A DNA stretch of 64,000 nucleotides from an uncultured Acidobacteriota bacterium (lineage in GTDB: Bacteria; Actinomycetota; Acidimicrobiia; Spongiisociales; ZC4RG35), in assembly GCA_963828465.1 (NCBI GenBank), contig CAWHEU010000018.1, forward strand, positions 192,001 through 256,000. Direction: 5' to 3'. A program made the translations under genes and the position numbers. The notes below the pieces were generated by a model. It ran no database searches, was not told the origin of the DNA, and worked only from the letters and a program-made list of their open reading frames with translations. Positions 1-64,000 of the stretch are shown one piece after another; the first letter of the stretch is position 1; each line of letters opens with the position of its first letter.

Positions 1-13
1 TACCGTCGTTCGC

Positions 14-1156
14 ATGACCGCGGAGATCAGTTCCTTCCGCATCGACGTCCCCCAAGAACAGCTCGATGACCTACATCGGCGACTTGACTCCACTCGCTGG
101 CCCGACGAGGTTCCCGGCGTGGGATGGGCACAGGGCATCCCGCTCGACTACACCAGGGGACTGGCCGACTACTGGCGGACCACGTACGACTGGCGGGGCG
201 AGGAGGCTCGGCTCAATTCGTTCCCACAGTTCCGCACCGAGATCGACGGCCACCTCCTGCATTTCATCCACGTCCGCTCGGCGGAGCCCGATGCAATGCC
301 TTTGGTGCTCACGCACGGATGGCCCGGGTCGATCGTGGAATATCTCGACGTGATCGGGCCGCTGGCCGACCCGGTAGGGCACGGCGGCTCCGCGCAAGAC
401 GCGTTCCACGTCGTCGTGCCGACAATCCCTGGATACGGCCTATCCGGCCCCGCCGTCGGCTGGTCGACTGCACGAGCAGCGCGGGCGTGGGCCGAGCTCA
501 TGAGCCGCCTCGGATATGACCGTTACGTCGCGCACGGAGAAGACACCGGCGCCGCCATCTCACGCGAGTTGGCGGTTATCGATCCCGAACACGTCGCGGC
601 GCTGCATCTGACGATGATCGCGTCGGCCACCGTCACCGCCGAAACCGCCGACCCCGACAATCCGGCCGAACAACGGGCCGTGCAGATCGCTCTCCGCACC
701 CAGTACCAACTCGGCGCGTACGCGTTGCTGCAGGCCAGCCGCCCGCAAACGTTGTCCTACACGCTCACCGACTCACCGGTGGGGCAGTTGGCCTGGATCG
801 TCGAACGATTCAAGGACTGGACCGACTCGACCGACGCACCCGAGGATGCCGTGGACCGCGATGCCATGCTCACCAACGTCATGATCTATTGGTTGAGCGG
901 CACCGCCGGCTCGTCGGCCCGGTACTACTACGAAGGTGCTGCCACCTGGGGCAGACCCGAACCTGAAATCGATGTGCCCGTTGCCGTCGCGGTCATGCCC
1001 CACGATATCGGCCACCCCGTCCGCCGCATCGCCGAGCAGAACCACAACATCGTGCGCTGGACGGAATTCGACAGGGGCGGCCACTTCGCCGCCATGGAGG
1101 AACCCGACCTCATAGTCGCCGACCTGCGTGCCACCTTCCGCGATTACCGCAAGTAG
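14..1156 (+). CDS. Epoxide hydrolase (EHN domain + alpha/beta hydrolase)
   Basis: N-terminal FRIDVP..LDDLHRRL..TRWP, HGWPGS oxyanion motif, HGEDTG nucleophile Asp, C-terminal GGHFAAMEEP. Confidence 0.92.
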   Translation: MTAEISSFRIDVPQEQLDDLHRRLDSTRWPDEVPGVGWAQGIPLDYTRGLADYWRTTYDWRGEEARLNSFPQFRTEIDGHLLHFIHVRSAEPDAMPLVLTHGWPGSIVEYLDVIGPLADPVGHGGSAQDAFHVVVPTIPGYGLSGPAVGWSTARAARAWAELMSRLGYDRYVAHGEDTGAAISRELAVIDPEHVAALHLTMIASATVTAETADPDNPAEQRAVQIALRTQYQLGAYALLQASRPQTLSYTLTDSPVGQLAWIVERFKDWTDSTDAPEDAVDRDAMLTNVMIYWLSGTAGSSARYYYEGAATWGRPEPEIDVPVAVAVMPHDIGHPVRRIAEQNHNIVRWTEFDRGGHFAAMEEPDLIVADLRATFRDYRK

Positions 1157-1221
1157 ACAACCGGCTCGGCCGATCGACGGCGGAGGCAGGTGGTCCCAAA
1201 GCCGAGACTACGTTTCAACTC

Positions 1222-1566
1222 ATGGACACTCGATCCACCGTCATGGATTGGGACAGGGCGCTGCGCGATTCGGACTGGGCGAAGGCCCGGTTACTCCTGG
1301 CCGATGAAGCCACCTACGTCGCCTCAGACCCACCGATCAATTGCTCGAGTGCAGACGAGATCATCGATCTGATGCGGTCGTTCAAGGGCGTCAACCCCGA
1401 CATCGAGTTGATCGATCTCGAGGCGATCGGCGACCACGCCGTCGCCAGCCTCAGGCAACCAGCCTGGGATTGGCAGTGGTTTCAGCTCATCACCGTCGAC
1501 GGCGAACACATCGTTCGTCTCGAGGACTTCGTCACCCGGGAGGCGGCTCTGGCCGCCGCTGAATGA
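1222..1566 (+). CDS. SnoaL/NTF2-like fold protein
   Basis: 114 aa; ends ITVDGEHIVRLEDFVTREAALAAA, typical of SnoaL-like proteins; TACGTT -10 box 7 nt before ATG. Confidence 0.65.
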   Translation: MDTRSTVMDWDRALRDSDWAKARLLLADEATYVASDPPINCSSADEIIDLMRSFKGVNPDIELIDLEAIGDHAVASLRQPAWDWQWFQLITVDGEHIVRLEDFVTREAALAAAE

Positions 1567-1604
1567 GCTCGCCCATGGCCCTCACCGAGGTCACCGTTCG
1601 ATCT

Positions 1605-1631
1605 GGAAACTCAGTCAGCCCGATAGACGTT
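1605..1631 (+). promoter_or_regulatory. Possible ECF-sigma promoter GGAAAC-N17-CGTT
   Basis: GGAAAC at 1605-1610 and CGTT at 1628-1631, upstream of the lipoprotein at 1667. Confidence 0.3.
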
Positions 1632-1666
1632 CTAGACCTGGAACACACTCTCGAGGGGGATCGAAA

Positions 1667-2203
1667 ATGAGATCCTGGGCATTACTTGCGGTAGGGGTCG
1701 CTCTGTTGATGATGAGTGGTGCCTGCGCTACGGAGACCGCTACGACGACCACACTGGGAGCCACTACGTCGTCCTCTTCGTCATCGACCACGGAGGACAC
1801 CGCTATCCAGACGACGACGTCGACGACGATCGAGATCTCTACGACGACGACGACCACCACCACCACCACACAATTGCCGACGACGACGCTCCCCGCGTTT
1901 CCACCGGAGCGCGAATCGCTCGAGCATGGGGCCGACACCTGGGTAGTAGTCCTCGCCGGGTCCGGCACGCCCGACGACCCGGTGCTGGCCGAAGCGATCC
2001 TGGCGGCAGAGGAGGCCGGATATACAACCGGTGCGACAGATTGTGACGATGGTGCGCCCGAGGCGTTGGGCCAACCGGACGGAAATTCGACGGTGAGCGT
2101 CTACCTCGAGAACGAGGCCGACGCCCTTGCCGCTCTACTTGCATTCGAAGCACGCGGAGTCAGCGGGGTGGTCGCGCAGGTGCAGACCTTCTGTCTCGAC
2201 TGA
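1667..2203 (+). CDS. Putative lipoprotein with Thr/Ser-rich linker
   Basis: Signal peptide with lipobox-like MSGAC, poly-Thr linker, small C-terminal domain with 2 Cys; GAGGGGG RBS. Confidence 0.75.
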   Translation: MRSWALLAVGVALLMMSGACATETATTTTLGATTSSSSSSTTEDTAIQTTTSTTIEISTTTTTTTTTTQLPTTTLPAFPPERESLEHGADTWVVVLAGSGTPDDPVLAEAILAAEEAGYTTGATDCDDGAPEALGQPDGNSTVSVYLENEADALAALLAFEARGVSGVVAQVQTFCLD

Positions 2204-2206
2204 GGT

Positions 2207-3076
2207 TCAGCTGCCACTCAGGGAGAAATGCATCCAGTCTTTGAGCGAGCTCCAATGCCCTCCCCAACCCCAGCCGATCTCGGCGAAGGACTCCGTTGCG
2301 ACATCGCCTGGGACAATCATCCCGACCCGCACGTCCTCCCGGTCGACATAGGCCGACGCCAGTTCCGGTAGAACAAGGTCGCCTTTCAGATAGGGATTGT
2401 GGAACGGATTGATGTCGATGCCGGTCCCATATGCATGCTGCGACCACGACGTCGAACCCACGGCAGGGCGGCACACGAATGACGTCGTGTCGTTCCAGTC
2501 CCCTGTCGGGTGGGCATCTATCTCTTCCTTGGTGATGACCCGCATCTGCTCGATTGGGAACCGCGCCTCGTGAAGTCTCCGGAAGATCTCGACCACCTGT
2601 TCCGCGACGGCGGCGTTCACGATCATCTCCCCCGTGTGGAAACGCTGGTCGAATCCAAAGTGTGACATCGTCAGATAGGAAAGCTCGTCGAGGGTCACTG
2701 GGCACTCCGGAACCCAACTGGAGCGGGCCAGGACATCGGGTGGGATCGTGTCGATCGTCGAGTGAAAGCCCTCGTCGGCCGGCGGCGGGAGAACGTCGAG
2801 CGTCTCGAACTGCCTGTCCTGCATCTCCGGGGGAGTCGGCTGCACCACCCCAAACTCGTCGGGCCGAAGAGGCAGGAGCCTGGTGCCCATCCAGTCGGGG
2901 CGGGCATAGGGGTTGATGGTGGTGGTCGTAGCCATCGTGGTAGTCGTTGGGACGGTCGTCGTCGTGGTTGGCACCGTGGTTGTGGTCGTGGGGACGATCG
3001 ACGTGATGGAGACAGCGGTGGAGGTGGGTGCACACCCGGCCACGAGGACCAGGACGGCAACTAAGCCCCGTCGCAT
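2207..3076 (-). CDS. M15-family metallopeptidase lipoprotein
   Basis: Start reassigned to MRRGLVAVLVLVAGC (lipobox); Thr-rich linker; SQHAYGTGIDINP and DWMHFS M15 motifs. Confidence 0.85.
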   Translation of the reverse strand: MRRGLVAVLVLVAGCAPTSTAVSITSIVPTTTTTVPTTTTTVPTTTTMATTTTINPYARPDWMGTRLLPLRPDEFGVVQPTPPEMQDRQFETLDVLPPPADEGFHSTIDTIPPDVLARSSWVPECPVTLDELSYLTMSHFGFDQRFHTGEMIVNAAVAEQVVEIFRRLHEARFPIEQMRVITKEEIDAHPTGDWNDTTSFVCRPAVGSTSWSQHAYGTGIDINPFHNPYLKGDLVLPELASAYVDREDVRVGMIVPGDVATESFAEIGWGWGGHWSSLKDWMHFSLSGS

Positions 3077-3130
3077 GGCGTCGACGGTAACCGGGCCGGG
3101 GCGCAATCGATGGAGACGTAGGATTGGCCG

Positions 3131-3550
3131 ATGACTGCGGTCAGCCAGGCTGTTCGGGACTTTCTCGCCACCGGCCCTCTGGGTCACGTGGTGACACTGA
3201 ATCCAGACGGCACACCCCACATCACGCTGGCCTGGGTTGGCGTGGATGGTGACGAGCTGGTCTGGTCCACATTCTTCGATCAGCACAAGCTCGAATCGTT
3301 GCGAGCCGACCCCCGGATCACGATTTCCTTCCAGGCCAACGAGCACAGCGGCGAAGGGCTACATCCATACCTGGTAGCCAACGGCACCGCCCGGATCACC
3401 GAGGGTGGGGCGATGCACGTGATGGACCGGCTGGCGGAGGCGTACATCGGGCCGGGGGCCGTGTTCCCCAATCGGGACATGCCCGACGGTTTCACCATTC
3501 ATGTCGAAGTGGAGCGGATCTACGGCCTAGGCCCCTGGGCGCAGCGGTAG
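3131..3550 (+). CDS. PPOX-class (F420-dependent) oxidoreductase
   Basis: VTLNPDGTPH..W, KLESLRADPRITISF, LAEAY pattern. Confidence 0.85.
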   Translation: MTAVSQAVRDFLATGPLGHVVTLNPDGTPHITLAWVGVDGDELVWSTFFDQHKLESLRADPRITISFQANEHSGEGLHPYLVANGTARITEGGAMHVMDRLAEAYIGPGAVFPNRDMPDGFTIHVEVERIYGLGPWAQR

Positions 3551-3572
3551 TTTCCGGACGAGGAGGAACCGC

Positions 3573-3797
3573 ATGTCATCCATCACCAAAACCATCAGGT
3601 TGTCGGGCCAGGCCGCCGACTCGATCGAGGATGCCGTCAGGACAGTCCTGGCCCGGGCAGCCTCGACCATCTCGGACATCCAGAACTTCAGGATCGTGGA
3701 GGTCGGAGGCTCGGTAGACGACTCAGGGGTTCCTACCCAGTTCAGCGTGACCCTCGACATCACCTTCGGGATCAAGGACCCGGTCGAGCATGGCTGA
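3573..3797 (+). CDS. Dodecin-family flavin-binding protein
   Basis: KTIRLSG..SIEDAV..LARASSTI..F.V.LDITF; GAGGAGG RBS. Confidence 0.8.
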   Translation: MSSITKTIRLSGQAADSIEDAVRTVLARAASTISDIQNFRIVEVGGSVDDSGVPTQFSVTLDITFGIKDPVEHG

Positions 3798-4281
3798 TCC
3801 AATTCTCACCGATCATGAGATCAAATCCCTGGAGCGACAGTCGAGTCTGGCCGTGCGGGTTCGAGTGCCTATGGATCAGCTCGACCTTGGGGCGCTATTC
3901 GCCGCCCATCTCCCCCGACTCCATGCCGTTGCCGCCGACGGCGGCCCACCGTATGGCAGGTACCACGAGTTCGGCCCAACCCAGGCCGATATCGAGATCG
4001 GAATCCCCGTCGGCGCCATCTCGCCCGATCTCCCTGATCTCGGGGGCGGTGAGCACCCGATAGAGCCATCCGAGCTCCCGGGCGGGCCGACAGCCGTTGC
4101 CATCCATCACGGGAGCTACGAGACTCTCGGTCCCGCCTACGACCGGCTCCACGATTGGATTCATTCTCAGGGTCACGAGGAAGGCCCCGGGCCGTGGGAG
4201 TCGTATCTCGACCTTCCCGATCAGGTGGAAGACGAAGCAAGCCTTCGGACGGTGTTGCACTGGCCTCTCCTGGAGGCATGA
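3790..4281 (+). CDS. GyrI-like small-molecule-binding domain protein
   Basis: LPGGPTAVAIHHGSYETLGPAYDRLHDWI...GPWESY. Confidence 0.85.
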   Translation: MADPILTDHEIKSLERQSSLAVRVRVPMDQLDLGALFAAHLPRLHAVAADGGPPYGRYHEFGPTQADIEIGIPVGAISPDLPDLGGGEHPIEPSELPGGPTAVAIHHGSYETLGPAYDRLHDWIHSQGHEEGPGPWESYLDLPDQVEDEASLRTVLHWPLLEA

Positions 4282-4300
4282 CCGCGCCGAGGCGCTGCAT

Positions 4301-5287
4301 ATGAATGTCCCCATCCCCGAGCCCGCGTCACTGGGCCACGGGATCCACCTGATCCCGGCACCACTTCCCTTCAAGAGCCCGGCCTGGGTCAACACCTACG
4401 CCATCGAGGCAGACGGGGGAATCCTCCTCCTCGACTGCGGGACGGATTGGGAGCCGGGACGGCAAGCAATTCGTGATGGATTCCGCCGGCTCGGTCTGGA
4501 CGAGTCGGCAGTGCACACGCTGGTCGTATCACATCTCCACCTCGATCATGTCGGCATGTCGGCTCGACTGGTCAAGGAGTTGGGCTGCAGGTTCGTGATG
4601 CACGAGAGGGCCGCCAAACTGGTCGATCGGTACAACGACACACCGGGGTACGTCGATCGCCTCCTTCGCATCGGCCGCACTCATGGTGTCCCTTCTCGTG
4701 TGCTGGGCTCGGTTACCGGCGACCTGGCCACCCGCCCCGAGTACATGCCGCTCATCGATCCTCCCGATCACACGGTGGCCGATGGTGAGCGAATCGATAT
4801 CGGCGACGGACGCTCGCTCGAGGTGATTCATACGCCCGGGCACGAGCCTGCCCATATATGCCTGCGAGACTCGAGGACTGGGATCCTTTTCTCCGGTGAC
4901 CACGTGTTGCCCCGCATCTCCCCGGTGATCATGTGGGACGAAGACCTCGGCGACCCTCTCGGCAGCTATCTGGCATCTCTCCAAAAGCTCCTCGGTATGA
5001 ATCCCGGCATCACCTACCCGGCACATGGCACTCTGATCGACCGCGGCGACGAGAGGGCACGACAGATCCTTCTCCATCACGATCGCCGGCTTCTCGACAT
5101 GGCCGAGTTGGTCCGATCAGCCGACACCACGGCGTGGGAGGTGATGCTCAAGTCCTTCCGCCCCAATCTGACCCCGTTAGAAGCGAGGCTGGCTTTCTTG
5201 GAGACCGTCTCCCACCTCGAGCATCTGAGGTTGACGGGGAGACTCCAGACCGACCAGCGCGACGGGACCGTGGTCTTCCGCCGCTGA
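4301..5287 (+). CDS. MBL-fold metallo-hydrolase
   Basis: SHLHLDH, TPGH, FSGDHVL and PAHG motifs; start reassigned from 4097 to ATG 4301. Confidence 0.88.
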   Translation: MNVPIPEPASLGHGIHLIPAPLPFKSPAWVNTYAIEADGGILLLDCGTDWEPGRQAIRDGFRRLGLDESAVHTLVVSHLHLDHVGMSARLVKELGCRFVMHERAAKLVDRYNDTPGYVDRLLRIGRTHGVPSRVLGSVTGDLATRPEYMPLIDPPDHTVADGERIDIGDGRSLEVIHTPGHEPAHICLRDSRTGILFSGDHVLPRISPVIMWDEDLGDPLGSYLASLQKLLGMNPGITYPAHGTLIDRGDERARQILLHHDRRLLDMAELVRSADTTAWEVMLKSFRPNLTPLEARLAFLETVSHLEHLRLTGRLQTDQRDGTVVFRR

Positions 5288-5288
5288 G

Positions 5289-5314
5289 GGTTTCTCGCTT
5301 CAACTCGACGGGTA
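5289..5314 (+). promoter_or_regulatory. SigF/SigB-type general-stress promoter GGTTT-N16-GGGTA
   Basis: GGTTT at 5289-5293, 16-nt spacer, GGGTA at 5310-5314, followed by GGAGG RBS at 5333-5337. Confidence 0.6.
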
Positions 5315-5342
5315 AATCAGGTCAACGACAACGGAGGAATGC

Positions 5343-5507
5343 ATGCCCGTACACCGCGGCAAGGACGGCAAGGGCCCCTTCTACTAGTGGGGCGACTCAG
5401 GCAAGAAGTACCACTATCAGGCCGGGGAGAAGAGGAGCCGAGAGTCCGCCAAGCAAAAGGCAACGAAGCAGGGTCAGGCGGCCAGGGCCTCTGGCTACAA
5501 GGGCTGA
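5343..5507 (+). pseudogene. Small basic protein (54 codons) interrupted by an in-frame TAG at 5385-5387
   Basis: MPVHRGKDGKGPFY*WGDSGKKYHYQAGEKRSRESAKQKATKQGQAARASGYKG*; strong RBS and promoter; GC3-rich codons on both sides of the TAG. Confidence 0.65.
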
Positions 5508-5513
5508 GCATTT

Positions 5514-5560
5514 TCTCCCCCTGAAGGGGGGAGTACCGGCGGAGCCGGGGAGGGGGGAGA
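5514..5560. repeat. REP-like double-hairpin palindrome between convergent genes
   Basis: CTCCCCC-TGAAG-GGGGGAG followed by CCGGC-GGA-GCCGG and a G-rich tail. Confidence 0.45.
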
Positions 5561-5561
5561 T

Positions 5562-6296
5562 TCATCCCTCGAGCAGGTGGACGCCGTAAGCAACCACGAA
5601 ACCGACAACCGTCAAGACGCCTACGGGCCTGCCCGCGTGCTCGTATGCCTCGGGCATCATCGACATGGCGAGCATAGTGAGCACCGCGCCGCCAGAGAAG
5701 GCGTAGACGAACGAGATGACGTCGGTCGACGCGCCATCGAGGAGCAGATAGCCGGCCGCAGCGGCGAGGCCACAAGCCAGGACTACGGCTCCCCAGATCT
5801 CCAGAACCAACGAGCGCCTCCAGCCACCTTCGATCAGAGTCGTCGTCGCGGCGATCCCCTCCGGAAGGTTGGAGATGAAGACCGCCACCAACATCGCGAC
5901 ACCGATCTCGTTGGTCTGGAGCAGCGTCAGGCCGAGCACCGCGGTCTCCGGCACCCCGTCCAGCAGTGCACCGAGGAGGATCGACAGACCGGCTCCCTCT
6001 TCCGCGTTCGGCATCACGTTGCCCTGACGTCGTCGCTGGAATCGCCCGATGAGCATGTCGCCGAGGGTGAAGGCCGCTGCTCCGGCGAAAATGCCAAGGA
6101 CGACCGCCCAGGGGCCGCCGCCAACCTCGGTCGCCTCGCCTATCAGTTCGTACGCAACGGCGCTGAGCAGGACACCGGCCCCGAAGGCCATGATCAGGCC
6201 CAAGGTTCGGCGGTGTGGTGGGCGGCCCAACGCCACCAGGGCGCCGATCAGAAGCGAACTGGCCGCAAACAGACCCCAGAGAAATGCCTCGGTCAC
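5562..6296 (-). CDS. ZIP-family metal transporter
   Basis: MAFGAGVLLSAV, LLDGVPE, VFISNLPEG, MMPEAY motifs. Confidence 0.88.
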   Translation of the reverse strand: MTEAFLWGLFAASSLLIGALVALGRPPHRRTLGLIMAFGAGVLLSAVAYELIGEATEVGGGPWAVVLGIFAGAAAFTLGDMLIGRFQRRRQGNVMPNAEEGAGLSILLGALLDGVPETAVLGLTLLQTNEIGVAMLVAVFISNLPEGIAATTTLIEGGWRRSLVLEIWGAVVLACGLAAAAGYLLLDGASTDVISFVYAFSGGAVLTMLAMSMMPEAYEHAGRPVGVLTVVGFVVAYGVHLLEG

Positions 6297-6297
6297 G

Positions 6298-8826
6298 TCA
6301 GTTGGCGCTCAGCACTGATTCGACCGCAAACTCACCCTCGGAGTACAGAACCTCCCCGGCTCGAGCTGCCGCCTTCAGGTCGTCCTCCGCCTGTCGGACC
6401 TGCTCGATCGACTCCAGGCCGGCCGAGACCGACACCGAATCCACCTCGGCCCGCATCGAGACCTTGGCATCCGACTTGGCCTTCCGCACCGCGGAAAGGA
6501 CCGCACCGGTCTCAATCAGGACCGCAGGGTCCCCGGAATGAGGCGCAAGTTCCTCGACACTGGGCCAGCCTGCCCGATGAACCGACCCGTCTCTCCACCA
6601 GGACCAGACCTCCTCGGTCACAAAGGGCAAGAAGGGGGCAAAGAGTCGCACATACACCCCCAGCGCCAATTGCAGCGCGGCATGAGCCGATGCGCCCTCG
6701 CTCCCACCCTCGTACGCCCGCCCCTTGACCAGCTCGAGATAGTCGTCGGTCCAGGTCCAGAACGACCGCTCGACGATCTCGAGGGCACGGGCATAATCGA
6801 ACGCTTCGAACGCGTCGGTCGCCCGCTCTACCACCTTGGCAAGGGCGGCCAGCATCGAGCGATCGAGTGGCGCCGATATGGCCGACGGCTCCACATCTTC
6901 GGCGAACCCCAGGGCGAAGCGTGACGCGTTCAGGATCTTCGTGGCGAGACGCCTCCCGATCTTCATGACACCGTGGTCGACGGCGGTGTCGGTGCCGGGA
7001 CGGCCGTTGCAGGACCAGTAACGGACCGCCTCCGCACCGTGCTCTTCGATCAGGTCGTGGGGTGTGATCACGTTTCCCTTGGACTTGGACATCTTCTTTC
7101 TGTCCGGGTCGAGCACCCAGCCATTGATCGTGGCGTGGGCCCATGGCAGGGCATCGTGCTCATAATGCGAGCGGACGATGGTGGAGAAGAGCCACGTGCG
7201 GATGATCTCAGGGCCCTGGGGCCGAAGATCCATCGGGAAGACTCTCGAGAAGAGGTCGGGATCGTCCTCCCAGTGCCCGGCGATCTGGGGGGTGAGAGAC
7301 GACGTGGCCCAGGTGTCCATGATGTCCGGATCCCCCACAAAACCTCCTGATTGGCCCCTCTGCCCCTCATCGAAGCCGGGGGCGGTGGCCGAAGTGGGGT
7401 CCATGGGCAGTGACGCCTCGTCAGGGAGAATCGGGTGGTCGTGGTCGACCGCCCCGTCGGCACTCACCGGGTACCAGACCGGGATGGCTACGCCGAAGAA
7501 CCGCTGCCTCGAGATAAGCCAGTCCCCGGTCAACCCGTTGACCCAGTGCTCGTAACGAACCTGCATGAAGTCCGGCACCCAATCCAGCTCGGAGCCGCGT
7601 TTCAGGAACTGCGAGCGCAGCTCTTGGTCCCGGCCACCGTTGCGGATGTACCACTGCCGGCTGGAGACGATCTCGAGAGGGCGGTCGCCGTTCTCGTAGA
7701 ACTTGACTGGATGGGTGATTGGACGCGGCGGACCATCGAGATCGGCCGACTCGGCGAGGAGCTCCTCCATCCGCTTCTGGGCCTGATTGGGGTAGAGCCC
7801 GGCGATCTGCCGGTAAGCCTCACGACCCGACTCGGAGTCGATCCACTCCGGCACCTCTTGAAGGAGACGGCCCGTCTGCTGGATCAGGGCGCGGGTGGGC
7901 AAATCGAGCTCCCGCCACCACGTCACGTCGGTGGTGTCGCCCCATGTGCAGATCATGGCGATGCCACTCCCCTTCTCCGGGTCCGCCAGATGATGCGACA
8001 CGATCGGAAGCTCGACCTGGAAGAGCGGGGAGCTAACGGTCGTTCCGAAAAGCGCCTGGTAGCGCTCGTCCTCGGGGTGAGCGACCAGGGCGACGCAGGC
8101 GGCGATCAGCTCGGGTCGCGTGGTCTCGATGTAGAGCGGGGAACCGTCCGGTTTCCGGAACGCCACCCGGTAGAAGGCGGCGGGACGTTCCCTGTCTTCC
8201 AGCTCGGCTTGGGCGATCGCCGACTTGAAATCGATATCCCAGAGCACCGGTGCCTCCTGGGAGTAGGCCTCACCCCGGGCCAGGTGGTGAAGGAATGCCT
8301 TCTGGCTGGTGCGCTGGCTATGGGGATCGATGGTGGCATAGCTCTGAGTCCAGTCGACGGACAACCCGAGCGTTCGCCAGAGGTCTTCGAAGACCTTCTC
8401 GTCCTCGGCGGTAAGACCGTGGCACAGCTCTATGAAGTTCCGTCTGCTGATCGAGAGCGGCGGATCGGATGGCTCATCAGGCGGGGTGAAGTCAGGGTCG
8501 TAGGGCAGGGTCGGGTCGCAACGCACCCCGTAGAAGTTCTGCACCCGCCGCTCGGTAGGGAGGCCATTGTCGTCCCATCCCATCGGGTAGAAGACCTCGT
8601 TGCCTTTCATCCGGCGGTACCGGGCATGGGCATCGGTCTGGACGTACCCGAAGACCGATCCCATGTGGAGCGAGCCGGAGACGGTTGGGGGTGGAGTGTC
8701 GATCGAAAAGATCTCTGAGCGCCCCTTGGAGTGATCGAATCGATAGGTGCCCTCGGTCTCCCATCGCTCCATCCATTTGGCCTCGAGCCCTTCGAGGGCC
8801 GGTTTCTCCGGGATGTTCCTGGTCAT
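6298..8826 (-). CDS. valS: Valine--tRNA ligase
   Basis: IDTPPPTVSGSLHMG (HIGH-like), DWLISRQR, KMSKS; start reassigned to ATG 8826. Confidence 0.97.
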   Translation of the reverse strand: MTRNIPEKPALEGLEAKWMERWETEGTYRFDHSKGRSEIFSIDTPPPTVSGSLHMGSVFGYVQTDAHARYRRMKGNEVFYPMGWDDNGLPTERRVQNFYGVRCDPTLPYDPDFTPPDEPSDPPLSISRRNFIELCHGLTAEDEKVFEDLWRTLGLSVDWTQSYATIDPHSQRTSQKAFLHHLARGEAYSQEAPVLWDIDFKSAIAQAELEDRERPAAFYRVAFRKPDGSPLYIETTRPELIAACVALVAHPEDERYQALFGTTVSSPLFQVELPIVSHHLADPEKGSGIAMICTWGDTTDVTWWRELDLPTRALIQQTGRLLQEVPEWIDSESGREAYRQIAGLYPNQAQKRMEELLAESADLDGPPRPITHPVKFYENGDRPLEIVSSRQWYIRNGGRDQELRSQFLKRGSELDWVPDFMQVRYEHWVNGLTGDWLISRQRFFGVAIPVWYPVSADGAVDHDHPILPDEASLPMDPTSATAPGFDEGQRGQSGGFVGDPDIMDTWATSSLTPQIAGHWEDDPDLFSRVFPMDLRPQGPEIIRTWLFSTIVRSHYEHDALPWAHATINGWVLDPDRKKMSKSKGNVITPHDLIEEHGAEAVRYWSCNGRPGTDTAVDHGVMKIGRRLATKILNASRFALGFAEDVEPSAISAPLDRSMLAALAKVVERATDAFEAFDYARALEIVERSFWTWTDDYLELVKGRAYEGGSEGASAHAALQLALGVYVRLFAPFLPFVTEEVWSWWRDGSVHRAGWPSVEELAPHSGDPAVLIETGAVLSAVRKAKSDAKVSMRAEVDSVSVSAGLESIEQVRQAEDDLKAAARAGEVLYSEGEFAVESVLSAN

Positions 8827-8918
8827 CGGGCGGTGAGGGTACCGGCCCAGGATCACGAATCCGCACTGAGAAAGGCGGTCGTAACGCTCCCGGAACCCTG
8901 TCGAAGTAGCTTTGTGAC

Positions 8919-10076
8919 GTGAACGAGCCGGTACCCAATGCGGTCTGGCATCGACGGCTGGCGATCGCCGCCGCCGCCCTGATTGCGGCCTTCTATCTCG
9001 GCTCGTTGTTCCTTTTCGGGAACACGGGGCCGTGGGGATGGGGCGACCTTCTGGGTTTCTCCCTTTGGATCTCGTTGTTCACCGTGGTCGGCGTGATCAT
9101 CGCCTTTCATCGACCGGGAAACCGGATCGCGTGGATCTGTCTCGGATTCAGTGGCGTTTGGGCTATTTGGATCTTCCTCGAAGGAGTCCTCGCGTATGAA
9201 TCCGCTAATCCCGGCTCCTTGAGCCGACCGGACCTGATCGTCGCATTGGCCTATCCGTTGTGGGTCCCAGGAGTAGGTCTGATCGGCTTTCTTCTCTTGT
9301 TGTTCCCCGACGGGCACCTTCCCTCGCCTCGCTGGCGGACTGTCGCATGGCTGCTCGGCGGCGACATTGCGCTCCTCACCCTCACCGGTTTCTTCCTTCC
9401 GGGAGTGGTCCAGGAGACGGAGTATGTGAACCCGCTGGGCATTGAAGCGTTGGAGACGTTCGATCAAGGGATACCCGGTTTCACCCTTGTGGTGATCCTC
9501 GTCTTGTGCATCGCGGCTGCGGCCGTCTCCGTTGTCATCCGCTATCGAACGGCGGTCGGGACCGAGCGCCTGCAACTCAAATGGATGATGGCGGCAGGTG
9601 TGGTGGCCGCAGGCGCCTATGCCCTCCTGTTCATATGGGACGACTTCAACATCCAACTCGTGTGGGCACTGATCCCGTTCGCCATCGGGATGTCCATGCA
9701 CCGGCACCACCTATATGAGATCGACCGACTGATCAGCCGGACCATCGTCTACGCGGTCGTGGTCGGGGCCTTGGCAATCGTGTTCGCCTCGGTCATCTTC
9801 GTCCTTCAGGAGGTGTCGCCGTTCCAGGAAGATTTGGCGGTGGCTGCATCGACTCTGGCGGCGGCCGCGGCTTTCAGCCCGGTTCGAAACAGGGTTCAGA
9901 AGCGGGTGGACCGCCGATTCAACCGGTCCCGCTACGACGCCGAGCGAGTCTCCGTCGAGTTCGCCAACGGTCTGCGCGACGAGACCGACTCCGGCCAGAT
10001 CGTGGACGGCTGGGCGGGCGTGGTGACCCGGACCATGCAGCCCACGAGCATGGGCATCTGGCTGAAGCCAGACTGA
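8919..10076 (+). CDS. Multi-pass membrane protein resembling the sensor part of actinobacterial histidine kinases, without a kinase domain
   Basis: Many hydrophobic helices; FPDGHLPSPRWR, ERLQLKW, LYEIDRLISRTIVY, VDRRFNRSRYDA. Confidence 0.75.
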   Translation: MNEPVPNAVWHRRLAIAAAALIAAFYLGSLFLFGNTGPWGWGDLLGFSLWISLFTVVGVIIAFHRPGNRIAWICLGFSGVWAIWIFLEGVLAYESANPGSLSRPDLIVALAYPLWVPGVGLIGFLLLLFPDGHLPSPRWRTVAWLLGGDIALLTLTGFFLPGVVQETEYVNPLGIEALETFDQGIPGFTLVVILVLCIAAAAVSVVIRYRTAVGTERLQLKWMMAAGVVAAGAYALLFIWDDFNIQLVWALIPFAIGMSMHRHHLYEIDRLISRTIVYAVVVGALAIVFASVIFVLQEVSPFQEDLAVAASTLAAAAAFSPVRNRVQKRVDRRFNRSRYDAERVSVEFANGLRDETDSGQIVDGWAGVVTRTMQPTSMGIWLKPD

Positions 10077-10079
10077 GAG

Positions 10080-10107
10080 TTGTCATCTCCTGTCAGACGC
10101 GTATGCT
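10080..10107 (+). promoter_or_regulatory. Putative sigma70-type promoter of the his operon
   Basis: TTGTCA (10080-10085), 16-nt spacer, TATGCT (10102-10107). Confidence 0.5.
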
Positions 10108-10117
10108 CGTGGACGAA

Positions 10118-10174
10118 ATGAACCGGCTCTTCGCCCACGGCCATCATCACCATCACCCTTCATGGGTCGGATGA
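10118..10174 (+). CDS. hisL: His operon leader peptide MNRLFAHGHHHHHPSWVG
   Basis: 18 aa with 6 His codons (5 consecutive, 10142-10156) directly upstream of hisG and of attenuator hairpins. Confidence 0.88.
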   Translation: MNRLFAHGHHHHHPSWVG

Positions 10175-10205
10175 CGATGGGCTGAGGCCGAGAAGCCACC
10201 AACGC

Positions 10206-10239
10206 AAACGCCGACCCAAGCGGTCGGCGTTTCTCGTTT
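10206..10239 (+). terminator. His attenuator terminator hairpin
   Basis: AAACGCCGACC-CAAGC-GGTCGGCGTTT then CTCGTTT; the 5' arm (CCGACCCA 10211-10218) can instead pair with TGGGTCGG 10163-10170. Confidence 0.8.
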
Positions 10240-10282
10240 ACGAGGGCGATATCCCGGCCGCACGGCGGGAAGGAACCCCGAC

Positions 10283-11152
10283 ATGAGCACCGAGCCGACG
10301 ATCCACCTGGCCCTCCCCAAGGGGCGAATGGAGACAGGTGTCTTCAACCTGCTCTCCGCCGCCGGCATCGAGCTGCACGTCGGACAACGGGGTTACCGAC
10401 CGGTGCTCTCCGAGCCCGGGTTCGAGGTGAAGCTCCTCAAACCACAGAACATCGTCGAGATGCTGGCGGTCGGGACCCGCGACATCGGTTTCGCCGGCGC
10501 CGACTGGGTGGCGGAGCAGCAAGCTGATTTGGTCGAGCTGCTCGACACCGGTCTCGACCCGGTTCGCATCGTGGCCGCCGCCTCGGAGAGCCTGCTCGAT
10601 GAGAGCGGCAATCTCCCGAATCGAAGACTCGTCGTGGCCAGTGAGTACGAGCGACTCACCCGGTCATGGATCGCCGATCGACAACTCGATGCCTCGTTTT
10701 TGCGCTCATACGGGGCAACGGAGGTCTTCCCGCCCGAGGACGCCGACGTCATCGTCGACAACACCGCCACCGGGGAGACCCTGGCCGCCAACGGGTTGGC
10801 CGTGGTCGATGAGCTGATGCCGTCTTCGACTCGCTTCTACGCGAGTCAGGGCGCCGTCGCCGACCCCGACAAGAAGAGCGCGATCGACGGGCTGGTGTTG
10901 AGCCTGCGCTCGGTGCTCGACGCGCGGAAGAGAGTCATGCTCGAGCTCAACGTGTCGCTCACTGACCTCGACGCCGTCATCGACGCATTGCCCGCCATGC
11001 GCGAGCCCACCGTGGCCACACTCCATGGTGGTGCCGGCATGGCGGTAAAGGCGGCCGTGCCCCGAAACGAGCTCCCCCGCCTGATCCCCCGGTTGAGGCA
11101 ACTCGGCGCCACTGACATCGCAGTCTCGAAGCTGGAGCAAATCGTCCCATGA
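10283..11152 (+). CDS. hisG: ATP phosphoribosyltransferase, long form
   Basis: LALPKGR, DIGFAGADWVAE, YGATE, IVDNTATGETL; C-terminal regulatory domain LPAMREPTV. Confidence 0.95.
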   Translation: MSTEPTIHLALPKGRMETGVFNLLSAAGIELHVGQRGYRPVLSEPGFEVKLLKPQNIVEMLAVGTRDIGFAGADWVAEQQADLVELLDTGLDPVRIVAAASESLLDESGNLPNRRLVVASEYERLTRSWIADRQLDASFLRSYGATEVFPPEDADVIVDNTATGETLAANGLAVVDELMPSSTRFYASQGAVADPDKKSAIDGLVLSLRSVLDARKRVMLELNVSLTDLDAVIDALPAMREPTVATLHGGAGMAVKAAVPRNELPRLIPRLRQLGATDIAVSKLEQIVP

Positions 11153-12821
11153 GCTCACCCGCTACCTATCTCCCGCCGGGCTTCGCCGTGCCCATCGATC
11201 TCGACCTCTCCAAGAACGAGGGGCGAAGCCGGGCTGAAGAGCTACTCGACGCGATAGACGACCCGCGGCGATTGGTCGGCCGTTACCCGGACACATCTCC
11301 CCTTCGCGCCCGGCTTGCCGCCCTGCACGAGGTATCCGAGGATCGCGTTCTGGTGACAGCCGGGGGCGATGATGCCCTTTCCCGTTGTTTTCTCGCCCGA
11401 GTCTCCGAGGGCGGCGAGGTGGTCAGCACCTATCCCACATTCGAGATGATTCCGCGCTACTCCGAGCAACGAGGGGCGAGGTTGTCGGAAGTGCCCTGGT
11501 GGACCGGCCCGTTCCCTGTGGATGAGGTATTGGCGGCTATCGGGGACGACACCGATGTCGTCTTCATCGTCTCGCCCAACAACCCGACGGGTGGTGTGGC
11601 GACCGAGATCGACCTCCTCAAGGTGGCCGGTGAAGCGCGATTGCTCGTTCTCGACGCCGCATATGTGGAGTTCGCCGAGTCCGACCCGACGCCCGCACTG
11701 CTCGAGCTGGACAACGTGGTCGTGACCCGGACCATGTCGAAGGCTTACGGGCTCGCTGGTCTCAGGGTCGGGTATCTGCTGGGGTCCCCGGAGCTCGTCG
11801 CGGCCATCGGGGCCTTCGGCAACCCGTACCCGGTCTCTGCACTCTCTGCCGCCCTGGCCGAGACCCGGCTGGACCGTCCCCTCTTGGAGCTGACGACATT
11901 CGTCGACGAAGTGAAGAGGGAACGGGTCGTCCTGACCGGCACCCTGACCGGTGTCGGCGCTCGCCCGCTCCCATCCGAGGGGAATTTCGTCCTCGCCGAA
12001 TGCGACGACGCCGACTGGGTGGTATCTGCTGCTGCCTCACTTGGCGTCGGATTGCGCCGATTCCCGAGCCGGCCCGGGCTCGAGTCGGCGGTCAGGATCA
12101 CCGTCCCCGGCGACGCCGAGGATTTCGACCGGCTGGTGACGACCCTCGGCTCGGTGTTCGACCCGCAGGCGATCATCTTCGATCTCGATGGGGTGATCGC
12201 CGATGTCAGCGGCTCCCAGATCCACGCCATCATCGAGACGGCCCGTAGCTTCGGTGTAGAAATCGCGCCCTCTGACATCGAAGCGGCCAAGACCGATGGC
12301 AACAGCAACGACGACTGGGAGCTGACCCGACGTTGTGTCTCGATCGGGGCGTGGACGCCCCGATCGAGGTGGTGACTGAGCGGTTCGAGAGCCTCTATCA
12401 AGGGAGTGGATCCGAGCCCGGGCTCAAGCTGGCGGAGACATCGCTGGTTGATACCGGGACCTGGCAACGGTGGGCCGCTAGGAGGCATCTAGGCATCGTC
12501 ACCGGGCGCCCTCGCTCCGATGCGGTCGAGTTCCTCGAGCGTTTCGGCCTCACCGAAGGGCTCGCTGCCCTGGTGACACGGGAGGATGCCCCGCTCAAAC
12601 CTGACCCGGCGCCGGTGCTGAAGGCTCTCGAGATCATGGGAGTGAACCGGGCCTGGATGCTCGGGGATACGCCCGACGATCTGGCGGCGGCACGGGGAGC
12701 CGGAGTTGTGCCCATCGGGGTCATCGCACCGGGCGACGACCCAACACGAGCCAGGGAACGCCTGCGGCCCGCGGCCCGAATTCTCGACAAGACGATCGAC
12801 CTGGAGGAGATGCTGCCATGA
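11149..12821 (+). CDS. hisC: Histidinol-phosphate aminotransferase fused to a HAD phosphatase (one base missing near 12332)
   Basis: [30 protein letters not shown]; HAD motif I FDLDGV lies in the first ORF and motifs VTGR, KPDP and GDTPDD lie in ORF 12333-12821; the junction reads ELTRR|LCLDRG. Confidence 0.88.
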
Positions 12822-13402
12822 CACGACGATCAGAGATCCAACGTGAAACCACCGAGGTCACCATTCGTGGCCACCTCGACATCGACGGGACCGGTGCCTC
12901 AGACATCAAGACGGGACTTGGCTTTCTCGACCACATGCTGGCGGCCCTGGCAAAGCACGGGCGATTCGATCTGACCCTCACCGCCACCGGCGATACCGAC
13001 GTGGACGACCACCACACAGTCGAGGACTGCGGCATCGTCCTCGGGCGCGCCTTCGACGAGGCACTCGGGGATCGCACCGGCATCGCCCGTTTCGGATATG
13101 GCTATGCCCCACTCGACGAGTCGCTGAGCCGGGCGGTCGTCGACCTCTCCGGACGCCCCTGGCCCGAGGTGTCGATCGATTTCACCCGGGAAACCATCGG
13201 CGACGTTGCCACCGAGAACATCATCCACTTCCTCAGGTCATTCGCCATCGAGGGTCGGATGGCGCTTCACGTCGACCTGTTGCGCGGAGACAACGACCAC
13301 CACAAGGCCGAGTCGGCGTTCAAGGCACTGGCGGTCGCCCTTCGAGCAGCGGTGGCCGCCGACGGCGACAGTGTGCCCAGCACCAAGGGAACGCTGACTT
13401 GA
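12818..13402 (+). CDS. hisB: Imidazoleglycerol-phosphate dehydratase (monofunctional)
   Basis: [26 protein letters not shown]. Confidence 0.97.
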
Positions 13403-14007
13403 GACTGGTGACCATCGTCCCCACCGGGACGGCCAACACCGCTTCTGTCGTCGCTGCGCTGACCCGCCTCGGGGCGGCGGTCGAAGAGGCGGCTTCGGCC
13501 GGCGACGTCGAGTCCTCTCCGGGCGTGGTCCTCCCCGGGGTGGGCGCCTTCGGGTCCGCCATGGGCAGGATCGACTCCCTGGGTCTCGCCGCCGCGATTC
13601 GGGGAAGGATCGAAGTCAATCGACCCACCCTTGCAGTGTGCGTCGGGATGCAACTCCTCAGCCGGCACAGCGAGGAGAGCCCGGGAGCCACCGGGCTGAA
13701 GGTGCTCGAAGAGACGGTGGGCCGTTTTGGTGACGGAGTGACGGTGCCCCAGATGGGTTGGAACCGCGTCGAGCCCGGCCCCGGATCCCGGTTTGTCGAG
13801 TCGGGCTGGGCCTACTTCGCCAACTCTTATCGGATCGACCGGCTCCCCGAGGGATGGGTTGGCAGCAGCACCGACCACGGTGGCGAGTTCGTCTCCGCAC
13901 TGGAGAAAGGTGATGTCCTCGCCTGTCAGTTCCACCCCGAGCTCTCCGGTGAATGGGGCGCCCGCCTCCTCGACCGCTGGCTCCAAAGAGTGGAGACGGC
14001 GGCATGA
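13399..14007 (+). CDS. hisH: IGP synthase glutaminase subunit
   Basis: [26 protein letters not shown]. Confidence 0.95.
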
Positions 14008-14759
14008 CTCTGGCATCACGCGTCATTCCGTGTCTCGACATCAAAGACGGGCGTGTCGTCAAGGGGATCAAGTTCCAGGGTTTGCGGGACGCAGGCGATC
14101 CGGTCGAATGCGCCGGCCTGTACGAGCGCCAGGGCGCCGATGAGATCGTGCTCCTGGATGTGTCGGCCACGCCCGAGGGCAGGGGCCACGCGCTGGAAAC
14201 GGTGCAGGCAGTCCGCTCCGTGCTCTCCGTCCCCCTGGCGGTCGGCGGAGGGGTGAAATCGCCCGACGATGCCGGCCGTCTGCTCGAGGCTGGCGCCGAC
14301 AAGGTTGGGGTCAACACAGCTGCCGTGTCACGGCCCGGGCTCATCGGTGAGATTGCGGAGAGATTCGGGACCCAGTGCACTGTGCTGGCCGTCGACGCCG
14401 CCGCCGGCGAAGCGGGCTGGGAAGTGGTGGTGGAGAGCGGCAGGAAGAGGACCGGGCTCGATGTCGTCGAGTGGTGCCGAAAGGCGGTGGCGATCGGTGC
14501 CGGCGAGATCCTCCTCACGAGTTGGGACCGCGATGGGACCAGATCGGGCTACGACCTCGACCTGATCACGTCGGTCTCGTCTGTGGTGACCGTCCCCGTG
14601 ATCGCCTCGGGTGGCGCCGACCGGCCGGGCCATCTGGTCGCGGCGATCGAGGCAGGAGCCTCGGCTGCACTGATCGCCTCGATCCTTCATGACGGCGACA
14701 CGACGGTGGGAGAACTGAAAGCGGCGTTGCGTGAGGCCGGGATAGTGGTGCGGCCGTGA
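14004..14759 (+). CDS. hisF: IGP synthase cyclase subunit
   Basis: RVIPCLDIKDGRVVKG, GEILLTSWDRDGT, VIASGGA; start reassigned to ATG 14004. Confidence 0.96.
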   Translation: MTLASRVIPCLDIKDGRVVKGIKFQGLRDAGDPVECAGLYERQGADEIVLLDVSATPEGRGHALETVQAVRSVLSVPLAVGGGVKSPDDAGRLLEAGADKVGVNTAAVSRPGLIGEIAERFGTQCTVLAVDAAAGEAGWEVVVESGRKRTGLDVVEWCRKAVAIGAGEILLTSWDRDGTRSGYDLDLITSVSSVVTVPVIASGGADRPGHLVAAIEAGASAALIASILHDGDTTVGELKAALREAGIVVRP

Positions 14760-16021
14760 TCATCCCATCCATCGATATATCCGGCGGCCAGGCGGTCCAA
14801 CTGGTGGGTGGCGAGACGCCGGCCATCGAGGCCGGTGACCCACTCCCCATCCTGGAGCGCTTCGGCCTAGTCGGCGAGGTCGCGGTGGTCGATATCGATG
14901 CCGCTCGTGGCGAAGGCGACAACGCTGAGCAGATCACCGAGCTGTGCCGCCGGGGCCGTATCCGGGTAGGGGGCGGGATTCGGGACCTGGCCGCGGCCAG
15001 GCGATGGCTGGACCTGGGCGCTGAGAAGATCGTGATCGGGACCGCGGCAACACCGGACCTGCTCGGCGAGCTGCCCCGCGACCGTGTGGTCGTCGCGCTC
15101 GACTCGCGAGATGGCGAGGTGTTGATCCATGGATGGCGACAGGGGACGGGGACCGGCGTGTTGGAGCGAGTCCAGCAACTGAGGGGGCTCTGCGGTGGGT
15201 TCCTGATCACCTTTGTCGAGCGGGAAGGCCAGCTGGCCGGGACCGACATCGATCGGGCCGCGACGGTGATCCAGGCTGCGTCACCGGCGAGAGTCACAAT
15301 CGCAGGAGGCATCACCACCCCCGAGGAGGTGGCCGAGCTCGACCGGATGGGCGCCGACGCGCAGGTGGGCATGGCCCTGTATGGCGGGCAGCTCACCCTG
15401 GCTGGATCACTCGCCGCAATGATGCATTCCGACCGCCCCGACGGCCTATGGCCAACAGTCGTGGTCGACGAGCTGGGGACCGCCCTGGGGCTCGTCTATT
15501 CCAGTTCGGAGAGCCTGGACCGGGCGTTGGAGAAGCGGCAGGGCATCTATCACAGCCGCACACGCGGCATCTGGGTCAAGGGTGAGACGTCAGGCGCCAC
15601 CCAGGACCTCCTGGCGGTTGACATCGACTGTGATCGGGACACGCTGCGCTTCACCGTCAGGCAGAGCGAGCCAGGGTTCTGCCACACCAGCGACCGATCC
15701 TGTTGGGGTGAGGACTACGGCGTGGGGCGGCTGGCGAGACGTCTCGGGCAAATCGCCCTCTCCGATGACTCCGAATCGAACACACGAAAGCTCTTCGACG
15801 ATCCAGACCTGCTCGCAGACAAGTTGAATGAAGAGGCTGCGGAGTTGGGAGCGGCTCAAACCACGGAAGGTGTGATCCACGAGGCCGCCGACCTCCTCTA
15901 TTTCCTCCTGGTGAGGGCTCGTGCCGCAGGTGTGGGTCTCGATGAAGTGGCCAGGGAGCTCGACCGGCGGGAGCGCCGAGCCACCCGTCGGCCGATGACG
16001 ACGAAGGAGAGTCTGCCATGA
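14756..16021 (+). CDS. hisA: HisA-HisI-HisE fusion (ProFAR isomerase / PR-AMP cyclohydrolase / PR-ATP pyrophosphatase)
   Basis: IIPSID..G.AVQLVGG and VGGGIR (HisA); WVKGETSG, DCDRD, FCH..SCW (HisI); KLNEEAAEL, EAADLLYF (HisE). Confidence 0.9.
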   Translation: MIIPSIDISGGQAVQLVGGETPAIEAGDPLPILERFGLVGEVAVVDIDAARGEGDNAEQITELCRRGRIRVGGGIRDLAAARRWLDLGAEKIVIGTAATPDLLGELPRDRVVVALDSRDGEVLIHGWRQGTGTGVLERVQQLRGLCGGFLITFVEREGQLAGTDIDRAATVIQAASPARVTIAGGITTPEEVAELDRMGADAQVGMALYGGQLTLAGSLAAMMHSDRPDGLWPTVVVDELGTALGLVYSSSESLDRALEKRQGIYHSRTRGIWVKGETSGATQDLLAVDIDCDRDTLRFTVRQSEPGFCHTSDRSCWGEDYGVGRLARRLGQIALSDDSESNTRKLFDDPDLLADKLNEEAAELGAAQTTEGVIHEAADLLYFLLVRARAAGVGLDEVARELDRRERRATRRPMTTKESLP

Positions 16022-17262
16022 GATCGCTGCCCCGCACCGAGGTCCTGCCTGCTGTTGTTCGCCGCCCTGCCGACTTCGATACAGGGGATCTCATCGGCGA
16101 GATCATCGAGGACGTGCGTGCGGTCGGTGAGCCTGCGATTCGCCGGTTTTCCGAGCACTTCGGCGACCTGGCCCCGGGTGATCAGATCGCTCACGACCGG
16201 GCAGACCTCAAGAAGGCACTCGATCGGATTGGCCCCGACGAGCGCCGGACTTTGGAGAGCGTCGCTGCGCGGATCAGGCATTTCGCCGAGGCTCAGCGGG
16301 AGGCCCTTGTAGACGTCGACGTCGAGGTGGCTGGAGGCCGGGCCGGGCATCGCTGGGTACCGGTGTCATCGGTGGGCGCCTATGCGCCGGGAGGGCGATA
16401 TCCCCTGCCCTCCTCGGTCCTGATGACTGTGATACCGGCATGGGTCGCAGGAGTGAAGACGGTCTGGGTCGCCTCACCACGCCCGACCGACGTCACCCTG
16501 GCCGCAGCCGCCGTCGCCGGGGCCGACGGCCTGCTCGCGATCGGTGGCGCCCAGGCCATCGCCAGCCTGGCCTTTGGCGTTCTGTCTCCTGCCTGTGATC
16601 TCATCGTGGGCCCGGGGAACAAGTATGTAACAGCCGCGAAGAGGGCGCTCTTTGGTGAGGTTGGGATAGATGGCCTTGCCGGCCCGAGCGAGATCCTGGT
16701 CGTCGCCGACGACCGGGCCGACCCCGCGTTGGTCGCCGCCGACCTGCTTGCCCAGGCGGAGCACGACATCGACGCCCTGCCACTCCTGGTGACGACCAGC
16801 TTGCGTCTGGCCAATGACGTGGATCACCAGATCGAGCTTCAGCTTGCCGACCTGCCAACCTCGTCGGTTGCCCGGCAAGCACTGACCAATGGCTTCTCCC
16901 TCGTGGTCGGTTCGTTGGATGAAGCAGTGTCCGCTGCCGAGCTGGTGGCGCCAGAGCATCTGGCCCTGCACGTCGAGCAGCCGGAGGATCTGTTGGGGAA
17001 GCTCACGTCTTACGGCTCGGTGTTCCTCGGTGGGCGGAGCGCCGAAGCGTTCGCCGACTATGGAGTCGGCCCCAACCACGTTCTCCCCACTGCGGGCGGG
17101 GCCAGGTACCAGTCCGGGCTCTCGGTGATGACATTCCTCAAGGCTCCGACCTGGTCACGGCTCGACGACCCAGCGGAGTTGATCGAGGACACGGTCCTCC
17201 TCGCCCGCCTCGAGGGTCTCGAGGGTCATGCGCGCGCCGCGATGATCCGTGTCGAGCCGTAG
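16018..17262 (+). CDS. hisD: Histidinol dehydrogenase
   Basis: YAPGG, GPGNKYV, AGPSEI, LLAQAEHD, APEHL, GPNHVLPT. Confidence 0.96.
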   Translation: MRSLPRTEVLPAVVRRPADFDTGDLIGEIIEDVRAVGEPAIRRFSEHFGDLAPGDQIAHDRADLKKALDRIGPDERRTLESVAARIRHFAEAQREALVDVDVEVAGGRAGHRWVPVSSVGAYAPGGRYPLPSSVLMTVIPAWVAGVKTVWVASPRPTDVTLAAAAVAGADGLLAIGGAQAIASLAFGVLSPACDLIVGPGNKYVTAAKRALFGEVGIDGLAGPSEILVVADDRADPALVAADLLAQAEHDIDALPLLVTTSLRLANDVDHQIELQLADLPTSSVARQALTNGFSLVVGSLDEAVSAAELVAPEHLALHVEQPEDLLGKLTSYGSVFLGGRSAEAFADYGVGPNHVLPTAGGARYQSGLSVMTFLKAPTWSRLDDPAELIEDTVLLARLEGLEGHARAAMIRVEP

Positions 17263-17304
17263 TGCCATCTGCCTAGGGTGGGACGCCCGACGAAAGGAGA
17301 GCAC

Positions 17305-17667
17305 TTGCCGGGCGAATTGGCCTTTGTCGAGTTTGGTGTCGAGGACGTAGAGAAGGGGCGAGTCTTCTACGAGAGCTTGTTCGGGTGGAAGTTCGAGCAC
17401 GGGCCGACAGGCCAGGGATATGTGGTCTCACTCCCCAACGTCGGCGGAGGGATTCACGGCGAGGACCAGGGCGCCGCCCCCTATCTCTTCTTCAGGGTCG
17501 ACGACATCGACGCCGCCGCCGAGCAGGTCCGGGAGCTGGGCGGATCTATTGACGATGTCGACGTCGAAGGAGACGCAGAGTCGATCGCGCGCTTCGGCCG
17601 GTTCAGGCTGTGCAAGGACGACCAGGGCTCACCATTCGGCCTGCATCAGGCTCCTCTGCCCATGTAG
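17305..17667 (+). CDS. VOC/glyoxalase-family protein
   Basis: FYESLFGWKF, FRVDDIDAA..VRELGG, DDQGSPFGL; TTG start after AAGGAG. Confidence 0.85.
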   Translation: MPGELAFVEFGVEDVEKGRVFYESLFGWKFEHGPTGQGYVVSLPNVGGGIHGEDQGAAPYLFFRVDDIDAAAEQVRELGGSIDDVDVEGDAESIARFGRFRLCKDDQGSPFGLHQAPLPM

Positions 17668-17668
17668 G

Positions 17669-20600
17669 TCACATGTTCCGTCGGTATTGCCCGCCGACCT
17701 CGTAGAGGGCCTTGCTCATCTGCCCCAAGGAGGCCACCTTGGCCGTCTCCATGAGCTGGGCAAAGATGTTCCCCCGCGAGACGGCGGTCTTCTGCAGCTC
17801 TTCGAGGGCCGTCGGTCCGGCGTCTCGGTTCCGGTCCTGGAAGGAGCGCACATTTGCGATCTGGCGGTCCTTGTCCTCGGTCGTTGACCTGATCAATGCC
17901 TGGGGGATGACGAACGGAGATCCCTCCTTCGAAATGAAGGTGTTGACCCCGACCACCGGGTAGACGCCGGCCTCCTTCTGCTGCTCGTAATAGAGCGACT
18001 CCTCCTGGATCTTGGTGCGCTGGTACTGCCGCTCCATCGCCCCCAGAACTCCCCCGCGGCTGTTGATCCGGTCGAACTCGGCGAGCACCGCCTCCTCGAC
18101 CAGATCGGTGAGCTCCTCGATGATGAAGCTGCCCTGAAGCGGGTTCTGGTTCTTGGCCAGCCCCAGCTCCTGATTGATGATCAGTTGGATGGCGAGGGCT
18201 CGGCGCACCGACTCCTCTGTCGGAGTGGTGATCGCCTCGTCGTAGGCATTGGTGTGGAGGCTGTTGGTGTTGTCGTAGATGGCATACAACGCCTGCAGCG
18301 TGGTCCTGATGTCATTGAACGAGATCTCCTGGGCATGGAGAGACCGTCCCGAGGTCTGCACGTGGTACTTCAGCTTCTGAGATCGTTCGTTGCCCCGGTA
18401 GCGGTGCTTGATCGCCTTGGCCCAGATGCGACGGGCGACACGCCCGATCACGGCGTACTCGGCGTCGATGCCGTTGGAGAAGAAGAAGGAGAGGTTGGGG
18501 GCGAAGTCGTCGATGTCCATGCCCCGGGCGAGGTAGTTCTCGACGTATGTGAACCCATTTGCCAGTGTGAAGGCGAGCTGGGTGATCGGGTTGGCCCCGG
18601 CCTCGGCCATGTGATACCCGCTGATCGACACCGAGTAGAAGTTTCGGACGTCGTTGTCGACGAACCATTGCTGGATGTCCCCCATCATGCCGAGAGCGAA
18701 TTCGGTGGAGAAGATGCAGGTGTTCTGGGCCTGATCTTCCTTGAGGATGTCGGCCTGCACGGTGCCCCGCACCCGGGAAACCGTCTCGGCCTTGATCCGC
18801 TCGTAGACATCCGCCGGGAGCACCTGATCCCCCGTCACTCCGAGGAGCCGGAGCCCGAGCCCGTCGTGACCCTCCGGAAGGTCCCCGGCATAGACGGGTC
18901 TGGGGCGGTCGCCGTAGATCTCGTCGATCCGGGCCTCCACTTCCTCCCACAGGTCATTGTCGGTGATGTGGCTCTCACACGCCTGATCGACAGCCGCATT
19001 CATGTAAAAGGCGAGGATCATCGGGGCGGGACCGTTGATGGTCATCGAAACCGAGGTGGTGGGGTCGGACAGATCGAAGCCGGAATAGAGCTTCTTGGCG
19101 TCGTCGAGGGTGGCTATCGAGACCCCGGAGTTGCCCACTTTGCCGTAGATGTCGGGCCGCTCGTGGGGATCCTCTCCGTATAGCGTCACCGAGTCGAATG
19201 CAGTCGAGAGCCGCTTCGCCGGCATGCCCGCCGCCAGATAATGGAACCGGCGGTTGGTCTGCTCCGGGGGGCCCTCCCCGGCGAACATCCGCGCCGGGTC
19301 CTCTTCTGCTCGCTTGAAAGGGAAGACGCCTGCGGTGTAGGGAAACTCACCCGGGACGTTCTCCTGCAGCAGCCATCGGAGACGGTCACCCCACGATCTG
19401 TAGCGGGGCAGCGCCACCTTCGGCACGAGAGTGTGGCTCAATGTCTCCTCATGGAGCGGGACCCTGATCTCACGACCCCTGACGTGGTAGATGTACTCGG
19501 TCCCCGAGTACTCGGCGATCATCGCCTCCCAGCGCTCGAGAGACCTGCCGTTCTCAGGATCGAGTGACTCCTCGACCTCGCTGACCAGATCCTCCACATT
19601 GGCGCCCCGTTCGCGGGCTCCCTCGAGTCGGTACAGAGTCTCTGCGACATCCGACTGCGCGGCAGCCCAGGTGTCGTATTCGCGGTTCGCCTCAACTATC
19701 TCGGCCAGATAACGGGTCCGTTCCGGGGGAACGACGTGCTGTTTGGCCTCGTCGCTCAGAGGGAGATCGAGGTTCGACTCGAGAATGAGGCCGTGACCGG
19801 CCAGCTCTTCGAGAAGGGCCTGGTAGAAGCGGTTCGTTCCAGGGTCGTTGAAATCCGAGGCGACGGTCAGGTGGACCGGGAGCACATCGTCATCGGCGGT
19901 AAAGGCCAGGCGGTTCCGCTTGTACTGCTTGCGGACGTCCCGGAGCGCGTCCCGGGCCCCTTCCTTGTCTGCCTTGTTGATCGCGACCAGGTCGGCGAAG
20001 TCGAGCATGTCGATCTTCTCCAACTGGGTGGCGGCCCCGTACTCGGGGGTCATGACGTAAATCGACATGTCCGAGTAGTCGACGATCTCCGTATCGGACT
20101 GCCCGATCCCGGACGTCTCCAACAGCACGAGGTCGAACCCGGCGGCCTTGACCACTTCGATGGCGCGCTGGACATGCGGCGAAAGGGCGAGGTTGGCCTG
20201 ACGGGTGGCCAGCGACCGCATGTACGCCCTGCGGGTGGGGAAGGGAATTCAGCCGGATCCGGTCACCCAGCAGGGCGCCTCCCGACCGACGCTTCGACGG
20301 GTCCACCGAGATCACCGCAACCTCGAGATCCTCGAAGTCGAGGAGGAACCGACGCAGCAGCTCGTCGACGAGGCTCGACTTACCCGAGCCGCCGGTGCCG
20401 GTGATCCCCACGACCGGGGCTGAGGATGTTGCGGCCCGGGCCTCGATCTGCTCGAAGACGTCCTGGTATTTCTCGGGAAAGTTCTCCGCTGCCGAGATGA
20501 GAGTGGCCACCATTCGGGTGTTACCGGCTCCGAGGTCGTCGAGATCGAAGTCCTCATCCAACTCTCCGGTGGCGAAGTCGGATCGGGCCAGCATGTCGCT

Positions 20601-21014
20601 GACCATCCCCTGCATGCCCATCTCACGCCCATCGTCAGGCGAGTAGACCCGGGTGATCCCGGATGCGGCCAGCTCCTCCCCCTCATGCGGAAGGATCGTT
20701 CCGCCGCCCCCACCGAAGATTCGGATGTGCCCGGCGTCCCGTTCCACGAGCAGGTCGCGCAGATAGCGGTAGAACTCCATGTGACCACCCTGATAGGAGG
20801 TCACCGCGATGGCGTGGGCGTCCTCCTCGACGGCCGTCTCCACGATGTCGAGGCCTGTCCGGTTGTGACCGAGATGAATGACTTCGGCGCCTGAGGCCTG
20901 AAGAATGCGGCGAAAGATGTTGATGGAGGCGTCGTGGCCATCGAACAACGTGGTGGCGGTCACGAAGCGGACCTTGTTGGCCAGATTTGGCCTGTCGAGG
21001 GAGGCCTCCGTCAT
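17669..21014 (-). CDS. icmF: Fused isobutyryl-CoA mutase/MeaB-like GTPase IcmF (one extra base near 20231)
   Basis: B12 domain [17 protein letters not shown]-loop, GDRIR; downstream [29 protein letters not shown]; about 1114 aa when joined. Confidence 0.92.
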
Positions 21015-21107
21015 TCATCCCTTCCGCTGACTAGTTCAAACTGTACCCAGGATTTGGGCGTTCTCTCCCCTGTTCCCCCTCATGCAAACGAGTAGATTGA
21101 CGTCGGG

Positions 21108-21413
21108 ATGTTTTACACGGGGCGGCTAAAAGCACAAAGACTCGAGCCGACCGCGGTCACGATCGAGGTCGCTGAGGGCAGATTCCGCGTGGTCGCCGGG
21201 AAACGGCAGCTCGGTTCTTGGCCCATGGACACTCTCGAGATCCACCGGACGTCGGTTTATCGCTTTGCCTTCGACATCGAAGGGGACACCTTCGAGTTCT
21301 TCCCGGAGGACCCTTCGGCCTTCGCGAATGCAGCCGGGGCAATCATCGATCTGACCGAAACCAAGGGCCGTTTCGGGCTCAAGGCGCGAATCCAGGACGC
21401 AAGCAGCGCCTGA
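21108..21413 (+). CDS. Hypothetical protein
   Basis: 101 aa ORF with coding-like codon usage; TAGATT -10 upstream. Confidence 0.6.
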   Translation: MFYTGRLKAQRLEPTAVTIEVAEGRFRVVAGKRQLGSWPMDTLEIHRTSVYRFAFDIEGDTFEFFPEDPSAFANAAGAIIDLTETKGRFGLKARIQDASSA

Positions 21414-21441
21414 ACCTGGATTTCGCTGTAAGAATTGAGGG

Positions 21442-22179
21442 ATGGTCCCCCGTCTTCTGATACGTGGAGTCACCGCCGGCGCCGTGATACTCGGTGCCGA
21501 AGTCCTGTATGCGGCGCTCCAACCTGCTCCCCGTCAGGCCGAGTTCGATCCCTCCGATGTCTTCGGTGACCCGAGCCATCCACCATTGCGAATAGCTGTG
21601 TTGGGAGATTCCTCGGTGACCGCTCCGGGTGTGGCCGGACCGGAGGAGATCTGGGTCAGCATCATCAGCCAGAGAGCAGCTCAAAATCGCCATGTCACCC
21701 TCCGCTCGTACGCGGTGAGCGGGTCACACGCCGACGATCTGCTGCGCGACCAACTCGACCCGGCCATCGCCTTCGATCCCGACATCTTCCTGGTCTCGGT
21801 CGGCGCCAACGATGTGATCCATGGAGTTGGCATTCGCGTGTTCGAGAGACGGCTGGACGAGCTCGTGGCCGCGTTGGCCGACACCGGATCACTTGTCATC
21901 CTCAGCGGCGTCGGCGACCTCGGAACCATCCCCAGGCTGAAGCCACCTTTGCGCAACCTGATGACACAGCGCTCGGCCCGCTTCGATCGGGCGCACCACC
22001 GGGTGGCGGCACGTTTTGGCGCCCATGTGGTCCCGCACAGAAAGGACGACCCGACCATCTGGTACACGGACCGGGACCTCTGGTCGGCCGACAAGTTCCA
22101 TGTCAGTGCGGTCGGCCATCGGCGCTGGGCGGAGTCGACATGGCGGACTTTCGAGCCCCTGCTCGAACAGCATGGATGA
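21442..22179 (+). CDS. SGNH/GDSL hydrolase
   Basis: VLGDSS, SVGAND, DKFHVS. Confidence 0.88.
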   Translation: MVPRLLIRGVTAGAVILGAEVLYAALQPAPRQAEFDPSDVFGDPSHPPLRIAVLGDSSVTAPGVAGPEEIWVSIISQRAAQNRHVTLRSYAVSGSHADDLLRDQLDPAIAFDPDIFLVSVGANDVIHGVGIRVFERRLDELVAALADTGSLVILSGVGDLGTIPRLKPPLRNLMTQRSARFDRAHHRVAARFGAHVVPHRKDDPTIWYTDRDLWSADKFHVSAVGHRRWAESTWRTFEPLLEQHG

Positions 22180-22582
22180 CGCCGAGGCACTGCAACGGCT
22201 CGCCGCGGGACGAGTGGGCAGGTTCGCCTCGATAACACCGGACGGCCGGCCGCACGTGGTCGTTGTCACATTCACCGTGATCGGACTGAACGTCGTTCAC
22301 ATGATCGACGAGAAGCCGAAGACAACGCACCACCTGCAGCGACTGCAGAACGTGGAGACGTTGCCTGTCGCCTCGCTGCTGGTTGACCACTACGACGAGG
22401 ACTGGCACCAGCTCTGGTGGGTTCGGGCTGACGGTGAGGTCACAATCGAGAAGGATGGCGGCAATTGGTGGGAAGCCAGGTCACGTCTCAAGGGGAAATA
22501 CCGGCAATACCGCAATGCCCCACCGAGCGGCCCCGCCATCTTCCTCTCCATCGACCGGCTCAGCCATTGGGAGCACAGCTGA
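22172..22582 (+). CDS. PPOX-class F420-dependent oxidoreductase (TIGR03668-like)
   Basis: DGRPHVV, IDEKPKTT..LQRLQN, LLVDHYDEDW.LWWVRADG; start reassigned to ATG 22172. Confidence 0.88.
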   Translation: MDDAEALQRLAAGRVGRFASITPDGRPHVVVVTFTVIGLNVVHMIDEKPKTTHHLQRLQNVETLPVASLLVDHYDEDWHQLWWVRADGEVTIEKDGGNWWEARSRLKGKYRQYRNAPPSGPAIFLSIDRLSHWEHS

Positions 22583-23105
22583 TCACGCCTTCTTCCATCG
22601 CCAGCCAGCCAACCCGGACGTCATGCTCCTCGACCGGCACCGCGTCTACCAGCCGCGGTGCAGGCGCGATCCCGATCGCGGCGGCGTCGCCACGGGCCGC
22701 TGAGAGGATCCTGTCGTAGTGCCCTGCCCCGTTCCCGAGCCGGCCACCGCTGGGGTCGAAGGCAAGACCGGGGACGAGGAAGACATCGATCTCAGAGATA
22801 GGGATGACCGGCCCCGAATCGCTGGGCTGCTCCATCCCGAAGTGATGGGTTTCACGAGGGACGGCGAGATCCCTGAACGTGACCGAGCGATCGACCTCGA
22901 CCCGAGGCAGCACCCATCGCCAACCCGGGAGCATGTCGAACAGGGGGCGAAGGTCCACCTCGCCCTCCATCGGAAGGAAGGCCGAGATGGTCCCGGGGAG
23001 ACTGGGAGACAGCCAGGCGAACAAACCGGCGACGATCCGCCGGCTCATCTGCGTCGGGATGGGACCTACTTCTCGCATCCGAGTCCGAAGAGATGCCTTT
23101 TCCAT
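22560..23105 (-). CDS. 5-formyltetrahydrofolate cyclo-ligase
   Basis: KASLR, VPGLAFD..G.RLG.GAGHYDR, EEHD. Confidence 0.92.
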   Translation of the reverse strand: MEKASLRTRMREVGPIPTQMSRRIVAGLFAWLSPSLPGTISAFLPMEGEVDLRPLFDMLPGWRWVLPRVEVDRSVTFRDLAVPRETHHFGMEQPSDSGPVIPISEIDVFLVPGLAFDPSGGRLGNGAGHYDRILSAARGDAAAIGIAPAPRLVDAVPVEEHDVRVGWLAMEEGVISCAPNG

Positions 23106-23144
23106 GATGGGTCAGGGTAAGAGACCGATCGGTACTCTCCCTTT

Positions 23145-23888
23145 ATGCGGTTGTTCATCGACGTGCCCAGGACGATCATCACCGTGGTCGCCGGAGTGAC
23201 CGCCACCATCGTCGCAGTCGCTCTCATCGCGGTCATGGTCGTAGTCAACGACAGCTCGCCAATGATCGAAAAGATCATCAGGGGGTGGAGCCGCGTGTGG
23301 CTCGCCGTCTCTGGGACCAAGCTCGAGATCGAGGGGGCCGAGAACATCGATCCGAATCGGTCCTACGTCGTCGTTGCCAACCATCTGTCGGCGCTCGACA
23401 TCATGGCGTGCCTCCTCGCGGTGCCCCTGCCGATCCGTTTCCTCGCCAAGAAGGAGCTGTTCCGGGTCCCGGTGCTGGCACAAGGGATGAGAATGGTGGG
23501 GATAATCGAAGTCGACCGCCAAGCCAGAGGTGCGGTGCACTCCGAGGTGAATCGTCAGTCGCGAGAGCTCATCGAGAAGGGTCGAAGCCTGATCATCTAC
23601 GCCGAGGGCACCAGGCCCCGCAACGGGGTGATGAAGCCGTTCAAGAAGGGCGCCTTCACGATGGCGATCAGCTCGGGGCTGCCGATCCTCCCACTGTCGA
23701 TACATGGGTCGTACGAGGCCTGGCCCCCGGGCAAGCCGTTGGTGAGGGGCGGGGTGATCACAGTCGTCCTCGACAAGCCGGTCGAGACCGAGGGTATGAC
23801 GGCTTCGGACACGGGCTACCTGCGCGACCAGGTCCGCGAGGTGATCGCGGGCCGGGTGGAGGCCTTGGGCGGCGCCGTCGGCCAGTAG
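23145..23888 (+). CDS. plsC: 1-acyl-sn-glycerol-3-phosphate acyltransferase (PlsC family)
   Basis: NHLSALD, AKKEL, YAEGTR, PFKKGAF. Confidence 0.9.
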   Translation: MRLFIDVPRTIITVVAGVTATIVAVALIAVMVVVNDSSPMIEKIIRGWSRVWLAVSGTKLEIEGAENIDPNRSYVVVANHLSALDIMACLLAVPLPIRFLAKKELFRVPVLAQGMRMVGIIEVDRQARGAVHSEVNRQSRELIEKGRSLIIYAEGTRPRNGVMKPFKKGAFTMAISSGLPILPLSIHGSYEAWPPGKPLVRGGVITVVLDKPVETEGMTASDTGYLRDQVREVIAGRVEALGGAVGQ

Positions 23889-23966
23889 GGGAACCTCGGC
23901 TGGCTCTCGAAACGTGACACACTGGGCAAGAACCGGAGTCGGTTCGCCCAAACAGAGAGGCCCGAA

Positions 23967-24092
23967 GTGGCTAACAAAGACAAGGGCGGCAAGAGCACTA
24001 AGAAGGTGGCGGCCAAGGACTTGAAGGAAAAGCGCCAGGCCAAGAAGGACAAGAAGGCTGTTGCCGCGTCGGCCAGCCGCGTGACGCGCTAG
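23967..24092 (+). CDS. Small Lys-rich protein (41 aa), absent from the ORF track
   Basis: GTG start after AGAGAGG; MANKDKGGKSTKKVAAKDLKEKRQAKKDKKAVAASASRVTR*. Confidence 0.7.
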   Translation: MANKDKGGKSTKKVAAKDLKEKRQAKKDKKAVAASASRVTR

Positions 24093-24107
24093 ACGAGCCT
24101 CACCCCG

Positions 24108-25256
24108 TCAGTACAGGAACATCGGCTTGCCGAGAACGTGTCGCACCTTGGGCAGATAGGTGTCGAGGTCGTAGAGCTCGTCGACATCGACCCGTTTGAC
24201 GCCTTCCTTGGTGACACCGATGGGGACGTGGGTGTACGTGCCACCCCGCAACGCCACCATGCGGCCATGACTGGTCTCGACCGCCAGATCGGCGGCCATC
24301 ACCGCGTAGTTGGTGGCCACCATGAGATCGAGAGAGTCGGGCGCCCCCGATCGCATGAGGTAGGCCACTTGCTGGTAGAGCACCGGCTCGCCGGTTCGCT
24401 CCTTCAGCAACTCGCCGGTGAGGGCGCCGATGCCACCCAGCTTGCGGTGGCCATACGCGTCTTCCTCCCCCGCCAGCATCATGTTCCCCTCCTGTAGCCG
24501 GGCGCCTTCGGAGATAGTCATCATTGCGTAGTTCGATGGGTTCGAGGCTCGATCAGACAAGAGCATGCCGGCGAGCTTCTCGATGTCGAAAGGGACCTCG
24601 GAGATGATCGCCCTGTCCACCCCCGACAGATAGGCGGTCACGAGTGAGGTCTCGCCGCTGTACCGGCCGAATAGCTCTACCACCGCTATTCGTTCGTGCG
24701 ATCCGGCCGCCGTGCGCAGACTGTGGATGAACTGAACCCCGCGTGTCACCGCGGTCGAGAAGCCGATGCAGTAGTCGGTGCCATGGACGTCGTTGTCCAT
24801 GGTCTTCGGAATGGCGACCACCGGCACCCCCTCCTCGTGGAGACGAAGCCCGTATGACAGGGTGTCGTCGCCCCCGATCGGGATCAGGACGTCGATCTTC
24901 TGGTCTTCGAGGACTCCGAGCACGTGGGGAGTGATGTCGACAGTCCCCTCCTCGCCCGATTTGTCGCCGAGGAAGGTAGGAACCTCCTCCGGTCTCATCT
25001 TGCCGGGATTGGTCCGAGACGTATGGAGGAAGGTTCCACCGGTGCGATCGATGGTTCGGACCACGCCGGGATCGAGTGGGATCAGCAAGTCAGCGTTCGA
25101 TTGGGCGTCCTCGGGGTTGAAATGAGCCAACCCGCCCCATCCACGGCGGATCCCCACCACCTGATGTCCCTCTTCGGAGGCCCGGTTCACCACCGCCTTG
25201 ATGCAGGCGTTGAGTCCGGGCACGTCTCCACCACCAGTCAAGATTCCGATTCGCAT
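24108..25256 (-). CDS. 6-phosphofructokinase (PfkA family, probably PPi-dependent)
   Basis: [33 protein letters not shown]. Confidence 0.92.
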
Positions 25257-25289
25257 GGGGCGGCAGAGTACCGCCGTCGAAAGGGCCGA

Positions 25290-25847
25290 CTACCGCCTCA
25301 CGTATGCGAGGTACACGGCCCCCGAATCGAACACCCGCTGGTCGACCAGACGCAGGCCAAGCTCTACCCCATCCGGGAAGAACGGCTTCCCCGAGCCGAC
25401 CACCACAGGCAGGACAACCAGCCGGAACTCGTCGATGAGGTCGAGCAGCGACGCGGCCAGACCGGCCCCGCCCACGTCGAGGGGGCCTTCGGTCTCAGCC
25501 TTGAGACGGCTGACCACCGCCGTCGCGTCCCGGCTGCGAACCAGTTCGACACCGGATCGGACGCTCTCCAGCGTGTCGGAGAACACGAAACGCGGCGTGT
25601 CGACATAGGCACGTGCGAATTCTGCCTCGACCTCGGGAAGGTCGTCCCGCATCGCGGCTGCGGTCCAGTGCTCGTCCATGGTCTCGAAAAGCCGGCGCCC
25701 GTACAAGAACGCGGCTGCCGCCTTGGTTTGTTCATTCCAGTGCCGGTGCACGTCGTCTGCGGGCGGCCCCGAGAACGCGATGCTCCCACTGGAATCCTCG
25801 ATATAGCCGTCGATTGACACGTTCATTCCATAGATGACCTTGCCCAT
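25290..25847 (-). CDS. Dihydrofolate reductase/RibD C-terminal domain protein
   Basis: NVSIDGYI, LYGRRLFE, GGAGLA, IDEFRL..PVVVGSGKPFF. Confidence 0.88.
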   Translation of the reverse strand: MGKVIYGMNVSIDGYIEDSSGSIAFSGPPADDVHRHWNEQTKAAAAFLYGRRLFETMDEHWTAAAMRDDLPEVEAEFARAYVDTPRFVFSDTLESVRSGVELVRSRDATAVVSRLKAETEGPLDVGGAGLAASLLDLIDEFRLVVLPVVVGSGKPFFPDGVELGLRLVDQRVFDSGAVYLAYVRR

Positions 25848-25862
25848 TCTTCGCTCCTTCGT

Positions 25863-26171
25863 TTACCCCATCATTGCGCGGGTGACGTAGAAGAACATCA
25901 TCCCGACCGCCAGAACGCCCCACAAATTCCGGCGGAACACGACGGCGCCGATGACACCACCCAGAGCGGCGGCGAGGGCAGGGGTAACAGCGGGCTCCCC
26001 TTCCGGAGCTACCAGCCCGGTGATGGCAATGGCGACGAAAAGGGCAAGGGGGAAGACATCGAGAAATCGACCCAACGCGCCTTCCGGTACCGGACGGGGG
26101 CGGAGCAGGAAAGCCACCCTGGTTCCGTAGGTGATTGCCGCCACGGCCAGGACGAGCGTTAGGTCACTCAC
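25863..26171 (-). CDS. AzlD-like membrane protein
   Basis: Hydrophobic ~102 aa, AITYGTR..F; GTG start overlaps the azlC stop. Confidence 0.75.
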   Translation of the reverse strand: MSDLTLVLAVAAITYGTRVAFLLRPRPVPEGALGRFLDVFPLALFVAIAITGLVAPEGEPAVTPALAAALGGVIGAVVFRRNLWGVLAVGMMFFYVTRAMMG

Positions 26172-26832
26172 CGACGAAGACCCCGGCCAGGGACGCCACC
26201 ACCGCGGCAACGGTGATCTGCCATGCGGTAGGAAGGACAGCAGTGGCGACGATGGAGGCCACCACCGCTGCGCCGGCCACGAGGAGGTCTTTCCGGCTCT
26301 TGATCATGGGAGCGGCGAGCCCGAGGAACAGCAATGGGAAGAGGACTCCGATCCCGACCGCTTCGGGATCGATCGAGCCGCCAAACCAGGCGCCGATCGT
26401 GGTCCCGACCACCCAACCGGAGTAGAGCATGAGATCTGCGGCCGTCTTGTAGGCCACCAAGTCCTCAACGCCGGCGTCAGCGGCCCGGACGGTGAGACCA
26501 AAGGTCTCGTCGACCAGGATGAAGGCCAGCCGAAGCCGCGTGCCCAGGGGCCGGACGCCGATCATGTTGGACAGCGATGCAGACATCGGGATGTGGCGCA
26601 ACCCGAGACCGGTCGCCGCCAACAGCACCGCGACGGGACCTGACGCGAGGAGTCCGATCATGGCGAACTGCGCCGCCCCGGAAACGATGATCACCGACGA
26701 AAAGACGGCGAGCCATGGCGGAAACCCGGCCCGTACTGACAGGACGCCGTAGGCCACGCCGAACCCGGCGACAGCGAGGATGATCAGGACCGAGTCCCGT
26801 ATTCCCTGGCGAAACGACGGGTTGTCGAGCAC
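26164..26832 (-). CDS. AzlC-family branched-chain amino acid exporter
   Basis: FRQGIRD, SGAAQF, LVDETFG, W..GT.IG. Confidence 0.88.
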   Translation of the reverse strand: MLDNPSFRQGIRDSVLIILAVAGFGVAYGVLSVRAGFPPWLAVFSSVIIVSGAAQFAMIGLLASGPVAVLLAATGLGLRHIPMSASLSNMIGVRPLGTRLRLAFILVDETFGLTVRAADAGVEDLVAYKTAADLMLYSGWVVGTTIGAWFGGSIDPEAVGIGVLFPLLFLGLAAPMIKSRKDLLVAGAAVVASIVATAVLPTAWQITVAAVVASLAGVFVGE

Positions 26833-26867
26833 GCAGGCACGGTACCGGGCACCTGGCCCGGCTCAGC

Positions 26868-28325
26868 TCAGGGGAAGGTGCGGGGAACTCGCTGCACGTT
26901 GATCCAGCGAAGCTCTGTGAACTCGTCGAGGGCGGCCTGCCCTCCGAATCGCCCGTAACCGCTCCCTTTGACTCCACCGAAGGGGGCCTGGGGCTCGTCG
27001 TTCACGGTCTGATCCCCGATGTGGACCATCCCGGTCTCCAGCCGGAGAGCCATGTCGAGGGCCTGGGTGAAGTCACCGGTCAGGATCCCTGCAGACAGGC
27101 CGTACTCCGAGTCGTTGGCCACGGCGAGCGCCTCCTCTCGATCACTCACCACCACGATCGGGGCCACCGGACCAAAGGTCTGCTCGCGGAAGAGGAGCAT
27201 GTCCGGCTTGACGTCCGTAACGACGGTGGGGTGATAGACGAGGTCGTCGTACTGCCCGCCGGTCACCAGGTTGGCTCCGCCGGCAACGGCTGCCTCGACC
27301 TGGGCGTGGACTTTTTCCAGCGCTCGCTGGTTGATGAGGGGCCCGATCGCCGTGGCCGGGTTGGTGGGATCACCCATAGGCATCGACTCCGCTCGCTCTT
27401 TGAGCTTCTCGGTGAACTCTTTGGCGATGCTCTTCTCGACGATGATCCGCTCGGTAGACATGCAGATCTCGCCCTGATGGAGGAAGGCCCCCCACGCCGC
27501 CGCGTCGATTGCGTAGTCGACATCGGCGTCGCCGAGGATGATCAAAGGATCCTTGCCGCCGAGCTCTAGCACGGCTCGCTTGAGGTTGCGGCCCGCCTTC
27601 TCGGCGATGACCCTCCCCACCTCGGTCGACCCCGTGAAAGAGATCCGTCTCACGTCCGGATTGGAGATCATCTCGTCGCCGATCTCCTCCGCTCCTTCCC
27701 GGGTACTGGTGACGACGTTGAGAACTCCCGGAGGCAGCCCCGCCTCCTCGAATATCTCGGCGAGAAGTAGTCCGCCCGTGAGCGGTGCATCCTCGGACGG
27801 CTTCAAAACCGCTGTGTTCCCGTAGGCGATGGGCAGGGTGAACGACCTGCTCCCCAGGATGTAGGGGACGTTGAACGGGGCGAAGCAAGCCACGACACCA
27901 GCCGGCTGGCGAATTGCCATGAAGAAGGAGTTGGCATGGTCGGCCGGGATGATCTCGCCCTTGACGTCGTAGGCGGCGCCGGCCGCCATCCGGAATAGCC
28001 CGGGCACGAAGCCCATCTGGAACATCGAGATGCCGATGGTTCCCCCGACCTCCTCCATCATCGCCTGGACGAGCTCGTCCTGACGACTCTCCATGACATC
28101 GGCGGCCTTGAGGAAGATCTGACGCTTGGCCCCGGGAGGTGTGGCCGCCCATTCGGGGAAGGCGGCCTTGGCGGCATCGATGGCGCTTCTGGCATCCTCG
28201 GCGTTGCCGGCCGGGACATTGGCGTAGACGTCGCCAGTGAACGGGTTGTGGTCCTCGAACGTCTTGCCACTCGAGGAATCGACCCACTTCCCGTCGATGT
28301 ACATCTTGGGGCTCTTGGCGGGCAT
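26868..28325 (-). CDS. Aldehyde dehydrogenase (benzaldehyde/vanillin-DH-like)
   Basis: FTGSTEVG, LELGGK, HQGEICMS, EQTFGP, PFGGVKGSGYGRFGG. Confidence 0.95.
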   Translation of the reverse strand: MPAKSPKMYIDGKWVDSSSGKTFEDHNPFTGDVYANVPAGNAEDARSAIDAAKAAFPEWAATPPGAKRQIFLKAADVMESRQDELVQAMMEEVGGTIGISMFQMGFVPGLFRMAAGAAYDVKGEIIPADHANSFFMAIRQPAGVVACFAPFNVPYILGSRSFTLPIAYGNTAVLKPSEDAPLTGGLLLAEIFEEAGLPPGVLNVVTSTREGAEEIGDEMISNPDVRRISFTGSTEVGRVIAEKAGRNLKRAVLELGGKDPLIILGDADVDYAIDAAAWGAFLHQGEICMSTERIIVEKSIAKEFTEKLKERAESMPMGDPTNPATAIGPLINQRALEKVHAQVEAAVAGGANLVTGGQYDDLVYHPTVVTDVKPDMLLFREQTFGPVAPIVVVSDREEALAVANDSEYGLSAGILTGDFTQALDMALRLETGMVHIGDQTVNDEPQAPFGGVKGSGYGRFGGQAALDEFTELRWINVQRVPRTFP

Positions 28326-28353
28326 GTGTCCTCCTGAGGTGGGACCGGGAAAG

Positions 28354-28698
28354 CTACCCCTCGATGTCGTCGGGAAGGAGGGCCATCCCCGCCGGCGTCA
28401 TCCGACCTTCGTCGATCAACCTGCGGACCACGCCGCGGTTCTTGTCCGACCAGTTCGAGCCTGGTCGGCGCGGGGTGAATCGGATGGCCCAACGTTCCTC
28501 GTCGATCCGTTGCCCCAGGTTGTCTATCCAGCCGTGACAGATCGCCGTCGCCTGGAGATCGTCGAGGGTCACGGTTTGCCTTCCCGACGACTTCTTGTAG
28601 ATGGCCACCATCACGACTTGCGCGCTACTCCCGTGTTCTCGTAGCCAAGCGTCGAATTCTGAGTCAGTCGAGATCGGGATCGATTCTGATATATCCAT
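28354..28698 (-). CDS. YdeI/OmpD-associated family protein (short)
   Basis: AICHGWID, RFTPRRPGSNWS..N, GRMTPAG. Confidence 0.8.
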   Translation of the reverse strand: MDISESIPISTDSEFDAWLREHGSSAQVVMVAIYKKSSGRQTVTLDDLQATAICHGWIDNLGQRIDEERWAIRFTPRRPGSNWSDKNRGVVRRLIDEGRMTPAGMALLPDDIEG

Positions 28699-28737
28699 GG
28701 TCGGTGAGAGTCTTGTCGGGGCGGGGGAAGGGCGCCC

Positions 28738-29804
28738 CTATCGCGGTCGTTTCAGTCTGACTCTGGAGACGCCGAGTCGAATGATCTGGAGGCCTTCGCG
28801 GTGTATGGACACATGATGGTGGAACCAGCAGAGAGTGATCAGATTGTCGGCATCGGTTCTTCCACCATGGGACCAGGGGATGACATGATGAACTTCGAGG
28901 CGAAAGTTGAAGGGGCAGCCTTCCACGGTGCACTTGCCATCGCGGTGGAGGACATGACGCCTGAGTTTCCGGCCCACCGTCCGGGATCGGCGTCCCAAGA
29001 TCGAGCGGTTTGCCCTTCTCGGTGAGGCCGATCAGATCGACATTTCCGTTACAGAGGATCTCTTCCAGAGTGCCCGGACCCAGTCTCGGACCTGCCAGGA
29101 CGGAAACACCGCGCTCTCCGCTGGTTTCGACCGCCTTCTCGACATCGACGATCACCGCCACATCGATCGGAGCCGACTTCTGGATCCACTCTGATACAGC
29201 GACTGTCCTGACAGATGGCGACCAGGGCCAGAGCATCTCCGTCTCCGCAACCGCCAGACGCTGATCGGCGGGGATGATCTCGTCGGCCCGTTGGTCGACC
29301 GCCTTCTCCATGATCCGGGCATCCAGACCCGGGAAGCTCCCCCCAAAACGAGGTGGCCAGCTCATCGGAATGACCGAAATGCAGATAGCCATTCCCGGTC
29401 TTCCGTTCTCGTCTCCGGGTCAACCGCTTGTGATGGGCAACCAGACGACGCAACCCGGAAATGTCATAACCCTGATGACCGGATCACGATGCTCAGCAGG
29501 GCAACCGGGTCAGAAGTTGAGCCCGGTCAAACGAAATCTCACCGCCCGCTAGCTGTTCGGCCACTTCCGCAGCATCTCCGAGACGGGTCGCAGTCCAACA
29601 GATAGAACGGGCAGTTTCATGAGAGACATCGGCCCGAGCCGCCGTCCAATCGACGATGGTCCGGTAGCCATCAGCCAGATGCGACCTGCGTTGACGCTTT
29701 TCGGCCACCACGGCCATCTCCACCACCCGCCAGGTGCCGATCTCGGATTCGGCCCGGATCAAGAGTTGATCCAACTGATCCTCGGAGTAACTCCCCAACT
29801 CCAT
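28738..29804 (-). pseudogene. DUF222-like/HNH endonuclease gene broken by many indels
   Basis: N-terminal DGYRTIVDWTAARADVSHETA..LAGGEISFDRA; C-terminal RDGKCTVEGC..LEVHHVIPWSHGGRTDADNLITLCWFHH; pieces spread over three frames. Confidence 0.8.
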
Positions 29805-29810
29805 GATCCC

Positions 29811-29833
29811 AACGTACAACCCGACTGTGACAA
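29811..29833 (-). promoter_or_regulatory. PafBC/RecA-NDp-type DNA-damage promoter, leaderless
   Basis: Minus strand tTGTCAC-N10-TACGTT-6 nt-ATG matches the TGTCNN-N10-TANNNT geometry. Confidence 0.55.
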
Positions 29834-29842
29834 GAAACTTGT

Positions 29843-31330
29843 TCAGTCGTAAACCCCGGCCAGGAATGTCTGGCCGCCGGTCACCACGCAAAGGAAGGCG
29901 CCAACTGAAGTGACCAACTGGTAGCGGTCGGCGTCCTCCTCTCCCACCCACCAGCGGCCGGCGAGCCGCCACGGCCCGCTCCAGGTGAGCACCGGCTCCC
30001 ATCGGGTGCCCAACCGAACCCGGGAAGGCATGCCACCGTCCCATTCCACCTCCAACGGCTCGGGACGGGGCGGGACAAGTGCGGGACTGGGCGAAGGGGT
30101 GGCCCCCGGCCAGGGAGCAGACTCGTCCCGCTCCCGATCGGATGGCGGCTCTCCCCAACGGGACCAGGCCACTCGTTCCCTGGGTAGCCGGCCCCCTTGA
30201 GCCCGACCCTGAAGCACCCCGTCGGGACCGAGCAGGGCCTGGGCGCGGGCTAACGCCCGCTCCGCCTCGATCCGCGAGGTCTCGTCCTGGAGCAACCCGA
30301 GCTGTCGGCCCTCATCGGACAGATCTGCCGGGGCGATTCGCAAACGGGAGATCCCGCCGGGGATGCCCCCCGACTCGACCCATGCCCTCAGCTGCCACCA
30401 CACCCGATCAGACAACGCCTTCTCGGTGAAAGGGTCGGCCGATCGCCAGATCCGCTCCCTCGACCCTCCGGCGGCATCCTCGGCCATGATCGAGACACGA
30501 TGCGGCGCCACCCCCGACACCCTCAACCCTCGGAGCAGCCGCTCCGCCAGGGCACGAGAGGCAAAGGCCACTGCGTCGAGGCTCTCCAATGGCTCCTCGA
30601 AACTCGCATCCACCGCCAGGTCGGGCGGGATCTCCCTCGGGTCGACGAAACGGTCCTCCCCCGCGGCCAACCGATGAGCGAGCAGACCATGATTCCCGAA
30701 TCGGGTGGCCAGGGCGTCTCGGGGAAGACGGGCCAGGTCACCCAACGTGGCCACTCCGAGCCAGCGGAAGGTGTCGATCAACTCGTCGGCGTCGAGACCC
30801 TCTCTGAGCGCGGTCAGATCGAGCCGGGAGAGGAATTCGATGGTGTCCGCCACCACCACGGGCTGGCCGACCTCGGATGTCGCCGCGGCCCAACGGGCGG
30901 CGAATGGCCCGTCGGCGATCCCGATCAACGCCTGCCCTCCCCGGTCCCTGCCCACCATCCTGTCCAATTCCTTGGCCAATCGCTCGGCCAGAGCATCCTC
31001 ACCCCCGTAGAAGCGGATAGCACCGGCAATCGGGACGAAGACCAGACCGGGCGCCACCACCTCCACCCTCGGGATCAGGTCCTCGATCGACTCGACCACC
31101 GGCTCGAAACGCCGTGACTCCTCTCCCAGGTCACGGGTCAGGACTGTGGCGAAGGGGGCGAGGGCCTCGGCCTCCCGTCGGGGCATGCCCAGGCACACCC
31201 CCGCCTCCAATACCTCACTCGTCGCCGCAGAGACCCGATCGCCGACGATCAGGACCGGGTCATCCAACGGCGCGTCTGGCCTCCCCAACGACCACATCGG
31301 AAACCACACGCACAACGTCCGAACCTTCAT
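29843..31330 (-). CDS. imuB: ImuB, inactive Y-family polymerase homolog
   Basis: RTLCVWFP.W, GMPRREAEALAP, GIADGPFAA, LGVATLGDLARLP, QLGL clamp motif, WPGA.PSPSPA, GPW..RWW. Confidence 0.88.
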   Translation of the reverse strand: MKVRTLCVWFPMWSLGRPDAPLDDPVLIVGDRVSAATSEVLEAGVCLGMPRREAEALAPFATVLTRDLGEESRRFEPVVESIEDLIPRVEVVAPGLVFVPIAGAIRFYGGEDALAERLAKELDRMVGRDRGGQALIGIADGPFAARWAAATSEVGQPVVVADTIEFLSRLDLTALREGLDADELIDTFRWLGVATLGDLARLPRDALATRFGNHGLLAHRLAAGEDRFVDPREIPPDLAVDASFEEPLESLDAVAFASRALAERLLRGLRVSGVAPHRVSIMAEDAAGGSRERIWRSADPFTEKALSDRVWWQLRAWVESGGIPGGISRLRIAPADLSDEGRQLGLLQDETSRIEAERALARAQALLGPDGVLQGRAQGGRLPRERVAWSRWGEPPSDRERDESAPWPGATPSPSPALVPPRPEPLEVEWDGGMPSRVRLGTRWEPVLTWSGPWRLAGRWWVGEEDADRYQLVTSVGAFLCVVTGGQTFLAGVYD

Positions 31331-31925
31331 CCTCCACCTCGAATCGCCGGGTCATACCGGACGCGCCCTTCCCCGACGCCTCCAGCATGAGACGCCGCCT
31401 TCCCAACCGGCCGTGCCCCTGATCCGCCCCCTCCCAGGTGACCCCGAGAGCCCTGAGCCGGAGATGGGCGACACCGCTGGGCAGACCCCTGCCCATGGGC
31501 CGCATCGCCACCGCCACTTTCCTCGCCCGGGCCAGGGCGGCGAGACGGCGAAGGTCCTGCTCCTTGGCACCGACCGGCACCTCGGCATAGAGAGCGCGCA
31601 CCCCCTCGAGCAAGGCGGCGGCGACCTTGGGCCAGATCCTCGGCTCGTCACAACGCACGATGACGAAGCTCTCCGGGACGACACCGGTCTCCCATGCGGC
31701 CTCAGGCGAGATCCAGCCCCGGGTGTCGAGTGCCACCACCGGTGCCGTCTGCGAAGGGCCGGCCAGCAGTCCCAGACCGAGACGGGTGAGCCCTGTGCCG
31801 GGAATGCCGAGCAATTCGGTCACATGTCCCGGTCTCAGTTGGAGAAACCCCTCCTCACGATCGGCGAGATCGATGAGAGGCACAGTGGTGACAACGTCTG
31901 CAGTGATGACTTCTTTGAGGCCCAA
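31260..31925 (-). CDS. imuA: ImuA'/RecA-like mutasome accessory protein (start uncertain)
   Basis: Degenerate P-loop GIPGTGLTRL, PEAAWETGV, VAAALLEG, RRLAALARAR, GHGRL; overlaps imuB; may start at an ATG near 31951 if a base is missing. Confidence 0.75.
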   Translation of the reverse strand: MGLKEVITADVVTTVPLIDLADREEGFLQLRPGHVTELLGIPGTGLTRLGLGLLAGPSQTAPVVALDTRGWISPEAAWETGVVPESFVIVRCDEPRIWPKVAAALLEGVRALYAEVPVGAKEQDLRRLAALARARKVAVAMRPMGRGLPSGVAHLRLRALGVTWEGADQGHGRLGRRRLMLEASGKGASGMTRRFEVEDEGSDVVRVVSDVVVGEARRAVG

Positions 31926-31954
31926 ACTGGCTCCACGGTCGGGCGTTCCATCTT

Positions 31955-31972
31955 ATCGAACATATGTTCGAT
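31955..31972. promoter_or_regulatory. LexA (SOS) box
   Basis: Perfect palindrome ATCGAACATATGTTCGAT, matching actinobacterial TCGAAC-N4-GTTCGA, upstream of imuA. Confidence 0.92.
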
Positions 31973-31984
31973 GTAAAGACGGAC

Positions 31985-32875
31985 CTACCCCTCCTCGAGC
32001 TCCTCGATCGTCTTGGGCCAGTCGTCCTTGAGGAGACGGGAGAGGGAGCGGTCGGCGAGCAACTTGCCCCCGGTCTGACAGGTGGCGCAATAGTTGGACT
32101 CGTTGGCGGCATGGACGATGCGCTGCACCTTCGACCCGCAGCGTGGACAGGGCTGGCCGAACTTGCCGTGCACCGCCATGTCGTCACGGAAAGCGGTCAC
32201 CTTGGTCGGCCAATCCTCGCCCACCTCGTCCCGGAGCCGCTCGGTCCATTCGGTCAACGACTCGACCACAGCCTGCCGTAACTGCTCGACCTCATCGTCG
32301 GTCAGCTGGGAGGTCCGCTTCACAGGTGACATCCGGGCCTGCCAGAGGATCTCGTCCGAATAGGAGTTGCCAATGCCCGAGAAGATGCGGGGATCCGTGA
32401 GGGCCCGCTTCAAGGTCCGGTTTTCCTTCTTGAGGGCGGCGCCGAACTCTTCGGCATCGGCGTCCAGTGGTTCGACCCCGCCCCGGTCGAGCTCTGCCAC
32501 GCCTTCGAACCCCCGACTCAGCCAGATCCCGGCCCGTTTGTGGGTTCCCTGCTCTGTGAGGATCAAGGTGCCCGGGTCGAAGTCGATTGCGGCCAGGCCG
32601 ACCTTCTTCGGGATCGGCTTTCTCGGCGGCTCCCAGCGGAGACGGCCCGCCACCATCAGATGGATGACGAGGTAGAGATCGTCCTCCATGCCGAAGACGA
32701 TCCGTTTCCCGACACGTTGCAGTGTCTTCACCTCGAGCCCCACTGGAGCGTCGTAAGGAGGGTCGTAGGTGCGCAACACCGACGGGGAGGCGACGCGAAC
32801 GCCACGTACCACCTCGCCGAGAACGCGCCGCTCGAGCGCCTCCAGATAGACCACGATGTCGGGCAGCTCCGGCAC
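31985..32875 (-). CDS. Fpg/Nei-family DNA glycosylase/AP lyase
   Basis: N-terminal PELPD, HLMVAG, H2TH GIGNSYSDEIL, C-terminal CPRC..YCATCQ zinc finger. Confidence 0.92.
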   Translation of the reverse strand: MPELPDIVVYLEALERRVLGEVVRGVRVASPSVLRTYDPPYDAPVGLEVKTLQRVGKRIVFGMEDDLYLVIHLMVAGRLRWEPPRKPIPKKVGLAAIDFDPGTLILTEQGTHKRAGIWLSRGFEGVAELDRGGVEPLDADAEEFGAALKKENRTLKRALTDPRIFSGIGNSYSDEILWQARMSPVKRTSQLTDDEVEQLRQAVVESLTEWTERLRDEVGEDWPTKVTAFRDDMAVHGKFGQPCPRCGSKVQRIVHAANESNYCATCQTGGKLLADRSLSRLLKDDWPKTIEELEEG

Positions 32876-32988
32876 GAGGCGGAAGCTACCGATGGGTGCC
32901 AGCTACTCCGGCTCCCCGAATGACCCGCAGCCACGATAGCGATCTCTCCGATGAGCTCATCACGGTGCAGAAGCCAGACAAACGAGAC

Positions 32989-33018
32989 AAAAAAGGGACG
33001 GGCAATGCCCGTCCCTTT
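32989..33018 (-). terminator. Intrinsic terminator of pnp
   Basis: Minus strand AAAGGGACGGGC-ATT-GCCCGTCCC-TTTTTT. Confidence 0.85.
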
Positions 33019-33038
33019 CAATCCTGGATCAGCGAGAT

Positions 33039-35453
33039 CTAGCCCTCGCTGATCTCCTCGAACACTTCGTCGAAGCTCTGGGCGGCACGACGCCGCTCTG
33101 CGCCCGACTCAGCCGGCACCGGCTGGGGGGTCTCGACGCTGCTGGGGCTGGGATCACGGTCCCGACTCCCACGGTCACGATCGCGTCCGCCACGATCGCC
33201 GCCACGATCACGGCCCCGTCCTCCACGGTCACGATCACGGTCGCGCCCGCCACGATCGCCGCCATCCTGACGGGGAGCCTCGGGCTCGGGAAGGGTTGCC
33301 CCCTCCAGGGCCTCGACCAGCTCGAGACTGACCTTGCCTCGATCGATCTCGCGGACCCTGACCTTCAACTCTTGGCCGTCGACCAGATAGTCCTCGACTC
33401 GCTCCACCCGCTTCGACCCGTCGAGACGGGAGATGTGAAGCAGCCCGTCACGCCCGGGGAGGATGTTGACGAATGCGCCGAACTTGGTGATGTTCACCAC
33501 CTTGCCGTCGTACTCGGTGCCCAACTCCACCTCCGGCGGGAAGGCGATCTGCATCACCTTCTCCTTGGCGGCGGCCAGAGCCGAACCGTCGTTGGAGGCG
33601 ATCCTCACGATGCCTTTGCCATCGGTCTCTTCGATCTCGATGGCGGCTCCGGTCACTTCCTCGAGCTCGCGAATCACAGCGCCCTTGGGACCGATGACCT
33701 CACCGATCTTGTCCTTGGGGATCTCGATCGACTCGATACGAGGCGCGAATTCGTTCATCTCCGCACGAGGCTCGGCAATGGCTTCTGCCATCTTGTCCAG
33801 GATGAACAAGCGGGCGACCTTGGCCTGATCGAGTGCCTCTGTCAGCACCTCGGAGGGAAGGCCTTCGAGCTTGGTGTCGAGCTGCAAGGCCGTGATGACG
33901 TCCCTGGTGCCGGCCACCTTGAAGTCCATGTCACCGAGGGCGTCTTCCGCACCGAGGATGTCGGTGAGCGTCACGTACTTCCCATCACGGTGAATGAGCC
34001 CCATGGCGATACCGCCGACCGGCGCCAGGATCGGAACGGCGGCGTCCATCAGCGAGAGGGACGACGCACACACCGACGCCATGGAAGTGGACCCGTTCGA
34101 GGACAGGACCTCGGAGACGAGCCTGAGGGCGTAGGGGAATTCTTCCTCTGTGGGGATGACCGGGAGGACTGCCTTTTCGGCCAGTGCCCCGTGACCTATC
34201 TCACGACGCTTCGGGCCACGCATGAACCCGGCCTCACCGGTGGAGAATGGTGGGAAGTTGTAGTGGTGCATGTAGCGCTTGGAATCCTCGAGGGCGAGGG
34301 TGTCCAGCATCTGCTCCATCTTCATCATCCCGAGCGTGGTCAGGTTGAGAACCTGGGTCTCGCCTCGTTGGAAGAGACCGGAACCATGAGTCCTCGCCAC
34401 CACGCCGACCTCGGCGCTGATCGGCCGGATGTCGGTGGGGCCACGCCCATCGAGGCGTATGCCGTCCTCGACCACCCGCTTGCGCATGAGGTCCTTGAGG
34501 ACCGACTTGAACGCGCGCTTTGCCTGGCCACGACCCTCGTCGTCGTCCTCGGCAACACCGAGCTCTGCCACGACCGCCTCCAGGACCTCGTCCTCGGCGG
34601 TGTTGCGCTCCTGCTTATCGGCGATTGTGACCACCGAGCCGAGCTTCGGCTCTGCGATCCCTCGGACGCTCTGGTAGATCTCGTCGGAGTAGTCGGCGGC
34701 CACCGGCCACGCGACCTCTTTCTTGGTCACCTTGGAGGCCAATTCGTTCTGGAGATCGATGAACTCCCCGATGTAGACCTTGGCCTCTTCGAGACCCCTG
34801 GCGACGGTGCTCTCATCCGACGGGGCATCGCCCGCCGCGATCAGACGCAGGCCGTTGGGCGTCGAACCGGCCTCGACCATGATGACGTCGATCCCGCCCT
34901 CGGCGTTGCGACCACCGGCGACCACCAGCTCGAATACCGACTCGTCGAGATCGGCATGGGTCGGGAAGGGGATCCACTCCCCCTTCTTGAGACCGAGACG
35001 AACGGCGCCGATGGGTCCCTGGAAGGGGATCGGGCTCACGCTCAATGCAGCCGAGGCGCCATTCAAGGCAATCACGTCGAAGGGATTCTCCTGGTCCACC
35101 GCCAGCGAGGTGATCACGACGTGGGTCTCGTTGCGATAGTTGTCGGAGAATGAGGGGCGCAGCGGGCGGTCTATGAGCCGGCAGGTGAGAATCGCCTGCT
35201 CGGAGGGTCGACCCTCACGACGGAAGAACGACCCGGGGATCTTGCCCACCGAGTACATGCGCTCTTCGAAGTCGACGGTGAGAGGGAAGAAATCGACTCC
35301 CTCCCTGATTTTCCTATTTGCAGTGGCGGTTACCAACATCTCGGTACCGCCGAGTCGGGCGACCACGGCTCCGTCGGCCTGACCGGCGAGTTTGCCGGTG
35401 CTCAGGACGAACTCTTTGCCGCCGATGGTCCCCGTTACGGAGATTTCGGGCAC
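33039..35453 (-). CDS. pnp: Polyribonucleotide nucleotidyltransferase
   Basis: DFFPLTVD, RLIDRPLRP, RREIGHG, SNGSTSMASVC, GDMDFKVAGT, KH and S1 domains, Arg/Asp/Gly-rich tail. Confidence 0.98.
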   Translation of the reverse strand: MPEISVTGTIGGKEFVLSTGKLAGQADGAVVARLGGTEMLVTATANRKIREGVDFFPLTVDFEERMYSVGKIPGSFFRREGRPSEQAILTCRLIDRPLRPSFSDNYRNETHVVITSLAVDQENPFDVIALNGASAALSVSPIPFQGPIGAVRLGLKKGEWIPFPTHADLDESVFELVVAGGRNAEGGIDVIMVEAGSTPNGLRLIAAGDAPSDESTVARGLEEAKVYIGEFIDLQNELASKVTKKEVAWPVAADYSDEIYQSVRGIAEPKLGSVVTIADKQERNTAEDEVLEAVVAELGVAEDDDEGRGQAKRAFKSVLKDLMRKRVVEDGIRLDGRGPTDIRPISAEVGVVARTHGSGLFQRGETQVLNLTTLGMMKMEQMLDTLALEDSKRYMHHYNFPPFSTGEAGFMRGPKRREIGHGALAEKAVLPVIPTEEEFPYALRLVSEVLSSNGSTSMASVCASSLSLMDAAVPILAPVGGIAMGLIHRDGKYVTLTDILGAEDALGDMDFKVAGTRDVITALQLDTKLEGLPSEVLTEALDQAKVARLFILDKMAEAIAEPRAEMNEFAPRIESIEIPKDKIGEVIGPKGAVIRELEEVTGAAIEIEETDGKGIVRIASNDGSALAAAKEKVMQIAFPPEVELGTEYDGKVVNITKFGAFVNILPGRDGLLHISRLDGSKRVERVEDYLVDGQELKVRVREIDRGKVSLELVEALEGATLPEPEAPRQDGGDRGGRDRDRDRGGRGRDRGGDRGGRDRDRGSRDRDPSPSSVETPQPVPAESGAERRRAAQSFDEVFEEISEG

Positions 35454-35482
35454 TAAGTGCTCCTTGTGTATGGGAGCCGCAC

Positions 35483-35536
35483 CCGTTGGCAGTAGTCATG
35501 TCTCAGGTGAACCGAGACATCGCCACTGACAACCGG
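35483..35536 (-). promoter_or_regulatory. Long imperfect hairpin in the pnp leader (Actino-pnp-like, probable RNase III site)
   Basis: Minus strand GGTTGTCAGTGG-CG-ATGTCTC..GAGACAT-GA-CTACTGCCAACG. Confidence 0.6.
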
Positions 35537-35620
35537 CAAGGCTCAGTGTGTATGTCGGCCCCGGCCGTCCGGCCCGGGCCATCTCATGAGGAACGCTAAC
35601 CGCTCCTCAGGAAAGCAGTG

Positions 35621-35878
35621 TCAGCGACGCAGCCCCAACTTGGCAATCAGGGCCCTATATCGCTCCACGTCCTCCCTACGGAGGTAGTCGAGGAGACGAC
35701 GCCGCTTACCGACCATCATGAGGAGCCCGCGCCGACTGTGGTGGTCGTGCTTGTGCTCACGGAGATGCTCGGTCAAATGGTTGATTCGCTCGCTGAGCAA
35801 GGCGACCTGCACTTCTGGGGAGCCGGTATCGCTCTCGTGGGTGCCGTACTCGGCGACGATTTCAGTGGTTGTCTTCAT
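35621..35878 (-). CDS. rpsO: 30S ribosomal protein S15
   Basis: [34 protein letters not shown]. Confidence 0.98.
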
Positions 35879-35990
35879 TACGCGTCAAACCTGGACTGTT
35901 CCGGGGGGACAGCAGAAACTCTAACAGCCCACTCGTTGGTAACCACAACCACGGACACGACAACCACGCGGCCTCCCCCCTTGTTCCCCT

Positions 35991-37230
35991 TCACCGCACC
36001 TGCCCGTCACCATAGAGCACGTACCGCTCGGACGTAAGGGACTCGAGACCCATAGGGCCTCGGACGTGGAGCTTCTGAGTCGAGTTGCCGATCTCGGCGC
36101 CGAACCCGAACTCCTCGCCGTCGGTGAAACGGGTCGACGCGTTCACCGCCACGACCGCGGTGTCGATCGCGGCGACGAAGCGGTCGGCTGCGACGCGGTC
36201 GTCGGTGACTATGGCCTCGGTGTGACCCGTCCCGTAGCGACGGACATGCTCGATGGCTGCATCGATGCCGGGCACGACACGGACCGCCATGATCAGGTCG
36301 AGGTACTCGGTAGCCCAGTCCTCTTCGGTCGCCTCCCCCATCTCAGGCACCAGCTCACGTGCGTGGTCGTCGCCTCTGAGCTCGACGTTTTCAGCCATGA
36401 GGGCGCGAGCTGCCTCACCGAGGAACTTCTCGGCCACGGCCTCGTGGACCAAGAGCGTCTCGGCGGCGTTGCAAACTCCGGGACGCTGGACCTTGGCGTT
36501 GACCACGATGCCAATCGCCTTCTCCAGATCGGCTGCGGCATCGACGTAGACATGGCAGTTCCCCGCACCGTCGATGACGGTTGGCACAGTGGCATCCGCC
36601 TGGACCGCAGCGATGAGACCCGGGCCCACCCCTTGGTACGAGCAGATCCACCCATTCGGTCGCCTGCATCAGTGCTTTGGCTCCCTCTCGGCTGGTGTCC
36701 TCGAGGAGTTGGACCCCGTCGGCAGGGAGACCGGCAGCGGTGAGCGAGCTTCGTATGGCACCCGAGATGGCCATGTTGGAGCGGAGGGCGTAGGACGAGC
36801 CGCGCAGGATCACGGCGTTGCCGGATCGGATGCAGAGCCCGGCGGCATCGGCGGTCACGTTGGGACGGGCCTCGTAAATCACGGCGACGACGCCGAGTGG
36901 GACACGGACGCGGTGGAGTTGCACCCCGTTGTACAACGACCAGCCTCCTGTCTCGCGGCCCACCGGATCGGGCAAGGAGGCAACGCTGCGAAGACCGGCG
37001 GCCATGGCGGAGATCCGCCTCTCGTCCAGACGGAGCCGGTCGATGAGAGCGCCCGTGATCCCCTCGCCTTCCGCCTGTGCCATGTCGGCCCGATTCGCCT
37101 CGAGCACTGCCGAGGCAGCCTCTTCCACCCCAGCGGCCATGCCGAGCAGGGCCTGCCGGCGTGACTCGCCGGTCGACTGACGCAGGACGTGTGAGGCCTC
37201 CCGGGCTCGGCGGCCGATCTCCTCGATCAT
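35991..37230 (-). CDS. proA: Gamma-glutamyl phosphate reductase (one extra base near 36621)
   Basis: VPLGVVAVIYEARPNVT, VPRGG|PGLI junction, GVCNAAETLLVH, NASTRFTDG, STQKLHVRGP; about 412 aa when joined. Confidence 0.93.
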
Positions 37231-38369
37231 TGGCCCAGGTTATCGGCGGATGGGGCTGTGGTGAGAACGACGAGGTCGTCGCGGTGGACCACCACACCAC
37301 CCACCTCCGAGCTGTGGCGGCCGATGGACGTGCGGACCTCTTCGGCCGTCATCGCCACCAACCCTTTGCCGATGACGGTCTCATCATCGCCGGTCACCTC
37401 CACAGCCGACCCGGCGTCGAACTCGCCATCCACGCCTGTTATCCCGACGGCGAGAAGCGAGCGCCCCCCGTCGAGCAGGGCAGACACCGCGCCGGGGTCG
37501 ACAGAGAGACGCCCGACCGCGGGCAGACCGAAAGCGATCCAGAGCTTGCGGGCCGGGAGCCTCGACTCGTGAGGCGTTACCCACGTCCCCACCGCCTCAC
37601 CGGACACGGCACGGGCGACCACCCCGCTCTCCCTGGCATCGGCGATCACCGTGGGGATACCTGACCAGGCGGCCATCCTCGCCGCCATCACCTTGGTTGC
37701 GGGACCACCCGAGCCGAAAGGTCCTGGCGACCCACCGGCGATGTGGTCGAGCGCGGCATCACCGGAAAAGACCGCCGAGAGCAGCTCGACGTCGTCCATG
37801 GTCCTTGGGTCTCCCGAGTAGATGCCCCCGAAGTCGGTCAGGATCACAAGGATCCCGGCAGAGACGAGGTGGGACACGATCGCCGCCAGCTCGTCGTTGC
37901 CGCCGAGCCGGAACTCGTCCACCACCACGGTGTCGTTCTCGTTGATGATCGGGACGACTCCCAGGGAGAGCATGCGCTCCAGCGTGTTACGCGCATTGAG
38001 ATATTGGGACCGGTTGGCGAGCACGTCCTTGGTCAGCAGGACCTGGCCAACCACCATCCCCCGGCTCTTGAACAAAGCGGCGTATCGCTCCATGAGGAGT
38101 CCCTGGCCCACCGCCGCCGCAGCCTGGAGACCGGGCACATCTCTGGGGCGCCCGCCAAGGCCGAGCGCCGGAATGCCGGCCGCTACAGCCCCAGATGAGA
38201 CAAGGAGGGTCGGATGACCTCCATCCCACATCCCGGCGACATGTTCGACCGCCTGCTCGAGACCCTCGGGATCGAGCTCACCGGTGGGACGCACCAAGCT
38301 CGAAGAACCGGCCTTGACCACGACCGGTCTCCCGGCATCGACAGGCCGGCGGCCGATTGAGTCCGTCAT
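37227..38369 (-). CDS. proB: Glutamate 5-kinase
   Basis: VVKAGSS, VSSGAVAAG, PIINENDTV, C-terminal PUA domain. Confidence 0.95.
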   Translation of the reverse strand: MTDSIGRRPVDAGRPVVVKAGSSSLVRPTGELDPEGLEQAVEHVAGMWDGGHPTLLVSSGAVAAGIPALGLGGRPRDVPGLQAAAAVGQGLLMERYAALFKSRGMVVGQVLLTKDVLANRSQYLNARNTLERMLSLGVVPIINENDTVVVDEFRLGGNDELAAIVSHLVSAGILVILTDFGGIYSGDPRTMDDVELLSAVFSGDAALDHIAGGSPGPFGSGGPATKVMAARMAAWSGIPTVIADARESGVVARAVSGEAVGTWVTPHESRLPARKLWIAFGLPAVGRLSVDPGAVSALLDGGRSLLAVGITGVDGEFDAGSAVEVTGDDETVIGKGLVAMTAEEVRTSIGRHSSEVGGVVVHRDDLVVLTTAPSADNLGQ

Positions 38370-38385
38370 GGACCTGCCACCTGTC

Positions 38386-39312
38386 TCAGGTCGGCACCGG
38401 AGCGGTCTTCAGCAGGCGGCGCACCTGCGCGACGTCGTCCCTGATCGCCGCGACGAGGGCATCGGCGTTCTCGAATTGGAGCTCGGGGCGAAGCCTTTCG
38501 ACGAATTCGAGGGTCAGAACCGATCCGTAGATCTCCCTATCGAAATCGATGATGTGCGCCTCGATGAGCAGCTCGGTGCCCCCGAAAGTGGGCCTGACCC
38601 CGACGTTCACCGCTGCGGGCAGGATCTCCCGGCCGAAGCGAGCCCAAGCCGCATAGATACCGTTCCCCGGGATCACCTTTCGTTCCGGCGGTCTGAGGTT
38701 GGCGGTGGGGAACCCGAGGCCTTTCCCCCTCTGGTCACCAGGGGACACCACGTTGGAGAGCCGGTAGAGGTTGCCGAGAAGGTCGGCCGCGTCCGACACG
38801 TCTCCGTCCTCGATCAGTCGACGGATCCGGGTCGATGAGATGACGCCGTTGGACTCGACCAGGCCGACCACCTCGACCTCGAACCCATGACGGGATCCCG
38901 CCGCGATCAGGAATTCGCAGTCACCGGCTCGATCACGGCCGAACTGGAAATCGGCACCGACCACCAGATAGCTGACTTCGAGCTTGTCCACCAGCACCTT
39001 GGAGACGAACTCCTCCGGCTCGAGATGACGGATCTCCGACAGGTCGAGCACGCCGACGGTGTCGACGCCGAGACCGGCGAGCAAGGCGATTCGCTCGTCG
39101 ATGCTGGTGATCAGACGCGGATGGGTCCCAGGTGAGAGCACTTCGGCCGGATGCGGGTCGAAGGTGAGCACCGTCGAGGGACGAGAGTTGGCCACCAGCC
39201 GGTCGAGGATCACACGGTGCCCGATATGAACCCCGTCGAACACACCCACGGTGACCGCGTTTGGCGGAGTCTGCGCCTCCCAGCGCTCCAAGGGGCCTCG
39301 AAGGATCTTCAC
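38386..39312 (-). CDS. ribF: Bifunctional riboflavin kinase/FAD synthetase
   Basis: GVFDGVHIGH, TFDPHP, ISSTRIR, LGFPTAN, NVGVRPTF; GTG start at 39312 overlaps the truB stop. Confidence 0.95.
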   Translation of the reverse strand: MKILRGPLERWEAQTPPNAVTVGVFDGVHIGHRVILDRLVANSRPSTVLTFDPHPAEVLSPGTHPRLITSIDERIALLAGLGVDTVGVLDLSEIRHLEPEEFVSKVLVDKLEVSYLVVGADFQFGRDRAGDCEFLIAAGSRHGFEVEVVGLVESNGVISSTRIRRLIEDGDVSDAADLLGNLYRLSNVVSPGDQRGKGLGFPTANLRPPERKVIPGNGIYAAWARFGREILPAAVNVGVRPTFGGTELLIEAHIIDFDREIYGSVLTLEFVERLRPELQFENADALVAAIRDDVAQVRRLLKTAPVPT

Positions 39313-40187
39313 GAGGCGAGGACCACCTCGGGTCTCGCCTGGTCTCCATCTCGCCGGTACACGGCGATCAGGTCGCCTGCCTGGTCGAGCACGCGGATTA
39401 TCGAGTGGTCGGGGGCGGCAACCATCTCGCCACCAACAAACTGCATGCCGTGACACACCCCGCGGGCCGTCTCCTCGCTGACGGTCACGGCAGGTAGATC
39501 GCCGAGAGCCTCCGCAGGCGTGAGGAAATGAGCCTCCCATTCGCCCAGTTCACCGATCTCGACACCGTGTGTCTCCACGCCGAGAGATCCGGTACGGGTG
39601 CGGCGGAGAGCGGTGAGATGGGCCGACCCTCCGAGCGCCGCGGCCAGATCGTCGGCCAACGAGCGCACGTAGGTCCCCTTGCCGCACACAACACGGAACT
39701 CAACCTCCGGGTACGGGCCGGCGCCCACGGCCCCGATCTCCAACTCGTGGATCTCCACCGGCCGTGCCTCCCGTTCCACCACCACGCCCTGACGGGCTAA
39801 TTCGTAGAGACGCCGGCCCTGGTGCTTGAGGGCGGAGACCATCGGCGGCACCTGGAGCACCGTGCCGACGAAACGGCTGGCCACGGCTTCCAGTTCCTTC
39901 TCGGAGAACTCCATCGGCTCACGATTGAGAACTGCTCCATCCGAATCCAGGGTGTCTGTCGAAACCCCGAATTGGGCGGTCGCCAGGTATTCCTTGGGCT
40001 GTTCCTGGATGAATCGGATGAGTCTGGTCACCGGCCCGACCGCGACCACGACGACGCCGGTAGCAAGTGGATCGAGGGTGCCGGCATGACCCACCTTCTT
40101 GATCCCCGTGGCGCGCTTGACGCGGCTGACGACATCGTTTGATGTCATCCCCCCCGGCTTGTCGACCACGAGAAAACCCCGGGTCAT
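39309..40187 (-). CDS. truB: tRNA pseudouridine(55) synthase
   Basis: DKPGGMTS, GHAGTLDPLATG, PPMVSALK, GKGTYVRSLA. Confidence 0.97.
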   Translation of the reverse strand: MTRGFLVVDKPGGMTSNDVVSRVKRATGIKKVGHAGTLDPLATGVVVVAVGPVTRLIRFIQEQPKEYLATAQFGVSTDTLDSDGAVLNREPMEFSEKELEAVASRFVGTVLQVPPMVSALKHQGRRLYELARQGVVVEREARPVEIHELEIGAVGAGPYPEVEFRVVCGKGTYVRSLADDLAAALGGSAHLTALRRTRTGSLGVETHGVEIGELGEWEAHFLTPAEALGDLPAVTVSEETARGVCHGMQFVGGEMVAAPDHSIIRVLDQAGDLIAVYRRDGDQARPEVVLAS

Positions 40188-41155
40188 CTGTGGGCCTCGA
40201 GCCTTTTGCGCACCTCGTCGATTGCCTTCTCCGGGTCTCCGTCAAAGGTGAACCCCGAGGCGAGGCGGTGCCCGCCACCGCCGAGCTCGGCTGCGAGGGC
40301 ACCCACGTCGGTGGCACCCCGGGAGCGCAGGCTCACCTTCACATGACTGTCTTCGTTGACTTTTGCCAGCACCGCCACGTCGGCCTCCTCGGCCAGTCTC
40401 AGGGTGTTCAGCAGGTTGTCGATGTCGCCCCAATCCACACCTGCTTCGTCGAGGTCCTGGTGGGTGATGATGGTGGAGACCATCCCCTGATCGGTATCGA
40501 GTACGGCTCGGGCCAGGGCGGCGCCGGCCGCCTTCAGATACCCGAAAGGCGCTTCCTCGTAGACCTTCTGACTGATCTGCTCGGGTCGCGCCCCGGCCGC
40601 GACCAGTCGCGCAGCGACCTCCAACGTAGGGGCGGTTGTGTTGGCGTACTGGAAGCGCCCGGTGTCGGTGACCACCGCGGTGAGGAGACAGGTGGCGATC
40701 TCGGGGGTGATGGGCCATCCCAGGGCGTCGAGCAGGTCGACGACGATCACTCCGGTCGCAGCGGCGTCGGGGTCGACGAGTGGGATGTCGCCGAAGCCCT
40801 CATTGGTGACATGGTGGTCCACCACCACCAGGGTCCCTGCATTCGCTGCCGGACCGCCCAACTCGGCGAGGCGGTCGGGTGACCCGGCATCGAAGACGAC
40901 CATTGTCTCGGGATTCTTGGGGAATTCACCTGGTTCCACCAACATGTCCGTGGGGAGGAATGACAGGTTGGCGGGGACGACGAATGGCGACCCGAACCCT
41001 GCCGCCACTGCCTTCCCGGCGGCGCGGGCCGCGGTCCCGAATCCGAGCATCGAGCCGAGGGCGTCTCCATCGGGGCCGACATGACATGCCAGCGCCAACT
41101 CCTCGCTGGCGGCAATCGTCGCGGCTGCCTTTTCGATGAGCTGTCGTTCGATCAT
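40184..41155 (-). CDS. nrnA: DHH-family oligoribonuclease/pAp phosphatase
   Basis: HVGPDGDALGS, DHH, TDTGRF, GGGGHRLASG; start reassigned to ATG 41155. Confidence 0.9.
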   Translation of the reverse strand: MIERQLIEKAAATIAASEELALACHVGPDGDALGSMLGFGTAARAAGKAVAAGFGSPFVVPANLSFLPTDMLVEPGEFPKNPETMVVFDAGSPDRLAELGGPAANAGTLVVVDHHVTNEGFGDIPLVDPDAAATGVIVVDLLDALGWPITPEIATCLLTAVVTDTGRFQYANTTAPTLEVAARLVAAGARPEQISQKVYEEAPFGYLKAAGAALARAVLDTDQGMVSTIITHQDLDEAGVDWGDIDNLLNTLRLAEEADVAVLAKVNEDSHVKVSLRSRGATDVGALAAELGGGGHRLASGFTFDGDPEKAIDEVRKRLEAHR

Positions 41156-41162
41156 CCGGGTC

Positions 41163-41507
41163 TCATTCCTCTTCCTGCAGGGAACGCAGGATGGCATCGA
41201 TTCTCTCGCCGCCGCTCACACCGGGGTCGACCGCAAACTCCAGGACCGGCGTGTACTTCATCCGGACCTGACGAGCTATGACCGCTTGGAGACGGTGTGA
41301 GGCGTGATCGAGGGCTGTGAGGGCGTCGGCGGGATCGGCACCGAGGAGGTCGATATAGACCACGGCATGACGAAGATTGGGACTGGTCTCGACACTTGTG
41401 ATGGACACCATCTCGAGGCGGGAATCGCTCATTCTCTCGATCTCTTCTGCAAGGACTTCGCGGAGGGTGGAGTTGACCTTCAGCATTCGGGGGCTGGCAT
41501 CTCTCAT
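41163..41507 (-). CDS. rbfA: Ribosome-binding factor A
   Basis: SPNLRHAVVY, RMKYTPVLEFAVD; conserved position after infB. Confidence 0.93.
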   Translation of the reverse strand: MRDASPRMLKVNSTLREVLAEEIERMSDSRLEMVSITSVETSPNLRHAVVYIDLLGADPADALTALDHASHRLQAVIARQVRMKYTPVLEFAVDPGVSGGERIDAILRSLQEEE

Positions 41508-41797
41508 TCGGGCTCCTCCAACTCGCTCATGCGCACGTCGAGGACTTCGACCTCCAGTTGCCCATCAAGGTAGCGGCGCAACTTGGAGATCTGCATGGCG
41601 AGGCTCTCGCCGTCCGGGGCGACGATGGCGACTCCGATTGCCGCCCGCTGCCACTTGTCGTGGAAGCCGACTTCGGCGACGCTGTAGGAGCCGATGCGCC
41701 GCAGACCCTCGATGACCGGCCGGAGCACGGCTCTCTTCTCTTTGAGCGACTGTGAGGCGGGCAGGTGTAGCTCGACCCTCAAGGCCGCGGCCCGCAT
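41504..41797 (-). CDS. DUF503 (YlxP) protein
   Basis: SQSLKEKRAVLRP, SVAEVG..DKWQRAAIGVA. Confidence 0.88.
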   Translation of the reverse strand: MRAAALRVELHLPASQSLKEKRAVLRPVIEGLRRIGSYSVAEVGFHDKWQRAAIGVAIVAPDGESLAMQISKLRRYLDGQLEVEVLDVRMSELEEPE

Positions 41798-41810
41798 CAG
41801 GCGGCGTTTA

Positions 41811-43805
41811 TCAAGTTCGGGCCACCTCACGAATCAGGTAGGCCTCGATGTTGTCGCCTTCCTTGATGTCGTTGTAGTTCTCCAGCCCGATTCCGCACTC
41901 GAACCCGGAGGCCACTTCGCGCACGTCGTCCTTGAATCGCTTCAGCGATGAGATGACGCCGTCGTGGATGACCACCCCGTCACGGATGAGCCGGGCGCGA
42001 GCCCCGCGCTGGACGACACCCTCGATGACATAGCACCCGGCCACGGACCCGATCCGGGGTACCTTGAAAACGGCCCTGACCTCGGCGGTGCCCAATACCT
42101 GCTCGTGTTCCTCGGGGGCCAACTGACCGACGAGCAACTGCTCGACCTCGTCGAGCAGCTCGTAGATGATCCCGTAGGTACGGATCTCGACCCCGGCTTC
42201 CTCGGCTGCCTTGCGGGCCTTTGGCTCGGGGCGGACGTTGAAGCCGACGATCACTGAGTCGGTCACTTCGGCGAGTGTCACGTCGTTCTCGTTGATCCCG
42301 CCGACTGCACCGTGCAGCACCTGGATCTTGCCGCCCTCTCGCCCGATCTTCGAGATCGATTCCCGCAGGGCCTCGAGTGACCCATGCGCATCGGCCTTGA
42401 TGATGACGTTCAGAGTGGCGTCCTCGGTGCGCAGCTGGTCGAGCAGTGTCTGGAGTCGGTCGCGGGCCGAGGGCATGGCCTGGCTGACCGACCTGAGCAC
42501 CTCCTCGCGCTCGGAGGCGATGCGGCGCGCCTCCTTGTCGCTCTCGACAACTGTGAAGAAGTCGCCGGCGGTCGGGATCTCGTCCCAACCCATGATCTGG
42601 ACCGGTGTCGACGGACCTGCTTCTTTGACCTGATTTCCATTCTCATCCATCAGGGCGCGAGCGCGCCCCGAAACCGCTCCTGCCACAAACGGGTCACCAG
42701 TCCTCAATGTGCCCCGCTGGATGATGACAGAGGCGACAGCGCCCTTGCCTCGCTCGAGCTGGGCCTCGACGACGACACCGGACGCCTCGGCTTTCGGGTT
42801 CGCCTTGAACTCCTCGAGCTGAGCTATGAGGTCCACTACCTCCAGCAACTCGTCGACGCCGTCACCATTGATCGCGGAGACCTCCAAGCTGGGGACATCT
42901 CCGCCGAGCTCTTCGGTGAGGACGTCGTGCTCGGTAAGTTCGGTCCGCACACGGAGCGGGTCGGCTCCGGGAAGATCGACCTTGTTGACGGCCACGATCA
43001 TCTTCACCTCTGCCGCCTTGGCGTGTGAGATGGCTTCGATCGTCTGGGGCATGACGCCGTCATTGGCAGCCACCACGAGGATCACGATGTCGGTGATGTT
43101 CGCTCCACGTGCCCGCAGGGAGGTGAATGCCTCGTGACCCGGCGTGTCGATGAATGTGATGGGATGTCCGTTGACATCGACCTGGTAGGCGCCGATGTGT
43201 TGGGTGATCCCACCCAGCTCTCCTTCGACCACGCTGGTCTTGCGGATCGAGTCGAGAAGTGTGGTTTTTCCGTGGTCCACATGCCCCATCACGGTCACAA
43301 CAGGCGGGCGAGGGGCGAGCTCCGATTCTGAATCTTCGAAAACCGGACGCTCGGCGACCGCCGGGGGAGGCGGTGGCGCTTCGATGTCGACGATGAACCC
43401 GAACGACTCGGCCACACCCTCGATCAACTCCGGGGGCATCGTCTGGCCCGCTCCAACCGCCTGGCCAAGGGTCATGAGCTGGGCAACCACGTCCTTGGCC
43501 GGAACCCTAAGTGCGTCTGCGAACTCGGTCACTGAGGCGCCGGACGGGACGGACACGATGTCGAGCTCGGCCTCGGGCTCCGGGGCCGGCTCGGCAGCGA
43601 CCTCTTCCTCGGCTTCTGACTCTGCCTCGGGTTCTACCTCGACCACCTCTGGCTCATCGCCGGCGACGGCGAGACGCAAGAGTTCCGCCGACTCGTCATC
43701 GAGCCCGGATGAGGCGGTCTTCACTTCGATCCCCAGCTCATGGGCCTGCGCGAGCAACTCTTTCGAATCGATCCCCAGGTCCTTGGCCAGCTCGTAAACC
43801 CTCAC
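41811..43805 (-). CDS. infB: Translation initiation factor IF-2
   Basis: [47 protein letters not shown]. Confidence 0.98.
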
Positions 43806-43817
43806 GTCTAGAAACCC

Positions 43818-45008
43818 CTATTCGCTCTCGTCATCCGTGGCGTCGGTGACTGCATCCTCGGCCGTCGGGGCGTCCTCGTCGTCGGATGCGGGCACGTCGG
43901 TCTCGACTGCTTCCTCGACCGACACCTCGTCGGTGGAAGCCTCATCCGTGGTGACGGCCTCGGCCGGAGCGGCATCATCGGCCGGAGCGGCTTCTTCGGA
44001 CGGGGCGGCTTCCGGCACCGCCTCCTCGACCTCGACACCTTCCATGTCGGATCGGATGTCCACCTTGTAGCCGGAGAGCCGGGCAGCAAGCCGGGCATTC
44101 TGACCCTCCTTGCCGATCGCCAGGGAGAGCTGGTGCTCGGAAACGACCACGTCGGCGGTCTTGGTCTCTTCGTCGATATGGACTTCCTTGACCTTGGCCG
44201 GGCCCAGTGCCTCGGCGATGAACTGGCCAATGTCGTCACGCCACTGGACCACGTCTACCTTCTCGCCCCGCAGCTCGTTGACGACCTGGCGGACCCGGGA
44301 TCCTCTGGCGCCCACGCAGGCCCCCTTGGGATCCACATTGGGATCGTGTGAGATCACGGCGATCTTGGTGCGGTGGCCAGGCTCGCGGGCGATGTTGACG
44401 ATCTCGACCGTGCCATCGGTCAGCTCCGGCACCTCGAGCTCGAGCAGGCGTCGCACCAGGTCAGGGTGGCTGCGGGAGACCACGATCTGGGCGCCCTTGG
44501 CCTCGTTGCGCACCTCCAGGATGAGAGCCTTCACCCGGTTGCCACGCTCCAGACGCTCGAACGGAATCCGCTCGGAGCCGGGGAGGATCGCCTCGGCGTC
44601 GCCGAGATCGAGGATCACGGACCGGTAATCCACCTGCTGGACCAACCCGGTCACGAGGTCGCCCTCACGACCTTCGTACATCTCGAACACGTGCTCGCGC
44701 TTTGCCTCACGCAGCTTGTGCTGCATCACCTGCTTGAAGGACTGCGCGGCGATGCGGCCAAAGGCCTCCCCCTCGGGGGTGTCTTCCCACTCCTTCACGA
44801 CGTTGCCGTCCTCGTCCAATTCCTGGGCGTACACGATGACTTCACCGGAATCGGGGTCGATGGTGACCCTGGCCTCCTCCGCCGCTCCCGGGCTCCGCTT
44901 GTACGCGGCGACAAGGGCGTTGGCGAACGCGTCGAGGATGGTGTCGATGGCCACTCCCCGTTCCCGGGCGAGTACCTCGATTGCCTCCATCATCGTGTCG
45001 AGCTTCAT
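43818..45008 (-). CDS. nusA: Transcription termination/antitermination factor NusA
   Basis: FGRIAAQ, AREPGHRTKIAV, GACVG, LSLAIGKEGQNARLAA; acidic C-terminal tail. Confidence 0.97.
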   Translation of the reverse strand: MKLDTMMEAIEVLARERGVAIDTILDAFANALVAAYKRSPGAAEEARVTIDPDSGEVIVYAQELDEDGNVVKEWEDTPEGEAFGRIAAQSFKQVMQHKLREAKREHVFEMYEGREGDLVTGLVQQVDYRSVILDLGDAEAILPGSERIPFERLERGNRVKALILEVRNEAKGAQIVVSRSHPDLVRRLLELEVPELTDGTVEIVNIAREPGHRTKIAVISHDPNVDPKGACVGARGSRVRQVVNELRGEKVDVVQWRDDIGQFIAEALGPAKVKEVHIDEETKTADVVVSEHQLSLAIGKEGQNARLAARLSGYKVDIRSDMEGVEVEEAVPEAAPSEEAAPADDAAPAEAVTTDEASTDEVSVEEAVETDVPASDDEDAPTAEDAVTDATDDESE

Positions 45009-45017
45009 GATTCTCCT

Positions 45018-45489
45018 TCAGTGGCCCGGCTTAGGCGCCTTTTCCCACCTGAACACCGTCTTGGCGGTGAGCACGTCTTCGTAGTCGACTACCCGGCGCT
45101 CTTCATCGCTCTCCACCGTGAACGCCGAGTCACCGGCGTCGGCCAGGACTCCTCTGATGGTCGCCTTCTGGTCGCCATCGGCGATCTTGACCACGACCTC
45201 ACGACCAACCGACTTGGTGTAGTGCGACGGGCGACGAAGAGCTCTCTCCAGACCCGGCGAAGTCACCTCGAGCCGGTACGCCTCGACCAGTGCGGTTTCG
45301 TTGTCGAGCAAACCGCGACAGGCCACGCGAGACATCGGCGAGACGATCGATGTTGACGTCCTCGCCGTCGACAACGACACGGAGGAGTGTTCCCGGCCCG
45401 CGGCCGAGCAACTCGACATCGTCGAGCTCGAGCCTCTCGGCGGCGAGATAGGGCTCCACCACCGTCCAAATCTCTGCAGCAGTCGTCAA
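45018..45489 (-). CDS. rimP: Ribosome maturation factor RimP (one extra base in the A-run 45310-45312)
   Basis: TTG start after AGGAG; ELDDVEL..LLRVVVD..SR|LLD..YRLEVTSPGLER.L; 156 aa when joined. Confidence 0.9.
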
Positions 45490-45538
45490 AATGCCTGCTC
45501 CTGGCGCCGTCCTGCCATCGCAATGACAGTTATCGCGC

Positions 45539-45573
45539 AAAAAATACAGGCGGGTGCCAAAGGCGCCCACCTG
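45539..45573 (-). terminator. rimP-leader terminator-like hairpin (attenuator of the rimP-nusA-infB operon)
   Basis: Minus strand CAGGTGGGCGCC-TTT-GGCACCCGCCTG-TATTTTTT, downstream of a TATAAT -10 at 45601-45606. Confidence 0.7.
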
Positions 45574-45640
45574 GTTCAAAGCGTCCTGTTGTCCAGTCGC
45601 ATTATAAGCCCACCCCGGGACTCTTGCGGCGGGGTCCGGG

Positions 45641-47359
45641 TCAGGTCCCGTGACGCTGGGCGACGACCAGCTCCGCCAGCTTTTCCCCCACGTCGGCAAT
45701 CGCCACCTCTTCCATGCTCAAATCCCGACGGGCGGTCATCTCGAAAATGCCCTGTTCTACACCGCGGGGTCCGACAGTCACCCTGTATGGGATGCCGATC
45801 AGCTCGGCGTCGGCGAACTTGACGCCCGGCCGCTCCTCACGATCGTCCAGGAGGACCTCGACACCGGCTGACCCCAGTTCCGTGTAGAGCCTCTCGGCGG
45901 CATCGAGGGTGGGTTGATCATCGGCCCTCACCACGGTGATAACCGCCTCGTAGGGCGCCACTGAGACGGGCCAGATGATCCCCTTATCGTCGTGGAAGGT
46001 CTCCACGACTGCCGCCATGCCCCGTTCCACACCAATGCCATAGGAGCCCATGATGATCGGGTGGCTGTCACCCTTCTCGTCCTGGACATACACGCCGAAG
46101 GTCTCGGAGTACTTGGTCCCCAGCTTGAAGATGTGACCGACCTCGATCCCCTTCCAGAGCTCGAGTTCGCCGCCGCACAACGGGCAGGGCTCCCCCGAAT
46201 GCACCTCCCTGACATCGGCCCATTGGCTCACCTCGATGTCGCGGCCGACATCGACGCCGGAGTGATGCCAGTCGTCCTCGTTTGCGCCCGTGACCAGGTT
46301 GAACCGGCCCCGGAGCGCCTCATCGGCGATGATCCTCGGACCCTTGACACCGACGGCGCCCAGACTCCCGGGGTCCGCCCCGAGCAGCGGCCTGATCTCT
46401 TCAGGAGTGGCGGCGCGGGCTTCGACGGCGGCCGTCGCATCGAGAAGCTTCTGCTCCTGGAGATCGTGGTCACCGCGGAGCAGCACCAGCACCTGCTCGC
46501 CGTCCAGGACATAGACCAGGGTCTTGATCTGACGCTCAGGCGTTGCGACGTCGGGATGAGCCTCGGCCAGGGCCTTGATCGTCCGCAATCCGGGTGTCGG
46601 GAAGCGGTCCAAGTCAGCCGAATCACCATCGTCCACTTCCGCCACCGCGGAGATCGCCCTCTCCACATTGGCCCGGTAGTCACAATTGGAACAGGTGACG
46701 ATCCAGTCCTCTCCGGCATCGCTGCGCACCATGAACTCGACCGATTCCGAGCCACCCATTGCACCTGAGGAGGCCTCGACACCGAGGGCGTCGAGGCCCA
46801 TGCGGGCGAAGATGCGCTGGTAGGCCCCACGGTGCTTCTCGAAGCCGGCATCGAGCCCGGCACGATCGATGTCGAGGGTGTACGCGTCCTTCATGGTGAA
46901 CTCGCGGACACGGAGGAGACCGGACTTGGGGCGTGCCTCGTCCCGGAACTTGGTGTGCATCTGGTACCAGATCTGGGGCATGTCGCGATACGAGGAGAGC
47001 TCCATGGCAGTGATGGCGAAGATCTCCTCCTCTGTCATCCCCAGGACGAGATCAGCCCCCTTGCGATCGACGAGCTTGTACAGGTTTTCACCCATCAACT
47101 CGTAGCGGCCCGACTTCCGCCAGATCTCGGCGGGATGGAGCGTCGGCGGCATCATCTCCTGCCCGCCAATGGCGTTCATCTCCTCGCGGATGATGTTGGC
47201 CACTTTGAGCCGGACCCGTTGGCCGAGAGGGAGGATGGTGTAGGAGCCCGCCGCCAGCTGTCGGATGAAACCGCCCCGCACGAGGAGCACATGGCTCACG
47301 GCTTCGGCGTCCGCCGGGGCATCACGGAGAGTCGGGATGAAGGCTTCGGACCAGCGCAT
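45641..47359 (-). CDS. proS: Proline--tRNA ligase (bacterial type with editing domain)
   Basis: PTLRDAPADAE..SH, KFRDEARP, GIEVGHIFKLGTKYS, MGSYGIG; start at ATG 47359 or TTG 47371. Confidence 0.97.
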   Translation of the reverse strand: MRWSEAFIPTLRDAPADAEAVSHVLLVRGGFIRQLAAGSYTILPLGQRVRLKVANIIREEMNAIGGQEMMPPTLHPAEIWRKSGRYELMGENLYKLVDRKGADLVLGMTEEEIFAITAMELSSYRDMPQIWYQMHTKFRDEARPKSGLLRVREFTMKDAYTLDIDRAGLDAGFEKHRGAYQRIFARMGLDALGVEASSGAMGGSESVEFMVRSDAGEDWIVTCSNCDYRANVERAISAVAEVDDGDSADLDRFPTPGLRTIKALAEAHPDVATPERQIKTLVYVLDGEQVLVLLRGDHDLQEQKLLDATAAVEARAATPEEIRPLLGADPGSLGAVGVKGPRIIADEALRGRFNLVTGANEDDWHHSGVDVGRDIEVSQWADVREVHSGEPCPLCGGELELWKGIEVGHIFKLGTKYSETFGVYVQDEKGDSHPIIMGSYGIGVERGMAAVVETFHDDKGIIWPVSVAPYEAVITVVRADDQPTLDAAERLYTELGSAGVEVLLDDREERPGVKFADAELIGIPYRVTVGPRGVEQGIFEMTARRDLSMEEVAIADVGEKLAELVVAQRHGT

Positions 47360-47407
47360 TTGTTCAGTCAACTATCAGGTTTCGGAGCAGGCGACGGTAG
47401 TAACCAG

Positions 47408-48616
47408 TCAATCGGACTTGGCGACTTCGGCGACCTTGGCCCGACGGTCCTGGGAGCGATTGACATCGCCCTGGATCTGGATCAACTCCTCGCGGGCAGC
47501 GGCGGCCAGTTCGGCGGCGTTCGCCTCGGCGTGAGCAAGTCTGCTCTCCACGCCCTCCTCTACCAATTTCCGGGCTTCGTCGAGAAGTGCCTCGACCATC
47601 TCGGACTCGGGCACGACCCTCACCACCTGGCCTTTTATGAACAAATGGCCCCTCCCCCGGCCGGCGGCGATACCGATGTCAGCCTCCCGTGCCTCTCCCG
47701 GGCCGTTGACGACACAGCCCATGACGGCGACCTGGATCGGGAGGTTTTCCGCCTCCAGGGCGGTCTGCGCCCGGGTGGCCACATCGATGACATCGACCTC
47801 TGCTCGTCCGCAGGAGGGGCAGGCGATGAGGTCGAGGCCCTTCCGCTCGCGAAGACCGAGGTTCTCCAGAAGCTGGCGACCGGCCTTTGCCTCCTCGACC
47901 GGGTCGGCGGTGAGGGAGAAGCGAATGGTGTCACCGATCCCTTCGTTGAGCAGGGTGGCGATCCCGGCAACCGATTTGATGAGCCCGGCTGGAGGTGGTC
48001 CTGCCTCTGTCACCCCGAGGTGGAGCGGGTAATCGACTGTCTCTGAGAGGAGCCGGTAGGACTCGATCATCGACGGCACATTGGAGTGCTTGACCGAGAT
48101 CTTGATGTCTTCGAAGTCGACATCCTGGAGATAGCGGATCTCGAGGAGGGCGGAGTCGACCAAAGCCTGAGGGACCGGGCTTCCGTATTTCTCGAGGAGA
48201 TCCTTGTCCAACGAGCCGGCGTTGACCCCGACACGGATCGGCACTCCGCGGTCCTTGGCCTCGCGGGCAACAGACTTGATCTGGTCTTCCTTGCGGATGT
48301 TGCCGGGGTTGAGCCGGAGCCCCTGGACGCCCGCCTCGAGTGCGGCCAGGGCGAGCCGGTACTGGTAATGGATGTCGGCAATGATCGGGACCGGCGATCT
48401 GGGGACGATCTCGGCCAGACCCTGTGCCGCCTCCACCTCATTGCAGGTGATGCGAACGATGTCGGCGCCGGCCCCCGCCAGCGCATACACCTGGGCCAGG
48501 GTGCCGTCCACGTCGGCGGTCTTGGTGGTCGTCATCGACTGGACCGAGATGGGCGCATCGCCCCCCACGGCGACGTTTCCGACTTGGAGTTGCCGGGTCC
48601 TGTGGCGGGTGATCAT
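47408..48616 (-). CDS. ispG: HMBPP synthase (MEP pathway)
   Basis: SVQSMTTT, RLNPGNI, PLHLGVTEAG, CPSCGR, MGCVVNGPGE. Confidence 0.97.
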   Translation of the reverse strand: MITRHRTRQLQVGNVAVGGDAPISVQSMTTTKTADVDGTLAQVYALAGAGADIVRITCNEVEAAQGLAEIVPRSPVPIIADIHYQYRLALAALEAGVQGLRLNPGNIRKEDQIKSVAREAKDRGVPIRVGVNAGSLDKDLLEKYGSPVPQALVDSALLEIRYLQDVDFEDIKISVKHSNVPSMIESYRLLSETVDYPLHLGVTEAGPPPAGLIKSVAGIATLLNEGIGDTIRFSLTADPVEEAKAGRQLLENLGLRERKGLDLIACPSCGRAEVDVIDVATRAQTALEAENLPIQVAVMGCVVNGPGEAREADIGIAAGRGRGHLFIKGQVVRVVPESEMVEALLDEARKLVEEGVESRLAHAEANAAELAAAAREELIQIQGDVNRSQDRRAKVAEVAKSD

Positions 48617-48621
48617 CCCGA

Positions 48622-49722
48622 TCAGAGACTTATCGGGTTGACGATGTCGAGGACAATCGCCACGAACCCGAGGAAAGCGAACAGCCCGATCACTGCAGCC
48701 GCCACCGGGGCCAGCTTCCGGACATTGGCCTCACGGCCGCTGACCTTTTCGTAGGCGGCGACAGCGAAATGCCCGCCGTCGAGCGGGTAGAGGGGCAGGA
48801 GGTTGATGGTGGCCAGGATCACGTTGACGAAAGCGAGGATCCCGAGAAAGGCGGCGGCCGACTCGGTCTGGGTACCGATGTTGACGATGCCGATCGGGCT
48901 CACGGGCCGGATCTCCTCGTCGACATCGGTGTCGCCCGCGAGAACTCCGAGGTATTGCGCCAGGCTGGAGGGCTTGATCATGTCACCGATCGCCTGGAAG
49001 GTGAACCCGATCCCCTCCCACACTTGGGTCCCGGCCACACCGATGGCGCCGATTATCCCCGGGTCATGCGTCGCGATGACCGGGGCGACCCCGAGGAATC
49101 CGGAACCTTCATCGCGCTCAACCAAGGTGACCTCGAGACTGCGGGGCAGGCCGTCGCGCTCGACCACGACGGTGGTAGGCCCTTCGCCGAGTGCGGTCAG
49201 GGCCTCGGGGACATCAGACCATTCGTCGATGCTGTGGTCGCCGATGGACACGATCACATCGTCAGATTCCAGCCCGCCGGCGGCGGCCGGCGTGGGGACA
49301 GTGTCCTCACCAACCAGGACAGTGGGCACCACTTCGTCGACGATCGGCTGCGGCTCAGAGACGCCGTTGGCGAGCACGATCCCGTAGAACAGAAGGAAGG
49401 CGATGAGGAAGTTCATGCCGACCCCGGCGAGCACGACCACACTCTTCTCCCAGAATTTCTTTTCCCGGTAGGTGCGGCCGATGTCGGTCGGGGAGATCTC
49501 CTCGAGGGGGTTCATGCCGATGATGCGCACATATCCCCCGAGAGGGATCGCCTTGACCCCGTACTCGGTCTCGCCGCGACGCCAAGAGAAGATACGAGGC
49601 CCGAAACCGAAGAAGAACTCGGTCACCTTCATCCCGGTTGCCTTGGCCGCAAAGAAATGGCCGGCCTCGTGGGCGGTGACAAAGAGAATGATGGCTGCGG
49701 CCGCAGCAAAGCCTCCGAGCAT
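48622..49722 (-). CDS. rseP: M50 intramembrane zinc protease with PDZ domain
   Basis: HEAGH, IPLGGYV, NLLPLYPLDGGH. Confidence 0.9.
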   Translation of the reverse strand: MLGGFAAAAAIILFVTAHEAGHFFAAKATGMKVTEFFFGFGPRIFSWRRGETEYGVKAIPLGGYVRIIGMNPLEEISPTDIGRTYREKKFWEKSVVVLAGVGMNFLIAFLLFYGIVLANGVSEPQPIVDEVVPTVLVGEDTVPTPAAAGGLESDDVIVSIGDHSIDEWSDVPEALTALGEGPTTVVVERDGLPRSLEVTLVERDEGSGFLGVAPVIATHDPGIIGAIGVAGTQVWEGIGFTFQAIGDMIKPSSLAQYLGVLAGDTDVDEEIRPVSPIGIVNIGTQTESAAAFLGILAFVNVILATINLLPLYPLDGGHFAVAAYEKVSGREANVRKLAPVAAAVIGLFAFLGFVAIVLDIVNPISL

Positions 49723-49752
49723 GCGGACACGCTACCCGCGAATCGCCGCTAG

Positions 49753-50898
49753 TCAGCAGGCTCCGGCGATAAACGAAGCTGCGATCTCCCGGCCCTCTCG
49801 GTCTGCGGTGATCACATCGTCCACGGTCTCTAGCGTCCGCCAATCCGACGTCTCGAGGGTGGACGAGACCACCTCGGCGATCCCGAGAAAGCCCAGGCGG
49901 CCATCGAGGAAGGCCGCTACTGCGACCTCATCGGCCGCGTTGAGCACCGCGGGAGAAGACCCACCTTCACGCCCTGCCTCGAAAGCCAGGTCCAGGGCTG
50001 GGAACGAGACGGGATCGGGAGCTTCGAACGTCAGGTCCATCCCGGCCAGGTCGAAGGGGCGGGCCAGGGAAGGTGCCCGCTCCGGTGAAGTCAGCGCGTA
50101 TTGGATCGGGATCCGCATGTCGGGTTGGCCCAGGTGGCCCTTCCACGAACCGTCGACGAACTCGACCGCCGAGTGGAGGATGGACTGCGGGTGGATCAGG
50201 ACGGCTATCCGGTCGTATTCGATGTCGAACAGATGATGGGCCTCGATGACCTCCAGACCTTTGTTGAAGAGCGTGGCTGAGTCGATGGTTATCCGGGGCC
50301 CCATGTCCCAGGTCGGGTGGGCCAGGGCCTCGTCTGGCGTCACCCCGGCCAGTGAGTCGGCGGATCGGCCCCGGAACGGGCCACCGGAGGCCGTCAGGAT
50401 CAGACGTGCCACCGATTCCGGCTCCTCGCCGGCGAGGCACTGAAGGAGGGCCGAATGCTCGCTGTCCACCGGGATCAGCTCGCCGCCGTGCTCGGCCAGC
50501 GCCCGCTTCACCACCGGCCCACCGGCCACGAGACTCTCCTTATTGGCCAGCGCGACCCGATTCCCGCTCTCCAGACCTGCCATCGTCGCCCTCAGCCCGG
50601 CCGCTCCGACTATCCCGTTGACAACGACGGTGCCCGGGATACGTGCCGCGTCGATGACCGCATCGGCGCCGAATTCGACGGACCGCCCCACGACACGTGT
50701 GAAATCCTCGCGCTCCTCGGAGGATCCACCCGCCACCAGAACCCGCGCCTCGGGATGGGCCGACGCCAGCTCCGCGAGCTTTGGAGAAGGCGACCTCGCG
50801 GCGAGGGCGGCGATCTCCAACCCGAGGGAGGTGGTCACCTCGATTGTCTGGGACCCGATGGACCCGGTCGCCCCCAGAACGACCACCGGGCGGGTCAC
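49753..50898 (-). CDS. dxr: 1-deoxy-D-xylulose-5-phosphate reductoisomerase
   Basis: LGATGSIG, LANKESLV, PVDSEH, HPTWDMG, NAADEVAV; true start GTG 50898. Confidence 0.96.
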   Translation of the reverse strand: MTRPVVVLGATGSIGSQTIEVTTSLGLEIAALAARSPSPKLAELASAHPEARVLVAGGSSEEREDFTRVVGRSVEFGADAVIDAARIPGTVVVNGIVGAAGLRATMAGLESGNRVALANKESLVAGGPVVKRALAEHGGELIPVDSEHSALLQCLAGEEPESVARLILTASGGPFRGRSADSLAGVTPDEALAHPTWDMGPRITIDSATLFNKGLEVIEAHHLFDIEYDRIAVLIHPQSILHSAVEFVDGSWKGHLGQPDMRIPIQYALTSPERAPSLARPFDLAGMDLTFEAPDPVSFPALDLAFEAGREGGSSPAVLNAADEVAVAAFLDGRLGFLGIAEVVSSTLETSDWRTLETVDDVITADREGREIAASFIAGAC

Positions 50899-52127
50899 AG
50901 CAAACCGAACCCGCGGAACAGGAAGTAGATGGCCGGCGCCACGAACAGGAAGCCGTCGATCCGGTCGAGCATGCCGCCATGGCCGGGGAGCACCGATCCC
51001 ATGTCCTTGACAGCAAGGGAGCGCTTGACCATCGACTCGACGGCGTCGCCCAGGGGCGCGATCACGCCCACGACGGCACCTGCAACCAGGGCCTTGGCGA
51101 TGCCGATGGTCTCCCACGCGGGGAACGTGGCGAGGATCGACGCTACGACAAGGCCGGCGACAAAGCCCCCGATGAGGCCCTCGACGGTCTTGTGAGGAGA
51201 GATCACAGGCGACAGCTTCCGACGGCCGAGGGATCGACCCACGAAATAGGCACCGGTGTCGTTGGCGGCGACCAGAAGGACTACGAACAGGATGTAGGCG
51301 ACCGGGTGGGATCCCTGAGCGATGAGGATGGCGAACGAGAGGAGGCCGACCCAGACCATCCCGCCGATCGTGACCGAGGCGTCCTCCAGGGGCTGGCGTC
51401 GGGGCGACAGAGTAAGGAAGAGGATCGTGACCACGGCAAACGCGGCAGCCCAGCCGGCTATGGCAGCGGCACCGGTCAACTGGGCGCCCACTCCCATGAA
51501 GACGACACCGAGCAGGCCGAACAGGGCAAGTGGGCGGGTCTCCTCGGATCTGACCGTGGCGTAGAACTCGCCAGTGGACACGACCATGGCCAGGATCACG
51601 AAGGCTGCGAACCACCAGCCGCCGAGCAGCAGGCTGCCGAGGAACAAACCGAAGATGACGACGGCGGAACCCACGCGCATGGCCAGATCGCTCGAGGCGG
51701 CCTGTTCGGAAGCCTCGAAGTCCTCTTCGGCGTCGGCACGGGAACCGGTGACGTCCTCGAACCCGACCAGACCGCTGTCGACACCGGGAACCGTGGCCGC
51801 GACAGCCTGCTGCTCCCATTCTTCTTCGGCCGCCCGGCTCACCTCCTCGGCCAAGCCCTGGTACTCCTGGGTGGTCGAGCCGGTGTACTGGTTGGCCTGA
51901 TAGTCATCGAGATTCTGCGGGAAGCTCATCCCCTCGTAGTCGCCCTTGGGCTCGGAGGCCGGGTCATCGTCGACGGCTTCTTCCGGAGCCGCGTCATTGG
52001 CCGACTCGTCCTCCCCCGCATCGTCGTCCTCGAGGAGAGGGGGAAGAGTGAAGACCTCGGCGTCCTCCTCGCCCTCGTCCCAGAGGCGGCTCGGCTCCTT
52101 CTCGTCTTCGGGCGTTCGCTCGCTCAC
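50895..52127 (-). CDS. cdsA: Phosphatidate cytidylyltransferase with long acidic N-terminal extension
   Basis: NDTGAYFVG, ISPHKTVEG, GDAVESMVKR..KDMG..LPGHGGMLDRID. Confidence 0.93.
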   Translation of the reverse strand: MSERTPEDEKEPSRLWDEGEEDAEVFTLPPLLEDDDAGEDESANDAAPEEAVDDDPASEPKGDYEGMSFPQNLDDYQANQYTGSTTQEYQGLAEEVSRAAEEEWEQQAVAATVPGVDSGLVGFEDVTGSRADAEEDFEASEQAASSDLAMRVGSAVVIFGLFLGSLLLGGWWFAAFVILAMVVSTGEFYATVRSEETRPLALFGLLGVVFMGVGAQLTGAAAIAGWAAAFAVVTILFLTLSPRRQPLEDASVTIGGMVWVGLLSFAILIAQGSHPVAYILFVVLLVAANDTGAYFVGRSLGRRKLSPVISPHKTVEGLIGGFVAGLVVASILATFPAWETIGIAKALVAGAVVGVIAPLGDAVESMVKRSLAVKDMGSVLPGHGGMLDRIDGFLFVAPAIYFLFRGFGLL

Positions 52128-52128
52128 A

Positions 52129-52680
52129 TCAGACCTCGAGAAGCTCTTCTTCTTTGTGATTGAGGAGCCGATCGATCTGATCGACGTACCGGTCGGTCAG
52201 CTTCTGCAACTCATCCTCTCCCCGGCGGATGTCATCGTCGGAGATCTCGCCGTGCATCGCCTCCATGTCGGCCTTGGAATGACGGCGGATATTTCGCACC
52301 GCCACACGTCCCTCTTCAGCCATGTTCTTGACCACCTTGATCAGATCTTTGCGCCGCTCCTCGGTCAGCGGTGGGAAGGCGATCCGGATCACATTGCCGT
52401 CGTTGGTGGGGTTGAGGCTGAGCTCGGAGGTCTGCAACGCCCGTTCGATGTCACCCACGGTCGACTTGTCGAAGGGCTGGACGACCAGCAAGCGGGGCTC
52501 AGGCACAGAGATGGATGCGAGTTGCTGCAGGGGGGTCGGCGACCCGTAGTACTCCACGGTTATCCGCTGGAGAAGCTGGGGATTGGCCCGCCCGGTGCGA
52601 ACTGTTGAGAATTCCGAGGCCACGTGGTCGGTGGCCTGGTCCATCTTGTGCTCGGCCTCGGTCAGGAGGTCGCTGATCAC
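52129..52680 (-). CDS. frr: Ribosome recycling factor
   Basis: VRTGRANP, PPLTEERRK, AVRNIRR. Confidence 0.98.
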   Translation of the reverse strand: MISDLLTEAEHKMDQATDHVASEFSTVRTGRANPQLLQRITVEYYGSPTPLQQLASISVPEPRLLVVQPFDKSTVGDIERALQTSELSLNPTNDGNVIRIAFPPLTEERRKDLIKVVKNMAEEGRVAVRNIRRHSKADMEAMHGEISDDDIRRGEDELQKLTDRYVDQIDRLLNHKEEELLEV

Positions 52681-52692
52681 TGTTCCTCCTCG

Positions 52693-53409
52693 TCAGTGGA
52701 TCACGGTGCCGATCTTCTCGCCGTTCACCGCCTTGACGATGTTGCCAGGTGTCGTCATGTCGAACACGACTATCGGCACACCGTGCTCCTTGCTCATCGT
52801 AACGGCGGTGGTGTCCATGACCCTGAGCTCGTCGGAGATGAAGTCCATGTAGGACAGCTCATCGAGGCGCTTGGCGTCGGGATGGGTGGCGGGGTCGGCG
52901 TCGTAGATGCCATCCACCTTGCTCGCCTTGAGGAGAGCATCGGCTCCGAGCTCGACCGCCCGGAGGGCAGCGGTGGTGTCGGTTGTGAAGAACGGGTTGC
53001 CGGTCCCTGCGGCGAAGATCACGACACGCCCCTTCTCCAGATGGCGGATTGCGCGCAGGCGGATGTAGGGCTCCGCCAGCTCCTGCATGGTGATCGCGCT
53101 CTGAACCCGGGTAGGCACGCCGGCCTTTTCCAGTGCGTCGCGAAGGGCGAGGGCATTGATGACGGTGGCCAGCATCCCCATGTAGTCGGCCGATGCCGGG
53201 TCCATGCCCTTGGCTGCCTGGCTCACCCCGCGAAAGATGTTGCCTCCGCCCACGACTACGGCGATCTGGATGTCGTCGGAGTGCCCTTCGGCGATCTCCT
53301 CAGCAACCCTGACGACAGTCAGGGGATCGATGCCGTATCCGATCCCGGGGTCGGCAAAAGCCTCGCCGGACAGTTTGAGGATGACCCTTCTCACCGGGGG
53401 ATTGGACAA
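52693..53409 (-). CDS. pyrH: UMP kinase
   Basis: [25 protein letters not shown]. Confidence 0.98.
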
Positions 53410-53417
53410 TTCGCCTC

Positions 53418-54029
53418 CTACTCGCCGACGGCGATGCGGGAAACCCTGCGCACCGAGATGTTCTCACCCATCTTGGACGCGAGGCTGCCCACCATGTCGC
53501 CGACAGTGCCGTCGAACCTTTCGGCGTTGACGAATTTCTGGTCGTAGAGGACGTTCTCGGCGAACCACGACTCGATCTTCCCGTCCACGATCCGCTCTAC
53601 GACATTCTCCGGCTTCCCCTCGGCCGCGGCCTGACGTGAGATGAGCTCGCGCTCCTTGGCCAGCGCATCCTGGTCGACTTCGTCACGGGTGACCCACGTG
53701 GGCCGCCCCCAGCTGATGTGCATGGCGATGTCGTTTGCCGTCTGGCGGAACTCGTCGCTCTTGGCGACGAAGTCGGTCTCACAGGCCAACTCCACCAGCA
53801 CCCCCATCACCGGCCGGTCGTTCTGGATGTGGATATAGCTGCCGATGGTTCCCTCGTTGGCCTCCCGTTCGGCCCGCTTGGCCATCTTTGCCTGGCCCCG
53901 CTCCCGAAGCAGCTCGAACGCCTTCTCCAGGTCGCCTCCGGCGTCAGTCAGTGCCGTCTTGGCGTCCATCATCCCGACGCCGGCATCCTGCCTCAGCTTC
54001 TGGATGTCCTTGGCGGTGAACTCAGCCAT
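53418..54029 (-). CDS. tsf: Elongation factor Ts (short form)
   Basis: [35 protein letters not shown]; start reassigned to ATG 54029. Confidence 0.96.
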
Positions 54030-54864
54030 TTTCGACCGTTTCCGTCTTGGGCTCCGAACCGGCATCGGCTGCCACTGCGGCGGGAGCAGGCTCTTGCTCG
54101 AAGTCCGGAATCGACTCGTCGACCGTGGGCTTGAAGTCCTCGGACTCGTCATCGGGGCTATCACCCTTGGACGCCTTGGCGCCGGCCATCCTCCGCCCTT
54201 CGAGGGCGGCGTCGGCGATGGCGCCCGCGATGAGATCGGCGGCCCGTATGGCATCGTCGTTCCCGGCGATGACGTAATCCACCCGGTCGGGATCGCTGTT
54301 CGAGTCGACGAGGGCGATCACGGGCATGCCGAGACGGGCAGCCTCGGTGACTGCTGTGGCCTCTGTGTTGACGTCGACGATGAACACGGCGTCTGGCGTC
54401 TTCTGCAGATCGACCACCCCACCCAGGTTCTGCTCCAACTTGGCCAGTTCACGCCGCAGCTTCAGACGCTCCTTCTTGGGAAGGTTGTTGATCTCCCCGC
54501 TCGCCTCGAGACGTCGCAGCTCGCGCATGTAGAAGATCCGCTTTTGGATGGTCTGGAAGTTGGTGAGCATGCCGCCGAGCCAGCGATAGTTGACATATGG
54601 CATGCCGGATCGGGTGGCGTGCTCGGCCACAGCGGCCTGAGCCTGCTTCTTCGTGCCGACGAAGAGGACGACACCCCCGTCGGAGGTGAGGTTCTTGACG
54701 TAGTCGGCGGCGGCGGCGGTCTGCTCCACCGTCTGCCGCAGGTCGATGATGTGGATTCCATTGCGCTCCCCATAGATATAGGGGCGCATCTTTGGGTTCC
54801 ACCGGCGGGTCTGATGCCCGAAATGGACACCCGCCTCCAAGAGTTGCTTCATCGAGACAGCCAA
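54022..54864 (-). CDS. rpsB: 30S ribosomal protein S2
   Basis: [35 protein letters not shown]. Confidence 0.98.
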
Positions 54865-54975
54865 AGCTGCTCCTTTCTGGTTGTTCCTCCGCCTGCCGGC
54901 GAGTGCCTATCCGATTCACGGATGACCCTCTTCGGGACGCGCCCGACCAGTGAGGGTCAGCAGACGTGTGTGATG
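54865..54975 (-). promoter_or_regulatory. Structured rpsB 5' leader (probable S2 autoregulatory RNA)
   Basis: TACCAT -10 at 54982-54987; helices CGTCTGCTG/CGGCAGGCG and TGACCCTC/GAGGGTCA precede the AAAGGAG RBS. Confidence 0.5.
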
Positions 54976-55002
54976 GGCCGAATGGTAGGAGCGTGAAGCG
55001 CG

Positions 55003-55037
55003 GAACCTAAAACCTAGGGCTTAGAACCTAGAACCTA
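55003..55037. repeat. Five in-phase heptamer repeats (consensus GAACCTA)
   Basis: GAACCTA AAACCTA GGGCTTA GAACCTA GAACCTA. Confidence 0.6.
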
Positions 55038-55814
55038 ACCCCAGGATGGCTCGCCGAGACGATTGCGAAGCGACATCATCGTCTTGGCGTGGATCTGGCA
55101 GACCCGTGACTCAGTGACGCCGAGAACATCACCGATCTCGGCCAGTGTCATGCCCTCGTAGTAATAGAGGGTGACCACGAGCCGCTCCCGCTGAGGAAGG
55201 CGGTTGATGGCGTCGACCAGCCCATGACGTGTCTCCTCGGCCTGGAAAGCGGTCTCTGGCGACACCCCGGTGGGATCGGCAAGCATGTCGCCCACAGACG
55301 TCGACGAGTCGGCCCCGACGAACTCATCGAGTGCTGCGATGCCCGAGCGCCCGATCTCGGCCAGGGCGCCCTGCAAATCGCCAACATCCATCTCGAGAGT
55401 GTCGGCCAGCTCCTGGTCGGTTGGGGCCCGTTGCAGTGTGTGCTCCAACTCGGTGACGGCGGTCTCGATCTGGCGGGCCCTGGAGCGCACCGAGCGTGGC
55501 ACCCAGTCGAGGGCCCGGAGCTCGTCGAGAATGGCTCCCCTGATGCGGTTGATGGCATACGTCTCGAACTTGAAGCCCCGTTCGAGCTCGAACTTGTCGA
55601 TGGCGTCGATCAATCCGAAGAGCCCGTAGCTGGCGAGATCGTTCTGGTCGACCGAGCGCGGCAGCCCGGCTCCGATCCGACCCGCGACGTACTTGACCAG
55701 GGGCGAAAAATGGAGGATCAATCGCTCACGGGCATCGGCGTCGGCCGATGCCTTGAAGCGCTCCCACAGGGCATCGACCTGTCCGGTCTCAGGCCCTCGG
55801 GTGGCTTCGGTCAT
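55035..55814 (-). CDS. whiG: FliA/WhiG-family RNA polymerase sigma factor
   Basis: LVKYVAGR, GLIDAIDKF, RIRGAILDELRALDWVPRSVR, LGVTESRVCQIH. Confidence 0.88.
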   Translation of the reverse strand: MTEATRGPETGQVDALWERFKASADADARERLILHFSPLVKYVAGRIGAGLPRSVDQNDLASYGLFGLIDAIDKFELERGFKFETYAINRIRGAILDELRALDWVPRSVRSRARQIETAVTELEHTLQRAPTDQELADTLEMDVGDLQGALAEIGRSGIAALDEFVGADSSTSVGDMLADPTGVSPETAFQAEETRHGLVDAINRLPQRERLVVTLYYYEGMTLAEIGDVLGVTESRVCQIHAKTMMSLRNRLGEPSWG

Positions 55815-56661
55815 ATGTGCCTCTCAGGTGCTGACGGGTGACGGCAGTGTAGATCTGGGTCGTGGCCAGGTCGGTGTGACCGAGCAGGTCCTGGACCGAC
55901 CGAAGATCGGCGCCGCCTTCGAGGAGATGGGTGGCGAAGCTATGCCGGAGGGCGTGGGGGAAGGTGGCGACTCGCTTTCTGACCACCGATCGGATGCCAC
56001 GCGTGCCCAGCGGTCCGCCCCGCAGCCCCACCCAGAGCGAGTTCCCGGCGGCCGCCCCCGCCAGCTCTGGCCTCCCTTGCCCGAGATAGCGGCGCACAGA
56101 TTCCTGAGCGGGCCTGCCAATCGGGACACGACGGGTTTTCCTCCCCTTGCCGACCACGGTGACCATGTCACCGCCTACGTCGTCGACTGAAAGCGAAGCG
56201 AGCTCGGAGACCCGGAGACCGGTCGAATACAGGGTGTCGATCAGCGCACGGTCCCGTAGTCCTTCAGCGGTCGTGGGATCGATGGTCTCGATGGCATGCA
56301 CCAGGGTCCGGCTCGGTATGGCATGGGGCAGCGGCCTGTCGAGCCGGGGTCGGGAGACGCCCTCGAATGGGTTGACCGTCGCCGAGTTGCGGCGACCTGC
56401 ATCGTTGTAGAAGGAGCGAACGGCAGAAGCTTTGCGAGTCATCGACCTCTTCGAGTAACCCTGAGCGGAAAGGGAGCCGAGATAACGGCGAGCATGCTGT
56501 CGGCGCACTGCGCCAATCGAATCCACTCCTTCGTCTCCGCAGTAGGCGAAGAACTGGGCCAGGTCGCGCCGGTAGGCCTCGAGGGTGTGTGGGGAGAGCT
56601 CTCTCTGATCACGCATGCGATCGAGGTATCCGTCGACGGGCTTGGCGGCCCAATCCGGCAT
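55789..56661 (-). CDS. xerC: Tyrosine recombinase XerC-like
   Basis: SPHTLEAYRRDL, LYSTGLRVSEL, GKGRKTR, PHALRHSFATHLL, LLGH..TTQIY; start at 56661 or GTG 56676. Confidence 0.88.
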   Translation of the reverse strand: MPDWAAKPVDGYLDRMRDQRELSPHTLEAYRRDLAQFFAYCGDEGVDSIGAVRRQHARRYLGSLSAQGYSKRSMTRKASAVRSFYNDAGRRNSATVNPFEGVSRPRLDRPLPHAIPSRTLVHAIETIDPTTAEGLRDRALIDTLYSTGLRVSELASLSVDDVGGDMVTVVGKGRKTRRVPIGRPAQESVRRYLGQGRPELAGAAAGNSLWVGLRGGPLGTRGIRSVVRKRVATFPHALRHSFATHLLEGGADLRSVQDLLGHTDLATTQIYTAVTRQHLRGTYDRSHPRA

Positions 56662-56713
56662 CGGAGGGATCTTCACAGGCCAGATGCTATTGGCGGAGCT
56701 GACCCCGGTCGGG

Positions 56714-57544
56714 TCAACCCGAGCCGGGGAGCACCACATCACCCACCCGGCGTGCCTCTCCCGCGATCTCCATCCTGGCGAGACGGGCAAGGGCCTCGGC
56801 GGGAGTGCACTCCCAGATCGAGGGGAGATCGTCGATGGCCAGGCCTGTTGGCGGGATGATGCCCGTGAGAACGGGCGTTTGGTTGGGCGGCTTGCCGAGG
56901 ATCAGCTCGAGCTCCGCCAGGAGGTCGTCGACTCCGAGGACCGGGAGTGCGCCGTCGCGTATGAGAAGGTTGCACCCGACCGAGGCGGATCGGTCGACAT
57001 CACCAGGGACCACCAGGACCGGACGCCCCATCTCGGCGGCCAGGCGCGCCGTGATCAGCGCCCCGCCCTTCACCCCGGCCTCGACCACCACGACGGCCGA
57101 GGAAATGCCGGCAATGATCCGGTTCCGTGCCGGGAAGCGCCAGCGGTCGGGCCTGGTCCCCGGTGGATACTCGGACATGATCGCCCCGCCTTTGAGCAGG
57201 ATCGACCGATAGAGATCGGCGTTCTCGGCCGGGTAGACGACATCGACACCAGACCCCAGGACCGCCACGGCGCTGCCCTGACCCCGCAGAGTTCCGCGAT
57301 GGGCCGCAGCGTCGATGCCCCTGGCCAGACCACTCACGGTGGTCCATCCCGCCCGGGAAAGGGCGTGGCCGAAGGCCTCGGCCAGATTGAGGCCATAGCG
57401 CGTGCACTTCCTCGTGCCCACGACGGCAACGGCTGGATCGGTCGTGGTAACGCCGAGGACATAGAGAGGTGGAGGATCCTCCAGATCGTGCAGACCCACG
57501 GGGTAATCCGGTCCGTGCGGGACGATCACCCTTAGGTCATTCAT
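56714..57544 (-). CDS. dprA: DNA-processing protein DprA
   Basis: AVVGTR, VSGLARGIDAAAH, FPARNRIIAG, VVVEA; start ATG 57544. Confidence 0.93.
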   Translation of the reverse strand: MNDLRVIVPHGPDYPVGLHDLEDPPPLYVLGVTTTDPAVAVVGTRKCTRYGLNLAEAFGHALSRAGWTTVSGLARGIDAAAHRGTLRGQGSAVAVLGSGVDVVYPAENADLYRSILLKGGAIMSEYPPGTRPDRWRFPARNRIIAGISSAVVVVEAGVKGGALITARLAAEMGRPVLVVPGDVDRSASVGCNLLIRDGALPVLGVDDLLAELELILGKPPNQTPVLTGIIPPTGLAIDDLPSIWECTPAEALARLARMEIAGEARRVGDVVLPGSG

Positions 57545-59009
57545 CCCGCCACTCGCCGCGGAGGCCGACGGCCTCGGCCATGTGGTGCTCCTCGACCTGG
57601 TCTGCTCCTTCCAGGTCGGCAATGGTGCGGGCTACTCGACGGACACGGTCGCCGCCTCGGGCGGTGAGCACCGCGTTTCCGACGGCCATGGCCACCAGAC
57701 GTCGTGCTGCCTTGGATTCCTGCCCATCCCCCGGCTCGAGAAACCGGTTGACCTGCCCCCGTTCCAGCTGGGCGGCCCGCGCTTGCTCGACCCGATGGGC
57801 GACCGAAGCGCTCGTCTCGCCTTTCGGCCCCGAATATTCGGTGGCCTCGACCCGGCCCAGGCGAACGATCAGGTCGAATCGATCGACCAATGGGCCGGAG
57901 ATTCGGGACCGATACCGCCCCAGGATGGCCGGGCGACAGTCACACGGCCGGCGGCCGTCGCCTAAATAGCCACATGGACACGGGTTGGTGGCGGCCAGGA
58001 GCTGAAACGAAGCCGGGAAATCGAGGGAGGAGCCCCGACGGGCGACGGACACGACACCTTCCTCCAACGGCTGGCGCAGCGTGTCGAGATGACTGCGAGG
58101 AAACTCGGCCAACTCGTCTAGAAAAAGGACACCCCTATGGGCGAGGGACGCTTCACCTGGAACGGGATTACCACTGCCGCCGCCGACGAGTGCCGCCTTG
58201 GAGGCGGTGTGATGGGGAGCACGAAAAGGTGGCGTGACGACCAAGCCCCGGCGCCGGCCCGCCGCAGCCCAAAGCATCGCCGTCTCAACCGCCTCTGCGA
58301 TCTCGAGTGGTGGGAGGATGCCAATGATCCGCCGGGCCAACATGGTCTTGCCCGATCCCGGCGGCCCATGCATCAGCAGGTGGTGGCCGCCGGCCGCCGC
58401 CACCTCGAGTGCCCGCCTCGCCATCGGCTGGCCCCTGATATCGGCGAGGTCAGGTGCCCGCTCCTCGGACGTAGGGACACCGGGTCGTGCCGGCTCGACG
58501 GTCCCCAGACCTCCCCTGAGAAGGTCCACCGCGTCCGCCAGGCTGGCGACCCCATACGCCGTGGCCCCGGGGATTGATGCCGCCTCACCGACGACGGCGG
58601 TGGCGACCAGGCACGGCACGTTCTGCCTGGCACTCAGCACGCCGGCACCGAACGCGTGGGATCCCGCTCTGACAGCGCCGTCGAGCGCAAGCTCGCCGAC
58701 GACGACAGCGTCGCGGAGCGGCGGGATCTCCTTGCTGGCAGCGAGGATGCCCAGGGCGATCGGGAGGTCGTAGTCCGTCCCTCCCTTGGGAAGGTCGGCC
58801 GGGGCGAGGTTCACCGTGACCGTCCGATTGGGAAAGCGGATCCCGGCCGAGGCGACCGCCGCCCTAACCCGATCTTTTGCCTCTCGCACCGCGGTGTCGG
58901 GGAGACCGGACAACTTGAATGCCTCGCTCTGACGCCCGACATGGGCTTCGACGCGGACAGGTCGCGCCTCTCCCCCCACGAGGGCCACCGAAGTGGCTGC
59001 CGCGTACAT
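57537..59009 (-). CDS. comM: YifB/ComM Mg-chelatase-like AAA+ ATPase
   Basis: GLPDTAVREA, NLAPADLPK, GPPGSGKTMLA, LFLDELAEF, NPCPCG. Confidence 0.92.
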   Translation of the reverse strand: MYAAATSVALVGGEARPVRVEAHVGRQSEAFKLSGLPDTAVREAKDRVRAAVASAGIRFPNRTVTVNLAPADLPKGGTDYDLPIALGILAASKEIPPLRDAVVVGELALDGAVRAGSHAFGAGVLSARQNVPCLVATAVVGEAASIPGATAYGVASLADAVDLLRGGLGTVEPARPGVPTSEERAPDLADIRGQPMARRALEVAAAGGHHLLMHGPPGSGKTMLARRIIGILPPLEIAEAVETAMLWAAAGRRRGLVVTPPFRAPHHTASKAALVGGGSGNPVPGEASLAHRGVLFLDELAEFPRSHLDTLRQPLEEGVVSVARRGSSLDFPASFQLLAATNPCPCGYLGDGRRPCDCRPAILGRYRSRISGPLVDRFDLIVRLGRVEATEYSGPKGETSASVAHRVEQARAAQLERGQVNRFLEPGDGQESKAARRLVAMAVGNAVLTARGGDRVRRVARTIADLEGADQVEEHHMAEAVGLRGEWRDE

Positions 59010-59119
59010 GGCCCGAACGTACGAGAGGCCTGGGGTCGTTGGAAGGGGTGCGTGCCGAAGTACGCGACTAACCGTTAGGTCAGGTTTACCGTCTTCCCGG
59101 CACGTTGGTGCCGATCGTC

Positions 59120-60121
59120 ATGAGTCACAACCCCACTACCAGGACCTCGCCTCGCCCTGCGCCGCCAAAGACCCGTCGCCGTCGCTACAGCTCTGGCCAG
59201 CGCTGGACGATTCGGATCCTCATCTTCCTGGTTCTCGCAGCTGCAACCCTGGTCGCCCTCACCTTCCTGGCCGACTTTCAGATGGAGGACGCCGGGCCAA
59301 TGCCCTCGCTGGCTGCGGGTGACGGGGTCTACCTCATCGTGGGTAGTGACAGCCGGGAGAACCTTCCCGACGACCTGGAAGGGAGCTTCGGGGACTTCAG
59401 CGGCGCCCGAGCCGACGTCATCATCCTGGCCCAGGTGGTGGATGGGCGGAGACAGCTGCTGTCGATACCCCGTGACCTCAGGGTCGAGATACCTGGCCAG
59501 GGAGTGAACAAGGTCAACGCGGCCTACGCCTTCGGTGGCCCTGATCTCCTCGTGGACACAGTCGCCAACGCCACCGGGGTGCGGCCGAACCATTATCTCG
59601 AAGTGGAGTTCGGAGGTTTTGCCGGGATCGTCGACGCATTGGGTGGCATCGAGCTCGACATCCCCTATCCGGCCCGTGATGCCAAGTCCGGGCTGGATAT
59701 CGGGGCCGGCGTGCAAACAGTCGATGGCGCGACCGCTTTGGCGTATGCCCGTTCGCGCAGTTACGAGGAACAGATAGATGGGGAATGGGTGGCTCAGGGA
59801 GGTGGCGATGTTGCTCGTGCCGCCCGGCAGCGGGAGGTCCTGACCAAGATCATGGCTGCGGCGTCGTCACCTTCAGGTCTGGTCCGCAGTCCTCTCGTGG
59901 TGACCGCCGTTGGCTCTCATCTCACCGCCGACTCCGGCCTGACCGTCTTCGATCTGGCGGGGACCGGGTGGGATATGCGCTCTGCCGGTGTCACCGAATC
60001 AATGACCCTCCCCGTCGTCGGCGCCGAAGAGGGCGGGGTGTCGTATCTGGTGCGGGACGATCCTGCCGCCACGGAAGTCCTGAACGCCTTCGCCGCCGGC
60101 CAGCCACTGCCCGCCTCCTAA
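59120..60121 (+). CDS. LCP (LytR-CpsA-Psr) family protein
   Basis: Single TM helix, LIVGSDSR, RADVI, SIPRD, KVNAAY, RAARQ. Confidence 0.92.
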   Translation: MSHNPTTRTSPRPAPPKTRRRRYSSGQRWTIRILIFLVLAAATLVALTFLADFQMEDAGPMPSLAAGDGVYLIVGSDSRENLPDDLEGSFGDFSGARADVIILAQVVDGRRQLLSIPRDLRVEIPGQGVNKVNAAYAFGGPDLLVDTVANATGVRPNHYLEVEFGGFAGIVDALGGIELDIPYPARDAKSGLDIGAGVQTVDGATALAYARSRSYEEQIDGEWVAQGGGDVARAARQREVLTKIMAAASSPSGLVRSPLVVTAVGSHLTADSGLTVFDLAGTGWDMRSAGVTESMTLPVVGAEEGGVSYLVRDDPAATEVLNAFAAGQPLPAS

Positions 60122-60927
60122 CCGGGCCGCGGGGGACCGCTCCGCAGCCATGCGATCGTCTCTTCAACCGGCTCGTCGTCCAGATCAGGCCCGCTCAGAA
60201 TCCAGGTGGCACCCGCCTGCTCGAATGCCTCGACGTCGGCAGTGGGCGGCCCACCGATCACGACGTCGAAGGCCTCATCGCCCTGTCTATGGGTCATGAC
60301 ATAACCGGCGATCATCGCCACATCCGAGGGGTCCAGCGCCTGCTCGTCGCTCCGCATCGGGACCACACCGTCGAACCGTGCCGCACGACGCAGGGGTCGG
60401 AGGTTGGGCAACATCCCGGCCACCCAGATCGGGATCTTGCCAAGTGGCCGAGGGGCGAATCGGTTTTCGGTGACGGTGTAGTGCTCCCCTTCGAAGTCGA
60501 AGGCCTCGCCCGACCACACGGCCTGGATGATGGCGAGAGCCTCGTCCAGCATGTCTGCGCGTTCTCTGGCATCGGTCGGATCGCCGAAGGTGCCGAACTC
60601 GACCTCTGGCCAGTAGCCGATACCGACACCCAGGATCATTCGCCCTTCGGTCAGCCGATCCAGCGTCACAGCTCGCCGGGCCACCTCCCAGGGACGGTGC
60701 CGGGGCAGGGCGGCCACCATCGGGCCGATGCGCACTCTGCTCGTGGCCTGTCCGATCGCCCCGAGCAACACCCACGGATCGGCCACCGGCATGCCGTCAT
60801 CGACGACGATGTGGTCCCAGACGAAGAACCCGTCCCAGCCTGCCTCCTCGGCGGCGACCGCAAGGTCGACCAGCAAACCGGGCTCCGCGTACAGTCCAAA
60901 GTTCGGGAAGTTGAGGCCGAATCGCAC
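60118..60927 (-). CDS. LLM-class flavin/F420-dependent oxidoreductase
   Basis: AEEAGWDGFFVWDH, DPWVLLGA, LDRLTEGR.ILGVG. Confidence 0.9.
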   Translation of the reverse strand: MRFGLNFPNFGLYAEPGLLVDLAVAAEEAGWDGFFVWDHIVVDDGMPVADPWVLLGAIGQATSRVRIGPMVAALPRHRPWEVARRAVTLDRLTEGRMILGVGIGYWPEVEFGTFGDPTDARERADMLDEALAIIQAVWSGEAFDFEGEHYTVTENRFAPRPLGKIPIWVAGMLPNLRPLRRAARFDGVVPMRSDEQALDPSDVAMIAGYVMTHRQGDEAFDVVIGGPPTADVEAFEQAGATWILSGPDLDDEPVEETIAWLRSGPPRPG

Positions 60928-60964
60928 CCGCCAAGGCTATCCATTCGGCACGTAGCATCGACGT

Positions 60965-61408
60965 GTGCCCGACCCGTTCCTCGACGCAGCCATCGACGAG
61001 GCCGGCCTGGGCTTGGCGGAGGGTGGGATTCCGATCGGGTCGGTGCTCGTCCTCGACGACCGGATCGTGGGTCGGGGGCATAACCGACGGGTTCAGAAGG
61101 GCAGCCCGATCCTGCACGGCGAGATGGATGCCCTGGAGAATGCCGGCCGTCTAATCGCCTCCGAATATCGGAGATCCACGATCTACACCACGCTCTCTCC
61201 GTGCCCCATGTGCACGGGAGCGATCCTGCTCTACGGGATCCCGAGGGTCGTGATCGGGGAGAATCGAACCTTTCTCGGCGGCGAAGATCTGCTCAGAGCC
61301 AACAGCGTCGAGGTTGTCGTGGTCGACGACCAGCGATGTGTCGACATGATGACCGGGTTCATCGAAGCCCGGCCTGAACTGTGGAACGAGGACATCGGGG
61401 AGGTCTAG
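60965..61408 (+). CDS. Zn-dependent nucleoside/cytosine deaminase
   Basis: EGGIPIG, HGE, LSPCPMC, WNEDIG. Confidence 0.92.
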   Translation: MPDPFLDAAIDEAGLGLAEGGIPIGSVLVLDDRIVGRGHNRRVQKGSPILHGEMDALENAGRLIASEYRRSTIYTTLSPCPMCTGAILLYGIPRVVIGENRTFLGGEDLLRANSVEVVVVDDQRCVDMMTGFIEARPELWNEDIGEV

Positions 61409-61432
61409 GGGCTGGGACGGCTGCCCCTAGGT

Positions 61433-61557
61433 TCAGTGACCGCGCTGCACAGCGTTGTCCTCAGTTGCGCGTGATGCAGCGCAGATGACGGGAGGGGCGG
61501 GAGCTCAGTGACCGCGCTGCACAGCGTTGCTTTGTGGTCGCGCCAATGCAGCGCAGA
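61433..61557. repeat. Two tandem palindromic units with 72-nt period
   Basis: TCAGTGACCGCGCTGCACAGCGTTG at 61433 and 61505; ATGCAGCGCAGA at 61474 and 61546; GCGCTGCA/TGCAGCGC stem in each unit. Confidence 0.8.
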
Positions 61558-61601
61558 CCACGCCTCCATCCTTCATGCATCCAGGACGGAGAGCCGACCC
61601 C

Positions 61602-62400
61602 CTATCTCCCCTTCCATTCCGGGTCCCGCTTCTCGAGAAAGGCAAGCAATCCCTCGGCGGCATCCTCTGTGCCGAGGGCCACTGACTGAGCCTCACCCTC
61701 CCAGGAGAGGGCATCGGCCAGCCCGATCTGGAAGCTGGCGTTGAGGGTCTGCTTGGCGAACATCTGGGCCACGGGCGCCCCTGCCAGGAACCCATCGGCG
61801 ATCTCGGTGACGCGATCTTCGAGGACATCTACCGGGACGACCTCGGTGACCAGCCCGATCCGCTGCGCCTCATCGGCCTCGACGATTCGCCCCGACAGCG
61901 CCAGCTCCTTGGCCCGTTGCATGCCGACGATCCGTGGCAACAGCCAGGAGCCGCCGAAAGTCAACTGTCAGCCCCCTTCTCACGAAGATCTCGGAGAATC
62001 GGGCCCGCTCGGTGGCGACCACAACGTCACATCCGAGGGCGAGGTTCAAGCCCGCCCCGACTGCAACCCCATCGACGGCAGCGATAGCGGGCTTGGTCAA
62101 CCGGTGGAGGGCCATGGCAGCCGCCGCCACCTCCTTCATCCTCGAGTGGCGATCCTCGACGGATTGGAGCCGATCCACCCGCGATGGATCCAGGTCGGCG
62201 CCGGCGCAGAACTCCCCACCGGCGCCGGTGACCACGAGCACCCGCTGCTCAGACCCCTCGAAATCGTCGAAGGCAAACCGCAGCTCTGGCCAGCCGTCGA
62301 ACGGGATGGCGTTTTTTCGATCGGGACGGTCGATCGTGAGCCAGCGCACCAGTCCGCGATCCCCTGAGTGCAACCAGCTCACCGCGATGACGGTAGACAC
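61602..62400 (-). CDS. Enoyl-CoA hydratase/isomerase (one extra base near 61958)
   Basis: RPDRKNA, FCAGADL, AVGAG..LALGCD, junction GLTVDF|GGSWLLPR, FLEKR.P.WKG. Confidence 0.88.
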
Positions 62401-62426
62401 CGCAAGGCGTGGTTACCGTTCCAGGA

Positions 62427-62540
62427 ATGGGGTTCAACCCGTTTCGCGATCACGAAAAGAGCACCGCTGACATCGTCGCGGTGGTCGTGGCGTTCGCGGC
62501 GATATTCGCGGTCCTGGCGTGGGCGATCTTCTCGGGGTGA
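62427..62540 (+). CDS. Small single-pass membrane peptide (37 aa), absent from the ORF track
   Basis: MGFNPFRDHEKSTADIVAVVVAFAAIFAVLAWAIFSG*; TACCGT -10 7 nt upstream. Confidence 0.65.
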   Translation: MGFNPFRDHEKSTADIVAVVVAFAAIFAVLAWAIFSG

Positions 62541-62726
62541 CGGTCTCCCCGGTGCAGCCCTACGCGGCGCGCGAAGGAGTACATCTGCCCCGGCTGCTCG
62601 ACGATCATCCCTCCCGGCACGTTTCATCTGGTCGTCGTGCCCGACCACGAACCCGACTTACGCCGGCACTGGCATCACGGCTGCTGGCACAAGGAGATGC
62701 GTCGTCGGTTCGGTGCTCGGACCTAG
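62537..62726 (+). CDS. Small Cys/His (Zn-binding-like) protein, one extra base near 62573
   Basis: MTVSPVQPYAAR|KEYICPGCSTIIPPGTFHLVVVPDHEPDLRRHWHHGCWHKEMRRRFGART*. Confidence 0.65.
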
Positions 62727-63444
62727 TGCCGAGGAGAGGCGAGGCTTTTCTGCTCATCCACAGCCCGCTGCTCGGACCATCCTGCTGGGGCCCCTTCGGG
62801 AACGGTGGCCTCCAACGCCGGCCATCCGATCGCGATCCCGGACCTGACGAGCGCCAGCACCGCGCGAACCACCAGGCTGGGAGGCTCTCGTCGAAGCCGC
62901 AGTCGCTGCCGGGGAAGATCTCGGATCGGAGCCAGTCGTGATCGGCCATTCGGGCGCTGGCGTGTTTCTCCCCGTGATCGCCCATCGACTTGGAGCAATA
63001 GCAGTGCTATTCATCGATGCCGTGGTGCCGCCCCTTCAGGGAGTGCACCGGACATCGCCGTCGCTGACACGACTGCTCGACGATCAGGTCGTCGACGGGA
63101 AGCTCCGTCGATGGATTGACTGGTGGCCGGCGGAGACGGTCGCCGACTTGCTTCCCAAACCGGAAGACCGGTCACGCTTGTCGAGTGACATGCCAATCGT
63201 GTCGAGGTCCTTCTACGACGAGGGAGTCCCCGTCCCCGAAGGTTGGTCGCACCGCAACTGCGGCTATCTCCGGCTGAGCGCGGCCTACGACGAGGAATAT
63301 GCCGAAGCTGGGAGGCGGGGCTGGGCTCGCCTGCTGTTCGATGGGGATCACCTCAGCATCTTCACGCGGTCCGCCCCCGTCCTCTCCGCTGTGGAGGAGC
63401 TGTTCACCGGCGTCGTGCGGCCCGATCAGGCGTCGCGACGGTGA
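62726..63444 (+). CDS. Alpha/beta hydrolase (two apparent +1 indels near 62800 and 62865)
   Basis: FLLIHSPLLGPSCW | AGHPIAIPDL | WEALVEAA..VIGHSGAG (GxSxG), FIDA, GDHL. Confidence 0.75.
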
Positions 63445-64000
63445 AGACCCCACCACGTGAGGAACAGACCGAGAGCGGTCCAGCCCAGCGTGATGGCCAC
63501 CGCGTGGGGCAGCGATAGATCTGTACCGGGGACGAACGCACCGAACCCTCCCCCGATGTCGATCTGGAACAAGGCGTTCGTGGCCGCGGACAGGGAGACG
63601 TTCTCCCATGGGCCCCAGAGGCCGAGGATCGGGTCGATGAAGTAGAGAGCCAGGGCGGCGCCGATCGCAGGCCCGACCGATCGCAGCAGCGCCACCGACC
63701 CGAGGCCAATGGCGGTCCACGCCAACTCGATCAGTCCGACTTTCCACACCAGGCTCAGCCACTCGTCGACCCCGGGACCGCCCTCTCCTGGCACTGCGAT
63801 CGCGGTCACGATCGACCACCCGGCGATGCCGGCGGCAATCGCCAGCAGCGAAGCCACCGCGAGAACCAAGAACCGGGCCGAGATCTGGCTGACCCGACGT
63901 GGATCCCTGGTCAGGGCGGTGGCCCACACCGTGCTCCCGAATTCGCTCCCCAGCATGACCACCGCCAGGATCAGGGGAAACCAGGTCTGCCCTGCCACCT
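63426..64000 (-). CDS. ABC-2-type transporter permease, 3' part (runs off the window)
   Basis: LGSEFG..W, LLRSVGPAIG, C-terminal HRRDA typical of ABC permeases. Confidence 0.7.
   Translation of the reverse strand, partial: VAGQTWFPLILAVVMLGSEFGSTVWATALTRDPRRVSQISARFLVLAVASLLAIAAGIAGWSIVTAIAVPGEGGPGVDEWLSLVWKVGLIELAWTAIGLGSVALLRSVGPAIGAALALYFIDPILGLWGPWENVSLSAATNALFQIDIGGGFGAFVPGTDLSLPHAVAITLGWTALGLFLTWWGLHRRDA

Follow-up and report, generated by a model that had tools for sequence, protein, structure and literature searches.

The locus and its RNA structure

The window analysed here is a 64,000-nucleotide stretch from the genome of a soil actinobacterium of the class Acidimicrobiia (3.07 Mb, 29 contigs, 92% complete). 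It holds a complete his operon, which is preceded by one leader region (Table 1). The short leader ORF of this region lies 108 nt ahead of the operon, and a terminator hairpin ends 50 nt ahead of it. An icmF-like gene in convergent orientation follows the operon.

Table 1. Coordinates of the leader elements and of the his genes in the window
Feature	Position	Strand	Basis or remark
Promoter-like site	10080-10107	+	-35 TTGTCA 10080-10085, 16-nt spacer, -10 TATGCT 10102-10107
Leader peptide ORF, 18 codons + TGA, MNRLFAHGHHHHHPSWVG	10118-10174	+	ATG 10118, TGA 10172-10174
Hairpin 1:2 (putative anti-antiterminator, possibly pause hairpin)	10125-10197	+	minimum-free-energy fold
Segment 2, UGGGUCGG, last leader codons (Trp-Val-Gly), putative antiterminator 5' strand	10163-10170	+	sequence, pairing, covariation
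Segment 3, terminator 5' arm 10206-10216; 10211-10218 alternative partner of segment 2	10206-10218	+	pairing, folds
Segment 4, terminator 3' arm 10222-10232 and U tract	10222-10239	+	folds, pairing across relatives
Shine-Dalgarno-like GGGAAGGA of hisG	10267-10274	+	read directly; 8 nt before hisG ATG, outside terminator
his operon, seven genes, putative regulated unit	10283-17262	+	NCBIfam matches and ORF coordinates
hisG, long form	10283-11152	+	NCBIfam
hisC fused to HAD phosphatase, frameshifted in this assembly	11149-12821	+	NCBIfam
hisB	12818-13402	+	NCBIfam
hisH	13399-14007	+	NCBIfam
hisF	13953-14759	+	NCBIfam
hisA::hisIE fusion	14756-16021	+	NCBIfam
hisD	16018-17262	+	NCBIfam

An earlier note on this DNA had described an 18-residue ORF with five consecutive His codons, located just after a TTGTCA/TATGCT promoter with its ATG about 10 nt from the -10 box. 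These elements were confirmed, and the distance between the -10 hexamer and ATG 10118 is exactly 10 nt. Six of the 18 leader codons encode His, one at 10136-10138 and the five consecutive ones at 10142-10156. The same frame is also listed inside a 23-residue ORF, whose ATG falls within the -10 box. The promoter-like site is the only such match in 9500-11000, where shuffled sequences gave a mean of 0.2. A Shine-Dalgarno sequence is not present before the leader ATG. In the whole 3.07-Mb genome, (CAY)5 runs occur six times, against four for the reversed control pattern. A His run alone is therefore not rare, and the case beyond chance rests on the context and the conservation of this one.

The minimum-free-energy fold of 10110-10285 is more stable than that of shuffled sequences (z = -3.3). 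In this fold the leader coding region, including 10142-10158, is paired with 10164-10180 and onward, up to 10197, and forms hairpin 1:2 (-35.7 kcal/mol in the fold of 10118-10200). The His codons pair with 10170-10180, in agreement with the claim of the earlier note that they can pair with the sequence just downstream. The exact complementarity it had claimed between the last leader codons and the terminator arm was also found, with TGGGTCGG at 10163-10170 being the reverse complement of CCGACCCA at 10211-10218. Segment 2 thus sits 2-9 nt before the leader stop codon. The terminator, likewise described before as an 11-bp hairpin followed by CTCGTTT, is present in the same fold as a GC-rich helix of 10206-10216 with 10222-10232, at -18.3 to -18.9 kcal/mol. 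Its U tract, UUUCUCGUUU (10230-10239), begins in the last three bases of the 3' arm and is interrupted, which is the reason why a strict terminator scan listed no site. The alternative antiterminator fold of the stalled state (10158-10221) has a predicted energy of -21.0 kcal/mol, and in the fold from 10167 onward the terminator arm is no longer paired upstream. In the minimum-free-energy fold, a second hairpin at about 10253-10269 ends just 5' of the hisG Shine-Dalgarno sequence. The latter lies 35 nt downstream of the terminator and does not overlap it.

Conservation and covariation of the leader

The earlier note had proposed a search for His-run ORFs and covarying hairpins upstream of hisG in related genomes. 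From 41 relatives we obtained 28 orthologous loci with a HisG of at least 61% identity, one of them from an unpublished genome (G018). The His-run ORF was found just upstream of hisG in all 27 other loci of this Acidimicrobiia order; G018 was also positive and was left out of this count. Upstream of two loci with another type of HisG (31% identity), the leader was not found. In the species collection, 52 of the 80 best loci carry a His-rich short ORF upstream of hisG, and the 28 loci in which it was absent are mostly labelled Alphaproteobacteria and Myxococcota.

The coding signature was examined in an alignment of 50 distinct Acidimicrobiia leaders (A1), in which the leader ATG is invariant (50/50). 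Most of the His codons have first and second positions with a conservation of 90% or more, and four of the five third positions are variable. As read from this alignment, the pattern is that of a coding constraint on CAY. In all 61 distinct leaders the frame is open and contains 4-8 His codons. Toward the end of the ORF the constraint appears in another form. Three of the 50 leaders (L008, L011 and L015) have a 1-nt insertion, which changes the reading frame so that the stop codon comes 12 nt later, and GGGTCGGATGA is unaltered in each of them. The RNA motifs GGGUCGG and ACGCCGACCC are also better conserved than the peptide tail. Judging from these alignments, the tail of the leader is conserved as RNA rather than as peptide. 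The peptide MNRLFAH.HHHHHP.RVG shows fair conservation at the level of the order, and between phyla the conserved parts are limited to the run of His and the tail that pairs as RNA. Leaders throughout the Acidimicrobiia alignment retain the GC-rich stem and the UUUCUCGUU after it, and a stem with a U-rich tail recurs in other phyla.

The distance between the -10-like hexamer and the leader ATG is also conserved. From the end of a TANNNT hexamer to the ATG there are 8-11 nt in 49 of the 50 distinct Acidimicrobiia loci, and exactly 10 nt in 36 of them. This spacing is kept despite variation of the hexamer itself (TATGCT, TAAGCT, TAGGCT, TAGCGT and others) and despite -35 regions that often have nothing in common among these loci. 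A spacing of 6-9 nt was seen in some of the loci from other phyla. In bacterial promoters, transcription is expected to start about 7 nt after the -10 hexamer. A start at that distance would leave a 5' UTR of 0-4 nt, which is too short for a Shine-Dalgarno sequence. A leaderless or near-leaderless start of the leader transcript is a tentative reading, to which we give slightly less than an even chance. In this case a 70S ribosome would load on the 5' end of the RNA upon its emergence. Such loading, if true, would be a distinct way of synchronising ribosome and polymerase in attenuation, and a near-leaderless start, if real, would offer a natural system for studying transcription-translation coupling without a ribosome-binding site.

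Pairing across relatives was compared with controls in which one strand was slid. In A1, the terminator (3:4) is paired in 92.4% of the cells (slid controls, 29-44%) and the antiterminator (2:3) in 91.1% (26-56%). For hairpin 1:2 as a whole the value is 72.6% (33-50%), with an inner helix paired in 89% and a weaker outer part in 65%. Since the core pairs are nearly invariant within the class, we used 61 leaders to construct a covariance model, R1, whose structure contains the 1:2 and 3:4 pairs only. With R1, 74 matches belonging to several phyla were then brought into a cross-phylum alignment (A3), on which the 2:3 pairs had no influence. Nevertheless, 94.4% of the antiterminator cells are paired in it (slid controls, 19-54%), and the terminator reaches 98.5% (21-48%), with 18 cells carrying compensatory changes. 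A C-A mismatch occurs in the 2:3 helix of L050 and L058.

In A3, a single column of segment 3 shows covariation with each of its two alternative partners. Against segment 2 it reads UA in 51 sequences, CG in 7, UG in 6 and other combinations in 9, and against segment 4 the same column reads AU in 54, GC in 11 and GU in 9. If the RNA is an attenuator switch, the same bases should be under selection for both of two pairings that exclude one another, and in terms of the alignment this double covariation is the signature of such a switch. Both alternative pairings are thus conserved and covarying, as the search proposed in the earlier note was meant to detect. Most of this covariation comes from a few distant sequences, the core pairs being nearly invariant in Acidimicrobiia.

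We also folded, for each leader, the RNA that would be left accessible with a ribosome halted at the second codon of the His run. In all 61 distinct leaders, at least 6 nt of the terminator 5' arm are then paired upstream. This stalled-state fold was matched by at most 10 of 200 shuffles in 47 of the 61 leaders and by more than 20 of 200 in nine; for the window's own leader, 11 of 200 shuffles equalled it. Related sequences may beat shuffle controls of this kind even without structure.

Proposed mechanism and alternative readings

The sequence features by which attenuators of the trpL/hisL type are recognised are found at this locus. They comprise a cluster of cognate codons in a short ORF (six His in 18 codons, five of them consecutive), a position between a promoter-like site and the first gene of the matching operon, and an intrinsic terminator after the leader ORF, here with an interrupted U tract. 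In addition, there is a hairpin 1:2 that would sequester the antiterminator strand, and a predicted antiterminator that would exclude the terminator and would be masked by a ribosome at the stop codon. Considering these features together with their conservation, we think it very likely that the leader works as a transcription attenuator of the classical ribosome-mediated kind, with charged tRNA-His as the signal it senses.

From the anatomy, conservation and covariation observed here we infer the response to histidine, the transcript ends and the ribosome positions as follows. Transcription would start a few bases before the leader ATG, or at it, and a ribosome would translate the 18-codon leader as RNA polymerase moves on. 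When His-tRNA is ample, the ribosome would reach the TGA at 10172 and cover segment 2 and the 3' side of hairpin 1:2, so that the terminator at 10206-10232 could form and transcription would end within the U-rich tail, near 10233-10240. Under a shortage of His-tRNA, the ribosome would stall on the His codons at 10136-10156, with hairpin 1:2 melted and segment 2 free. The free segment 2 would pair with 10211-10218 before the 3' arm of the terminator exists, and once this antiterminator has formed the polymerase would read into hisG and the whole seven-gene his operon. With a stall at the last His codon, the ribosome would overlap segment 2 in part; thus the productive stalls would be those on the earlier His codons. 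If the leader is not translated, hairpin 1:2 would hold segment 2, and termination would be the default. The earlier note had proposed the same logic, in which a stalled ribosome favours the antiterminator and a ribosome at the stop codon favours the terminator, and this logic gains support from the anatomy and from the conserved and covarying pairings.

RNA libraries were consulted at the level of assembled contigs. Seven metatranscriptome runs contain 5-8% of the sampled words, and contigs from four of them were compared. The leader is covered by contigs in all four runs, a coverage to be read with the fact that a conserved leader is matched more easily than coding sequence and that library DNA is possible. 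Contigs of this kind carry no information on transcript starts, ends or levels, and they lend no support to the near-leaderless start proposed above; in coordinates, two contigs of run X5 end at 10237, in the U tract, two others (10114-10308 and 10124-10278) cross the terminator, some begin upstream of the -10 box (10080, 10094), and one has 54 unlike letters before 10114.

The contigs that cross the terminator, the imperfect U tract and the second hairpin just 5' of the hisG Shine-Dalgarno sequence could be accommodated if translation of the leader acted by another route, such as Rho-dependent polarity, translational coupling or masking of the ribosome-binding site, and if the terminator-like hairpin were an element of stability or processing. 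We consider this quite improbable. The GC-rich stem with its UUUCUCGUU is kept in Acidimicrobiia, with a stem and U-rich tail in other phyla, and it stands clear of the hisG Shine-Dalgarno sequence. Several relatives of the same genus, as read by eye, lack the second hairpin. Moreover, a selected pairing that competes with the 5' arm of the terminator would be hard to explain in this way.

The RNA could also be an untranslated switch that binds a factor directly, be it uncharged tRNA-His as in a T-box, a ligand or a protein, with the His codons as a structural by-product. The stronger conservation of GGGUCGG and ACGCCGACCC than of the peptide tail, and the persistence of this RNA in the three frame-shifted sequences among 50, would suit such a switch, and a T-box has been proposed for the his operon of Corynebacterium glutamicum in the relevant passages of PMC3896937. 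However, no T-box or riboswitch model matched the leader region at E values up to 10, or any part of the window at gathering score. The ATG is invariant in 50 of 50 leaders, every recovered leader is open with 4-8 His codons, and the variable third positions of these codons fit a coding constraint rather than a fixed RNA sequence. An untranslated switch is therefore highly improbable in our view.

Finally, the ORF could encode a His-rich peptide with an independent role, for example in metal binding, that adjoins hisG by chance and has an ordinary terminator. This would account for the fair conservation of MNRLFAH.HHHHHP.RVG within the order, yet it is extremely improbable, given that the leader occurs only with this type of hisG (12/12 against 0/139 genomes of the class sample), that the element accompanies hisG also where the upstream neighbourhood is different, that nothing but the His run and the pairing tail of the RNA is shared between phyla, and that (CAY)5 runs occur elsewhere in the genome at a rate similar to chance.

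Relation to known systems, distribution and origin

Histidine attenuation counts among the founding examples of RNA-based gene control. To our knowledge, its representation in the Rfam catalogue is limited to gamma-proteobacteria. The leader of the window shares with enterobacterial hisL a short His-run ORF directly before hisG, and a set of mutually exclusive hairpins that ends in an intrinsic terminator and in which the position of the ribosome would decide. The hisL peptide of E. coli, with 16-18 residues and 'HP' after its His run, resembles the peptide of the window in both respects. On the other hand, the RNA of the window is not detectably homologous to hisL, has five or six His codons instead of seven, follows a simpler layout of four segments, lacks a Shine-Dalgarno sequence, with the -10 box 10 nt before the ATG, and belongs to a high-GC actinobacterium. 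For the E. coli his leader, the passage concerned in PMC3896937 gives 18 amino acids with seven His.

The comparison with the Rfam His_leader model, also proposed in the earlier note, was carried out on 9900-10500. The region does not belong to this family (RF00514), since it scored 15.4 bits (E 6.4) against a gathering score of 49. The Thr_leader model was likewise below its threshold in the same region (E up to 10) and, at 20 bits, scored above His_leader. At gathering score, the whole window gave no match to any Rfam family. The T-box model had no match in 9900-10500 at E up to 10, nor at gathering score across the window.

His attenuators are placed in Proteobacteria, and T-boxes in Firmicutes and Actinobacteria, in the relevant passages of PMC9413887. 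The same passages describe candidate His attenuators missed by RF00514 in the Bacillus cereus group, Peptostreptococcaceae and Erysipelotrichales, and a His leader before hisS and hisZ of bacilli is mentioned in PMC2965389. The Firmicutes candidates, as described there, resemble the present case in the comparative logic by which they were found, in their three to five consecutive His codons and in being missed by RF00514. They differ in that they belong to another phylum and, going by these descriptions, another sequence family. In Actinobacteria, leader-peptide attenuators have been described for trp, ilvB, trpS/leuS and cys (Seliverstov et al. 2005, PMC1262725), and the part of that paper on histidine operons reports no conserved RNA structure upstream of them in the Actinobacteria then available. 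As far as that account goes, these attenuators share the phylum and the leader-peptide RNA control of amino acid genes with the leader described here, but they serve other amino acids. The T-box proposed before hisD of C. glutamicum AS019, explicitly without a leader ORF (PMC3896937, passage on this strain), also places his genes of Actinomycetota under a choice between terminator and antiterminator. According to this passage it senses tRNA directly, whereas in the window a leader ORF is present and the T-box model found no match.

Our literature searches found no published his leader-peptide attenuator for Actinomycetota. A full-text search joining Acidimicrobi- with leader peptide returned nothing related, and among the listed matches on his leaders from 2010 on, none concerned this lineage. 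As far as these searches show, the present leader is the first classical attenuator of his genes proposed for Actinomycetota.

R1 finds a single true match in the genome of the window, at 127.7 bits. A candidate second leader at C2:153386-153511 (21 bits, E 0.04), which overlaps a (CAY)5 run, was rejected as a chance match, as it lies antisense in a membrane-protein ORF with no short ORF or hisG nearby. Among 151 evenly sampled Acidimicrobiia genomes, 12 have strong R1 matches (E <= 2e-9), all in the order of the window. Matches at E <= 1e-13 include seven in genomes outside the model (G086, G041, G078, G082, G116, G124 and G174) and one in G036, whose locus is in the model. The weak matches in G042, G066, G100 and G128 (E about 1e-4) were dismissed as false, having no adjacent His-run ORF or hisG. 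A HisG at least 62% identical to that of the window occurs in exactly the 12 R1-positive genomes, so that the leader accompanies this type of hisG in 12 of 12 genomes and is found in 0 of the other 139. In 89 of the 151 genomes HisG has at most 42% identity, with no leader match, and in 50 a HisG match was not found. When 151 sampled Actinomycetota genomes were searched, R1 matched only the genome of the window and one of the same family.

Among 34 loci outside the model, R1 matched six (E <= 9e-8), as would be expected of a family of hisG-linked His leaders that spans several phyla. One is from Acidimicrobiia, and the other five carry the labels Eisenbacteria, Planctomycetaceae, Thermodesulfobacteriota, Myxococcota and "Deltaproteobacteria". 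All six matches are located before hisG, and each contains a His-codon ORF with the tail ..R-V/A-G (GGGYCGG). The model also matches leaders before homologous hisG genes labelled Gemmatimonadota, Planctomycetota and Myxococcota. The mechanism is very probably the textbook one of a stalled ribosome, and the RNA very probably represents an uncatalogued family common to several phyla. The suggestion of the earlier note that the regulator may be undescribed in this lineage holds in that no his leader was found published for Actinobacteria; the element is not unique to the lineage, however, and occurs in other phyla. The family could enter Rfam and genome annotation pipelines, which now leave the leader ORF and the switch unannotated.

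The earlier note had also taken the downstream genes for a probable actinobacterial his operon. The operon is complete, but its HisG is at most 42% identical to those of other sampled Acidimicrobiia and 61-68% identical to proteins from other phyla. We built a quick HisG tree of 82 rows, which omits duplicate genus loci (L002-L028), the unpublished locus, fragments below 250 residues and identical sequences. In this tree the Acidimicrobiia sequences form one clade of 38 rows (SH-aLRT 91), sister to a Planctomycetaceae row (95). The clade is nested among Myxococcota, Planctomycetota and Gemmatimonadota, many of them leader-bearing, in a part of the tree that is poorly resolved, and it is far from the other type of Acidimicrobiia HisG. 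Because the leader is tied to this type of hisG and is found before homologous hisG genes of other phyla, the his operon and its leader probably entered this Acidimicrobiia clade by horizontal transfer, in keeping with the HisG tree. The operon is not of the usual actinobacterial type, and the regulator probably arrived together with it. It would then be a clean example of a regulator that moves between phyla along with its operon.

A broader proposal combines leaderless translation of the leader, travel of the device as a his-operon cassette across at least five phyla, and replacement of the native actinobacterial hisG in this order; taken as a whole, we would put it a little below an even chance. 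If true, the cassette would consist of a promoter, a leaderless sensor ORF and a switch that move with a compact his operon. The leader stays with hisG where the upstream neighbourhood differs. The HisG of the window is 96-98% identical to proteins of Acidimicrobiia MAGs, and some close HisG records that are labelled otherwise (e.g. "uncultured Acidobacteriota") nonetheless fall in the same clade of the HisG tree.

Organization of the his operon

The his operon in the window is very compact, holding the entire pathway in seven genes with two fusions, hisA::hisIE and hisC::HAD. In the hisA::hisIE product, the HisA match covers residues 2-222 and the HisIE match residues 221-408. The HAD domain of the hisC fusion probably acts as histidinol-phosphate phosphatase in this pathway. 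This fusion is broken across two frames, which overlap at 12333-12375. In four relatives (hisG loci L130-L133), a single ORF holds both the hisC and HAD parts in one frame, so that the split in the window is either an assembly error or a true frameshift.

Features around the leader and in the his operon
Feature	Position in window	Description
Membrane protein gene	8919-10076	385 aa, apparently multi-pass; 5' of leader
Second small hairpin and hisG Shine-Dalgarno	10253-10274	hairpin CCCGGCCGCACGGCGGG; 3' end immediately 5' of hisG Shine-Dalgarno GGGAAGGA
hisC::HAD	11149-12821	hisC fused to HAD-family phosphatase domain; TIGR01548-like
hisA::hisIE	14756-16021	one fused ORF, 421 aa
hisD	16018-17262	last gene of operon

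Surroundings of the leader

The membrane protein gene stops 4 nt short of the -35 hexamer of the promoter-like site of the leader, and its product had no NCBIfam match. The upstream neighbourhood changes in several relatives, and the leader remains with hisG. Downstream, the second hairpin might modulate hisG translation; it is present in many species of the genus, not all, and the loci L010, L012, L014, and L028 differ.

HisG types and record labels

Two HisG types cleanly split our sample of 151 Acidimicrobiia genomes. The leader-bearing type, with at least 62% identity to HisG of the window, was found in 12 genomes, all from one order, and 89 genomes had only the other type, with at most 42% identity. 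When the sample was searched with HisG, none of the 35 genomes of one family (f16), of about 1 Mb, gave a match.

HisG and the leader also occur together in several MAG records titled 'uncultured Acidobacteriota' (among L031-L054), in L078, titled Armatimonadetes, and in L081, titled Cyanobacteria. Except for L081, these differently titled records cluster with Acidimicrobiia in the HisG tree. The depositor labels of these MAG records look unreliable.
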